The translations under genes were made by a program, and so were the position numbers. From Rhodospirillales bacterium (GTDB lineage Bacteria > Pseudomonadota > Alphaproteobacteria > Bin95): DNA of 64,000 nucleotides. The notes beneath the pieces are model-generated. The model did not search any database. It was not told the DNA's origin and was given only the letters and a program-made list of their open reading frames with translations. This document shows, in pieces, positions 1 through 64,000 of the stretch. Each line of letters begins with the position of its first letter. Within the stretch, counting starts at the first letter, position 1. The stretch lies in NCBI GenBank assembly GCA_038143065.1, contig JAYQLI010000035.1, forward strand, positions 480,001 to 544,000, read 5' to 3'.

Positions 1-32
1 CCAAGGCTGCTTGATTGTTTGAAGTTTGTCAT
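1..32 (-). CDS. 5' end of an unidentified gene running off the window (MTNFKQSSSL...)
   Basis: ATG at 32-30 directly preceded by GAGG on the minus strand, downstream of tRNA-Ser. Too short to identify. Confidence 0.3.
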   Translation of the reverse strand, partial: MTNFKQSSSL

Positions 33-67
33 CCTCAATACAGATACTGATGGTTATCGCCAATTTA

Positions 68-157
68 TGGCGGAGAGAGAGGGATTCGAACCCTCGAAGG
101 ACTTGCGCCCTTAACGGTTTTCGAGACCGCCCCATTCAACCACTCTGGCACCTCTCC
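68..157 (-). tRNA. tRNA-Ser(CGA)
   Basis: Reverse complement GGAGAGGTGCCAGAGTGG...GCGGT-CTCGAAA-ACCGT...long variable arm...GGTTCGAATCC...CCGCCA. Anticodon CGA, CCA encoded. Confidence 0.97.
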
Positions 158-260
158 ATGGTGAGTTAGAGGTCTAACTCTCAAGGCCGCGGAAGTTAGC
201 TGAGTAGATAGGTGCGTGCAAGCGCTTGAAACTCTTTAAAACGGAAGTTCCTTCTACACG

Positions 261-938
261 TCATGCAACTGGTAAAAGTGTCGATACGTAAGTTTCCCTT
301 CGGGTTAGATTTGCCTGGAATTCCTTTTCAAAAACATCGGCTACTGACCCTTTAACAGTCTCACATTCCATTAAGTTTAATGCCCACTTCTTTGTATTGG
401 GATATGCATCTAATAGATGTGTTTTGAGGAACTGGTCAGCAAATAAAAAACGTTGAAAGAATGGGGCATACGCTGCGTCCACAAGACATAATTTGTCTCC
501 ACCAAAATATAGGCCTTCGCTCTTATCGACCGATAAGGCGTATTCAACGCGGTCCAGTCTCTTTGTGGCTGTTTCGTACAAAACCTCTGAATCAGCTTTA
601 GTTTTGGCGTAATAGACAGCAGAAAGACTTGCAGCAAAATCTGAAACAAAATCAGTCCAAGCCCTATGGCGTGCTTTTAATATTGGGTCAGATGGATGAA
701 GTCGTGGTTCAACTGCTTCGTCTAAGTATTCGGCAATAGCGTTTGACTCAAACAATGGCACTTCATCTACAAGTAACACTGGGACCTTGCCGTGAGGCGA
801 GATTTTTAGAAACCAGTCCGGCTTGTCACGAAGATTGATATAAGTGGTTTTAAATTTCACACCTTTTGCACGCAGGGCAATCACGGCCCTTTGAACCCAA
901 GGTCAGGTGTATGAACTAATTAAATGTAATTTAGGCAT
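261..938 (-). CDS. Glutathione S-transferase (Cys-GST/omega-like), probable selenoprotein with Sec at codon 12
   Basis: ATG at 938 with AAGGA RBS reads MPKLHLISSYT-TGA-PWVQRAVIAL, in frame with the called ORF (GKVPVL, LFESNAI GST motifs). The TGA (905-903) aligns with the C of the CP(W/Y)VQR active site. Confidence 0.9.
862..902 (-). promoter_or_regulatory. Putative bacterial SECIS element
   Basis: 12 nt after the UGA there is a 17-nt hairpin AGGGC-CGUGAUU-GCCCU with GU in the apical loop. A lower stem CCUU/AAGG is also possible. Confidence 0.65.
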
Positions 939-966
939 TTATTTTTTCCTTTGTAATCAATCATTC

Positions 967-2567
967 CTAATCAGCAGCATCTGCAAGAAGCATATCTGAA
1001 CCTTTTTCGCCTATCATAATTGCAGTGGAGTTAGTATTTGCTGTCGTAACTGCAGGCATTACTGATGCGTCAATGACACGGAGTCCTTGAACCCCACGGA
1101 CCTTTAATTGAGGATCCACTACGGCCATCTTGTCGTCTTCTGGTCCCATCTTACACACACCGACTGGGTGATAAATTGTATTGCCAGTTTGACGTGCAAA
1201 GTCAGCGATTTCATCGTCGGATTGAATCTCCCTGCCTGGTAAAGTTTCTCCTACAGAATACGGTTGGAACGCAGGTTGGGAAAAAATCTTTCGTGCTTGT
1301 CGAACTCCTTCAACTACGACGCGCACATCGTTTTCCGCGGACATGTAGTTAGGCCTAATTATTGGGTATTCTCTAGGATCTGAAGACTGCGCCATTATCG
1401 TCCCGCGGCTTTCAGGTCGGGCAATGGAACAGGCGATTGTCATTCCTGGTTCCTTTTCCAGCGCCCCAAATTTCTGGGGATCATAGCTCGCGGGTGAGAA
1501 GAGTAGTTGTATGTCAGGGCTAGCTAGGCCTTCACGACTATGGGTAAATACCTGAGCTGATGAAACACCAAAGGTAAGCGCCCCGCGTCCTTCAACGAAA
1601 AAAAGCGAACACCTTCGCGCATGAGGCGTAAGCCGCGAGACAATTGGTTTATCGAAACCGCATCTTTAGCTCTATGAGAGACACGAGCGATATAGTGGTC
1701 AGAAAGGTTTTGACCAACTCCAGGTAAATCATGGAGGGGTTCAACCCCAATAGTTTTTAAATGCTCAGCGGAGCCAACCCCTGATATTTGAAGAAGGTGC
1801 GGAGAGTTCACTGAGCCTCCAGCAAGAATTACTTCGGCGTTCGCCCTGACTTCGTTTGACTTATTGCCCTGAGAAAACGCTACTCCAATGCACTTTTTGC
1901 CCTCAAAAAGTAGTTTTGTTGCTAGCGCGTTAGTTATGATTTGAATATTTTCTTTATTCTTAACCTTCGAAAGATAAGTTTGAGCAGTTGAGCCACGCCT
2001 GCGGCCAATTTCTTGACATTTGGGAATACCCTACGCCAACACGCTCGTAGCCATTCAAGTCTTCTGCAAAAGGATGTCCAGCTTGTTGGGCAGCTTCGAC
2101 GAATTGGTGGGTTAATGGAAGAATCGTTCTGTAATCTTCTACCTGAAGAGGGCCATCCGCCCTCTGGTTTCACCAGTTCCTGATACGTAGCTTTCCGATC
2201 TTCTGAAGTAAGGTAAAACATCATCATATGACCAGCCACGGCACCCTGATTGCGCCCAGCTATCGTAGTCTGCCTGATGGCCTCTGATATAAAGCATGCC
2301 ATTGATTGAAGATGAACCACCTAAGGTTTTTCCTCTGGGCCAGTGGATTTCCCTTCCAGCAGTGCCTTTTTCGCCTTCTGAGTGATAATTCCAATTAAGC
2401 TTTGGATGATACAGCAGCTTTAGTATTCCAGCAGGAATATGTATCCATGGGTGAATGTCCTTTGGACCAGCTTCCAGAAGAACAACGTGCTTGCCTGCTT
2501 CTGCGAGACGCATTGCCACTACGCAGCCAGCAGAGCCTGCGCCTACTACAACATATTCTGCATTCAT
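967..2567 (-). CDS. GMC family oxidoreductase (choline dehydrogenase-like), split by frameshifts
   Basis: VVVGAGSAG FAD motif, RGKTLGGSSSING, GVGQNLSDH, YHPVGVCKMG, GLRVIDAS across ORF pieces 2139-2570, 1524-1811 and 967-1443. Confidence 0.9.
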
Positions 2568-2700
2568 CACTGGGCTCCTGGTAGCAACTCTTCACCCTGA
2601 ACAAACCATAGCTATTACATGAACTGCAACGGCAATTTTGCTTGCTCATCACTTAATGACAGATGATGATAACTAAAAAAAGCGGATAGGTGGGGGCTCG

Positions 2701-3476
2701 ATGTCTAAAACACGCAAAAAATTTGCAGATCAAGGATCCGTGATTGCTAGGGATCTAGGACTGAGCTTACCTGATGGTTCACCGGGACTTGCCGAATTTG
2801 CAGCTGAAGCTGGGTTCGCAAGTATTTGGGATAGACCCGCACTCTCCAAAGAAGATAGATTTTTCCCTGTATTGGCAACTCTCGCGGCTCTGGACAGGCA
2901 AGAAGTTCTGTCGGCTCACATCAAAGCGGCTTTGAATATTGGGTTAACGCCCAGAGCGATTCAGGAAATTATTATTCAATGTGCTCTCTATGGTGGTTTG
3001 CCTCTCGCAATTGCGGGGCTTGCGACTGCAAGCCAGGTGTTTGACGACCGCGGGCTTTCCAAACCCGAAACCCAAGCTATTGAAAACGACCAGGCTAACT
3101 GGACCTGTGATGAGCTTGCGCGAGAGGGACGGCGAATAATGAAGGAGTTGCATGGGGAACGTTCTGGTCAGGGTTATGCTGCTCCAGAAGACCCAGCTAC
3201 CTCTGCTCTTTATGAAGTAGCTATTCGTTATGGCTATGGGGTTATTTGGTCTCGGCCAGGGTTAACCTGGCGCCAGAGGATGTTAGTGGGTGTGGCAGCT
3301 TTTACCTCACTGCGTCTTTCTCAGACATTAACCAAATTTGCTGAGTCTGCACTTGGCCAAGGCCTATCCAGGAGCAGGTGGTTGAAGCCATAATGCAGAC
3401 AGCGCCTTATGGTGGGTTTCCACCTGCATTGACGGCTCTTTCTCAAGTTAAGCCAATACTGTTTCCAGATTCATGA
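2701..3476 (+). CDS. Tandem carboxymuconolactone decarboxylase (CMD/AhpD-like) domain protein
   Basis: Two repeats of IWxRPxL...ExIxQxAxYGGxP. One frameshift near 3370 restores EQVVEAIMQTAPYGGFPPA...* (stop 3476). Confidence 0.85.
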
Positions 3477-3682
3477 AGTGTATCTTCAAGCACGAGTACA
3501 CGAAGGGCGCTAGAGAGGTTGCCATTTCTTCTTTCATCAATTTCTGCAATCAGAGAATTCATTGAAACGCTGCGCTTAGAAGCAATAATCTTTAGCCTCT
3601 CCCAAAATGCGTTTTCTAAGCTGACGGAGGTCCGGTGCCCCTGCAGGGTAACGGAATGACGTCTTATTTCAGTGGGTTGCAT
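3443..3682 (-). CDS. Ribbon-helix-helix (RHH_4) domain protein
   Basis: RRHSVTLQGHRTSVSLENAFW...NLSSALR signature. Confidence 0.88.
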   Translation of the reverse strand: MQPTEIRRHSVTLQGHRTSVSLENAFWERLKIIASKRSVSMNSLIAEIDERRNGNLSSALRVLVLEDTLHESGNSIGLT

Positions 3683-3705
3683 ACGTCTGAATATCTGTAT
3701 CAGGG

Positions 3706-4314
3706 TTAAAGGGTAACGGTGTGAATGAATTTAGCTATCGCGTCTACACATTCATCTAAGTTATCGGAATGAGAGCGACCACTAGACCTACGAGGTTTTA
3801 GATCATGATCACCATCTTTTGACCAAAATATGTGAATTTTGGAGGAAATACAGTAACTCTCTACTTCATTTTTTGATCCGAACCTGTCGCGCTCACCCTG
3901 TACTATAAGGGTGGGTGTATTGAGGTTCAGTAAATGACTTGTTCGAGTATTTTCTGGCTTTCCAGGTGGATGAAAGGGGTAACCGACACAGATAAGGCCC
4001 GCCACTTTTAACCGATCTGCTATATGAGAAGCGACCCGACCTCCCATTGATTTTCCGCCAATCAGTGCGGCATTGCCATCTACTGCAGCGTAGATCTCAG
4101 AGAAGCGTTCCTCTAACCTTGGCATTCTATCCGGGGGTCTTCTTCGTCCATCAGACCTTTGTTTTTCCATGTAAGGAAACTCAAAACGGACGCAAGCGAC
4201 TGACCTCTCGGACAACTTAGTTGCGAAAGCTTCTAAAAATTGAGAATTCATTCCAGCGCCCGCACCATGCCCAAAAATCAGTATTGGAGCATTAGCGGGG
4301 CCTGTTCTAATCAT
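3706..4314 (-). CDS. Alpha/beta hydrolase (KANL3/Tex30-like)
   Basis: HGAGAGM, GGKSMGGR nucleophile elbow, GYPFHPPGK, QGERD, DGDH. Confidence 0.88.
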   Translation of the reverse strand: MIRTGPANAPILIFGHGAGAGMNSQFLEAFATKLSERSVACVRFEFPYMEKQRSDGRRRPPDRMPRLEERFSEIYAAVDGNAALIGGKSMGGRVASHIADRLKVAGLICVGYPFHPPGKPENTRTSHLLNLNTPTLIVQGERDRFGSKNEVESYCISSKIHIFWSKDGDHDLKPRRSSGRSHSDNLDECVDAIAKFIHTVTL

Positions 4315-4316
4315 AT

Positions 4317-5925
4317 CTAATTGGATGCAAAGAAGTCGTTGCCTTTATCGTCAGTGACTATAAATGCGGGAAAATCGACAACCTCTATGCGCCAGATCGC
4401 TTCCATTCCAAGTTCTGGATACTCTAATACTTCAACCTTTTTTATGTGTTGTTCTGCTAGACGTGCTGCACTGCCACCAATCGAGCCGAGGTAAAAACCA
4501 CCGTGCTTATCGCAGGCGTCGATAACTTGTTTTGACCGGTTGCCCTTAGCAAGCATTACCATACTGCCACCGGCAGCCTGAAACTGATCAACATAGGAGT
4601 CCATGCGCCCTGCGGTTGTTGGGCCAAAAGAACCGGACGCCATCCCCTCAGGGGTCTTGGCTGGCCCTGCGTAATATACAGGATGGTTTTTAAAATAATC
4701 CGGCATTGCTTCACCGGCATCAAGACGAGCTTTGATTTTGGCGTGAGCTAGGTCACGAGCCACTATTATAGGGCCGGTAAGCTTCAGGCGTGTCTTAATC
4801 GGATACTGAGAGAGGGTGTTTCTGATTTCGTCCATTGGACGATTAAGGTCAATATTTACGACCTCACCACCAAGTTGTTCCTGGTCCACCTCTGGAAGAT
4901 ACTGTGCAGGGTTAGTCTCAAGAGCCTCAAGAAAAACACCATTCTTAGTAATTTTACCTAAGGCCTGACGGTCTGCAGAGCAGGAAACGCCTATTCCGAT
5001 TGGAAGTGATGCCCCATGCCGTGGTAGACGAACAACACGTACATCGTGGCAAAAATATTTTCCGCCAAATTGGGCGCCAATGCCCATATTTTGGGTGAGT
5101 TCAAGAATAGTTTTTTCCATTTCAACGTCGCGAATTGCCTGACCGTGGACTCCACCTTTGGTGGTAAATGGTCGTAGTATTTTGTTGAGGCGAGTTTGAC
5201 TGTTTTAAGGTTCACTTCGGCGGATGTACCACCAATCACAATTGCCAAATGATATGGGGGCATGCAGCTGTACCAAGGGTTCTAATCTTTTCGTCAACAA
5301 ATTGTACTAAGCTATCCGCATTCAGAGTGGCAGGAGTGGCTTGATATAAAAAAGTCTTATTTGCTGAACCGCCACCTTTGGCAATGAACAAAAATTCATA
5401 AGCGTCACCATCGGTGGCATACAGATCAAATTGAACAGGGAGATTTGAGCCTGTATTTTTCTCTTCAAACATACTTATCGGAGAGAGTTGACTGTAGCGA
5501 AGGTTGTCCTCCTCGTACGTCTTGAATACTCCACGAGATAAGGCCTCTTCATCGCTGCTACCTGTCCAAATTTGTTGTCCCTTTTTGCCCATAATTATCG
5601 CTGTACCGGTGTCTTGACACATTGGGAGTACGCCACCGGCAGAAATATTGGCATTTTTGAGAAGGTCTACCGCAACAAATCTATCGTTTGCCGAAGCCTC
5701 CGGATCTTCCAGGATAGACGCTAATTGCTGGAGATGAGCTGGCCGAAGAAGATGCGAAATATCGTGAAATGCCTGTTTGGCCAGTAGTGTTAATGCCTCC
5801 GGTTCCACCACTACAACGTCTCTTCCATTAAAGTTTTCAACGCGTACGAAATCGCTGGTTAGTTTTCGGAATGGCGTATCTTCATGGGGAGCGTCGAACA
5901 TCGGACGATACTCGAAATCAGCCAT
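4317..5925 (-). CDS. fumA: Class I Fe-S fumarate hydratase (two frameshifts)
   Basis: [36 protein letters not shown] across three ORF pieces. Confidence 0.95.
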
Positions 5926-5961
5926 TAACTTATTCCTTAAGTAAAATTGAAAATTTGGATG

Positions 5962-6458
5962 TTATTTTTTGTTGCGAAATGCATCTAATGAAACAACTGT
6001 TCCGCTTTCTAAAGGTTCGCTTGCACCTTCAGGTGCCTGCGCACTTTCAATGGGAGCCTGATTTTGATCGGCTGGCGAAATTGAGTTGTCCAGCCCTTCT
6101 TCATTTTGAGGTTGAAAATGAAGTGCAAAATTTACCGCCGGATCAACAAAGGCTGTCACTGCGTCGAAAGGGATCTCAAGGCGCTCTGGGCGACGGTTAA
6201 ATCGAAGCGTCACCCCAAATCCTTCATCATCTATTTCGAGCGCATCAAATTGGTGCTGCAGAACAATGCTCATTTCTTCAGCGTATTGAGCCTTTAAATG
6301 ACTTGCGATTGATACTCGGGGTGTTCGGTTTGAAAGGTAATGTAAAAGTGATGTCGGTCTGGAAGACCTTCAGTGGCTGCAATTTCTAAAGCTGACCGCA
6401 CTACACCTTTTAGTGCAGCCTGCATGAGTTCACCGTAGTTAATTTCGGAAGCAGACAT
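5962..6458 (-). CDS. sspB: ClpXP adaptor SspB (frameshifted)
   Basis: HHFYITF.T, MSIVLQHQF, FVDPAV.F and C-terminal VVSLDAFRNKK typical of alphaproteobacterial SspB. Adjacent to ssrA. Confidence 0.92.
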
Positions 6459-6518
6459 TGGCTTTCCTGTTAAAATCGTGGTGCGGACATAACTCAGATT
6501 AGTCACGTCCATATAAAA

Positions 6519-6815
6519 GGCGAGGGGTTTTCTGTTGCCCGGTAACCCCCAAACCGCGCTTACTTAATTTACCTTACGGTAGATTACGCAGCGATTGCGA
6601 CTTCATTGTCGTTCGCAACTAGGTTTTTGAGCCGATAACGGCGGCATCGCACCGAGCAAAAACTACGTCTTTACCGCGCACGTCGAGCCTGGTTCGCCCC
6701 CATCAGAGCTAGTCGGACAATGCGCTAGCTAATTTGGTGGAGGCGCCGGGTACTGCCCCGGGTCCGTAACGCTTATTTCACGCAGCGTTTATCGCCATAG
6801 ACGGGCAAAGCCCGA
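6519..6815 (-). ncRNA. ssrA: Circularly permuted two-piece tmRNA, tag ANDNEVAIAA* (6616-6584); outer ends approximate
   Basis: Acceptor piece ends ...GGCAGTACCCGGCGCCTCCACCA (6735), then a 33-nt intervening hairpin, then the coding piece starting GGGGGCGAA..AGGCTCGAC (6701) with the tag frame GCG AAC GAC AAT...GCT GCG TAA. Confidence 0.95.
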
Positions 6816-6900
6816 CATCTAGGAATATACGCGTGATCACCCCATGTTAAAAGTGCATTGATCAAGTTAGATCTGGTTTTTCAGTGGAGTGGGGATAGCC

Positions 6901-7836
6901 ATGGCAGAAATTAGTGCAGAAGACAGAGATGCCTTGATGGCGGCTCAAAGCATGAGCGCTAAAACTAAACGGGCTACTGTGCCTGCGCTTGAAGAAATTT
7001 TGTATGAACCATTACCTGTTCTGGATCACGGCTTTATTCGAGTGGTTGATTATATGGGGGATGATGCTGCAATAGTGCAGGCAGCGAGAGTTTCTTATGG
7101 AAAAGGTACACGACAGGCGTCCCAAGACGAGGGGCTAATTCGCTATTTGATGCGTCACAGACACACTTCACCTTTTGAGATGTGCGAAATCAAGCTTCAT
7201 GTAAAGTTGCCGATGTTTATCGCAAGGCAATGGATACGTCATCGTACGGCCAACGTTAATGAATACTCCGCTCGTTATTCCATTTTAGATAAAGAGTTTT
7301 ACGTTCCAGCGGCTGATCAGCTTGCGGTTCAGTCGTCAATAAATAATCAAGGCCGGGGCGAAGCAATAAATCGTAATGATGCGGAAAAAATCTTAGATTT
7401 GATGAAGAGAGATGCCGCACAGGCTTTCAACTCCTATGAGCAATTAATCAATTCGGATGCAGATGGAAAGCCAGTAGACGCGGAACGCCCCGCTTTGGCT
7501 CGCGAATTAGCGCGAATTGGACTGCCACTCTCAACGTACACGCAATGGTACTGGAAAACAGACTTACATAACTTGTTTCATTTCATGGCGTTGCGTGCAG
7601 ATTCTCATGCGCAATATGAAATTCGTGTGTACGCTGACGTTATTCGAGATATCGCCAACAGGTGGGTTCCTTTGGCTTCTAAAGCATTTGAGGATTACCG
7701 TCTGCATGGAGTTGAGCTATCCAGGGATGCAATAGATGTAGTGCGTCGCCGTTTGCGTGGTGAGAATGTAGAAAGAGAAACTACGGGTTTGAGCCTTCGT
7801 GAATGGAGAGAGTTGCAAGATCTCCTGGGCGAGTAA
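6901..7836 (+). CDS. thyX: FAD-dependent thymidylate synthase
   Basis: HRHTSPFE and [16 protein letters not shown] ThyX motif. Confidence 0.97.
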
Positions 7837-8055
7837 ATTATCAATTTAACCCAGCAGCCTATCGTTCTCTTAGGTATTTTAGTGGAGTTGAATGGATGAA
7901 GAGCAAATCTTCTGTGTTGGCTCTGCTGCTTTTTACGCAGCCAAAATAATGCTTATCGTTGATTTAAAGCATTTTTACAGTCATAAGTTTGGCATTGTAA
8001 GGAACGGATCCCGTCTGGACTAAAAAAGTTCCAAAAAAACACGTTAGGGTAGGTA

Positions 8056-8931
8056 ATGGACGAAAACCGAATTGTTGAAGCGGTAAATCTCAAGATCCAT
8101 TTTCCGCTGGAGGAAATAACGGTTAAAGCCGTTGATGGTGTGAGCTTCCACATAGACCGTGGCGAGACTCTAGCAGTAGTTGGGGAGTCAGGCTCCGGTA
8201 AGTCTGTTACCGCTATGGGGCTTATGCGTTTGAATGACTACGCTGGCGGAAAGATAGTCGGCGGGGAGGCGCGCCTGCGCAGACCCAATGGAGAAATCGT
8301 AGATTTGGTTGGTTCCGATCAAGAAGTGATGCGCTCTATCCGGGGCAATAACATTTCCATGATTTTCCAAGAGCCGATGACGAGTTTGAATCCGGTCTAC
8401 ACGGTTGGAAATCAAATTATGGAAACGATAATGCTGCATCAGCAAAAGTCGGAAGAAGAAGCCCGCGAGACTGCCTTAGAGATGCTGCAACTTGTGCGTA
8501 TTCCAGAGCCGGCTAAGCAATTGGAGCAATATCCTCATCATCTTTCGGGTGGGATGCGCCAACGCGTAATGATTGCAATGGCGTTATCATGTCGTCCGGA
8601 TCTCCTAATTGCCGACGAGCCTACTACTGCGCTAGATGTAACTATTCAGGCTCAAATTCTAGATCTTATTCGACATCTTCAAAAAGAAATTGGTATGGCT
8701 GTCATGTTCATCACTCATGACATGGGGGTCGTTGCCGAAATGGCTGATCGTGTTTTGGTCATGTACAAGGGGCATAAAATGGAAGAGGGATCAGTGGACC
8801 AAATCTTCCACGCTCCTGAGCATCCTTACACAAAAGCTCTGTTGAATGCTGTTCCCAAACTTGGGTCAATGCAGGGTAAATCACAACCTGAACCGTTCCC
8901 CGATGTCGTCATTGATGGAAATGCGGCTTGA
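8056..8931 (+). CDS. Peptide/oligopeptide ABC transporter ATP-binding protein (DppD-like)
   Basis: [27 protein letters not shown]. Confidence 0.92.
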
Positions 8932-8950
8932 ATAAAACGGACATAATAGA

Positions 8951-9888
8951 ATGTTAGACAATTCTTCTGATCAGCAGCCAATTATCGAGGCTAAAGACCT
9001 AACTACCCGTTTTGATATCAAATCAGGGATGTTCGGTAAGGTAACAGGGCGCGTTCATGCCGTTGAAGGGGTTAACTTCCACGTTAATCCGAAGGAAACA
9101 CTTTCATTGGTTGGGAGTCAGGTTGCGGAAAGTCGACGACAGGTCGATCACTTCTTAAGCTTGTTGAGCCAACGAGAGGAAAGGTTATCTTTGAAGGAGA
9201 GGACATTACGGACTTTTCGGCGACGCAGATGCGTGCAATCCGTCCGCAACTTCAGATGATTTTCCAGGACCCCTTTGCTAGCTTAAATCCTCGCTTAACT
9301 GCCGGTGCTGCCATTGCTGAACCAATGAAAGTTCATGGTATTGCTTCAGGTTCTGAACTTAAAGATAGGGTTGCCTCTTTGTTGCGTAGGGTGGGATTGC
9401 CTCCTGAGTACGCGCAGCGTTTTCCTCATGAGTTCTCTGGTGGCCAGCGTCAGCGGATTTGTATAGCTCGTGCCCTGGGGCTTAATCCAAGAATGATTGT
9501 TGCTGACGAGGCAGTGTCGGCACTTGACGTGACTATCAAAGCTCAAGTCATTAATTTAATGATGGAATTACAAGACGAGTTTGATATTGCGTTCTTGTTT
9601 ATCTCCCATGATATGGCCGTTGTGGAAAGAATAAGCCACCGGGTTGCAGTTATGTATCTCGGTCAAATTGTTGAGCTTGGTACGCGTCAGGCAGTGTTTG
9701 AAAATCCAACACATCCTTATACAAAGAAGTTGTTGGCTGCTGTTCCCGTCGCAGACCCTAGAGAGCGCAACTTGAACCGTGCTTTGAATGCAGACGAAAT
9801 TCCCAGTCCGGTAAAGCCAGTGGGTTTTGAGCCTAACTTAGTTAAGATGGAAGAAATTGCCCCTGGGCATTTTGTATTGCCTCATTAA
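8951..9888 (+). CDS. Peptide ABC transporter ATP-binding protein (DppF-like), frameshifted near 9115
   Basis: Walker A broken at GGGAG, then [22 protein letters not shown]. Confidence 0.9.
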
Positions 9889-9964
9889 TTTGGATTATAG
9901 GCTGGACCTGCAATGTTCCTGCGCGTAGAACGCGCTTAATACAAAGAACCTGGATATTAGTTCT

Positions 9965-10648
9965 ATGAACGTTATTCGCCTCGACGCGGCGGAGCCTCTG
10001 CGGCTCGCGCTGCCTAAAGGTCGTATTCTTAAAGAGTTAAGGCCAATTCTCGAGGCTGCAGATATTCATCCAGAAGCAGCGTTTGAGGACCCTGAAACAC
10101 GTAAATTACGTTTTTCAACCAATATCCCGGGGTTGGAAATTGTTCGGGTGCGCAGCTTTGATGTTGCAAGTTTTGTTGCGTTTGGAGGAGCAGATTTCGG
10201 TATTGCAGGTCGGGACGTTGTTATGGAATTCAATGATCCGGAGGTTTATGCGCCTCTTGATCTCGGGATTGGATATTGTCGGCTTGCGGTTGCCGAGCCG
10301 GCAGCAATGGCTCCAGAGGATGACCCCACACGGTGGAGCCACGTTCGCATAGCAACTAAGTATCCGAATATAACTGCCAAGCACTTTGCTGCGCGTGGAG
10401 TGCAGGCAGAGTGTATTAAGCTAAACGGTGCTATGGAATTAGCCCCAGTTCTAGGGCTCTGTTCTCGTATTGTAGATTTAGTTTCAACTGGGTCTACACT
10501 TAAGGCTAATGGACTAGTTGAAATAGAGCATATTGCTGATATTTCTTCGTTATTGATCGTTAATCGCACACAGATGAAGACCCGTTCACATCTGATGAGA
10601 GGGTGGATAGAACGATTCCGGAGTGCACTTAATGCCCAGGTGGCTTGA
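9965..10648 (+). CDS. hisG: ATP phosphoribosyltransferase, short form
   Basis: [39 protein letters not shown]. Confidence 0.96.
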
Positions 10649-11924
10649 AGCTTCAAACGAGAATTTTAACGCTGAACTATCCGCTCTATTGGAAGAGAGG
10701 CGAAAGAGCGTTTCACAGAAGGTCGATGCGCCAGTAGCTGAAATTATTAATGATGTTCGCTGTTCTGGCATCTCTGCTGTTATTTCGGCCACTGCAAAAT
10801 TTGACGAATTTCAGGCGCGGGTACCTGAGGAATTGCGCGTTCCGCCAGAAGCGTTGGTGGAAGCTCTTGAAAGCCTGCCAGGTAAGATGCGTGATGCCCT
10901 AGAACTGGCCGCCTCTCGAATTCAATCATTTCATGAGCGCCAGTTGCCGACAGGATTTGAGTACACCGATGATCTTGGAGTAAAATTAGGGATGCGGTGG
11001 ACTGCAATAAATGCCGTTGGATTATATGTTCCAGGCGGTGCCGCTGCATATCCAAGTTCAGTTTTAATGAATGCAATCCCTGCGAAAGTCGCTGGGGTTG
11101 AACGACTCGTGATTACTGCGCCAACACCCAGAGGAAAAGATAACTCTATGGTGTTAGCGGCAGCTGCTTTAGCGGGGGTAGATGAGGTTTGGCGAATAGG
11201 GGGAGCGCAAGCTATTGCCGCGTTAGCGTATGGTGCAGATCCCATTTTTCCTGTCGATAAGATTGTTGGTCCCGGTAATGCCTATGTGGCTGAAGCGAAA
11301 AGGCAAGTCTTCGGTCAAGTCGGTATAGATATGATTGCTGGTCCGTCTGAAGTTCTTGTTGTGGCTGATAAATCAGCCGATCCACGTTGGCTTGCAATAG
11401 ATCTTCTAGCACAGGCAGAACATGATACGGACGCTCAATCCATTATAATTTCGGACTCAGTTGAGCTCTTAAAGAGCGTTCAGGATGCAGTTGAGCAAGA
11501 GCTTAAAACGCTTCCGAGATCAGCTATTGCAGGTGCATCTTGGAATAATCATGGTGGTTTGATCCGCGCAAGTTTGGAAGCAACACCTCAAATCATAGAT
11601 CACATAGCACCAGAGCATCTTGAATTAGCTATAGAGAAGCCAACGGTACTTGCAGACAGGGTTCAAAATGCCGGATCTATTTTCATTGGTACTAAAACGC
11701 CGGAGGCTATAGGGGATTATATAGGGGGCCCAAATCATGTTTTACCTACATCGGGCGCAGCGCGTTTTTCTTCTGGTTTAGGCGTCATAGATTTTATGAA
11801 GCGCACAACATTGATGGGTTGTGATGATGGTAGCCTTTCGCATATTGGTCCGCCTGCAATTACCTTGGCCGATTCAGAGGGTCTTGATGCACACGCTCGG
11901 TCCATTGCCGTTCGTTTGAGCTGA
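10632..11924 (+). CDS. hisD: Histidinol dehydrogenase
   Basis: [40 protein letters not shown]. Confidence 0.97.
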
Positions 11925-12396
11925 TGGATTCAGATGATCGTATTGTTCAGATTGAGCTTGATGAAGGTTTAGGAGCTCGAGGAAAGCCTGAAATTGAGCA
12001 GGAACGAGCGATAGCATTACAAGCATTCATTGAGGAAAATAGCTTTTCAATCCGCGATGGTAAACTGGGACCATATCACCTGACTTTAGGGTTGGATGAA
12101 GACCGACTTCTGATGAAAGTGCGAGCATTAGCATCAGAAGAATATGTATTGATTGGGCTTCCACTAAGCCCATTCCGAAAAATTTTTAGAGACTATTTTT
12201 TGATTTGCGACAGCTATTTTGAAGCAATTCGTGACAAACCACTTTCGTATATTGAAGCCATAGATATGGGGCGACGGAGTTTACATAATGAGGCAGCAGA
12301 GAGTTGTGTGCAGCCTTAGATGATCGAGTTGTGATTAATAAAACAACAGCCAGGCGCTTGTTTACCTTATTATGCGTCCTCCATTCACGCCATTAA
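11924..12396 (+). CDS. UPF0262 family protein (frameshift near 12300)
   Basis: E.ER..A, GPY.L, IEAIDMGRR.LHNE. The shifted tail reads TARRLFTLLCVLH*. Typical position after hisD. Confidence 0.9.
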
Positions 12397-12404
12397 AGGA
12401 ATGG

Positions 12405-12850
12405 ATGATGGAGAGGCCAGTATCTAGTGTTCTATTTGCTTGTACCTCTAATTCTATTCGATCGCGGTTAGCAGAAGAGCTTGCACGATGGCGAACACGG
12501 GGGCGGGTTCATATAACCTCGTGCGGGGTAAAGCCAGGCGTTCGTGATGGTTTTGTAGCTGAGGTGCTTGATGAAATAGGCTTAGAACTATCAGATCAGG
12601 AAACTAGAGGCTTTCGAGACCTTGAAGATTCAGATTTTGATTTGATTATTACTTTGTCGCCAGACGCCCACAATGCTGCATTAAAATTTGCCAGAAACCT
12701 GGCAACAGTCGTCAGTATTGGCCGACCGTTGATCCCTCTTTGGTGGAAGGTAATAGAGAGCAAAGATTAGAGGCCTATCGTCGAACCCGTGATGAAATAC
12801 AGCAGCGCATCACAGCTAGGGTATCGGGATCTTCAGCACCCGTGGTATGA
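12405..12850 (+). CDS. Low-molecular-weight protein-tyrosine phosphatase/ArsC-like protein (frameshifted)
   Basis: VLFACTSNSIRS P-loop. The shifted tail reads EAYRRTRDEIQQRI. Confidence 0.85.
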
Positions 12851-12857
12851 AAACGTT

Positions 12858-13442
12858 ATGATAAAGCCCAATTTTATTCTTGCTTCTGCATCACCTCGGC
12901 GGATCGATCTTCTATGTCAAATCGGAATTTCTGCTGACAATGTCGTTCCCGCCGATATTGATGAGACGCCATTGGCGAAAGAATTACCCAGGCAACTGGC
13001 AAAGCGCCTTTCATTATTAAAGGCAAAGACTGTCGCAACATCCCACCCAGACGCGTTTGTGCTTGCAGCTGACACCGTAGTTGCGTGTGGTCGACGTATT
13101 CTGCCAAAGGCAAACAGGGTTGAAGATGCGGAACAGTGCCTGGGAATGCTTTCAGGTCGGAGTCACCGAGTTTTTAGTGGTATCGCTTTAATTACCCCAA
13201 AATCAGAAGTTTTTGCTCGGATTGTTGAAACATCGGTTACCTTTAAGCGTCTAGATAAGAAAGATCTTTCCTCGTACTTGCGTAGTGGGGAGTGGGAGGG
13301 AAAAGCGGGTGGTTACGCAATTCAAGGTCTTGCGGCTGGCTTTATTCGTCAAATCAAAGGTTCGTACTCAAACGTGGTAGGACTTCCCCTATTTGAAACT
13401 ACTCAGCTTCTTCAGGGCGCAGGCTTCCAAGTCTTTAAGTGA
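12858..13442 (+). CDS. maf: Maf family nucleoside triphosphate pyrophosphatase
   Basis: ILASASPRR, LAADTVV, KAGGYAIQG, NVVGLP. Confidence 0.95.
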   Translation: MIKPNFILASASPRRIDLLCQIGISADNVVPADIDETPLAKELPRQLAKRLSLLKAKTVATSHPDAFVLAADTVVACGRRILPKANRVEDAEQCLGMLSGRSHRVFSGIALITPKSEVFARIVETSVTFKRLDKKDLSSYLRSGEWEGKAGGYAIQGLAAGFIRQIKGSYSNVVGLPLFETTQLLQGAGFQVFK

Positions 13443-14734
13443 TGGCTGATATGATCGACCGTGTCATTTTAGAGGTGTCTCCGGGGCAAGCTAGAGCAGT
13501 GGCTTTTGTTGGAGATGAACCTTGGGAAATAGCCATTGAACGTCTTAGTAACGAACCATCGGAGGGCGATATCTTTCGGGCTCGTGCAGGAGCACCAGGG
13601 CCAGATGGAGGTCGCTTTTTTGATCTCGGTAATGGAAGAGTTGGTTTAGCTAGAAGAGCCAAGTCAGATTGGACTGAAGGTAGTTATGGGCTTGTTCAAG
13701 TCTTGCGAGGTGATGCAGGGGATAAGGGGGCTCGGGTAACAGACAGAGTATGGCTTAACCAAGGAGGTTTATCAGTTTCATTAGGCGCCGATGGTAAAAA
13801 GAGCGATCGGGTCGAGATCTCACGAGGATTACCCAAGGCAATTCGTTCCGAGCTCCGTGATCGACTTGAGTTGACTTTACCTAAAAGTGTAGCAGTCCGT
13901 GTTATGCAGGCATCACCAGGAGAGATTGAGGCTGATGTTTGGGCAATGGCCAAGTTTTGGGAAATCTTTGAAAATATTGGTGGAAGTCCAAGGCAGGTGC
14001 ACCAGGCTCCTGGAGAAATTGAGCAGCTAGCTACTAGGGCTAGGTCAGCTACATGGGTGGCAGCTGACCTTGCAAGCAATGTGTGGGCAGGAAGTTTTGG
14101 GGTTAGCTTTGGTAAACCTGATCAAAGCGTTGCTTTGGAAATTGATCGTTCGATATCCACGGGATTAGATAGTCAGGTTTACCTTCCTGGAGGCGGAAAT
14201 CTTTGGATTGAGCCTACAAGAGCGTTAACAGCTATCGACATCGACAGTGGATCCAGAGAACAGGAAAACATCAATGAAGTTGCAGCTAGAGAGATCGCAC
14301 GGCAAATTCGGCTTAGGAGGCTTGGAGGGATAATTTCGATTGATTTTATTCGGTCTAACATCAAGCCAGCATTAGAAATTCTCGAAGAATTTAGCAAAGT
14401 AGATCCCTGGGCTTGGCGTGCCCCTAAAGAAGCAGATGCTGTTGGTCTTGTGAGCTTTCAGCGAGAGCGTCGTGGGCAAAGCTTGGCTAAACTCACTTCT
14501 GGAACAACTGCAATTGCTTTGGATAGCCTAAAATTTATTTGCAGATGTGCTCGTGATGGAGCCACGGTTATTGAAGCACCTGGTGCTGTCATCGATATGT
14601 TGCTTGGAGTGCTTCATAGTGAATATTTAGAGGCCCAACAACGAATTGGGGGGCCTATTGAGTTGGTGAGAACTAAAAAGTCTGGGGAGGTTTTCATCAA
14701 GGATCGGAATGGTAAGGTTCTGCAGCAAATTTGA
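13442..14734 (+). CDS. Ribonuclease E/G family protein (divergent)
   Basis: LPGGGNLWIEPTRALTAIDIDSG, EIARQIRLRRLGGIISIDFI. Position between maf and yacG. Confidence 0.82.
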   Translation: MADMIDRVILEVSPGQARAVAFVGDEPWEIAIERLSNEPSEGDIFRARAGAPGPDGGRFFDLGNGRVGLARRAKSDWTEGSYGLVQVLRGDAGDKGARVTDRVWLNQGGLSVSLGADGKKSDRVEISRGLPKAIRSELRDRLELTLPKSVAVRVMQASPGEIEADVWAMAKFWEIFENIGGSPRQVHQAPGEIEQLATRARSATWVAADLASNVWAGSFGVSFGKPDQSVALEIDRSISTGLDSQVYLPGGGNLWIEPTRALTAIDIDSGSREQENINEVAAREIARQIRLRRLGGIISIDFIRSNIKPALEILEEFSKVDPWAWRAPKEADAVGLVSFQRERRGQSLAKLTSGTTAIALDSLKFICRCARDGATVIEAPGAVIDMLLGVLHSEYLEAQQRIGGPIELVRTKKSGEVFIKDRNGKVLQQI

Positions 14735-14745
14735 ATGGGGCAGTC

Positions 14746-14970
14746 ATGGTAGGTGAGAAAGTCACTCGATTTCGTGCACGAGGCAAACGCTGTCCGATTT
14801 GCAAAGAGATCGCATCTGCGGACCATCGCCCCTTTTGCTCTAAACGCTGTGCGGAAATTGATTTAGGCCGGTGGTTAGGAGAGGTTTATCGTGCTCCTGC
14901 AGAAGATGACTGGGCTGAGGCTGAATCTTGGTCTGAGAATTCACCAACAATTCTTCCGAAAGAAGATTAA
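14746..14970 (+). CDS. yacG: DNA gyrase inhibitor YacG
   Basis: CPIC...PFCSKRCAEIDLGRW. Confidence 0.93.
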   Translation: MVGEKVTRFRARGKRCPICKEIASADHRPFCSKRCAEIDLGRWLGEVYRAPAEDDWAEAESWSENSPTILPKED

Positions 14971-14972
14971 GA

Positions 14973-16163
14973 ATGGAAACCCATATTTTATTAATTGGAG
15001 CCGGCATTGGTGGTTTAGGAGCTGCGAATGCGCTGGTAAGGGGAGGTTTTAAAGTAACAGTCATCGAACAAGCTAAATCGCTGGGTGAGGTTGGAGCGGG
15101 GGTGCAGCTCGGACCTAACGCAACCCGTGTCTTTCACAGCATGGGCTTATTAGATGATTTGTTAGCTCAATCTGTTTCGCCGAAAGCGCAAATTGCATTT
15201 TCCTTTGAAGATGGAAAGGAACTTCGTCACGTAACTTTTGCCGAAAAATTGAAGCAGACGTTTGGATTTCCTTATCTGCATGTGTATCGGCCAGATCTCC
15301 TTAATGTTTTGTCCAATGGTTGTGATATCGAACTAAAACTTGAATCCCAGGTAACGAATGTTTTTGAAGAAGATGATCGGGCAGGGGTGCGCCTATCATC
15401 AGGTGAAGAACTCTGGGCTGATGCCATTATCGGGTGTGATGGTATCCACTCAGTCGTGCGTTCATATTTGCATGGACCCATTCCTGCACGCTTTTCAGGC
15501 AATATGGCTTGGAGAGGGCTGTGTCCTGGCGATGTAGCTCGTGAGCTAGGTATTCCACGAGTTTCTGCTAATTGGTGGGGGCCTGGGCGACATTTCGTGC
15601 ACTATTATGTAGCTGGAGGCCGTTATTTAAACTGGGTTGGAATCGCGCCTCATGATGGGAGTGCAATTGAAAGTTGGAGCGCTAAGGGTGAGATCACTGA
15701 AGCCCTTCGGGATTTTTCTATGTTTGATAAACAAGTGAGAAACATAATAACTTCTACCCCTTCAACAATGAAATGGGCTTTACATGATCGCGACCCATTA
15801 CCTTTCTGGTCCAAGGGGCGGATAAGTCTTCTTGGTGATGCTGCTCATCCAATGCTGCCGTTTATGGCTCAAGGGGCAGCACAATCTATTGAGGATGGTT
15901 ATGTTTTACGTCGATGTCTTGAAGATTGTGAGCACGTCATTGAGGGGCTTAGACGATATGAACAAAATCGATTAGAGCGTACTGCTTGGGTTCAACAAGG
16001 AAGTAGAAAAAACGAAACTCTGTTCCATTTATCCGACCCAAAGGAGGTTGCGGCTAGGAATTCTCGTTTACAGGCGGAAGTTGATACCAACATTCAACAA
16101 GTTCAGCCCGATCAATCTCGTCTTTTTGGGTATGATCCGGTTAATGACCCACTAAGTAATTAG
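14973..16163 (+). CDS. FAD-dependent monooxygenase (salicylate hydroxylase-like)
   Basis: IGAGIGG, GCDGIHS, LLGDAAHPMLPFMAQGAAQSIED. Confidence 0.9.
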   Translation: METHILLIGAGIGGLGAANALVRGGFKVTVIEQAKSLGEVGAGVQLGPNATRVFHSMGLLDDLLAQSVSPKAQIAFSFEDGKELRHVTFAEKLKQTFGFPYLHVYRPDLLNVLSNGCDIELKLESQVTNVFEEDDRAGVRLSSGEELWADAIIGCDGIHSVVRSYLHGPIPARFSGNMAWRGLCPGDVARELGIPRVSANWWGPGRHFVHYYVAGGRYLNWVGIAPHDGSAIESWSAKGEITEALRDFSMFDKQVRNIITSTPSTMKWALHDRDPLPFWSKGRISLLGDAAHPMLPFMAQGAAQSIEDGYVLRRCLEDCEHVIEGLRRYEQNRLERTAWVQQGSRKNETLFHLSDPKEVAARNSRLQAEVDTNIQQVQPDQSRLFGYDPVNDPLSN

Positions 16164-16168
16164 TAGAC

Positions 16169-16218
16169 AAAAAATAAAAACGCCCGCGAGACATGTGGGC
16201 CTGCGAGCGCTTATTTTT
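16169..16218. terminator. Probable bidirectional intrinsic terminator
   Basis: AAAAATAA..CGCCCGC...GCGAGCG..TTATTTTT between convergent genes. Confidence 0.5.
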
Positions 16219-16237
16219 AGATTATCGGCAGATAGGC

Positions 16238-16405
16238 TTATTTCATCTTTGTTTCTTTGAAGAGTACATGTTTACGAGCCTTAGGGTCATACTTCATCAG
16301 CTCGAGTTTTTCAGGCTTGGTGCGCGGATTTTTCTTTGCCACGTAGAAATAGCCAGTATCTGCGGTGCTAACCATTTTGACTTGAAGTGTTGCGGGTTTA
16401 GCCAT
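16238..16405 (-). CDS. rpmG: 50S ribosomal protein L33 (absent from the ORF track)
   Basis: Translated by hand: [55 protein letters not shown]. Confidence 0.96.
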
Positions 16406-16547
16406 CTTTAGCGCTCCTAAATCACCGGCAGTTTATATGCCGGCAGCAGAAACTCAGTCAAGCTCTTCTAATATCATGACTTACCGATTGTGATTATTTT
16501 CGCCAGATTAGTTGATAGGATTGAAATTTGAGGTTTTTGTTCGTTTA

Positions 16548-18727
16548 TTAGCTGTTCATTGATCTTCGGGATCTTCGGCGATGTCTACGTTTTGGACGAT
16601 TTCTAGAATTTCGGGAAACTAGCGTCGTTTTTATTGATAAATTTACACTGCCAGTCGCTGGGTCAGCACTTTCTATGCGTACAGTGACACTGCTACCAAG
16701 TTTAAAAGCCGTCTTTGTGCTCCTAGACTCCATAGCCAATCCATTTCTACTTAATGTCCAGTAATCATCGGATAAATGAGCTGCTGGAACAAACCCATCT
16801 AAAATAGGTTCCAATATTCGGACAAAGAGACCGGCGCGATTTAACCCCACGATTTGGCCTTCAAACTCTTCACCGACATATTTAGTAGCTAATGATGCCC
16901 CATAGCGGTCCAATGTTGAGCGTTCGATCAGTGATGAACGGCGTTCGGTCCTGTTTATTTGCTCGCTTACATTTTCTAATTCGTCAACGCCATCCACAAA
17001 GCCATCTGGACCTAAGTCTAGTGCCTTAATCAGTGCTCTATGGACAACTAGATCTGAGTATCTCCGAATTGGGGAGGTAAAATGTGTATAGGCTGTCAGA
17101 GCAAGCCCAAAATGTCCCTGGCATTCAGGGGAATAACGGGCCTGAGCTTGAGCTCGAAGAATTAGTTCAGACAGGATTGTTTTGGTTTCTAAATCGTCAA
17201 TTCTTCTCAATAAGCCATTTAAATGTTGGGAGTTATCCATTCGAGCCCCAGGATGAGAAGCTCCAAGACTTTGAGCTGTTTCAATCAGTAAACCTATCTT
17301 TTCTGGGTCAGGTTTGTCGTGAACACGGTAGAGTGCAGTAACGTTATTTTGAAGTAGAGTTTCGGCTGCGGCGGCATTGGCCTGAACCATAAATTCTTCA
17401 ATGAGTTGATGGCTGGATAATGTTTCTCGAAGCTCCATGCCTGTTGCTTGACTATCTTCATTGAAAGCAACCGTGCGTTCGGGGAGATTTAGTTCTAGAG
17501 GACCACGAGCATCTCTATTTTTCTTTAAAGAGGCGTAGGCCGAATATAAGCGATGGATAGCCGTGCTTGCATTTGACTCCGGACTAGAGTTCGAAAGTTC
17601 ATGTGCTTGTTCATAGGTCAATCTGAAATGGGATCGCATCAAGCCACGCCCAAAGGTTGTTTTTACTCTCCTTCCATTGGCGTCAAAAGTCATATTGGCA
17701 AAAAGACATAAACGATCTTCATCTGGTTTCAACGAGCATAGGCCGTTAGAAAGCTCCTCTGGGAGCATTGGGATCGCTTTGTCAGGTAGGTATGTAGAAT
17801 TTCCTCTTAAGCGTGCTTCTGTATCTAATGCAGAATTTGGAAGTACGTAATTCGCGACCTCCGCTATAGCTACTATAATTCTCCAGCCTCTACCCGAAGG
17901 TTCAGCAAAAACTGCGTCGTCAAAATCACGGGCGTCGGAGCCATCAATCGTTAATAATTCAACGTTTCTTAGGTCAACCCGTGAACCCAAAGATGGTTTT
18001 TCTGCGGCTTTAGCCTCCGCAAGTACTTCTTCTGGGAAGTCTAATGGCGCCCCCATTTGCGCCATTAAAGCTAATCCAAAAGCGGATGGGTCGTCTGCTC
18101 TGCCGTGAAATGAAATGATTTGCGCACGATAATCTCTGCCATGCCGACCTAGTTTTGGAGTTTGCGGTTTCACAAGGACTAGATCGCCCTCGGTCAAATT
18201 TCTTTGAGGCTTTCCAGATATTCCCCAGGTGTGAGGTCTACCAGGCCGCGCTGCTTTTAGGTAAGCCGATTAGCGCCATCTCTTTGAACAACAGCAAGCT
18301 CAAATTCGTCTGTACGTCCAACTGCTTTATTTAAAATTCTGATTGGGCGAGCCACCCAACCATGCCCGTCAGGTTCTGTTCGTGCAATTAACCGAATACC
18401 TTTCGCAAGCTTATGCTCGTTACGTCTTACTTTTATACGGACCGAGGGTGCAGTACCTTCTCCCTGCCACTGAATTGGAGTGGCTAGTGGAGCTCCATCT
18501 GAGTCGGTGCCCGTAATTTCCAATATTGTAGTTGCAGGCATGCTTTGAGAAATTAGATTGCGTTTGTTTTCCAAAGCTTCGCGATAAAGATTTTTAAATG
18601 CGCGGCGCTCTTCAACGCCCTTGATGCCAAAATCACGAGCAGCCTGACTGGCCTTGTGTCGACCTTCGACAGTTGCAAGCCAGGCTCGAATATCGGCTGG
18701 CGTTGGGAGGCTAAATCCTCGCTTCAA
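16548..18727 (-). CDS. rnr: Ribonuclease R (frameshift near 18260)
   Basis: TIDGSDARDFDDA, LIEEFM, HFGLA..YTHFTSPIRRY, C-terminal S1 and basic tail. Confidence 0.92.
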
Positions 18728-18739
18728 TTTTATTCTGCT

Positions 18740-21334
18740 TTAGCCTTTGTTTTCTTTTAGGTTTAGCTTTTGCTTTTGATGCATTTTTTTTGGACGAACC
18801 CTTCGAAGCCTTGGTTTTCGATTTTCCACCAGATTTTTGGCAATTAGTTCGACAGCTTCCTCCATCGAAAAAGCTTCTATTTCCGCACCCTTTGGGAGAG
18901 ATGCACGAACCCTTCCGAAGTTAATATATGGACCAAATCGACCTTTCTTTATAGTGATCTCCCCACCTCCTGACGGGTGAGCACCTAAGCTTCTCAGAGT
19001 AGATGAACCTCCTTTACCTTTTTCTTTTGCCTCGGCCAGTATAGTAACGGCTCTGTTAAGGCCCACAGTGAGAACATCGTCATCCTTTGGTAATGAGGTA
19101 TACCCTCCATCATGATGGAGATAAGGGCCAAATCTCCCTAAACCCGCTTTAATAATTTTCCCACTTTCAGGATGATCGCCAACCGTTCTTGGCAAAGATA
19201 GAAGCGCCAGAGCTCGTTCAAGGGTCATTTCTGAAGGGAGGTCTCCTTTGGGGAGAGAGGCACGTTTAGGTTTGGGTGATCCTTTCTCCTCACTTGCTTC
19301 ACCGAGCTGTACGTAGTGACCGTAAGGTCCGCTGCGCAGAGTTACAGGGTGACCAGTTTCCGGATCGTCACCGAGATGTTTTGGCCCATCTAGGGCTTCT
19401 GTAGCTTTCTCAGAATTGGGCGTCGCTAATGGCCTCGTGTGCTTACATTCTGGGTAACGATTACATCCAATAAATGCACCGTGGCGCCCAAGGCGAAGAC
19501 CTAAACGGCCTTCATTGCATGCAGGGCATAATCGTGGGTCACTTACAGATTCTTCTGATGGAAAAAAGTGTGGGCCAAGCTGTTCATCGATTGCATCAAT
19601 TACTTCTGTTATGGACAGATCTGACGCTTTTCCAATTCGATCATTAAAACCACCCCAGAATTCATGGAGTAGGGTACGCCATCCCAACTCGCCATTGGAG
19701 ACATCGTCAAGCCGCTGCTCTAATTCGGCTGTAAAATCGTACTCAACATAGCGTTGGAAAAAATTCTCTAAAAAAGATGTAACTAATCGACCGCGGTCCT
19801 CGGGTATAAAACGCCGGCTCTCGAGACGGACATAGTTGCGATCTTGCAAAACTTGAAGAATGGAAGCGTAAGTAGAGGGCCGGCCTATCCCAAGTTCTTC
19901 CATAGACTTAACCGAGCTAGCTTCTGTGAAACGTGGAGGCGGCTGGGTAAAGTGTTGTTCTGGTGTTATTTTGCTGGGGCTCACAACTTCTTGTTTATTA
20001 AATGGTGCAAGTGCCTGACTGTGTTCATCTTCTGACACGTCATCTCCGCTTTCTTGATACAGAGCAAGAAAACCATCAAATGCAATTACTGAACCGGTTG
20101 CGCGGAATTTAATGCGGCTATCAGATGATGAAATAACCAAAGCTGTTTGATCAATTTTAGCCGATGCCATTTGAGATGCTACAGCTCTACGCCATATCAA
20201 ATCATATAATTTTAGGTCATCGCCAGTTAATACTTTAGACATAGTTTCCGGTGTACGGTTCATGTCTGTTGGTCGAATAGCTTCGTGCGCCTCCTGAGCG
20301 TTTTTAGCTTTACTGCGGAATTGACGAGGATCTGATGGAAGGTAGTTTTGTCCATGTTTGTCAGCGATTAGAGTACGGGCGCCTCTAACTGCCTCGGCCG
20401 ATAAGGCTACTGAGTCGGTCCTCATATAAGTGATTAGGCCTGTTGTTTCGCCATCAACTTCGAAACCTTCATATAATTTCTGAGCTATACGCATTGTAAT
20501 GCTAGTCGGCAGTCGGAGCTTTCTAGAGGCCTCTTGTTGCAGAGTAGATGTAGTGAATGGGGTGAAGGGTTTCTCGTCGTTTGACGTTTTTCTATGTCTG
20601 AAATTTTGTAATCGTTGCTAAGCGCCGAATTCATCACGGCGAGGGCGCTTGCCTCGGATGTAAGGTCAAACCTATCTAATCTCTCTCCATCGAAATGAGT
20701 TAGCCGCGCAGAAGCTGATCTGCCATCTTCAGATGTAAATACACCTTCGATTGACCAGTACTCACGCGGTGTGAAGGCCTCTATTTCACTTTCCCGCTGG
20801 CAGATAAGACGAAGGGCAACTGATTGAACCCGTCCAGCTGAGCGGGACCCAGGCAATTTGCGCCATAGTACCGGGGATAGTTTAAAGCCTACGAGGTAAT
20901 CTAATGCTCGCCGCGCAAGATATGCCTCGACCAGTTCATTATTAACTTTGCGAGGGTTGGCTACAGCCTCCTGAATGGCATTGCGTGTTATTTCATGAAA
21001 TACAACTCTAGAAACATCCTTATCGCGAGTTGTTCCAGATCCTTTCTAGTAAAGATTGAACATGCCAAGAGATTGCTTCGCCTTCACGATCTGGGTCAGT
21101 TGAAAGCAGTATCGATTCTGCTTTTTTTGCAGCTTTAGCAATATCTTTGACGCGTTTTGCAGCACGGTCATCAACTTCCCAAGACATCGCGAAATCTTCT
21201 TCCGGGCGATCTGAGCCATCTTTTGGGGGCAAGGCTCTAACATGGCCGTATGATGCTAGAACCTCATAGTCGCTGCCTAGATATTTATTGATAGTCTTGG
21301 CTTTTGCTGGTGACTCTACCACTACAAGTTTCAT
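18740..21334 (-). CDS. topA: DNA topoisomerase I (frameshifts)
   Basis: VVESPAKAK, DPDREGE, SAGRVQS, LITYMRTD, GIGRPSTY, Zn ribbon and Topo_C repeats. Confidence 0.96.
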
Positions 21335-21818
21335 TACTTCGCGCTCATATTCTTATCAGATCTGACCAAGGAAATATTTTGACCTCGATCTCAAATCTAT
21401 TAGATCCACATCTAATTTGGCAACTTAAAGCAAGTTAAGTCCGGTTGAGAGCTAACATGGAAAAAAATATTTTGAAGTTAGTCTCTCGAAAATATTTTGC
21501 TTGTTCGTGTGATGTCGCATCGGCGTAGCAGTTCGTCAACTCTGTGCGCAACAAATCTGAGTCTTAAATCAAAAAAGCTCTGAGACAGTAATTTTGTTGG
21601 TGTTCGCCCCAGAAGTTAAAGTTTTGTTTTTTAGCAACAGCGAATACAGTGCAAATAACGACAAAAGAATGTTTGAACCCCAAATATGTTGGCTTGGCGA
21701 ACCCAGGCGGAGCTTCTAGTTGCAAATGGGATTTCTCGATTGATATTAATTTTGAGGCTCGACTGCCATTAATACATCTCCCGCATCAGTTGATCTCTTT
21801 GGTCCCGTAGCACGTTGG

Positions 21819-23322
21819 ATGGCCACTTTTGCGGTCTTAAGCGCCTTCTTTACCTCCATCTTTACGAGCACAATGGTTAACGTCGCTATTCCAAATGTGA
21901 TGGGTGCTTTTGGAGTAGGCCAAGGGCAGGCACAATTTTTGTCATCTGCGTTCTTAGCTACGAATACAACCGGTTTGCTCGGCAGTTCTTGGTTAATTGC
22001 AAAAATTGGACAAAGAAAAGCTTTTTTTGTAATTCAATGCCTCTTTGCTAGCACCAGTGTTTTTTGTTTTTTAGCTCCAAATTTAGAGCTGCTCATTCTT
22101 GCTCGTGTCACACAGGGCTTTGCAGCCGGCTTATTGCAGCCGCTAGTGATGCTCACATTATTTCAAGTCTTTCCGGTTGAAAAACGTGGCCTTGCCATGG
22201 GTATGTTCAGTATGGGGGTGACTGTTGCTCTTGGTTTAGGTCCCTCTATCGGGGGAGTGGTGATAGATTTTTTCAATTGGCGAGCAATATTTTCGCTCCC
22301 CTGCCTGGATTAGTTTTAGCCAGTTTTCTAGGACTTTTTTCTTGCCAGCAGAAGAAAAAAGAGCCGAAGCAGGGCGTTTCGATACCATTGGGTTTGCACT
22401 CATTAATACAACGGTATTTTGCTGGTTTATGTTACTTGGAAATGGACAGAGGTGGGGTTGGGGCTCCAGTGAAATTCTCACTTTAGCTAGCATCACTGTT
22501 CTGTGCGGCTTTGGTTTTATCTGGTCCCAAATACAGCAAAGCAATGCGCTTATCGAAATAAGTATTTTTCGTAACAAGCGCTTCGTAATGGTATTGGCAA
22601 TCTCCTTCCTCTTTGGATTTGGGAATTTTGCAACTGTTTACGCTTTTCCTATTTTTGGACAGATTGTCCAAAACTTTTCCCCCACTATTGCGGGCTCGAT
22701 GCTTTTGCCAGGAAGCTTGTTTGCTGCATTAGTTTTGCCTCTTACAGGCATGTTTGCTGATAAATCATCTCCTAAGCTGGCAATGATAATCGGTGTAGTA
22801 ATCATTGCCTTCAGTGTATGGATGCTTGCGGGAGCGGACTCAAATACGGTTTTTTGGTATGTTGCCTTCTCCTTACTTCTAGGAAGAGTTGGCTCTGCTT
22901 TTGTTTCCCCATCTGTGAATACAACAGCTTTGGGAGAGCTGGCACCGGAACAGGTAAGACGCGGGGCAGGGGTGGCCAACCTCGCCCTAATGCTCGGCGG
23001 CTCAACAGGCATAAGCGTTTATGTTCTCTTGTTAGAGAGGCGAATAGAATTTCACGCGGCTAATCTGGGTAGCACCCAAACGGCTTCAAATTCCTCGACT
23101 ATAGAGATGATAAGTGCGTTGTCAGGACCGCTTGGTCTCGCCGGAGTAGAAACTCATATTCGCGATGGTATAGCATTTAGCTACCTAGATAGAGTTGTTA
23201 TCGGACAAGCTAATATGTTGGGATTTCAAGACGGATTTGTTGCTCTGACACTGATAACGTTGATGCCACTAATACCTATCCTGCTTCTAGTTTTTAGTTC
23301 TCGAAACAGTAGGCCGAATTAG
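21819..23322 (+). CDS. DHA2 (EmrB/QacA) MFS efflux transporter (frameshift near 22300; start uncertain)
   Basis: TMVNVAIP, ARVTQG.AAG, GPSIGG, many TM helices. Confidence 0.88.
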
Positions 23323-23420
23323 GAAGGAGATATTCTTCAAAGGTTTTTGTTGTGGCCTTTTTGAACAATTAAGAATTGAAATCCCCTTATTGCACCGAAT
23401 GTTGTAACTGTGTGAGGGAC

Positions 23421-24078
23421 TTAGCCTGTTAACAGGATATGAAGCTGACGAGGGCCATGAGCGCCTCGAACTAATTTTGACTCGATATCCGCAGTTCCAG
23501 ATACACCTGTTACAAAATTTATATTCCTAGGCATCAATTCGTTTGTATCCCGAAATTCTCTCCAAAAAATCCTCCATATGCCCAACAACGTTGCTTTTGG
23601 GTAAGATCACAATGTGGCGGAGGGGTAGGAATGCATAAAGAGTTGGCTGGGTTGGAGATGATATAAGCACTAAAGAACCAGTCTCTGCGATACCCCAACG
23701 AGCTCGACTAACTGCTGATCCTTGATTTGGGTCTAATGCTTCATCTGTTTCAATTTTGCCCCAACCTAAAGATTGAAGAGAGGGATCTGGTGTTATGGCG
23801 AGCTGAAGTGGTGCGTTTTGGGCTTCCAAGTACTTCTGGATTGCTGAAGGGATTTCTTTCTCTGATGCGATTAACTCAACAGTTGCTGAAAGTCGTTCAG
23901 AGGTAACTTTTGACATGAACTCGGAAATAAAATCCTGAGCCTTTAAAGCTGGTTGTGTCTTACTGGATTGGCTGAGAAGTTTTTCTGCCTCTGATGCAAT
24001 TAGAGCAGGGTCTGGGTTTCCCGAGCGTCCAATCGCACTTCGAATACGGTCCAACATTTTCGTGCGCGCATCATTCAT
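23421..24078 (-). CDS. LutC/YkgG (LUD domain) protein (frameshifted)
   Basis: GIAETGSL, LPLRHIV. The shifted tail reads VTGVSGTADIE..LVRGAHGPRQLHI. Confidence 0.87.
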
Positions 24079-24097
24079 CTTTTTACTCTAGTAAAAA

Positions 24098-24947
24098 CTA
24101 CTGGTTTTGTCGGAAAGAGCTTGCAGGGTATACGCCTAAAAACCTAAATTCACGGCTAAAGAAACCAAGTTCTTCCAGTGCAAGCTTTACTGATGGATCA
24201 TCAGGATGGCCTTCGATATCAACATAAAATTGCGTCGCAAAGAAATCCCCCTCAATCATGTAACTTTCAAGTTTTGTTATATTAACTCCGTTAGTTGCAA
24301 AGCCACCCATTGCTTTATACAGCGCTGCAGGGACATTCCGAACTCGGAATATAAAAGTGCTTATACAAAGTCCGTCTGAAATAGACGGGAGTCATTGCCT
24401 CTCTCGAAAGAATTATAAATCTAGTTGTGTTATGTGCGTGATCTTCCATCTCTGGTTTTAATATTTCCAGGCCATAAATTTCAGCGGCCAGAGAGGAGGC
24501 AATAGCGCTTTCTTCAATGTCAGACGACTTTTCTAAGTCTGCAGCAGCTCCTGCGGTATCAACATGTACAATTGCTTCTAACCCTAATTCTCTAATAGCC
24601 TTCCGACATTGGCCGAGAGCATGGACATGGCTCCTGACGCGCTTGATTGTTTTTAAAGTTGAGCCTTTGGGTGCCATCAAGAAGTGTTTCACTGGCTCGA
24701 AATGCTCGCCAATTATATTCAGCCCTGTGCCAGGTAGGAGATGATGTATGTCTGCTACTCGACCTGCAATTGAATTCTCAATCGGTATCATTGCTAATCG
24801 CGCTGCACCGCTTTCCACCGCATCAAATGCACCTTCGAAAGAATTACAGGGTAACGGTGTCATGTTTGGATAAGCGGCCAAACAAGCCAAATTTGAGTAA
24901 GCACCGGGAGCACCTTGAAAAGCTATAAGATCATTAGAATCAGTCAT
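24098..24947 (-). CDS. pheA: Prephenate dehydratase (frameshifted)
   Basis: AFQGAPGAYS, PIENSIAG, NTTRF, ACT domain NITKLESY. Confidence 0.94.
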
Positions 24948-24958
24948 TCGTTGCGCCT

Positions 24959-25684
24959 TTAAACCTTGAGTTGAACGCGGGCACGTTCCAAATCATCTAG
25001 ATCGTCTACTCCTAGAGGGATGTCATCCACAACAGCAGCTGATATCACCATTCCGTCTTCTAATGCTCTTAGCTGTTCGAGACGTTCACGTAGTTCTAAT
25101 GGACTTGGTTGAAGCTGAACAAATCTTTCAAGTGCCTTTCGACGATACCCATAAAGCCCAATGTGGTGATACACCGGACCAGAACCTGTTGGAACTAAGG
25201 CTCGAGAGAAATACAGAGCACGGCCTGAAGCAGCTAGAACTGCTTTTACGACGTTCGGATTTGATAGCTCTTCCTGGTTCTTTATTTCTGCAACTAATGT
25301 CGAGATGTCGACGGAAGGTTCTTCTAGAGGTGTTAGAGCGGCACGGATAGATAAAGGTAAAATAGTTGGGATATCGCCTTGAACATTTATAACGATGTCA
25401 TGCTTGCGATCTTTATCAAGTGAATCAAGTGCAGCTTTGATTCTATCGGAACCTGACGGCAAGTCAGGGTCAGTTAAGACAGCCTTTGCCCCATACTGTT
25501 CAGCGGCCTCGGCGATTTCATTTTCAGCGGCAGCTACCACCACAGGGCCTATATCTGCTTCTTTTGCCCTATCGATGACATGAGCAATCATTGGGCGCCC
25601 ATTTATTTCAGCTAGAGGCTTCCCAGGCAGCCGCGATGCCTGCATTCGCGCTGGGATAACTATGATTGGAGAGTGCTTTTCCAT
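24959..25684 (-). CDS. kdsB: 3-deoxy-manno-octulosonate cytidylyltransferase
   Basis: IPARMQASRLPGKPL, SGSDR, NVQGD, HIGLYGY, ERLEQLRALE. Confidence 0.96.
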   Translation of the reverse strand: MEKHSPIIVIPARMQASRLPGKPLAEINGRPMIAHVIDRAKEADIGPVVVAAAENEIAEAAEQYGAKAVLTDPDLPSGSDRIKAALDSLDKDRKHDIVINVQGDIPTILPLSIRAALTPLEEPSVDISTLVAEIKNQEELSNPNVVKAVLAASGRALYFSRALVPTGSGPVYHHIGLYGYRRKALERFVQLQPSPLELRERLEQLRALEDGMVISAAVVDDIPLGVDDLDDLERARVQLKV

Positions 25685-25721
25685 GTGTTAATCATGAACC
25701 TCTAGATGGCGATGGATGCGA

Positions 25722-25737
25722 CGCGACGGAAAGACGC
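25722..25737 (+). promoter_or_regulatory. Putative RegA/PrrA binding site upstream of cytochrome c
   Basis: CGCGACGGAAAGACGC matches the consensus YGCGRCRNWWNGNCGC at every position. Confidence 0.5.
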
Positions 25738-25820
25738 ACAACTTGTGGCGCGCCTTAGCCTTTAGATGCGAGTATATCGTATTTACTGAATATCGTTATT
25801 GATTTTGGAGCTTCTTTCTT

Positions 25821-26384
25821 ATGAATTCCATGAAGGTGAATAAACTAGCCGCAGCATGTTTGTTAGCAGGAATAATTGCGATGACCAGCGGGTTTGTGAC
25901 TCGCTTAATTCACCCTGCTGCACCTGTTGAGCACCATGGTGACTCGCATGGAGACCATAAGCGCGTTTTAGGTGCTTATGCCAAGGCATCAGCCGCTCCC
26001 GAAACAGCATCAGCAGAACCTGCTGGTCCAGAGGCTGTTGCCCCACTCCTAGCCTCAGCGGACATTGAAGCAGGAAAGAAAGTTTTCAAAAAATGTCAGT
26101 CTTGCCATAATGCTGATAAAGGTGGGGCTAATAAGACAGGACCAGCACTTTATGGTGTGGTCGGTAATGACATAGCTAGTTATGAAGGTTTTAAATATTC
26201 ATCCGCGTTAGACGGCGTTGCCGGTAATTGGACGTACGATGCCCTAAATCAATTCCTGTATACGCCGCGGGCTTACGTTAAAGGCACCAAAATGGTGTTT
26301 GCCGGCCTTAAAAAGACGGCTGATAGGGCTTCTGTAATCGCATATCTCCGCGCTCAAGACGACTCCCCGGAACCTTTGCCATAA
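25821..26384 (+). CDS. cycM: Membrane-anchored cytochrome c (c2/CycM-like)
   Basis: N-terminal TM, CQSCH heme motif, GPAL.GV, GTKM.FAG. Divergent from kdsB. Confidence 0.9.
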   Translation: MNSMKVNKLAAACLLAGIIAMTSGFVTRLIHPAAPVEHHGDSHGDHKRVLGAYAKASAAPETASAEPAGPEAVAPLLASADIEAGKKVFKKCQSCHNADKGGANKTGPALYGVVGNDIASYEGFKYSSALDGVAGNWTYDALNQFLYTPRAYVKGTKMVFAGLKKTADRASVIAYLRAQDDSPEPLP

Positions 26385-26411
26385 CTAAAAAATAAAGCGG
26401 AACGACTTATC

Positions 26412-27191
26412 ATGGATCCGCGGGTACCAGCTTGGAGCCCGAGCCTAGCTTGTAGGTTAGCAGACGCCGTTCGTCCTATTCTCAGGGGATATTATCGGCA
26501 AGAACTGCTAATAGATGGGAAACCTGACCAATCTCCTGTAACAAGGGCGGATCGTGAGAGTGAGGCAGCCCTTCGTTCTATTTTGTCGAGAGAAGTTCCT
26601 GGTCACGGCATAATTGGGGAAGAACAGGGCTCAGAAAAATCTGAAGCAGATTATGTTTGGATTATAGACCCATTGGATGGCACACGTGCATTTGTGTCGG
26701 GCAAACCGCAATTTGGGTGTCTCATAGCATTAGCTCACAAAGGCCAGCCTATTGTTGGTGTTATCGATATGCCAATCTTGGAGGAACGCTGGGTAGGAGT
26801 GTTAGGTGTAGGTACAACCTTAAATGGAGCTCCTCAGCGGACCCGACATGCTGTTGAATTGAGCGAAGCCCTCATGGGGTGCACTAGCTTAGAGATGTTT
26901 TCAGAACCAGACTCTCAAGCAACTTTTGAAAAAATTCGTCAGCAAGTTCGAGACTGTAATTTTGGTGGGGATTGCTACAACTATGGCGTGCTCGCCAGTG
27001 GTTTCCTCGATATTGTCGTCGAAACATCTTTAAAGCCATGGGACTACGCTGCTCTTGTACCCATAATTCTTGCAGCAGGGGGTGCAATTACAGATTGGCA
27101 GGGCCAGCCTTTAGGTCTTGAGTCGAAGGGTGATGTTGTCGCTTCTAGTGATGCGGCATTGCATCGAAAAATTTTACCATTTCTTCAGTAA
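26412..27191 (+). CDS. hisN: Inositol monophosphatase family histidinol-phosphatase
   Basis: GEE, WIIDPLDGT, GDCY.Y, WDYAA. Confidence 0.8.
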   Translation: MDPRVPAWSPSLACRLADAVRPILRGYYRQELLIDGKPDQSPVTRADRESEAALRSILSREVPGHGIIGEEQGSEKSEADYVWIIDPLDGTRAFVSGKPQFGCLIALAHKGQPIVGVIDMPILEERWVGVLGVGTTLNGAPQRTRHAVELSEALMGCTSLEMFSEPDSQATFEKIRQQVRDCNFGGDCYNYGVLASGFLDIVVETSLKPWDYAALVPIILAAGGAITDWQGQPLGLESKGDVVASSDAALHRKILPFLQ

Positions 27192-27246
27192 AACTTACGA
27201 CGATTGGTCTTGCCCTTACGTAGTAAGAACCCCACCATAGGTTACC

Positions 27247-29117
27247 ATGAACTGGCGAATTATCCTTAGACTTATTGTGCTGTCCCTGTGCACACAACCC
27301 GCAGTTGCTGAACTGTCTATTGAAGAGCGTGAATGCATTTCTGCGTTACGGACGAAGCCCCAAGAGACTAACGATATCTTTAAACACCATGCTCTTGCAT
27401 TGCATGGAAGTCCTAAATACCCAGAAAATTTTACACACTTTGATTATGTAAATCCGAATGCTCCAAAGGGGGGTGTTTTACGGCTCGCTTCAGAAGGGTC
27501 TTTTGACAGTTTTAACCCTTTTAACAGCAAGGGCACTCCAGTTAATCCTGGAGTTTTCGAAACACTGATGGTTTCCAGTGAAGATGAAGCCTTTTCAGAA
27601 TATGGCCTTTTAGCTGAAAATATAGAATACCCGGCCGATCGCTCCTGGGTGATTTTTAATTTACGAGCAGAGGCGAGGTGGCAAGACGGTAAGCCGGTAA
27701 GCGCTGACGACGTCATTTTTTCTTTCAATACCCTTCGAGAAAAAGGTGCCCCTTTTTATCGTTTCTATTATGGAAATGTTTCGGGGTGGAAAAGCTTAAC
27801 AATCGCAGGGTTCGCTTTAATTTTGCTAATAATAAGAACCGAGAACTTCCGCTAATTTTGGGCCAGCTTCCAATTCTACCAATGCATTGGTGGTCAGGGC
27901 GTGATTTCTCCGCGACTTTACTGGATCCACCGCTTGGCTCGGGTCCTTATAAGATTGGTAGTTATGAGCCTGGTAGATTTGTCGAACGAACCCGTCATAA
28001 AAAATATTGGGGACGGAATCTCGCGGTAAACACAGGTCAAAATAATTTTGACCGAATTCGGATAGATTACTATCGAGATAGAATTGCTATTCGCGAGGCA
28101 GTTAAGGCTGGTGCGGTTGATTATTTTTTAGAAAATCAAGCCAAAGCTTGGGCTGTAGATTGGACTACGCCTGCTATTCAGCAGAAAAAACTAATTAAGA
28201 AATTGGTAAAAGAAAGTACGCCGCAGGGGATGCAGGCTTTTGTTATGAATACGCGAAGAGAGATTTTTCAGGATTTTCGCGTAAGGAAAGCGCTTAACCT
28301 AGCCTTCGATTTTGAATGGACAAATAAAAATTTATTCTTTGGGCAGTATAAGCGGTCATACAGCTTCTTTTCCAACTCGGAGTTAGCGGCATCTGGCGAA
28401 GCAAAAGGTGAGGAGAGGGTAGCTCTAAAGTGCTTGGCAGCCTATTTTCCAGAAGAAATCCTGACAGCTCCTGCCACTCTGCCTGCTACGGACGGATCTG
28501 GATGGTCTAGAGAAAATCTACGCCAAGCTTTCCGCCTGCTTAATTCTGCGGGTTGGTCTGTAAAAGATTTGAAGTTGGTAAACGAAAAAACCAACCGACA
28601 ATTTAAGTTTGAGTTTCTATTAGTCAGCCCTGCCTTCGAGCGGATCGTTTTGCCATTTAAGCGTAATCTAGAGCGCCTTGGTATGGAGGTGTCGGTTAGG
28701 CTCGTTGATCAAAGTCAATACATTAATCGGTTACGACAATTTGATTTTGATATGATTGTGAGCGGCTGGGGGCAGTCAGAATCTCCAGGCAGTGAGCAGC
28801 GTGATTATTGGGGTTCAAATGCGGCTGACCGGGAGGGTAGTCGAAATTTTATAGGTATACGAAATACTGGAATTGATGCGCTAATAGAACTGCTAATAGA
28901 AGCACCCGACAGAGAAAGCTTAATCGCACGTACACATGCACTTGATCGCGCTCTACTTGCTGGACAATGGATTATTCCAAATTGGCATATAGCAGCTGAG
29001 CGGATTGTTTATTGGGATAAGTTTGGCCAACCAGAGGTTACGCCATATAAGGGTGTTGCTTTAAATACTTGGTGGTTTGACCAAACCAAAGCATCCAAGC
29101 TTTTGGGAGGCAATTAA
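27247..29117 (+). CDS. yejA: Peptide ABC transporter substrate-binding protein (frameshift near 27785)
   Basis: HFDYVNPNAPKGG, PLGSGPY, AFDFEW.N..LF, SPG.EQ..YWGS. Confidence 0.9.
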
Positions 29118-30233
29118 TTGCTGTCCTATATTTTTCGTCGTTTGTTGCTAATTATTCCAACCTTGTTCGGCATAATGGCAATAAACTTTTTTATAGTACA
29201 GGCGGCCCCAGGGGGACCTGTCGAACAGGTAATCGCTGAATTAACCGGAACTGGTAATGTCTCAGAGCGCATTACGCGTTCGGGCGGTGACTTCAGTGCA
29301 GGGCAGAAAAATGGAAGCGTAGATATTTCTGCAAGCGAGAGCAGTACATCATCTTATAGAGGCGCACGGGGCTTAGACCCAGATTTTATTAAAGATCTCG
29401 AAAAACGGTTTGGCTTTGACAAGCCTATCCATGAGCGCTTTTTTGAGATGGTTGCAAATTTCATTCAGTTTGATTTTGGTGAAAGTTTTTTTCGTTCAGA
29501 GAGAGTTGTTGATCTTGTAATAGACAAGCTGCCTGTATCTATCTCTCTTGGACTTTGGACGACACTTTTTGTTTATTTAATTTCAATACCTCTGGGTATA
29601 GCAAAAGCGACAAGAGATGGAGAAGCATTTGATATTTGGACTAGTGCACTTGTAATTATCGGCTATGCCATTCCCGGCTTTCTTTTTGCTGTTCTCCTGC
29701 TTGTAGTTTTTGCTGGAGGTAGTTTCCTTCAATGGTTTCCTCTACGGGGGTTAACTTCAGAAAATTTTGAGCAAATGACCACAGTGCAGCAGATCTTAGA
29801 TTACTTCTGGCACTTGGTACTTCCAGTAATCTCGATGGTTATTGGAGGATTTGCTGGCCTCACTTTGCTAACCAAAAACTCTTTTTTAGATCAAATAAAT
29901 CAGCAATATGTTCTTACGGCACGCTCAAAAGGTTTATCAGAAACACGGGTTTTATTTGGGCATGTTTTTCGCAATGCAATGTTGATTGTGATAGCAGGAT
30001 TCCCCGCGGCATTCATCGGTATTTTATTTACTGGAGCTCTTTTAGTTGAAGTGATTTTTTCTTTGGATGGTCTTGGCCTTCTGGGATATGAGGCTGCAAT
30101 AAAACGTGATTATCCAGTGATGTTTGCTAGCGTCTGGTTTTTCTCACTTCTTGGACTTTTGATGAACCTGGTTGGAGATCTTACCTATATGTGGGTGGAT
30201 CCACGCATAGATTTTGAGACCCGAAGATCGTGA
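29118..30233 (+). CDS. yejB: Peptide ABC transporter permease
   Basis: [33 protein letters not shown]. Confidence 0.93.
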
Positions 30234-31252
30234 ATATTTCTCCAATAAATAAGCGTCGTTTTGCACAGTTTAAGTCGAATAAGCGGGGTTACTGGTCTGC
30301 GATTATTTTCTGTTGCGTGTTTTTGATAAGCTTATTTGCCGAATTTATAGCCAACGATAAACCCTTTCTTCTGGTTTATGACGGTGAAATTTACATGCCT
30401 GTGATGTCGGCATATCCCGAGACAGCTTTTGGTGGAGAATTTCTAACAGAGGCAGATTACAGAGACCCTGTTGTTGCGCGAAAGATCAATGAAAATGGAT
30501 GGATGTTATGGCCTTTGATCCGCTTCAATCATGCCACTGTTGCTTGGGACCTTCCTGCACCGGCTCCCACTGGGCCAGACACAACACACATTCTAGGCAC
30601 TGACGATCAGGCGCGCGATCTGGCGGCTAGGTTGATTTACGGATTTAGAATTTCTGTGCTTTTTGGTTTCACTTTAGTTGTTTTTTCATCATTAATTGGC
30701 GTATTTGCTGGCCTGGTCCAAGGATTTTACGGTGGTTTGATAGATCTAACTGTTCAGAGATTTATTGAAGTTTGGGGCGGACTTCCCCAACTCTATATCT
30801 TGATTATTTTGGCTAGTGTGGTCGAACCAAATTTTTGGTGGCTACTTGGGCTTCTCTTACTGTTTAGCTGGGTCAGCCTAGTTGGAGTAGTTCGTGCTGA
30901 AACGCTTCGAGCGCGTAATCAAGATTTTGTGCGTGCAGCAAGGGCTCTAGGTGTGTCCAACAGCATGATTATTCTGCGACATGTACTACCAAATGCGATG
31001 GTAGCGACAATCACTTTCCTGCCTTTTATTCTTGCAGGGTCTGTCACTACTCTTACAGCTCTTGATTTTATAGGTTTTGGCCTGCCGCCAGGCTCACCTT
31101 CTCTTGGAGAAATGTTGCAACAGGGTAAAAACAATCTTCAGGCGCCTTGGCTTGGATTAACAGGTTTCTTTTCAATAGCGCTTCTGCTGACTCTTCTTGT
31201 GTTTGCAGGTGAGGCTGTGCGGGACGCATTTGATCCAAGGAAGACCACTTAA
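30230..31252 (+). CDS. yejE: Peptide ABC transporter permease
   Basis: [29 protein letters not shown]. Confidence 0.93.
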
Positions 31253-32852
31253 TGTCGGGTCCCATTTTAAAGATTGATAATCTGGGTGTAAGCTTTAGGG
31301 GGACTAGTGGAGAACCGAAACTTGTTGTTAAAGACGTCTCTCTAGAGCTTAGTAAGGAGAAACTTTAGCTTTAGTTGGTGAATCTGGTTCTGGGAAATCA
31401 GTTACCGCACTTTCAATCTTGCAACTGCTGCCATACCCAAACGCGGAGCATCCTTCGGGTTCCATTCTATTTGACGATCTAGAAATGGTAGGGGCAACTC
31501 AATTTGACTTGCGTCGGGTTCGGGGACAGCGAGTTGGAATGATTTTTCAGGAACCAATGACAAGCTTAAATCCGCTACATTCGGTTGCTCGTCAAATTAG
31601 TGAAAGCCTTATTGTCCATCGAAAGTTTTCTAAAACTTCTGCAAGAAGTAGGGCCTTAGAGCTCTTGGAACTTGTTGGAATTAAAGACGCTAAAGCAAGG
31701 CTCGATAGCTATCCCCATCAATTATCTGGAGGGCAGAGGCAACGGGTTATGATCGCGATGGCTTTGGCTAATGAGCCTGATCTGTTAATCGCGGATGAGC
31801 CTACAACTGCACTGGATGTCACTATTCAAGCACAAATTCTAGACCTGCTTCGTGAATTGCAAGCTAAGCTTGGGATGGCTATCCTCTTGATTACCCATGA
31901 CTTGAGCATAGTTCGGACAGTTTCCGATCGTGTTGCCGTAATGAGGCAGGGAAGCATCGTAGAAACAGGGTTAACACCAGATGTTTTTCGTATTCCAAAG
32001 CACGAATACACGCAGAAATTGCTAGATGCCGAACCAAAAGAACGGCCTATCTCCCCGGATCCCGAGGCCAAAGAAATAATTAGCTCAGAGAACTTAAAAG
32101 TTTGGTTTCCAATTAAAAGAGGAATTCTACGACGCACAAATGGATATATTAAGGCTGTAGATGGCATCTCAATTTCTGTTAAAGCTGGCCAGACCTTGGG
32201 TGTCGTGGGAGAGTCTGGATCTGGGAAAAGTACACTGGGTTTGGCTTTGCTTCGTCTTCAAGCAAGCAAAGGAAAAATTAGATTTTGTGGTTTAGATATT
32301 AGCACTAAAAGACCTCCTGAACTCAGGCCAATGCGGCGAGAGATGCAGATAGTCTTTCAAGATCCGTACGGCAGCCTTAGTCCTCGTATGACTGTTGGAC
32401 AGATTATTTCGGAGGGTCTTAAAACTCATAATATCGAAAGCAATGTGAGTAGGCGTGTGTCGGACGTGCTTAAAGAAGTTGGTCTCGAGGCTGAAATGTC
32501 TAATCGATATCCAAATGAGTTTTCAGGTGGACAACGTCAGCGCATAGCTATTGCCCGAGCAATAATTCTTGAACCTCAGCTGCTAGTTTTAGATGAGCCG
32601 ACCTCAGCTCTAGACACTACGGTTCAGGCACAAATAATAGAGCTGTTGCACACATTGCAGGTCAAACGAAGTCTCAGTTACATATTTATTAGCCATGACC
32701 TAAGAGTGGTCAGAGCTCTTGCTCATGACTTAATTGTCATGAAAGAAGGAAAGGTTATTGAGCAGGGTGCAGCTGAACAAATTTTCACATCTCCAAAAAA
32801 TGAATATACAAAACAATTGCTTGGGGCCGCCTTGGACATAGAAAATATTTAA
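31252..32852 (+). CDS. yejF: Peptide ABC transporter dual ATP-binding protein (frameshift near 31355)
   Basis: Two GESGSGKS and SGGQRQR sets. Confidence 0.9.
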
Positions 32853-32880
32853 TTAAAAAATCAAATTTTCAGTAACTTAT

Positions 32881-33213
32881 TTAATTTATTAGCTCTAATT
32901 TCTTATCAAAATATGTTAAAGCATCCTTTAGCACATTGCCGCGTTTAACGCGCTCTTTGGCCTTGAAAACCAACCATTCGATACCACCAGACCGGCGCCT
33001 AATTTTTACTACACTGTATAGTGGTGCATCAAAGGTGTGCTTAAACATTGTAAAACTTGCATATCCAGGCTGAAAATCTATTGCGTAATCCTTCCACTCT
33101 CCTGCCATAACGTGCCGACTATATAGGTTCATAAGTTCTCGAAGCTCGTTTGGATGTAAGCTTATTGGTTTAAGTGAACGGCGATAGCCTTCGAGGTTGA
33201 TTAGCGTGGCCAT
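32881..33213 (-). CDS. DUF2794 family protein
   Basis: EL..LY...V.AGEWKDYAID signature. Confidence 0.85.
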   Translation of the reverse strand: MATLINLEGYRRSLKPISLHPNELRELMNLYSRHVMAGEWKDYAIDFQPGYASFTMFKHTFDAPLYSVVKIRRRSGGIEWLVFKAKERVKRGNVLKDALTYFDKKLELIN

Positions 33214-33399
33214 GTTTGTTCCCAGATAGCTGTCCGTGACTGCGAATAAAATTTTGTAATAACAAGCGATAGTTAATGGAAAGATGTTCGCTTGAAGTGG
33301 GTCCTTGTGTAAAGGGTTATAATTTCTCAGATTGCGCCAACATAGGTGGCTCTATATGGTGCGGTTGGTTTGGTACTGAGCAAATGAGGCATTCTCCCA

Positions 33400-34041
33400 G
33401 TGGTCGATATTTTTGATGAAATTGATGAAGATGTGCGCAAGGAGCGGCTTAATGCCGTTGCAAAGAAATACGGTCCATTCTTTGGGGGCGTTGTTGCGCT
33501 GATAATTGGAAGTGTCGCTGCTGTTACATTTTGGGAGCAACACAAGGAGACTAAGAGTGCTGATGCTGGTACTAGCTTCTTGTCAGCAGCTAGAGATGAA
33601 ACGGTTAAACCAGGTTCTGGTGCTTCAAGTTTTGCACAAGTAGCTGAAGAGGGGCCTGCTGGTTACGGAGTACTTGCGCGAATAAAGCAGGCTGAATCTC
33701 TTGCAGCTTCCGGCAATCGAGTAGGAGCCATTCAAGTGCTTGACCTGGCAAAAAGTGTCGACGCTCCAGAGCGTTATACTTCTTTAGCGAGCATTCTTTC
33801 TCTTTCACTTAGGTCCTATGACGAAAAGCCAGAAGAACTATTGCCGCTGGTTGAAACTTTAACAGTCTCGGATCATCCATGGCGCTTATTTGCGATTGAG
33901 TTAGCTGCCGCATTAGAGTTAAAACTTGGCCGCATTAATGACGCTAGAAAACGTTTGAATATCATTAGTTCAGATGCTTCCGCTCCGGTTTCGATGCGTT
34001 CACGGGCAGAAATGATGCTAAGTGGTCTTCCAGAAAGCTGA
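33400..34041 (+). CDS. TPR_21/YfgM-like membrane-anchored protein
   Basis: DIFDEIDEDVR, TM helix, first gene of the yfgM-bamB-der cluster. Confidence 0.85.
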   Translation: MVDIFDEIDEDVRKERLNAVAKKYGPFFGGVVALIIGSVAAVTFWEQHKETKSADAGTSFLSAARDETVKPGSGASSFAQVAEEGPAGYGVLARIKQAESLAASGNRVGAIQVLDLAKSVDAPERYTSLASILSLSLRSYDEKPEELLPLVETLTVSDHPWRLFAIELAAALELKLGRINDARKRLNIISSDASAPVSMRSRAEMMLSGLPES

Positions 34042-34049
34042 AGAAAAAG

Positions 34050-35375
34050 ATGAGACTACTAAAATTTGTAGTTTGCTTTACCGGATTTCTTGTCGCCGCG
34101 TGCGGAGATGGAAGCTTTTTAGAAGCCCAAAAGAAGCCCAGGCTTCCTGGTGATCGCATAGACCCATTAGCTAAAATATCTGCGTTGAAACCAGATAGTT
34201 CATTGCGTGATGTACAACCTGTTCTTCCTCCTTCCTTTAATGCTGATTGGCCACAACCACACGGAGGTCCTAACCATTCGCCAGGTCATCGGAGCTTATC
34301 AAGTCAGCCATCACTTCAATGGAGTGTTGATATTGGAGAGGGCACAAATAATGAAGAACGTCGGATACTTTATCCCCCTGTCTCTGATGGTGAACGCCTG
34401 TATTCATTAGATGCAGGAGGGCGTGTTATAGCGCTCGCAGCAAATTCTGGTGAAGAAATTTGGCGTCGCAATCCTGTTCCAGAACAGGAGGAAGATGGGT
34501 ACGGTGGGGGCTTATCCGTTGCTGACGGTAAGGTGTATTTTGCGGCCGGGTTCAGCGCTGTAATCGCTTTTGATTCTTCTAATGGAGAAGAGCTTTGGCG
34601 TACAGCATTACCTACTCCATCCCGAGCAGCACCTTCGATCGATCGCGGCAGAGTATTTGTTATTACTATTGATAATCGTTTGATTGTTTTAGATGGCAGT
34701 GACGGTCGAATTCTTTGGAGTTTTGAGGCTCCAGCTGCATCGGCGACGCTTCTTGGTGGCGCTTCTCCTGCTGCCGCTGCAGGTGCAGTAATTGCTGCGA
34801 TGTCAACGGGTGAGATTTTTGCCTTTAGTGCCGCCAGCGGTCGCGTTGTTTGGGATGATGCACTTAAAGCAATTCGAGGGGTTGGTCTTTCCCGAGCTAT
34901 ACCAGCTGCACGAGCATTGCCCGTGATAGATAATGATCAGGTTTTTGCTGTGGGTGCAGGAGGTTTTACGACCAGTATAAACTTTGTAACTGGACAACGT
35001 ATTTGGGATATTGAACTTGGTGGAGCTGAAACTCCTATCGTGCTTGGTGATTACATTTATATGGTCAGCAGTCCTGAGCATTTAGTGGCTCTTCGCCGTA
35101 GGGACGGTGCCGTCGTATGGGCTACCAACCTAGCTGAAGTCTTAGGGGATAATGACGATAATGACCCTTTGCATCGTATCTATACTGGACCAATAGCTGC
35201 GGGAGGTCATTTGGTTTTAGTAAGAGGTGATGGAGTTCTAATTTTCATCCAGCCAAGTGATGGTGCTCTTAAGCAAAGGATTGAGCTACCAGGGCCAACA
35301 GTTTTGGCTCCGATTGTTGTTAATGGAACAATGTATATCCTAACTGAGGACGGCGTGCTTGCCGCATACCGTTAA
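34050..35375 (+). CDS. bamB: PQQ-like beta-propeller lipoprotein (BamB-like)
   Basis: Lipobox LVAAC and repeated G..xW propeller motifs. Confidence 0.8.
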   Translation: MRLLKFVVCFTGFLVAACGDGSFLEAQKKPRLPGDRIDPLAKISALKPDSSLRDVQPVLPPSFNADWPQPHGGPNHSPGHRSLSSQPSLQWSVDIGEGTNNEERRILYPPVSDGERLYSLDAGGRVIALAANSGEEIWRRNPVPEQEEDGYGGGLSVADGKVYFAAGFSAVIAFDSSNGEELWRTALPTPSRAAPSIDRGRVFVITIDNRLIVLDGSDGRILWSFEAPAASATLLGGASPAAAAGAVIAAMSTGEIFAFSAASGRVVWDDALKAIRGVGLSRAIPAARALPVIDNDQVFAVGAGGFTTSINFVTGQRIWDIELGGAETPIVLGDYIYMVSSPEHLVALRRRDGAVVWATNLAEVLGDNDDNDPLHRIYTGPIAAGGHLVLVRGDGVLIFIQPSDGALKQRIELPGPTVLAPIVVNGTMYILTEDGVLAAYR

Positions 35376-36762
35376 TGTTTACGGTCGCTATAGTTGGTCG
35401 TCCCAATGTAGGTAAATCTACTTTATTCAACCGATTAACAGGTAAACGGGCTGCAATTGTTGATAACCAGCCGGGCGTCACTAGAGATAGACGTTTCGGC
35501 GCAGCTAACATCGCAGATCTAGAATTTACTGCTATTGATACAGCGGGCTTTGATGACCAAGAGCGGGGGTATCTAGCTGAGGGAATGAGGCGTCAAACTG
35601 AAAGGGCATTGGATGAAGCTGATGCTGCTATCATGTTAATTGACGCGCGGTCGGGGATTACCCCTTTAGATCAGAGTTTTGCAGAAATTTTAAGATCATA
35701 TGGAAAACCCTTTGCGCTTATAGCAAACAAATGTGAAGGCAGAGCAAGTCAAGTGGGTCTTGCGGAAGCTTGGGAATTAGGACTGGGTGAAGCCTGTGCA
35801 GTTTCCGCTGAACATGGAGAGGGTTTATCGGAACTTTACGATCTCCTATTGGATCTTAAGGAGAGATCTGGACTTATAGAAAGTGATGGAACTGTAACGA
35901 TAAGGGAATCTAGCGTTGGCGCAGAAATTGATGCCGATGCTGAAGATGAACTCTTAAGGCCAGTACGCCTTGCAATTATCGGACGTCCTAATGTTGGAAA
36001 GTCAACGCTTTTAAACCGGATCCTTGGAGAGGAGAGGGCTCTCGTTGGTCCGGAGCCCGGTGTGACGCGTGACTCAATATCCGTTGATTTCATGTGGCGT
36101 GAGAAACCTGTTATTCTCTTTGACACCGCAGGAATGAGACGAAGGGCTCGTGTGCAGGATACCGTCGAGAAAAAAGCTGTCGGAGACACTTTTGAGGCGG
36201 TTAAGTTTGCCGACGTTACCGTATTGATTATCGATGCTAACTTTGGACTTGAGCGGCAAGATCTGACTATTGCACACCACGTTGTAACTGAAGGACGAGC
36301 ATTAGTTATAGGTATTAATAAATGGGACTCAGTGAAGGACAGAGATGCCAGCATTAGTGGTGTCCGCGATAGGATCCTTACATCACTTCCTGATGCCAAA
36401 GGCGTTAGCGTAGTCACGCTTTCAGGCCTGACTGGCGATCGAGTAGATAAGCTTTTAGATGCGGCAATGGCTGCTTACGAAATTTGGAATACTCGTGTTT
36501 CGACGGGAGCCTTAAATCGTTGGCTAGCTGAAGTTGTTGAGAGGCACCCGCCTCCTTTACATCGAGGGCGCCGCCCAAGACTTCGTTACATGACTCAAAT
36601 TAAGCGTCGCCCTCCTACCTTTACCCTTTTTGGGGTTGATAGGGATTCATTGCCCGAAACCTATTTAAGATATCTGGCGAATGAACTGCGTGTTGCGTTT
36701 GACTTTCCGGGTACTCTATACGTTTCAATCTCCGTCGAGCTGAAAACCCTTTCAAGGATTAA
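35375..36762 (+). CDS. der: Ribosome biogenesis GTPase Der (frameshift near 36715)
   Basis: Two GRPNVGKS/DTAG/NK GTPase domains followed by the KH-like domain. Confidence 0.96.
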
Positions 36763-36767
36763 AATTT

Positions 36768-37688
36768 ATGTCACTTTTCCAACCTCCTAAGGATATTAAA
36801 GCAGAGGTTTTTGTAAGCCTGCCTGATAAATTTCGTGTGAAGGGAAAAGTGCCTGAGTGGGCAATCATTAATAAGGCTGGGTCAACTTTAGACAGTTTTC
36901 TTGAGGGCCCTGCTTTTGATAAAGCCGGAAATTTATATTTCGTTGATATAGCTTGGGGACGTATTTTTAAAGCAGATCCCGCAGGAAATATCGATTTAGT
37001 AACAGAGTATGATGGTGAACCAAACGGCTTAAAAGTTATGGCTGATGGTTCCCTAATGGTGGCAGATTACAAAAATGGTTTAATGTTGGTAGACCCAGTA
37101 TCTGGTTTGGTCACACCCCATTGCACGCGGTATCGTCTAGAAGCTTTTAAGGGTGTAAACGATTTATGTATTTCTAAGAACGGAACAATTTGGTTCACTG
37201 ATCAGGGACAAACGGGTCTGCAAGATCCAACTGGGCGGATTTTCCGGCTACAGGTTGATGGCTCCCTAGACTGTTTCCTTGAGGGAATTCCCAGCCCTAA
37301 TGGGTTGGTTCTTAACCAATCAGAAACTATTCTTTTTATAGCCGTTACACGCGGTAACAATGTCTGGCGTGCACCGATAATGCCAGATGGAATGCCCAGC
37401 AAGGTGGGCGTGTTTTTACAGTTGTCTGGTGGCGGCGGACCAGATGGGATGGCTTTGACAGCAGATGGGGGATTAGTCGTAGCTCATGCTGGCATGGGCT
37501 CTGTATGGGTTTTTTCACCATTAGGTGAACCATTATATCGCGTGAGGTGCGAAAAGGGCATTACATCGACCAATGTCGCATTTGGTGGAGCTAATAATCG
37601 GGATCTTTACATCACAGAAAGCGAATCTGGTCATATTCTAAAGGCAAAGCTTCCTGTTTCTGGACTTCCTCTGCAGCACTTAAACTAA
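36768..37688 (+). CDS. SMP-30/gluconolactonase family protein
   Basis: FLEGP, PNGL, VNDL, GPDG, TNVAFGG. Confidence 0.9.
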   Translation: MSLFQPPKDIKAEVFVSLPDKFRVKGKVPEWAIINKAGSTLDSFLEGPAFDKAGNLYFVDIAWGRIFKADPAGNIDLVTEYDGEPNGLKVMADGSLMVADYKNGLMLVDPVSGLVTPHCTRYRLEAFKGVNDLCISKNGTIWFTDQGQTGLQDPTGRIFRLQVDGSLDCFLEGIPSPNGLVLNQSETILFIAVTRGNNVWRAPIMPDGMPSKVGVFLQLSGGGGPDGMALTADGGLVVAHAGMGSVWVFSPLGEPLYRVRCEKGITSTNVAFGGANNRDLYITESESGHILKAKLPVSGLPLQHLN

Positions 37689-39849
37689 TTGAATCGAGTG
37701 GCTATCTGATCTTTCGATAAAAGTTCCAATTACCTTTGCTTCTGGATAGCCGTTGGAACGTAATGAATTTATTGCTAATTCAGAACTCTGAGCCGGAATA
37801 GCTGCTAGAAGGCCTCCAGCTGTTTGAGGGTCAAACAGAGTCGGTTTTTCTTGCCGAACCGAAAGGTTGGAAATTCGTGAAGCAAAAGCAGAATTAGGTT
37901 CAGCCATCGTGCTCTCTATTCCAGCTTTTAAGGCTTTAATTGCTCCTGATAAACAAGGGATCGAGTCACTGTTAATTTGAGCAGATAAGCTAGCACCGTC
38001 AGCCATTTCTATTAAATGTCCTGCAAGTCCAAATCCGGTAACATCAGTTAGAGCATGAGCACCCAAATCGGCTAAAATCTTTGAAGCACATTCATTGGAT
38101 TTTCTCATTTGAAGTATTGCTTCTTCAAAATCACTATGATCGGCAGCAGCATGCATATTTGCCGCTAAAATGGCTCCAAGGCCTAATGGTTTTGTAAGGA
38201 TGATATGATCGCCTAGTTCTGCTCCTGCTTTATGCTTAATCATTTCATTTGATATGAACCCATTAACACTAAGACCAAGAGCTAATTCCGCGCCTTCACC
38301 GGTATGTCCTCCAACCAATGTTGCTCCTGCTTGTTCCAAGGCATCCTTTACTCCAGTAAGTAACTGGAACAAGTCACGTTCCGTAGCGCTTTCGCTGCCA
38401 AAAGGTAAAATCGCAGTCACTAGCGCGCTGGAAGGCTTTGCGCCCATTGCATAAATGTCACTAAGAGCATGCTTTGTAGAAATCTCACCAAATAAATAAG
38501 GATCACCTAGGAAATCTCGGAAATGGTCAACTGTTTGTACTAATTTCGCCCCTGGTGGAGGCGTAATTATCGCTGCGTCATCCCCTGTGTGATTTGATAG
38601 GCCAAGCCGCTTTAATACCCGCCTCAAGATGGGACTTGATATTTTTGCTCCACAACCCCCACAACGCATTTGATGATTAATCTCTTGAGATTGCGCTGTT
38701 TCGGATGAAGCGGTGGGCATTGGAGGAAGTTTTGAATAACGAGCCATCCACCTTCGGTCGAGGATGTCCTTCCACTGCCAAACCCAATGGCCTGAAAGCG
38801 CCAACTTACCGTACGACGCTACTGCGGTTTCATGGCCAGTTGTAATGATAGCCAAAGTTCGTTTTTGTGGTCGCCACTTTAACAATGGTATGCCTAGTGC
38901 AGCTCGGCGGAGATTTTGAGCAAGGAGGGGGCCTTGGCGAACTGCGTAAACGCCTGACTTAGCAACGGGAGAGTTGCTAAACTCAGCGCAATCCCCAGCA
39001 GCAAATATATCTGGATGACTCCGACTCTGAAGTGATGAATTGATCTTTAAAAATCCATTTTCGTTTGTGGCGAGTCCAGTTAATGCCAGCCAATTGTGAG
39101 CTGCCGCCCCTGTAGCCAACACGAAAAAATCGGCTTTGAGCTTTTCGCCAGTATGCAGAATTACCTCCGCCTCATCGTTTGCAATGGCGCGAGCTTTAAA
39201 TCGCAATTTAATATTTTTACTGACAAGGGCCTTTTTATTTGGCGTCGAACTGAAGCCCCATGTCCGGGCAAAAGGTCATCTGTATCCGATATTAATGTTA
39301 TAGAGGCTGGATTGTTTTTTTATGCTCAAAATACGCATGTAACGATATCGCTGTTTCTATTCCCCCGGCACCAGCACCAGCAATTACAATCTCAGGATGC
39401 GCAACGTTCTTTTGGTCAAGCTTTTGTAGGCTTTTTTAAGAACTGTTGTATTGGTTTTACTGGGAATGCATACTTAGACGCACCCTCAATATCTGTAATG
39501 GGTGGGGTTGAGCCAATATTAACAGATAGGACGTTGTAAGCGACTGGTGGTCTGTTTTTAGGATGACTTCCTGACTAACGGGATCAATATTGATCGCCTT
39601 ATCACAGATAAAATCAATTTTTCCCCACCGTGTTAGCTTATTTAAATCAATATAGCTTTCATCAGCTGTATATTCGCCACGAATAAGTCCAGGAAGCATT
39701 CCTGAGTAGGGCGTTCTCATATCCTCCGATATAACTGTTAACCTCACGCCCGGCTCAGGGCGCATGGCAAATGCCTTGATCACTGCCAGATGGGCGTGAC
39801 CACCACCAATGAGAACAATATCTTTTTCTACAGGGGCTGCTTGCTGCAA
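37680..39849 (-). CDS. selD: Selenide,water dikinase fused to an N-terminal FAD/NAD(P) oxidoreductase (frameshifted)
   Basis: N-term LIGGGHAH, PYSGMLPG, FAAGDC, GVYAVRQG. C-term MRCGGCGAK, DDAA, QTVDHF, GGHT, TDVTGFGLAGHL, DPQTAGGLL. Confidence 0.93.
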
Positions 39850-40003
39850 CGGAATGACCTTGTCAAATTGTCTGGATGAAGTGACTGTGGGTTGCAGCTA
39901 AACAAACCAAGTGCCACCTGCAAATTATTAATGGGTAAAACATAGTTTTTAAAAGTCTATATAAAATGTCTTTAAGGTTTTTGCGCTCGAAACTTTTTGA
40001 TGA

Positions 40004-40561
40004 TCACCGCGTGCGAGACCATGGCAGCATTCGTCTTAGAGTATTATCTCCATCACAAAAATGATGTTTAAGCGCGGCGAGAGAGTGAACGAGGATGAGG
40101 CAGATCAATAGATTACCAATAATTTCGTGAGCGACTTTAGACGCAACCAGGATGCTCTCGCTTGAGCTAAAGAGATTTGGAACAATAATTCCAGAATTAA
40201 AAATATCGATCGGTGTGCCACTTGCAGACGCCATCATCCAACCACTTATTGGTAGACCTGCTATGCAGGCGTAAAGAAAGATATGAGCCCATTTGGCTAG
40301 AACAGATTGTTTTTGACTGATGGTCGAAATTGGGATGGGAGGTGGATCTATCTTACGCCAAGCCAAACGCAGCAAAACTACTGTTAGCACTATCATTCCA
40401 AGCGATTTGTGAAAGGCATAGAGCTCAAACTTAAGTGGGCTAAGTTCAAGTTCATGCATATAAATCCCAAGCGCAATCATAACTAAGATCAGAGCGACTG
40501 TTATCCAGTGAAAAAATTTTGCGAGGCTGCCAAAGTTATTTTTAGTATTTCTGATACCCAT
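40004..40561 (-). CDS. Cytochrome b561 (CybB/YceJ-like)
   Basis: FHW, HKSLG, H..LY, H..AALKHH..D..L.RM. Confidence 0.9.
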   Translation of the reverse strand: MGIRNTKNNFGSLAKFFHWITVALILVMIALGIYMHELELSPLKFELYAFHKSLGMIVLTVVLLRLAWRKIDPPPIPISTISQKQSVLAKWAHIFLYACIAGLPISGWMMASASGTPIDIFNSGIIVPNLFSSSESILVASKVAHEIIGNLLICLILVHSLAALKHHFCDGDNTLRRMLPWSRTR

Positions 40562-40572
40562 GACAGATTTCT

Positions 40573-41165
40573 TTATTTTGGGGAGGCTTCAAAAGCTATT
40601 TTTATCGTAACTTCGTTGGAAACAAATGCGCGCCATGCACTAAGTCCCCAGTCGCGCCTGTTAATTGTAGCTTCAGCTTGAATTCCAATAATTGGTGAAC
40701 CCGTAAAAGGATGTTTTGCCTCCCATTAAACTGGGCCTTAAATATGACTGGGCGTTTTTTGCCTTTGAGTTCAAGCTCCCCTTCAACATGGCCAGTGTTA
40801 TCGCTCTTTCGAACAATTCTAGTGCTAGTGAATGTCATATATGGAAAATTTTGCGCGTCGAAGAACTGATCGCCTACAAGTATCTCGTTCATCAGACCGT
40901 CGTCGGTCTCTAGACTTTTTATTGATATTTTAACCTTTACGGAGCTGTTCTCAGCATTCTGTCTGTCATAATCCAGATGTATTTCAGCTTTCTTAAAGCG
41001 ACCGTAATTCGGAAGTATTCCTAAATGTTGGACGGAAAATTGAACGAATGTGTGCTTTGGGTCTGACTTCCAGGGCGCAGCAAAGGCATTCATGGATGAA
41101 ATGAATAAGATTACCGCAGTTAAACATGGTGAGATTATTTTCAAAATCATTTTAAAGCCCTTCAA
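40573..41165 (-). CDS. YceI family protein (frameshifted)
   Basis: Signal peptide, DPKHT.V.F.V.HLG, FFD..NFP...F.ST. Paired with cytochrome b561. Confidence 0.88.
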
Positions 41166-41258
41166 GTGCCTTATGCTTCTGCGCTCTTAAGAATACGGAG
41201 ATCAACTGAATCAACCCTGAATTCATTAGATCATATTTATATTATTATCGCAGTGTTT

Positions 41259-42650
41259 TTAGTAATCTAAGGATGCCATCTCCCCCAAAGTAACCGGGGA
41301 TATGGGCATGCGAACACGCATTGGTTCTACTTCGCCTACCTTCTTACCATGACTTTGGGCAATTATCGCGGCTGTCGTATCGGCACATATTCGACCTTGG
41401 CATGGCCCCATTCCACAACGAAGGAATGCTTTTAGTTGGTTTGGGCCCTGTGCGCCCATTTTTACTGCATCGCGTATTTCACCAGCAGAAACTGCCTCAC
41501 ATCTACAGACAATTGTTGAATCCTTCGGATGAGTAAATGCTTTAGCTGGTGGATAGAGCGCGTTCAAAAATGGTCGGCTTGCTCTTGCTTTTCCAAGCTT
41601 CCGTAACTCTTCTGAGTTAACGCTTAAGTCTCCTTTGAGTGAATGGCTAACCGCTGCTCCCGCAAAGAATCCCATAGCTGATGCTGCCTTCCATCCTCCA
41701 ATACCTGCGGCATCACCTGCAACAAATATCCATGGTTTTTCTGCAAGCTGGCCAGCAATAGATACAAGTTTAGGTCGCCATGAAGCGTCTGATTTATCGT
41801 ACCACATGGATGTGCGCATTGATCTGAGTAGTTGAGTATTCGGAACAACGCCATCGTGGATGAGCAGAGAAGATGCGGAGCATTCTTCGGCTTTGCCTCT
41901 TAACGTTTTCCATGTCACCCGCTCAAGACTATTTTTCCCATGCGCTTCTAAGGAAATTACATTTTTAACCGAAGTTTTTGTTCCAAATGAGCTATTTAAA
42001 CGCCAAGCAATACCCTTTGATAGGTCTGCAGCTCCAGCAAGGGCTCCAGGGAGGTGAGGTATAGCTTTCCAAATACTATTTGGATGATCTAAACGAAGCA
42101 GAACATCTGGCTGCATGCCGACTGCTTTTAATTGTGATAAAATAAGCAGAAAAAGAGGTCCTTGGCCTGCGAGGACAAAAGGCCTTTTCGGGACTAAGTC
42201 CGCAGTTTTTAGTGCAATTTGCGCTGCTCCAGCAGTAATTATACCTGGCAAGGTCCAGCCAGGGAAAGGCATGGACCGCTCTTGGGCCCCTACAGCTATT
42301 ATAAGGCGTTTAGCGGCTATACGTTTAACGCTTCCGTTGTGCAGGTAAAGAATGATGCCGCCATTTTTGCTTTCTGTTTCCTCGACACCAATTACCCGGG
42401 CTTCTGGCCGATAATCTACGTTAGATGATAAAAAGTAGTTAATAGGATTGAGGCCTCGACGATAATCATTCCCAAAGTGCGATAGATCACGCCTTTGTTC
42501 TACCTGTTTCAAAGAGCGCCAAATTTGACCGCCGGGCATTGTTTGTTCGTCTAATACAACAACTTCATTATTTGAAGCCGCTTTCGCAGCAGCTATACCA
42601 GCTGGGCCAGCACCAATTATTACTACCTCGGTTGCTTCAGTTTTCATCAA
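41259..42650 (-). CDS. Opine oxidase subunit A/HcnB-like FAD oxidoreductase with BFD-like 2Fe-2S domain
   Basis: IGAGPAG, FPGWTLPG, VCRCE, RCGMGPCQGRIC. Confidence 0.88.
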   Translation of the reverse strand: MMKTEATEVVIIGAGPAGIAAAKAASNNEVVVLDEQTMPGGQIWRSLKQVEQRRDLSHFGNDYRRGLNPINYFLSSNVDYRPEARVIGVEETESKNGGIILYLHNGSVKRIAAKRLIIAVGAQERSMPFPGWTLPGIITAGAAQIALKTADLVPKRPFVLAGQGPLFLLILSQLKAVGMQPDVLLRLDHPNSIWKAIPHLPGALAGAADLSKGIAWRLNSSFGTKTSVKNVISLEAHGKNSLERVTWKTLRGKAEECSASSLLIHDGVVPNTQLLRSMRTSMWYDKSDASWRPKLVSIAGQLAEKPWIFVAGDAAGIGGWKAASAMGFFAGAAVSHSLKGDLSVNSEELRKLGKARASRPFLNALYPPAKAFTHPKDSTIVCRCEAVSAGEIRDAVKMGAQGPNQLKAFLRCGMGPCQGRICADTTAAIIAQSHGKKVGEVEPMRVRMPISPVTLGEMASLDY

Positions 42651-42922
42651 GCTCCTCCACGCTTGGTCTATTACTTTGCAACCTCACTACCATGCCTTCA
42701 GCGACAATAACCAAGCAAGCTTGTTTATTTGGACTGCCATCAATATTCATGAGACATTCAAAACAGGAACCCATTAAGCAGTAAGGGGCTCGTGGTTTTC
42801 AGAAACAGGATTATACCGCGTTGGAAAATGCTGTGAAGCTAATACCGCACTTGCGACACTCTCACCGGCACGGCAATAGAAGGTTTTCCATTTATTGTAA
42901 TATTTACAATATGTTCACCCAC
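42637..42922 (-). CDS. 2Fe-2S protein (HcnA/OoxC-like), frameshifted and absent from the ORF track
   Basis: Hand translation: GESVASAVL...RAPYCLMGSCFECLMNIDG.PNKQAC. Confidence 0.85.
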
Positions 42923-42932
42923 AATTTTACTT

Positions 42933-44081
42933 CTACGTATTAGCACTTTTAGCCTTTTGGAAGCGGGCGGATGAAAATTCTTCAAAGCCAATCGCCATTC
43001 GACCCTCCAAAATCCATTCGGGGATGCGCGAAGAATGTATAGCCGCCAGTGTTACGCCGGAGTGGTTTGTAACCATGAAGACACCTGGATGTGTTTTTGA
43101 CTCGTCGTAGATGGGGCACCCATCTGGAGGCATTATTCTAAGTGCTCCCAGCCCCTAACAATATTTACGTTTTTCAGTGCAGGTAAAATTTTAATGGCTC
43201 GGGCTGCAATGTCATTTGACACATCAACTGTATTTCTATCATCAAAATCCCACTTCCTCATGGCTGACGCCTAAGAGTATAGACCCTTCGTCTGTCTGCC
43301 TCATTGACTCAGTGGGCATTGGAAGAATTTTTCTAGGCGCTCTGTCACGAGTACCTGGCCTCGTTGAGGCCGTGTTGGGCAATGCAAGCCGCATTGTGCT
43401 GCAAGAGGCGGGATACCGTGCCCGCAAGCGATTACTACCTTCTCCGCGAAGACTGGAGCTTGCCCAGAGATCTGTATTTTATAAATATTTCCGGGGGAAC
43501 GGCTAATACCTTCAACACTGCTATTTATTTGATAGTACCCACCATGTTTTTGATATGCATGCAGCATGGCGCGAAGCAGTTTTAAGGGATTAACGTGCCC
43601 ATCATATTTGCAATAAGCGCCCGCTTGAACACTATCCCCAAATCTTACATCCTGGAATTAATTCTTCTATTGTTTTGCGATCAATCATTTCCGCTTCGTA
43701 TGGAAGGTTTCCGACCTGCGCTTTCATCTGATCGATTACATTTTGCGACGCGTTAAATTCTTCACGTGAAGTGCATAATGAGAGGCCACCACTCTGCTCG
43801 TGACCAATTTCCAATCCCTGTTTCTTCAGTAAGAATGCCGGCAAAGTCGAATAAATAGCAGCGGATTCTCGCGACCACTCCTGATATCTCTGTAGACCTA
43901 GGCCTTTTGTTTGGGTCCAAACTAACCCAAAATTTCCCCGGGCAGTGCGGAGGGCATTATCACCCTCATCTAAAATTATGACCTCTGCACGCTTGCAAGC
44001 TAGTCCAAGGCCGATAGCGGCACCGACCATTCCTCCACCAATTACTGCGACTTCTACGGTCTGCGTCATTAAACGTCTCAT
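42933..44081 (-). CDS. DAO-family FAD oxidoreductase (OoxB/HcnC-like), frameshifted
   Basis: IGGGMVG, RGNFGLVW.Q.KG, RPQRGQ, LRIMPPDG.P, HSGVTLA. Confidence 0.85.
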
Positions 44082-44225
44082 GGTTTAATACCATCGTAAC
44101 GATAGCCTCTTTGTCGCGCCTTAACTAGTTTAGTTTACATTGCGTCCATCTCTCATAACGCTTAGCTTCCGCAAGCAGAGAATCTAGGATCCACGTCCAA
44201 TTAACCTTGTAGGAAAGGTTGTTAA

Positions 44226-45429
<1,204 letters not shown>

Positions 45430-45556
45430 TGGGAGAGTCGAACAGTTTCTGACACTTGTGATGCTTAGACAACGTATTTTTAAATAAAAAATCCATTCCT
45501 TGAGTGTGTCTTTTTAAAGAAATAATATCAGAAAAAATATAAATATATTGATTAAA

Positions 45557-46300
45557 TTATAACGTCTTACCCCTTATGGTTCGAAAATATAGCCAATCGG
45601 GTAGGTGTGTGGCGATATAAAAGAGCAACGCAAAGCGTCTTGGAAATGAACTTCGAAATTTTCCACTACGCATTATTCTCATTGTTCGTTTAGCGGCATT
45701 TTTAGCTGACATAATGAAGGGCATGGGAAATTTGTTTTTGTCTGTAAGGCGAGATTTTATAAAACCTGGGTTTATGATTTGGATTGTAAATTTTTTAGGG
45801 TCCAAATCAGTCTTCAAGCATTCAGCTAAGTGAATTAATCCCGCTTTGCTGGAACTATATCCAATAGAGCCGGGCAAGCCGATCAAACCCGATAGTGATC
45901 CAATTAAAACTATATGACCGCCGTCATAAGTATCCATTTTTGGGATTACATGGCTAAGAGTTCTGAAGGCTCCCAAAAGATTGATATCTAACATTGCTTC
46001 GGCAACATTTGCCTGCCATGAGGAAGCGGACATAGGTTCATAAATGCCTGCCGAATATATAAAGCCGTCTAATTTTGGAATTTGCTGACAGGCTGAAGTG
46101 ACACTGTCTGCATTGCTAACATCTATGGGAATTACCGTGGTTGAACCAGGCAAGTCACTTGCAAGTTCATTTAAGCGCTCTGCATTCCTGGCCGATAAAA
46201 ATAGCTGAACCCCGGCAGACGAAAGTTCATGAGCCAATGCGCGGCCAAGACCTTCTGACGCCCCGATTAGCCAATATGTTTTACCACTTAATTCGATCAT
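45557..46300 (-). CDS. Short-chain dehydrogenase (RSP1087-like)
   Basis: GASEGLG, YSSSK, PGFIKSRLT.KN.F.MPF. Confidence 0.88.
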   Translation of the reverse strand: MIELSGKTYWLIGASEGLGRALAHELSSAGVQLFLSARNAERLNELASDLPGSTTVIPIDVSNADSVTSACQQIPKLDGFIYSAGIYEPMSASSWQANVAEAMLDINLLGAFRTLSHVIPKMDTYDGGHIVLIGSLSGLIGLPGSIGYSSSKAGLIHLAECLKTDLDPKKFTIQIINPGFIKSRLTDKNKFPMPFIMSAKNAAKRTMRIMRSGKFRSSFPRRFALLFYIATHLPDWLYFRTIRGKTL

Positions 46301-46900
46301 TATTCAGCGGCTATTTGAACTGCGCTCGTCTGGTCGGTGCGCACAAATACTGCCATTAATTCTGCAACCTTAATGCCAAATTTTCTCATTTCAGATCTGT
46401 TTACGATGGAGCCATCTGGCATCACGTACAACCAATCATTAACATTTAATACATGTCCTCCAGCCCTTTCAGGAAGCTTTAAGGAATAAGACATTTGAAT
46501 TGCATCTCCTCCTAACTTCCCAATTCCAACACCGATCACATCATCAGCTGTAGCAGCAAATTTTTTCCCATTATCGGTAATTTGGATGGCCCACTGTCTG
46601 CGATCTACTGCTCCTGATGCGTAGGTAAAGCGTTCATTTAGTTCACCATTATCTCCATTAAACTTTCCTTCAATTTCAGCTGTAAACCTGGAAATTACGC
46701 GACCTGTATAATTATAGATTACACCGTGAGCCGTGAAATTTCCGTTAAGTACTTGCGCCAAGCTATCAGCGGTGATTGGTTCTCCCGCCGAGTAGTCCGA
46801 GATCCTCTGAGCACCAAACCCATAAAAGGAATTCCATGCAAAATATCCAAGGAAAGCTAGGGTAATCCCTGTAATTAGAGACCAAATGAACTCACGACAG
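46300..46900 (-). CDS. DUF3833 family protein (start approximate)
   Basis: G...RF, E.F.Y..G..D.R.W, DWLY, NRS...KFG. Confidence 0.8.
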
Positions 46901-46908
46901 ACCTCCAG

Positions 46909-47458
46909 TCACTCATAATCTGTTAATCGAAAGAATGGACAATTTCTCGACCAAGTAATTGAGCAGTTGCATTGAAATTTGCTCTTATCTCCGAGCCAAA
47001 TCTCAAAAAAGTCTTTTTTCAATTTAGGGCGCTCAAGAGTGCAGCGATCTTTACCATTTTGAAAAAATTGAACTTCTGAGTCTGAAACTGGAAGTGCGGT
47101 AATCCTGTCTCCAGGGATAACATCATCAATGCAGGCTCTAAAGGCATCTCTAAATTCGTTTAGACCTGTTTTATCACTGCCTAAACGCGCCATCTCTTTT
47201 GCGGTAGTCTTTGCTAGGGATTTAGCTGAAAACTCACGGGTATATGTGAGGGTTAGTGCGAATGGCTGTGACCAATTAAATGTTTTTTTCTTTACTCCAA
47301 AGAGTGGCATCAAAAATACGCCAAAAAAGCAGTCTAACACTCGCACTGCCTACCATATTTTGTCCTGCGGCAAGGGATGCGAGTTCTGGTGGTGGGGCAG
47401 ACATAGCAAGCCCCGGCCAAAGGATTATCACGCTAAATAATATTCCAACTTTACGCAT
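46909..47458 (-). CDS. Chalcone-isomerase-like exported protein (frameshifted)
   Basis: Signal peptide, W.IFDATLW, F.L.L.Y.R, DV.PGD, FFEIWLG. Confidence 0.78.
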
Positions 47459-48661
47459 GAGAAAGCTCGATCTGGATGACGTCGGTGCGGCCAGATGAGA
47501 AAGTTGCTGCACAGATTGCTAAATAGTAGCGCCATACTCGGACGAACCGGTCGTCATAACCAAGGTCATGTATCTCTGATAATGAGGCTTCAAACTTGTC
47601 TAACCATAGCCGTAAGGTTTTTGCGTAGTCTTTACCAAAGCGGAATAAGCCGTCGACTTTAAGGCCAGCGTTTTCAGCCGAAACTCTCTTATTTTTGAGG
47701 AGATAACAACATGCCCCCTGGAAAAACATGCTGCCGTATAAAATCTGAGCGGCTACGATAAATAGGGAAATAGCTATCTTCTACTACAATTGCTTGAATT
47801 GCAGCTTTGCCATGATCTGCTAGACAATCTTTAATAGTCTTGAAATATCTTGGCCAATATTGCTCGCCAACTGCCTCGATCATTTCGATCGAGACGATAC
47901 TATCGAACTTTCCTTTGATATCGCGATAATCTTTAAGCTGAATGTCAGCTTCATTCTTAAGCCGTTGTGTTGCGTAATGATGTTGTCTTGGAGAGATGGT
48001 TATTGCTGTAAGATCACGACCTGCTTCGACAGCTAATTCTGCAAATCCGCCCCATCCACATCCTATTTCTAAAGTCTTTTTGCCCGCAGTGGCCGTTATA
48101 TCAAGTAACCGCTGGTATTTTCTTTTTTGAGCGGTGGCGAGATCATCAGAAGCATTTGAAAATAATGCACTGGAGTAGGTCATCGTTTCATCAAGCCAGA
48201 GACGATAAAAATCATCCCTACGTCGTAATGAGCGGTAATATTACGAACGCTTCCTTTGCGGTTATTTCTGCGGATTATTCTGTCAGAAACAATAAGGAAA
48301 AGCCTTTTGAGTGGATTAGCACTTAACTCAGCTTCAAACGCCGCAGCGTTATCAATCGTAAACCTTGCTAGAGCTTCAATATCTGGACTGTCCCATAATC
48401 CTTCGAGATAAGCTTCACCCCAACCTACGTCACCCTTGGAAACAAGAGCACTTATTGCTCCCCAATGTTTAATTGTTACTTCAGCACGAGGTTCCCCACT
48501 ACCAATTAATTGTGCCTTCCAGAGGGGTAGATAACTTGAAGAGAACCACGCTCGGAGCGCTCTCCAATCTTTACAAGGCGCCTGGCTAACGCCCTTAAAA
48601 CACTGGCTTCAGTGGAGTGGTCTTCAATTTTAAGTTGAGAGTAGAGATTGGAATGGGTCAT
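47451..48661 (-). CDS. cfa: Cyclopropane-fatty-acyl-phospholipid synthase family methyltransferase (CfaS/UfaM-like), frameshifted
   Basis: MTYSSA, LEIGCGWG, SIEMIEAVG, FPGGML, W.YYL..C...F. Confidence 0.9.
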
Positions 48662-49431
48662 GCGGTTATATCTTCCGAAGGAGGACTTGGACGTTTGCGA
48701 AAAGTTGCACCTTTGAGCACAAGCTTTAGCGCCTGCCAGTGTATTAAACCGCTTACACTTATTCCACCAAATGGCCTTTTTAAGGCCATGTAGAGAGCAT
48801 GTTTGATGGACATTTCTTTAAAATGACCAGAGAGGGTTGCCCTAAGTCCTCCATCTTCATGACGATGATCGATTACAATCGAAAAATAGTTTTCGTGAAG
48901 GTCAAAGCTAAAATTATAATTTCCAATGATTTGCTGAAATGGGGAGACATGAAATCGTTTTGGTAAACAAATCTGTACTCCACCTTCCAGCCTGTCGTCT
49001 CCCTCAGCCCTGCAGAAGTAAGAATGTCTATCACCATAGGTATTATTAACCTCTGCCAGAACAGCCAGAACCTCTCCTAACTTGTTAACAAAGAACCAAA
49101 AACTTACGGGATTGAATAAAAACCCGAACCGCCTTGGCTGGGTCAGAAGCCACAAACTGTCAATTTCATTTTTTACCAAACCTTGGTGTTGTGCTTGCTC
49201 TAATGCCCAATCGGACATTGAGCCATTACCGGTACCGTGGTCTTTATCTAAAATCCCAACTGGCGAATATTTATTCTTTGAAAAAGGGAAGGGGAGGTAT
49301 CCAGCATTAGGCCAAATGCGCACCAACACGAGGTCTATTGAGTACGAAAATCGATTGTCAGGAGCGTCCAGCCGGCCATGCCAGGTTTTGCCATCGAGCA
49401 CAGCCGCACCATTGTTTGGCCAATAAATCAT
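48658..49431 (-). CDS. DUF1365 protein (UfaO/RSP1090-like)
   Basis: H.R, FNPVSFWF, AEVNNT.GDRHSY, KRFHVSPF, IHWQALKL. Confidence 0.88.
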   Translation of the reverse strand: MIYWPNNGAAVLDGKTWHGRLDAPDNRFSYSIDLVLVRIWPNAGYLPFPFSKNKYSPVGILDKDHGTGNGSMSDWALEQAQHQGLVKNEIDSLWLLTQPRRFGFLFNPVSFWFFVNKLGEVLAVLAEVNNTYGDRHSYFCRAEGDDRLEGGVQICLPKRFHVSPFQQIIGNYNFSFDLHENYFSIVIDHRHEDGGLRATLSGHFKEMSIKHALYMALKRPFGGISVSGLIHWQALKLVLKGATFRKRPSPPSEDITA

Positions 49432-50704
49432 GCGAAAGCCGAACTCAACGCTTTTAGCGGCAGTTATTCCGCTCAAAAGTCCATCCTCATGGAAACCATA
49501 CCTATGGTATGCACCTGCAAACCAAAGATTACCATCACCCTGTAATTTTTCTAATTTTGACTGCGCTTGAACTGCCCTGCCATCAAACTGAGGATGGGCA
49601 AATTTGGCCGTAGAATAAATATGAGAGCTCTGTATTGGCCGATTTGGATTTAGCGTTACAAAAATGTTTTCTGGGCAAGAAAGTCCTTGAAGATTATTCA
49701 TCCAGTATGTGACACCAATTTTTTCTGGATTTTCACCGAGACTTCCTACGTAATTCCAGCTCGACCAACAGCTTGATCGTTTAGGCATGAAGCTTGGATC
49801 ACTGTGCATTACTACTTCATTGGACGAATATCGAATACTACTGAGCGCAGATGATAGAGTCAGGGGAGCATCAGAAATCAGTTTTAAGGCTTGATCAGAG
49901 TGGCAGGCTAACACAACTACATCAAACTGCTCGGCAGGCATCCCAACTGGCTTAACTAGAGGAGCGTTTCCTCCCTTAACCATTTCAATTGGTTGAGCTT
50001 TTCGGATAGAAACACCTAGATTGAGAAGATAAGCCTCAAGCTGTTGCACATAGACCTGGCTACCACCTTCAACAGTGCGCCATTCAGGTTGTCCGGTTGC
50101 TGCCAGTAATCCATGGTTATGAAAAAATCTGCACATGGTAGCGGCGGGGAAATCTAAAATTTCTGATGGAGCAGCGCTCCATATCGCTCCAGCAAATGGC
50201 AAAAGGTAACGTTCTTCGAAAGTTCTACTCATTCCAATTTCTTTGAGGAATGCGCCCAAGCTTAAGTTTTCCTTATCCAAAGCGAGGTGAGCCTTTTTAT
50301 TAAACTTAAGAATATCGACGACCATTTTGTAAAAACTTGGTCGAAGCAAATTTTGCCGCTGACCCACAAGAGCGCTCAAACGGAGGCCATATTCAAATCG
50401 GCCGTTATCAAAACTCAGCAGAAACGACATATTTGATTTTTTTGTTGGAGTTCTAACTCGCTAAAAAGTGCTCTTAGATTTGATAGTTTCTATCGTTAAA
50501 TACGATGAACCCCATATCAGTTGGGATATCTCTGTTTGCACCCGCCATTACTGTATGCGCATGACCGCCAAGTTTATCACTGGCTTCAAAAACAGTTACA
50601 TTGTGGTCTAATACAAGAGCACGAGCTGCTCCTAATCCAGAAATGCCAGCGCCAACAATGGCGATATTACGTCGGCTTTTATTTATGAGAGGGTCAAAAG
50701 GCAT
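49428..50704 (-). CDS. FAD-dependent oxidoreductase (UfaD/RSP1091-like), frameshifted
   Basis: IVGAGISGL, LGGHA.T, D.GFIVFN..NY, WSSWNY, TYWMN.LQ, GFHEDG. Confidence 0.88.
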
Positions 50705-50734
50705 CAGGACTCTCAGGGTCTAATTTTAGATCTA

Positions 50735-50760
50735 TACGTTGATTGTTATTATTTGGATTT
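50735..50760 (-). promoter_or_regulatory. Putative RpoE (ECF11, sigmaE-ChrR type) promoter
   Basis: AAATCC-N16-CGTA about 30 nt upstream of the ufaD-like start, versus consensus TGATCC-N16-CGTA. Confidence 0.45.
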
Positions 50761-50777
50761 ACTTTGTTTATTTTAAG

Positions 50778-52294
50778 TTATCGAGAAAATATTTGGCCTG
50801 AACAGAAATGTTTTTTCTTTGTTTTTCTGTAAAGCGCTTCAATGTTTTTGTATGGAAACGCCATTCTAGGGTTATCTTCTAAGACATCCTGGTTTCTAAC
50901 CATAAAATCCCAATACAGATAATTAAATGGGCAGGCGTTTGATCCTTCCCGTTTTTTGACATCATACCTGCATGATCTGCAGTAATCAGACATTCGATTT
51001 ATATAAGCGCCCGAAGCGGCATAAGGCTTTGAAGCGAGCAAGCCGCCGTCTGCGTATAGAGCCATTCCAATAGTGTTTGGATGCTCTACCCATTCAAAAG
51101 CATCAGCATAGACGGACAGGTACCACTCAGATGTTTCCGCAGGATCAATTCCAGCTAAAAGAGCGAAGTTACCGGTTACCATTAATCTTTGAATATGGTG
51201 TGCGTATGCATACTCGCTGGTTGCATTAATCGCGTCTGAAATGCAGCGCATATCGGTTTTTCCAGTCCAATACAGGTCTGGAAGTGGACGGTTTGCATTG
51301 AAGAAATTTGATTCCTTATAGCCCGGCATTCGATACCAATATATGCCTCGTATATATTCCCGCCATCCGAGAATTTGCCTTATAAATCCTTCGGCTGCAT
51401 TAATTGGAACACGACCACTATCATAAGCGGCTTCCGCTTTTAGCGCAGACCTCTTTTGGACTTAGAAGTCCGATATTAATGTAAGGTGCAAGTAGGCTGT
51501 GAAATAGAAAAGAGTTGTTTGCTTTCATAGCATCTTGGTAATCGCCGAAATTTTCCAAACATGCCTCAATAAAATGGTCTAATGCCGCTAGGAGCGTCTG
51601 TCCTTTGCACAGCCCAATTAAATTTTCTAAGCTGCCAAAATGCTGGCTAAAATATTCTTCTACCAGGGCTATGACATCTAAAACCTTTTCATTTGGGGGG
51701 AATTTAAGCCGATCGGGCAATTCAACAGTTTTAGGTAATGATTTACGATTAGATTGGTCAAAATTCCACTTGCCGCCCTTTGGGGAATTCCCATCCATTA
51801 AAATCCCTGTCTTTCGGCGCAATTCACGATAAAAGAACTCCCATTCGAAGAGATTTCCGATTTTTTGCCCACGCTTCAAAATCATTAATATCTGAAAAAA
51901 ACCTATCATCTTTTCGGATAACTACATCGGTAGGATGGTTTTTTGCCCAGTTACTTAATTGGTCAAAAAGCCGATATTCAGCAGGTGCAGTGATACAAAT
52001 CAAATCTGGGGAAAGATCTTCAATCGCTCTATCTAATTCACCAATTATTGAACCGGAGTTTTCGACATCGTCTAAATTCGTATAACGAACTTGGAACCCT
52101 TCGCTTTTGAGTTCCTCTGCGAAGTGGCGCATGGCTGATAATATAAATGCTATCTTCTGTTTGTGGTGTTTGACATATGTTGCTTCCTGCATAACTTCGG
52201 CCATCAAGATGACGTCAGTTCTACTATCAATCCCCTCAAGGGCACTGATATTTCTATTGAGTTGGTCTCCTAATATTAACCTAAGCGTTTTCAT
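50778..52294 (-). CDS. FeS-cluster bacterial cryptochrome/(6-4) photolyase (PhrB/CryB family), frameshifted
   Basis: LILGDQL, HHKQKI, GGKWNFD, FGDYQDAM, HHIQRLM, SKPYAASG.YI.RMSDYC..C, ACPF. Confidence 0.92.
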
Positions 52295-52307
52295 AAAATT
52301 CTCGTCA

Positions 52308-53006
52308 TCACCATGGGATTGGTTTGCCGAGGTGGTCAAAGAATTGCCCAGGTCTTGAGTTGTAAGCTTACCCAGTACAGACAAAATCTGTTTTGATGCT
52401 ATCTCTGGGGTGCGAACATCCAGCCCATTTTTTGAAAAAGGCTTTGAAAGTTCAGTTGAAGTTGTACCAGGATGAATACTTACTAGGACGCTATCCACAT
52501 TAGTCCGACGCAGTTCTACAGCCATGGTTTTTATGATCTGGTTCAAAGCTGCTTTTGAAGCCCGATAGGAGTGCCACCCTCCAAGAGAATTGTCGCCAAT
52601 ACTTCCTACTCTTGCTGACAAGCAAGCGAATACAGATCCTTCGCCTTTGGGGGCGAGTGGTAAAAAATGTTTTAATAATAGTGCTGGGCCAATTGTGTTG
52701 ATAGCGAACGAATTGGACAGTGATGCCGCCGATAGGTCTTTCAACCTTTTTCTGGTCGCTGATCTAAACCATGCAAAAACCAGTGGCCACAATCAATAAT
52801 TTAATTTTTATGTCAGATGCAGCCAATTCTTGTGCCGCGTTCATAATTGAAACTTCGTTAAGTAGATCTATATTTGGCGAGCTTTTCCTGTCAATTGCGA
52901 CGACTTTGTCAAAACTTTTATCAAGGTTAAGCTGGTTACACAGGGCGGAGCCTATTCCACCTGAAGACCCGATTACTACAGCAGCTGATTTTTCTGAGTG
53001 TGTCAT
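52308..53006 (-). CDS. CsgA/C-factor-like short-chain dehydrogenase (frameshifted)
   Basis: GSSGGIG, SARVGSIGDN.LGGW.SYRASKAALN, HPGT..T.LS.PF. The corrected tail reads GKPIPW*. Confidence 0.88.
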
Positions 53007-53086
53007 GAAGAAGAACTTATGCCGACTGAATCGTAAACCAATCCGCTGCTCTGAATAATTACCAAGCCTGTTACAATTTGTAGACT

Positions 53087-53161
53087 TGGAGCGGGAGAAG
53101 GGATTCGAACCCTCGACCCTCACGTTGGCAACGTGATGCTCTACCCCTGAGCTACTCCCGC
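53087..53161 (-). tRNA. tRNA-Gly(GCC)
   Basis: GCGGGAGTAGCTCAGGGGTAGAGCATCACG-TTGCCAA-CGTGAGGGTCGAGGGTTCGAATCCCTTCTCCCGCTCCA. Confidence 0.97.
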
Positions 53162-53337
53162 GTTACAGGTTTTCTGAGTGAAACACTGTATTTCCGGTTT
53201 ATGTACGAAGCGGTTAATGTGTGCAAGCTTAAATTTATGCGCCCGCGCTACTTTTTGGGGATTTAGTATATTTATCGGTGTAGCTGAGGCCTTTTTAAGA
53301 ATGAAATAAGATTTGTCTTGGAAACATTTAAACTCTT

Positions 53338-53940
53338 TTACCCAAGTCTGTATTCAAGGAATTCCAAGCGATCCTGCCCCCAAAAGATTTCTTCATCAGT
53401 TACGTAGCTTGGTATCCCAAAAACACCGCGATCAAGGGCTCGGTTAGTGTTGTCTTCAAACTCTTCAAGAACCCCATGGTCCTGGAGGCTGCATTAATTA
53501 CCACATCTCCAGGCAGCCCAACTGTTTCAATTATTTCAGACAAGGTATTCCAATCATTAATATCTTTGTCATCAACCCAACAAGCTTTTGGTATTTCATA
53601 AACCAAAGGTCCAGGGTCAGCGCCTAAGCGGTCTGCTGCTATAACTACACAAGCGGCCCGCTTCTGAGAGACTGGATAAAATGCAGGTTTCTCAGAGAGG
53701 CAATCGGTAACGCTCTGCCCAGCGGCGCATCTCCATTTTACCGTAGGTCCGGTGTAAATCTGACCTTTCTGGGGGATCTGCATTACCGATCAGCCTAAGC
53801 ATCATTTCTCTTAAATCTACGGGAAAATATCGGATTGTTGCGTTTGCTTGGTTTGCAATTGCTTCAAGACGTTTCTGCCCCAAGCAAACCCAGGGTGAGT
53901 TTAAACAAAAGTAAAAGTCAATTTTTCTATTTTCGATCAA
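53338..53940 (-). CDS. DsbA-fold HCCA isomerase/kappa-GST family protein (frameshifted)
   Basis: DFYF...SPW, E..RW, GVFGIPSY...FWGQDRL. Confidence 0.85.
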
Positions 53941-54569
53941 ACCGGTCCCTCCACCTTGTATGGTTGAATGGTCCTTGAAAGGGCGCGCTCCACAAAGTCT
54001 AACCGATCTTGACCCCAGAAAGGTTCGTCATTGATGACGTATGTTGGAGCACCAAAAACCTGTTCGGTCATGGCCTCACCTGTTAAAGCTGCAGCAGCCT
54101 CTGAAATTGTTTCTGAGGTTGCCTGCTCGAGAAGTAATGGCCCATCAAATCCTGCTTCATTAGCAATTAGAACAAGAGTTTCTGGATTGCCGATATCTTT
54201 TTCTTCTCCCAAGCACGCCAGCATCACTGAATGAGCAAGTCGACCAGTTTCAAGACCCAGTTTTTCTGAAGCTATTCATAGCTTGTTACCAAGGTCTGGA
54301 TTTTTCGGATTGAATTTTGGGCGAAGGTTTAATTTGATCCCTCTAAAATCTCGCCAGCGCTGCAATTCAAATAGACGATATCTGCGCCGTTGTTCTGAAC
54401 GTTGAGGAAGAGGTAAACCACCTGATTGAGCAAATATGGGCCCAAAATCGACCGGTTTATAAGAAATTATCCAGTTATACTCTTTACACATGTTCACGAA
54501 TTTTTGGTGTCCTAGATAACTCCAGGGTGAGGTGACTGTGAAATAATAATCAACTGTATTGTTGGTCAC
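53937..54569 (-). CDS. DsbA-fold HCCA isomerase/kappa-GST family protein (frameshifted)
   Basis: DYYF...SPWSYLG, ELQRW, VFGAPTY...FWGQDRL. Confidence 0.88.
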
Positions 54570-54582
54570 TGGATATGTCTTT

Positions 54583-55690
54583 CTATGTGTTTGTTAAACG
54601 TAATACTTGTCTTGCTACGCTAGCCGATGCGGTGAGACCAGGCGACTCAATACCGAACAAATTGATTAATCCTGGTGTTCCGTGGTCGGAAGGACCTTGC
54701 ACTAGAAAATCTGGCTGCGGCTCGCCAGGACCATGTATTTTAGGACGTATACCAGAGTATGCTGGGACTAGAGCCCCATCCTGAAGGTCAGGATAATACG
54801 CTCGAACAGCGTCATAGAAACTATCTGCTCGAGATGGATCTACGTCATAATTTTTTCATCTATCCACTCTATATCCGGCCCAAATTTGCACTGCCCGGCT
54901 AAATCAACGGTAACGTGCACGCCAAGCGCTCCAGGTACTGGCATCGGATATACGAGACGGCTAAAAGGCTGGGCTCCTAGCAAGCTAAAGTAATTGCCTT
55001 TTGCAATAGATGCTTTTGAAATCTATCGGGTAAAACACCGTTAATACTCTTCGCAGTGGCGATGGCGTCTAAGCCGGCAGAATTCACAACGAGATTAGCA
55101 GCTAGGCTCATCGGTTCATCACCACCAACGTCTATTTCTATGCCATTATTTTCTAGCACCCGCCCACCGGTAACAGGGGAGAGGAAAGCAATCATAGCGC
55201 CAGCAGCCTCAGCATCGCCTTGATATGAAAGCATAAGAGAGTGGCTATCAATTACACCAGTTGATGGTGATAGAAGACCGGCTACACAGCGCACCGCTGG
55301 TTCTAATTTTTCCACATCTTTAGGAGACAAAAGCTCCAAGTCAGGAACTCCATTTTCAGCGGCTTTTTGCTTTAATGCATGGAGTCTTGGAATTTCACTT
55401 TCTTCCGTTGCTACTATTAGCTTTCCAAGCCGTTTGTGCGGAATGCCCCGTTCTGCACAATAATCGTAAAGGAAATGTTTCCCTTCAATACAAGCACGGG
55501 CCTTAAAACTGTCAGTTGGATAATAGATGCCGGCATGTATGACTTCACTATTGCGGGAACTCGTTTCAGAGCCAATCATATTTGCGGCCTCGAGAACAAT
55601 AACTTCTCGTCCAGCCTCGGCTAGAAACTTAGCACAAGCTAGGCCAACCACTCCTGCTCCAATAACTATGCAATCGACCCGCTCCGCCAT
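54583..55690 (-). CDS. lhgO: L-2-hydroxyglutarate oxidase-like FAD oxidoreductase (frameshifted)
   Basis: [43 protein letters not shown]. Confidence 0.82.
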
Positions 55691-55787
55691 TCGTACAACC
55701 TTCTTTGCAAATTATCTTAAATAGGGCATGAAAATATCTGTAAAAGATTTATCATCATCTCATAACAACAAACTAGAGGAGTAGCAG

Positions 55788-56111
55788 ATGATTTTTGATA
55801 TGCGGACGTATACCTGCAAGCCAGGTACCGTACCTGCCCATCTGAGATTATATGAAGAACATGGGTTAGCAGCACAGACAAAACATCTTGGACAACCAGT
55901 GCTTTATGGAGTGACAGAAACTGGAGCAATCAATACATATGTCCACATCTGGGCTTATGAAGACGCTGCAGATCGATCTAAACGCCGTGCAGCAATGCAG
56001 GCAGATCCGGATTGGCAAGCATTTTTAAAAATGAGTGCAGAGGCTGGATACTTACTTTCACAACAAAATCAAATTCTACAATCGGCGTCATTTTTTAAGT
56101 TTTCTCGCTGA
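55788..56111 (+). CDS. NIPSNAP family protein
   Basis: RTY..KPG, HIWAY....DR..RR. Confidence 0.88.
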   Translation: MIFDMRTYTCKPGTVPAHLRLYEEHGLAAQTKHLGQPVLYGVTETGAINTYVHIWAYEDAADRSKRRAAMQADPDWQAFLKMSAEAGYLLSQQNQILQSASFFKFSR

Positions 56112-56126
56112 TTTACTGAAGAAAAA

Positions 56127-56180
56127 TGGTTGGTTACGCGGTACTTGTATTGGTATCGCGACCCAATCATATTTTTTTTG
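56127..56180 (+). terminator. Intrinsic terminator
   Basis: Long imperfect hairpin TGGTTGGTTACGCGGTAC...GTATCGCGACCCAATCA followed by a T8 run. Confidence 0.65.
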
Positions 56181-56356
56181 TTTGTAAGAACAAAATTATG
56201 AAATTTCTGGAAGTAACTCAGTAGTTCGTAAATTAGGCTCTTTAGCAAGTTCCCGAAAATTTTAAAGCTACTAGGTTAGTATTTAAGTCGATCCTATTTG
56301 GAACGGCATTATTTGGACGCTATATGTAATGTGAGCAGAGGATAGAGAGTTTAAGA

Positions 56357-57046
56357 TTGGTACCTAAGACAGAAAAACTTGAACTCACCAAATCAACTTC
56401 GTCAGAAATTGATGCTTTTCTTGTTCGTGCTCAAACCAGAAAAACTGGCAGGATTATCTTTGCCCTGGATGCTACACAAAGTCGGCAACCAAGTTGGGAC
56501 AGGGCTGCTCATTTGCAAGCTGAGATGTTTCAGGCCGTTGAATCCCTTGGGAGCCTTGAGGTTCAACTCGTTTTTTATCGAGGGTTTGGAGAATGCAAGG
56601 CGAGTAATTGGACTTCCAATGCAAGTGAGCTTCGCCGCGTGATGCTTCGCGTCCAATGCATGGGAGGACTGACCCAGATTGGAAAAATATTAACAAATGC
56701 ACTTAGGCAAACAGAGCAAAGGTCTGTTTCTGCAGTGATATTTATAGGTGATGCATTTGAAGAGAATATAGATGAGGTGTGCCATAAAGCGGCTCAATTG
56801 GGGTTGCAGGGAACGCCTGCTCTGATGTTTCAAGAAGGGCAGGACCAGGTTGCAGCCCAGGCTTTTAAAGAAATAGCCCGCCTCACAAACGGTGCTTACT
56901 GTCCATTTGATAATTTGAGTGCTAATGCCCTCAAGGATCTTTTAAGTGCTGCTGCCGTGTATGCAGTAGGGGGTCTCAAAGCCCTTGATAATATGTCAGC
57001 AAAAGGCTCGGAGTCACTCCGCAGAGCCCTCCCGTCGTTAAAGTAA
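56357..57046 (+). CDS. VWA domain protein
   Basis: RIIFALDATQSR (MIDAS-like), GGLTQI, FIGDAFEE, IARLT.GAY. Confidence 0.85.
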   Translation: MVPKTEKLELTKSTSSEIDAFLVRAQTRKTGRIIFALDATQSRQPSWDRAAHLQAEMFQAVESLGSLEVQLVFYRGFGECKASNWTSNASELRRVMLRVQCMGGLTQIGKILTNALRQTEQRSVSAVIFIGDAFEENIDEVCHKAAQLGLQGTPALMFQEGQDQVAAQAFKEIARLTNGAYCPFDNLSANALKDLLSAAAVYAVGGLKALDNMSAKGSESLRRALPSLK

Positions 57047-57050
57047 ATTT

Positions 57051-57753
57051 ATGCTTTTATGGTTTTTAATCGGCGTTGTCGCACTGGTACTCCTACTGAT
57101 TTTAGCGCGTTGGTTAGCTAACCTTCCTACGTCGCCCCTTAAACGCGTACTTAAACTGTTTTTGAGTGTGAAAATCGGGGTTGGGGCACTTCTTTTACTA
57201 TTGCGGATAGGACTGTCACCAATAATCACAGGCCTATTAGCGCTTGCTCCAGCCATCATGGGACTGTGGACCCGTTTTAGGCGCTTTAACTCGGCTAAAA
57301 AAAGAACCTCTGGGCAGTCTTCCCACGTTTCCAGTGAATGGCTTGATATGGTGCTAGACCACGATTCAGGAGGGATTACAGGCACAATTCGCAAAGGAAC
57401 CCGTATGGGTTTTAGTTTGGATGCGCTAAACAAAAGCCAGATTAATGACTTTGCGGCTGAATGCGCCTCTGACCCTGACTCGGTCCGGTTGTTAGCGGCT
57501 TACATAAAAAGCGATTTGAAAACGAATTTTCTGAAGAGCAAAGCCAAAATGATAGTGGTAAAACTAGTCGCTCATCAATCATAACTAGAGATGAAGCATT
57601 ATCTATTCTTGGTTTGCGCGATCCTGTTAGTAAAGATGAAGTTAACGCTGCATACAAAAGACTAATTTCTAAAGTGCATCCTGATGCAGGAGGCAACGCT
57701 TTTTAGCCGCTAGAGTTAATGAAGCTCGTGATATTCTCCTGAAAGGGAGGTGA
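57051..57753 (+). CDS. Membrane-anchored DnaJ-domain protein (frameshifted)
   Basis: N-terminal TMs, LDHDSG.I.G. The shifted C-terminus reads EALSILGL..AYKRLISKVHPDAGG..NEARDILL. Confidence 0.82.
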
Positions 57754-57806
57754 TGGTCTAACCAACGATCACAAGACCCGATGTAACAATGTAAGGGAAG
57801 TGACTG

Positions 57807-58931
57807 ATGGAAAGTACAAACCCAATATTCAGAGCTAACCGACTGAAACTTGGGGTGATGGCTTTTAATTGCTCTAACGGCTCCACAGTCACAACTGCAC
57901 CGGAAGCCTGGCCAATGACTTGGTCTGATAATGTGGCTTTAGCTCAAATGGCGGATAGGGCTGGCTTCGAAGCTCTACTGCCAGTCGGGCGCTGGAAAGG
58001 TTATGGCGGGCCATCAAATTTTAACAATAGAACTTTTGAAAGTTTTACCTGGGCTGCTGGTATTGGAGCACTAACTAAGCAAATTGCTGTTCTCTCAACA
58101 ATTCATGCGCCCCTTGTTCACCCAGTTATGGCTGCTAAACAGGCGGCAACCATTGATCATATTACGCAAGGCCGCTTTGTTTTAAATCTAGTTTGTGGTT
58201 GGTTCCGAAATGAATTTGAAATGTTTGGGGCCGAGTGGAGAGAGCATGACGTTCGCTATGAGTATGCTGCTGAGTGGTTAGATGTTTGCCGGCGATTATG
58301 GTTTGAGAGAACACCTTTTGAGTTTCAAGGAACATATTTTCAAGGCAAGGAACTTTGGAGTGAACCTAAGCCGATTCAGGGAGCTAACTTGCCTGTGATG
58401 AATGCTGGTTCATCAGATATTGGTCAACGTTTCTCCGCGGAAAATTGCGATATGAATTTTGTGATGCTTCGGCAAAGGGACGAAGCAAATGATCAAGAGC
58501 AAATAGCTAAATTGAAAAGGCTAGCCAATGCAGCTGGTCGAAAGTCTGGATGTTGGATACATGGTTATGCAGTCGTGCGTTCGACACAGGAAGAAGCTGA
58601 GGCAGCTCTAAACAGATACGTTATCGAATACGGCGATGAAGAAGCCGTTAATAATATGCTGTCTATTTTTGGGATGGAGTCTGGAACGTTAGCTCCAGAC
58701 GTTATGGACGCTTTTAAATTTCATTTTAAAGCTGGTCACGGAGGTTACCCAATCGTAGGCACACCAAAGAAAGTTGTCGACGATATGGTTAGGTTATCAG
58801 AGATGGGGGTAGATGGAATTCTGCTTTCGTGGCTGGATTACCTTGGAGAATGCAAGCAATGGATAGAAGAGGTTTTGCCGCTCATGGAAGCTGCTGGCTT
58901 GCGCTCTCCTGCTTCCTCGCATCTTTCCTGA
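57807..58931 (+). CDS. LLM-class (luciferase-like) flavin-dependent monooxygenase
   Basis: GFEALLP.GRWKGYGG, AATIDHI..GRF.LN.V.GW, PKP, AGSS..G. Confidence 0.88.
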   Translation: MESTNPIFRANRLKLGVMAFNCSNGSTVTTAPEAWPMTWSDNVALAQMADRAGFEALLPVGRWKGYGGPSNFNNRTFESFTWAAGIGALTKQIAVLSTIHAPLVHPVMAAKQAATIDHITQGRFVLNLVCGWFRNEFEMFGAEWREHDVRYEYAAEWLDVCRRLWFERTPFEFQGTYFQGKELWSEPKPIQGANLPVMNAGSSDIGQRFSAENCDMNFVMLRQRDEANDQEQIAKLKRLANAAGRKSGCWIHGYAVVRSTQEEAEAALNRYVIEYGDEEAVNNMLSIFGMESGTLAPDVMDAFKFHFKAGHGGYPIVGTPKKVVDDMVRLSEMGVDGILLSWLDYLGECKQWIEEVLPLMEAAGLRSPASSHLS

Positions 58932-59764
58932 TTGTTTTAACGGCCAATTCAACTGAGGAAGTGCCCGCAAGCACCCTTTTTGGTTTGACGGTTAAGGCAG
59001 CAGATCTACCAACGCATTCCATAGGTACTTATTCTGGTGGTTGCCTAGCCGGAGGCGTCAGCATCGCCAAAAATGGACTAGGCTTTCAGACAATGCGCCC
59101 CAGTCGGAATCGAAACTGGGCCCATCCCATTTTGAAAGGCTTTATTGAGGAACTTGGCTCTGAAGTTACCAAACGGAAGTATGCTGGGCTTTTAGTTGGT
59201 GACATTTCACAACCCCGAGGCGGCCCTATGGCAGGTGGGCATTTAAGCCATCAAACCGGGCTTGATGTTGATATTTGGTTCAAACCATCTCCTAGTCACA
59301 AACTGAATATATCGGATCGCGAAGGTATGAGCGCAGATTCAGTAGTTACTGGTATTTATTGGCCATGGGTAAATACAAAATTCACCGATAGGGAGATTTG
59401 GTTGTTAAAGTTTGTCGCTGAAGATCCGCGTGTTGCTCGGGTTTTTGTTGCTGCCCCAATTAAGAAAGCATTATGTGAAAATGATAATATTAAAGAAGTC
59501 GATTGGTTGCGAAAGATTCGTCCATGGTACGGGCATACTCATCACTTCCATGTTCGGTTAACGTGCCCTTCTGATAGTACTGAATGTATTGAACAGGCTA
59601 TGCTGCCAGATGGACCGGGGTGTGGTTCGAAACTTGATTGGTGGTTGTCCTCAGAGAGAACACTTACCAAACGGGAAAAAGGTCCAACTAAATCTAAGGT
59701 AAAACTGCTGACTGATTTACCTGAAAATTGTAGTAATGTTTTGAATGCAGAGGCCGTACGCTAA
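58859..59764 (+). CDS. mepA: Penicillin-insensitive murein endopeptidase (start uncertain)
   Basis: IG.Y.GGCLAG, R.RNW.HP, GDISQPRGG, GH.SHQ.GLD.D, GH..HFHVRL.CP. Confidence 0.92.
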   Translation: MDRRGFAAHGSCWLALSCFLASFLIVLTANSTEEVPASTLFGLTVKAADLPTHSIGTYSGGCLAGGVSIAKNGLGFQTMRPSRNRNWAHPILKGFIEELGSEVTKRKYAGLLVGDISQPRGGPMAGGHLSHQTGLDVDIWFKPSPSHKLNISDREGMSADSVVTGIYWPWVNTKFTDREIWLLKFVAEDPRVARVFVAAPIKKALCENDNIKEVDWLRKIRPWYGHTHHFHVRLTCPSDSTECIEQAMLPDGPGCGSKLDWWLSSERTLTKREKGPTKSKVKLLTDLPENCSNVLNAEAVR

Positions 59765-59835
59765 CATCGCTTTGCGGATAGCTGCAAACATGGTCTAAGC
59801 ATTCACCAAACTATTGTTCACTCGGAGCAAATGCC

Positions 59836-61152
59836 ATGCGCCTGACGCGCTATTTTATGCCTACTTTGAAAGAAACGCCGGCCGAAGCTCAGATTATATC
59901 GCATCGTTTGATGCTTCGAGCAGGAATGGTTCGTCAGTCTGCAGCTGGAATATATTCTTGGCTGCCTCTAGGACTTCGAGTTCTCAAAAAAATAGAGCAA
60001 ATTGTCAGAGAGGAGCAAAACAGATCAGGGGCTCACGAAGTCTTGATGCCAACCATCCAGTCTGCCGACTTATGGAGGGAAAGTGGTCGATACGATGACT
60101 ACGGTAAGGAGATGCTTCGGATTAAGGACAGGCACGATCGAGATATGCTTTACGGCCCAACAAATGAGGAGCTTATAACGGACATTTTCCGGTTTTATGT
60201 AAAAAGCTACCGCGACCTGCCTCAAAATTTATATCATATTCAGTGGAAGTTTAGGGATGAAGTGAGGCCGCGTTTTGGCGTGATGCGTGGCCGAGAGTTT
60301 TTAATGAAGGACGCTTACTCGTTTGACTTAGACTACGCTGGAGCAAAGCATTCCTACAATAAAATGTTTATGGCTTATTTGGCCACGTTTGAACGCATGG
60401 GCTTAAAAGCAATTCCCATGAGGGCGGATACGGGACCAATTGGCGGCGATTTATCTCACGAGTTTATCATTCTAGCTGAAACTGGAGAAAGCGAAGTATT
60501 CTGCGATAAGCGATGGATGGAGGTAGACTTAGGTGGCAACGATATCAACTACGATAGTGACTTAGAACCTACAATTGCCTCACTAACTTCCCTTTATGCA
60601 GCCACTGACGAGATGCATGATCCAGATAATTGCCCAATTAGTGATAGTGATTTATTGCAGGCTCGGGGTGTAGAAGTTGGCCATATTTTCTATTTCGGCA
60701 CTAAATACTCAGAGCCGATGGGAGCTTTTGTTCAAACCGCGGAAGGAAACCAAGAAGCCGTCCATATGGGGTCATATGGAATTGGTGTTTCACGTTTGGT
60801 TGGCGGTATAATTGAGGCTAGCCACGACGATAGTGGAATTATATGGCCTGATGCAGTGGCACCTTTCGATGTCGGTTTAATAAATCTCCGTCAAGGTGAT
60901 GGAGACACTGATTCTGCTTGCAATGACATTTACGATAAATTGAATAACGCTGCCGTCGATGTGCTCTATGATGATAGGGATGAGAGGGCTGGAGCCAAAT
61001 TTGCAGACATAGACCTAATTGGACTGCCTTGGCAGATCATTGTTGGCCCTCGCGGCCTAAAAAATGGTGTGGTTGAACTTAAGCGTCGTCGCACCGGAGA
61101 AAAAATAGAAGTTTCTCTTGACGACGTCGTTGCACGAGTTGCCCCAAAGTAA
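59836..61152 (+). CDS. proS: Proline--tRNA ligase (short type)
   Basis: [41 protein letters not shown]. Confidence 0.97.
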
Positions 61153-62396
61153 TGATTACCGGCTTTGAACGTATGGTTGCTGGGCGGTATCTTCAAAGCC
61201 GCGGTCGAGAGAATTTCATTTCTGTTGTAGCTTGGTTTTCCTTGATTGGTATCGCGCTTGGGGTGGCGACACTCATCATTGTAATGTCAGTGATGAATGG
61301 TTTTAGGGAGCAGCTTTTAAATCGAATTCTTGGAGTAAATGGTCACCTTCAAGTTATGTAGATCGGAGAGCCCATTAAAAATTTTGGCGACATGGAAATT
61401 CAAATTAAAAATATAGGGGGTGTGACGCGCGCTGCTGCCGTTGTGGAGAGCCAGGCAATGGTGACACATGAGGGTTCTGCGCAGGGTGCATTAGTGCGCG
61501 GCTTATCTATATCCGGGCTAAATACTCTTAAGTCTATTAAAGAGGGCATTGCGGCGGGTAAGATTGATGACTTTGAGGGCAGGGGTGTTGCAGTTATAGG
61601 ACACCGTATGGCTTCCCGATTAGGGGTTGATATTGGAGATCCTATTACGCTGATTTCATCTGCCCGCGGGGTTACCCCTTTTGGAGCTGTTCCCCTACAA
61701 AAAAGCTTCAAAGTAATCGCTGTCTTTGATGTGGGTATGTACGAGTATGACTCGACATTTATCTACATTCCGTTGCGTGATGCGCGCGCATTATTTCAAA
61801 CTGGCGATGGTGTTTCATTTATAGAAGCAATGGTTAAAAATCCTGAAAAGCTCAATCCAATCAAACAGGAAATTCTAAAGAGTTTATCCGGTCAATTCAG
61901 GGTTTTTGATTGGAGGGATACAAACCAAACTTTTGTGAATGCGCTGAACGTTGAGCGCAATGTAATGTTCCTTATTCTGACGCTCATAATTCTTGTAGCT
62001 GCATTCAACATCGTCTCCAGTCTTGTGATGTTGGTAAAGGATAAAACTCGCGATATTGCAGTTATGAGAACCATGGGAGCTACAAGAGGAATGATAATGC
62101 GATCATTTCTCATTACAGGCTCTACGATTGGCGTTGTTGGTACGCTTTGTGGATTTGCCCTAGGGCTTGGGTTTGCTTCAAATATTGAAGAAATCCGCAC
62201 TCTCCTAGAGAAATTATCTGGAGCACGGTTATTTCAAGCAGAAATATACTTTCTGTCAAAGCTACCGGCGAAGGTTGATAGCTTTGAAGTTGCGCTAGTT
62301 ATGGTGATGGCGCTGTCATTATCTTTTCTGGCTAGTTTGTATCCAGCATGGCGAGCTTCTAGAGCTGAACCGGCCCATGCGCTGAGGTATGAATGA
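61152..62396 (+). CDS. lolC: Lipoprotein-releasing ABC transporter permease (frameshift near 61357)
   Basis: GIALGVATLIIVMSVMNGF, AAFNI.SSL.MLV.DK..DIA, YPAWRAS. Confidence 0.92.
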
Positions 62397-63067
62397 GAGA
62401 GAGAATTCTTAATCTGCGTGGCGTCGAAAAATCCTATCGACAAGGGAACACGCGGCTGGAGGTTTTAAGAGGGCTAAATCTTGAGGTTTTAGCCGGGGAG
62501 ACAGTCGCTCTTATGGCACCTTCTGGCGCTGGGAAGACCACATTACTTCAGATTGCTGGGTTACTGGATCGGCCAGATTCCGGCGTAGTTTATATCGGTT
62601 CTGAGAGAGCTTCGGACTTACCCGATGCTGGCCGTAGTCGCCTGCGTTCAAACTACATTGGATTTGTATTTCAATCGCATCGCCTCCTGCCAGAATTTAC
62701 TGCGGAGGAAAACGTGGTATTGCCTCAACGTATCCTTGGTAGAAGTAAGACAGAAGCAAAAAATAGAGCGCGAGAATTGCTGGAGAAAATGGGCCTAAAA
62801 GAGCGAATGGCTCACCATCCATCGGCTTTATCCGGTGGCGAACAGCAGCGAGTAGCCATAGCCCGGTCTTTAGCAAATCGACCCAGGCTTATTCTCGCAG
62901 ACGAACCCACGGGTAACCTAGATGGTGATACTGCGTGGCATGTTTTAGACGTTTTAATGCAGCAGGTCAGTGAGAATGGACTGGCAGTTCTTATAGCAAC
63001 CCATAACCCAGAGCTCGCAGCTCGATTGGACCGAACTGTTCGTTTGAGCAATGGGACGGCGAGCTAA
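62393..63067 (+). CDS. lolD: Lipoprotein-releasing ABC transporter ATP-binding protein
   Basis: PSGAGKTT, LSGGEQQRVAIAR, ADEPTGNLD. Confidence 0.92.
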   Translation: MRERILNLRGVEKSYRQGNTRLEVLRGLNLEVLAGETVALMAPSGAGKTTLLQIAGLLDRPDSGVVYIGSERASDLPDAGRSRLRSNYIGFVFQSHRLLPEFTAEENVVLPQRILGRSKTEAKNRARELLEKMGLKERMAHHPSALSGGEQQRVAIARSLANRPRLILADEPTGNLDGDTAWHVLDVLMQQVSENGLAVLIATHNPELAARLDRTVRLSNGTAS

Positions 63068-63166
63068 ATAAAACTATTGGGTAGACGAGTAGGTCTTACA
63101 AATCACGGTCAGCATAGACTAAAACGTTTCCGTCAACGCCAAGAATTTACCCCTTAAAATAATCAT

Positions 63167-63206
63167 AAAAAAACCGCCGGGAAGGAACCTCCGCCGGCGG
63201 TTTCTT
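63167..63206. terminator. Bidirectional intrinsic terminator
   Basis: AAAAAAACCGCCGG...CCGGCGGTTTCTT between convergent lolD and the TRAP gene. Confidence 0.75.
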
Positions 63207-63224
63207 GTTCTCTATGATCAGCGC

Positions 63225-64000
63225 TTACCCAGGTGCACCTGGCATCATTGTGTTCGGTAAGTAGAGCACAATGCCTGGGAATATGATCAAAAACGCAACT
63301 GTAATTAAATCAGCAACGACAAATGGCCATATGCCCTTAAACACCTCTGATAGAGGTATGTCTGGTCTGACCCCGTTAACAACGAAACAGTTTAGACCAA
63401 TGGGCGGCGTTACGAGCCCCACTTCAATCATTTTGACCAAGATGATGCCGAACCAAATTGGATCGAAACCAAGAGCCAAAATTGCTGGGTAGACGACGGG
63501 CAGGGTCAGCAGAAGCATTCCAATCCCGTCCATAAACATCCCAAGTAAGATGTAAACGCCTAGGATACAAAGGAAGATAACCATCCTTGGAACATCAAGA
63601 TTTGCTATCCAGTCAGCGAAAGCGCCTGGTAGACCAGTAAAGCCCAGGAAACGCACATAAATTAAAACCCCCCAAATGATCGTAAAGATCATCACAGTGA
63701 TCTTGGAGGTTTCCATCAGTGCATCGCCCAGATCCTTCCTCGTCATCCCCTGGCCGGTAAAGACGCGACGCAAAAGAGCTAAGATAAAGATTACAGCTGC
63801 ACCAGCCGCGCCGGTTTCAGTTGGAGTAATCCAGCCGGTGTATATTCCACCTAGAATAATGGCTATGACCAATACAATTGGCATGGCGCCTGGTGTTGCT
63901 TTTGCGCGTTCACTCCAAGTTATGCCTTTAATAGGAGCACCTAGCTGCGGCCATTTCCAGCAACGTAAGACGATAACACCGCCATAAACAACCGCTGAAA
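63225..64000 (-). CDS. TRAP transporter large permease (DctM), 5' part outside the window
   Basis: GGIYTG..TPTE, LGMFMD, GFDPIWFG, TPPIGLN. Confidence 0.92.
   Translation of the reverse strand, partial: SAVVYGGVIVLRCWKWPQLGAPIKGITWSERAKATPGAMPIVLVIAIILGGIYTGWITPTETGAAGAAVIFILALLRRVFTGQGMTRKDLGDALMETSKITVMIFTIIWGVLIYVRFLGFTGLPGAFADWIANLDVPRMVIFLCILGVYILLGMFMDGIGMLLLTLPVVYPAILALGFDPIWFGIILVKMIEVGLVTPPIGLNCFVVNGVRPDIPLSEVFKGIWPFVVADLITVAFLIIFPGIVLYLPNTMMPGAPG

Follow-up and report, generated by a model that had tools for sequence, protein, structure and literature searches.

On the minus strand of the window (the whole 64,000-nt stretch of a Rhodospirillales contig analyzed here), positions 261..938 hold a complete coding sequence that very probably encodes a cytosolic Omega-like (Cys-type) glutathione S-transferase (GST) whose catalytic residue is selenocysteine (Sec, U). 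The frame opens at ATG 938-936, runs through 11 codons (MPKLHLISSYT) to an in-frame TGA (905-903), continues as PWVQRAVIALR..., and closes at an ordinary stop, TGA 263-261. It spans 678 nt, or 226 codons including the stop, and zero indels are needed to read it; with the UGA at 903..905 read as Sec, the product has 225 residues and carries U as residue 12 in the motif U-P-W-V-Q-R. A Shine-Dalgarno-like AAGGA (947..951, minus strand) lies 8 nt before the ATG and may serve as its ribosome-binding site. The read-through product matches the Pfam families GST_N_2 (1.8e-19), GST_N_3, GST_N, and GST_C.

Under translation table 11 the sole ORF listed here is 261..884, which starts at a GTG and yields 207 aa. 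That codon is an internal Val in orthologs, and no Shine-Dalgarno-like AGGA or GGAG is found within the 15 nt before it. The sequence-only reading had proposed that the called ORF begins at this internal GTG and that an in-frame ATG at 938, preceded by a ribosome-binding site, gives 226 codons without any indel; this description is borne out, and the coordinates and codon count are correct. The gene neighborhood is not conserved across the 80 loci compared, the commonest neighbor family being shared by 13 of them, and an operon-based hint to function was therefore dropped.

The TGA itself recurs in independent assemblies. We aligned Logan contigs from four public runs to window positions 1-2800: a contig from one run (X1 record 4; 895-1293) has no differences from the window, and one from another (X5 record 18; 784-946) has five, at 851, 857, 861, 873, and 894, all away from 903-905, so both contigs keep the TGA, which the earlier reading had proposed to confirm in raw reads. 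The run of contig X1 may be the source sample of the assembly. In contigs X7 and X15, none of the differences listed falls at 903-905; X15, which spans 445-1176, comes from an RNA (metatranscriptome) library, although this is not proof of GST transcription. The nearest relative genome (G008, 96% protein identity) also has TGA at the Sec codon. Reassignment of TGA in the genetic code was considered and rejected, TGA terminating 543 of the 1,492 open frames of at least 300 codons in the genome as well as the GST gene itself.

The window also contains split genes, namely a GMC oxidoreductase (967-2570) upstream of the GST and a selD fusion. In the GMC oxidoreductase, indels at 1598 (in an A7 run), 2009, and 2159 set the window apart from the contigs of three or four runs. 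The indels in these neighboring genes lie in or beside homopolymer runs and are absent from the nearest relative or from independent contigs, and thus look like assembly errors. The earlier claim that the in-frame UGA of the GST differs in kind from the indel-broken genes around it stands: the neighbors show homopolymer indels, and the GST frame is free of indels.

Conservation of the TGA column and the selenocysteine machinery

Searched in six frames (E<=1e-20), the genome of the window together with 40 relatives yields matches in 22 genomes, 20 of which (the window gene and 19 relatives, at 56-96% identity) have TGA at the residue-12 column; at 40% and 29% identity, the two matches furthest from the window gene have TGC. 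In a scan of one genome per GTDB species, the best 80 of 313 relatives were retained, and the column holds TGA in 78 of them and TGC in 2. These carriers are Alphaproteobacteria metagenome-assembled genomes (MAGs) from Rhodospirillales/Rhodospirillaceae, Defluviicoccus, Methyloligellaceae, Hyphomicrobiaceae, and Paracoccaceae, together with some Gammaproteobacteria/Pseudomonadales MAGs, and the closest of the best 80 is a Rhodospirillales MAG at 96%. Pooling the two sets (the 22 matches and the best 80 of 313) and removing duplicates leaves 89 distinct TGA genes against 4 with TGC (L041, L042, L107, and L112), so that TGA makes up about 96% of the 93 distinct genes in the ortholog group. An even draw of 401 genomes from the window's class gives the same picture, with TGA in all 10 GST matches at E<=1e-60.

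The same column is occupied by cysteine in further homologs. Among the best 120 protein clusters, 75 are full-length Cys forms with CPWVQR (55-63% identity), and the remaining 45 (206-217 aa) have lost their N terminus, being called from just past the TGA, and are miscalled Sec forms. Standard annotation, as the sequence-only reading had warned, shortens the protein and drops its active site, both in the GTG-884 call of the window and in these 45 of the best 120 clusters. A FastTree phylogeny of 89 Sec and 79 Cys rows, built with the Sec/Cys column masked and the 45 truncated rows left out, interleaves Sec and Cys forms with at least 9 Sec/Cys changes, 2 of which are forced by strongly supported branches. 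The Cys/UGA pairing that a homolog alignment was expected to reveal is therefore present, with TGA dominating each of the three samples and TGC in distant or interleaved homologs.

Codons upstream of the TGA vary synonymously across the alignment (designated A3), with TCA/TCC/TCG/TCT and ACC/ACT/ACG/ACA exchanging at positions where the peptide H-L-I-S-S-x-T is kept. Such variation under a kept peptide indicates that the stretch before the TGA is translated in the GST frame.

The genome carries the machinery for Sec insertion, for which the earlier reading had proposed a search for selA, selB, and tRNA-Sec: these three and selD all lie on the window's own contig, and all score above curated cut-offs. 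selA (TIGR00474, 496 bits) adjoins selB on the same strand, and selB (TIGR00475, 435 bits) is a 630-aa ORF. selD (TIGR00476, 280 bits, at 37788-38672) lies within the window as part of a fusion with an N-terminal NADH-dehydrogenase-like domain (37680..39849, minus strand). The tRNA-Sec scores 71.5 bits in Rfam (gathering score 47), and ARAGORN reports it as tRNA-SeC with anticodon tca (UCA).

Two of these genes are interrupted in the assembly. In selA an in-frame TAA stands between two 1-nt indels; relative to G008, one is a deletion and the other, some 90 nt away, an insertion, and each lies within or next to an A-run. The selD fusion is a single 738-codon open frame in G008 and is split in the window, where 7 one-base indels fall within or next to short runs of a base, mostly A-runs. 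If the breaks in selA and selD were real, the Sec machinery would be impaired. The breaks in selA, the selD fusion, and the GMC oxidoreductase look like homopolymer consensus errors of the assembly and not like gene decay.

Carriage of the TGA-containing GST coincides with carriage of selA. In the class sample, selA is present in 55 of 401 genomes, being found in 9 of the 10 TGA-GST carriers and in 46 of the 391 other genomes; we give no p-value for this co-occurrence because related genomes are not independent. The sole carrier in this sample without a selA match (G035) is 77% complete. selA is also present in all five further carriers that we checked separately.

A candidate SECIS element

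A 17-nt hairpin on the minus strand (874..890; AGGGC / CGUGAUU / GCCCU) starts 12 nt past the UGA and forms the core of a candidate SECIS element. Its loop begins 17 nt after the UGA, and the hairpin alone has a predicted free energy of -6.4 kcal/mol. An extended stem-loop (858..909, minus strand) encloses both the UGA and the hairpin; folded over 71 nt, the region reaches a minimum free energy of -17.6 kcal/mol. The GUG in the loop (884-882) is the same GTG that is taken as the start codon under table 11.

The bacterial SECIS (bSECIS) model, as set out in the relevant part of a 2026 review, has a loop of 3-9 nt whose first or second nucleotide is a G, often with another G or a U after it, together with a stem of at least 4 bp, a UGA-to-loop distance of 16-37 nt, and a minimum free energy no higher than -7.5 kcal/mol (PMC13188914). 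The window hairpin fits this geometry, with a 7-nt loop (CGUGAUU) that has G at position 2 and then U, a 5-bp stem, and a spacing of 17 nt that falls inside the range, but its own -6.4 kcal/mol is short of -7.5, so the energy of the model is reached only with the extended stem. Compared with the fdhF-type bSECIS of E. coli, the hairpin shares its placement within the coding sequence 3' of the UGA and a G then U in a small apical loop, but has no sequence similarity to it and no Rfam match.

Synonymous sites in the loop are unusually constrained. The apical loop is made up of the Ala18 GCC and Val19 GUG codons, and in the 89 Sec genes the third position is C in 85 for Ala18 (entropy 0.26) and G in 85 for Val19 (entropy 0.30). 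These are the lowest third-position entropies of the 35 four-fold columns, the other 33 all being at 0.91 or above. In the nested Cys genes L107 and L112 the loop codons are changed. The invariant loop also specifies an Ala-Val pair that is itself conserved in the protein, and both GCC and GUG are frequent in GC-rich relatives.

The pairing register around this conserved loop sequence is one in the window's genus and another in most other orthologs. Most orthologs have a 6-bp stem, formed by alignment columns 24-29 with 42-47 (GCGCGC with GCGYGC), which is paired in 95.1% of 450 cells and shows 5 GC-to-AU double changes at one pair; since this stem is a GC repeat, 80% of cells remain paired in a control that shifts the 3' partner two columns 5'-ward. 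RNAalifold on 18 sequences gives a three-part stem with 1 compensatory pair only, and on 75 sequences it does not recover the hairpin, returning a trivial 5-pair hairpin over the UGA with zero covariation. An Rfam scan of 700-1000 (E<=10) finds no SECIS family, its two matches (freshwater-2 and snoR124) being at chance level.

Measures of stability and constraint give a mixed picture. The 51-nt segment from the UGA is among the most stable in the GST gene (z -3.0, rank 0.01). Set against dinucleotide shuffles, the window fold shows no advantage (z -0.68; 45 of the 200 do as well), and post-UGA stability across the family is modest (mean z -0.74). Taken as a group, codons +1 to +14 are not under significantly more constraint than the rest (p = 0.20). 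A simple geometric bSECIS test is passed at 45 of the 89 Sec sites and at 10,244 of 15,284 control codon positions (67%), and is hence unspecific; none of the 89 Sec sites tested reaches -7.5 kcal/mol with a contiguous stem alone. Being both unspecific and too strict on energy, this test is not used as support. The SECIS is the weakest part of the case, and we regard the stem-loop 3' of the GST UGA as a candidate that likely acts as one.

Fold, active site, and proposed mechanism

The protein has the two-domain architecture of GSTs, a thioredoxin-like N-terminal domain followed by a helical C-terminal one, according to Pfam, AlphaFold2, and Foldseek. Its orthologs at 56-96% identity share this architecture. 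A profile built from 16 family members retrieves Leishmania TDR1 (thiol-dependent reductase 1; 2e-41) and human GSTO1 (4e-38), and in both of them the cysteine of a C-P-F motif falls on the U12 column (U-P-W); in GSTO1 this residue is Cys32 (1eem numbering), which we take to be the catalytic one. The AlphaFold2 model (pLDDT 92.3, pTM 0.89) places U12 between a strand (4-8) and a helix (13-24). Foldseek returns GSTO1 as the top match (TM 0.83), then Tau-class GSTs, with TM values in the range 0.77-0.85.

The family alignment shows no variation in the motifs K-V-P-V and F-E-S, presumably the cis-Pro and gamma-glutamyl sites, respectively. The same alignment contains no other conserved cysteine that would be a candidate resolving residue, which would fit a mono-selenol mechanism with glutathione resolving the intermediate. 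The alignment with GSTO1 begins at GSTO1 residue 23-24, and 11 residues precede U12 in the window protein. Mammalian Omega-class GSTs typically carry an extension of about 19 residues at the N terminus; since this extension is missing here, we call the protein Omega-like and not Omega-class. In NCBIfam the best match, SspA, scores 51.8 bits where the cut-off is 314, and with no model at cut-off there is no curated equivalog for the window protein in that release.

In the mechanism that we propose, translation would begin at ATG 938 and, at UGA 905-903, the downstream stem-loop would recruit SelB with Sec-tRNA(Sec). The core of the recruiting element would be the hairpin at 890-874, with its GU-containing apical loop. 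Sec would be inserted at the UGA, and translation would then run to the ordinary stop (TGA 263-261). If it acts as Cys32 does in GSTO1, the selenolate at the N terminus of helix 1 would attack glutathionylated or oxidized substrates; an Se-S mixed intermediate with glutathione would form, to be resolved by a second glutathione. This analogy suggests thiol-transferase, deglutathionylase, or dehydroascorbate-reductase-type chemistry as the expected activity.

Alternative explanations and relation to known systems

Two alternatives attribute the TGA to damage, either in the gene or in its record. In the first, a nonsense mutation would mark the gene as a pseudogene in decay, like the broken genes near it. 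The split GMC oxidoreductase and selD fusion in the same window point that way, and we give this reading next to no probability: the TGA is kept in 89 distinct orthologs (56-96% identity), all at one column, with the protein conserved on both sides and synonymous variation upstream, and the breaks in the neighbors are homopolymer-associated indels not found in the nearest relative or in independent contigs. An assembly that clearly has consensus errors could also, in principle, have turned a TGC or TGT into TGA, yet the errors observed are indels in or beside base runs and not substitutions, both the X1 and X5 contigs keep the TGA, and so does the 96%-identical G008, which leaves a sequencing error with hardly any credence. 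Together, the conserved TGA column, its pairing with TGC, and the in-frame synonymous variation exclude both a pseudogene and a sequencing error as its source.

The remaining alternatives accept the TGA and deny the selenium. Translation might start at GTG 884, or end at the UGA; the GST-like protein would then have 207 residues and no catalytic one, and the 11 upstream codons would be an unrelated short leader peptide. This is exactly the ORF under table 11, and 45 of the best 120 protein clusters are called so, but the 11 upstream codons and P-W-V-Q-R are conserved as in-frame protein, the GTG is an internal Val in orthologs with no AGGA or GGAG in the 15 nt before it, and, on the structural model, the thioredoxin-like domain of the product would be left without strand 1 and without its active-site turn; we consider this start very unlikely. 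There is likewise only a slim chance that a near-cognate tRNA (Trp or Cys) reads the UGA, giving a full-length product without selenium. Low-level UGA read-through does occur in bacteria, and the SECIS statistics are weak; against this, selA is found in 9 of 10 TGA carriers and in 46 of 391 non-carriers, the column is Cys in homologs, as expected of Sec/Cys pairs, and the synonymous sites of the hairpin loop are constrained. Column conservation, Cys counterparts, machinery, and active-site alignment support the earlier proposal that the UGA encodes selenocysteine.

GST-like selenoproteins have been cataloged before. The Sargasso Sea study of 2005 lists "Glutathione S-transferase, COG0625," with 4 sequences, among 15 new selenoprotein families (PMC1088965); in a table of the 2008 GOS study, the row for GST reads 12, 8, and 1,036 (PMC2398784); and the 2026 review includes an entry "GST-like protein, PF13409" and describes the functions of such proteins as largely uncharacterized (PMC13188914). 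The statement in the sequence-only reading that Sec-containing GSTs are known from marine metagenomes and are little characterized agrees with what these sources record. Our literature phrase search for the characterization of a natural Sec-containing GST found none, all 52 of its matches concerning selenocysteine-containing glutathione peroxidase.

The window gene is a new genome-anchored member of this cataloged selenoprotein family and not a new kind of system. It shares with the published family the GST fold (with a PF13409 match), a single in-frame UGA, widespread Cys homologs, and a marine or estuarine proteobacterial origin; the identity of the two rests on the shared COG0625/PF13409 class and on habitat. 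What is new here relative to the published family is breadth, with about 89 distinct Alpha- and Gammaproteobacteria MAG genes, almost all in the Sec form. For a family known mainly from metagenome catalogs, the window provides a well-supported example with the machinery on the same contig.

A broader reading combines three elements: a GST group that is nearly always Sec-containing, a SECIS particular to the family with an invariant CC-GUG-AU loop at its center, and a selenium-dependent activity absent in the Cys forms. We regard this combination as unlikely. If it were true, the group would represent a widespread, unstudied marine selenoenzyme and not a sporadic Sec/Cys variant, and its activity might be, for example, glutathione-peroxidase-like or the reduction of selenium or arsenic species.

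For annotation, the consequence is that gene callers take the GUG in the loop of the putative SECIS as the start of the Sec-containing GST, which deletes the active site, as seen in those 45 clusters; the gathered ortholog set could seed a family model for automatic Sec annotation. The Sec-containing GST and its Cys homologs also offer a natural Sec/Cys pair for enzymology. With human GSTO1 (GSTO1-1; PDB 1eem) and Leishmania TDR1 (4ags), the window protein shares the GST_N plus GST_C fold, the alignment of the catalytic column, and the conserved motifs K-V-P-V and F-E-S. It differs from GSTO1 in being bacterial, in having Sec where GSTO1 has Cys32, and in having 11 residues before the catalytic position as against 31, and the identity between the two proteins is about 28%.

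Cys-containing homologues and the candidate SECIS loop

TGC, encoding Cys, replaces the in-frame TGA (903-905) of the minus-strand glutathione transferase gene (GST, 261-938) in only two of the best 80 of 313 related loci, L107 and L112, both from GenBank metagenome-assembled genomes. In these two genes the Ala codon following the TGC has changed to Ser, and the conserved GCC-GUG codons (Ala18-Val19), which form the apical loop of the candidate SECIS hairpin 3' of the UGA, are gone. Such changes are what one would predict if replacement of Sec freed the gene from selection on the SECIS.

Sequence variation and possible transcription around the GST gene

We find that contigs from two public sequencing runs, X5 and X7, are one base shorter than the window at position 942, within the A-run separating the Shine-Dalgarno-like AAGGA from the GST start codon, giving a spacer of 7 nt between AAGGA and ATG versus 8 nt in the window. 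Directly upstream of GST on the same strand lies a gene for a GMC-family oxidoreductase (967-2570), whose coding sequence is spread over at least three separate frames (967-1443, 1524-1811, and 2139-2570). Comparison of the window with contigs from three or four public runs reveals indels in this gene of 2 nt at 1598 (inside an A7 run), 1 nt at 2009, and +1 C at 2159. The frame disruptions resemble assembly errors of the homopolymer type.

In a salt-marsh metatranscriptome library (X15), a 732-nt contig matches window positions 445-1176 with 31 differences, overlapping the end of the upstream gene as well as the 5' half of GST with its TGA. Such a contig is a hint, though not proof, that the locus of a close relative is transcribed through both genes. 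A minus-strand tRNA-Ser gene (anticodon cga; 68-157), some 100 nt 3' of the GST stop codon, has very high contig depth because this tRNA is common to many unrelated organisms.

Frame disruptions in selenocysteine pathway genes

Outside the window on the same contig, selA (locus L002, 3370-4766) adjoins selB on the same strand and contains an in-frame TAA in the assembly. Compared with the nearest relative, G008, this stop arises from two 1-nt indels ∼90 nt apart, one a deletion and the other an insertion, both in or beside A-runs. Within the window, selD (37680-39849, minus strand) encodes a fusion protein whose N-terminal domain is NADH-dehydrogenase-like (pyridine-nucleotide-disulfide oxidoreductase). 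The fusion is a single open frame of 738 codons in G008, whereas the window copy is broken by seven one-base indels, located in or beside short base runs, chiefly A-runs.
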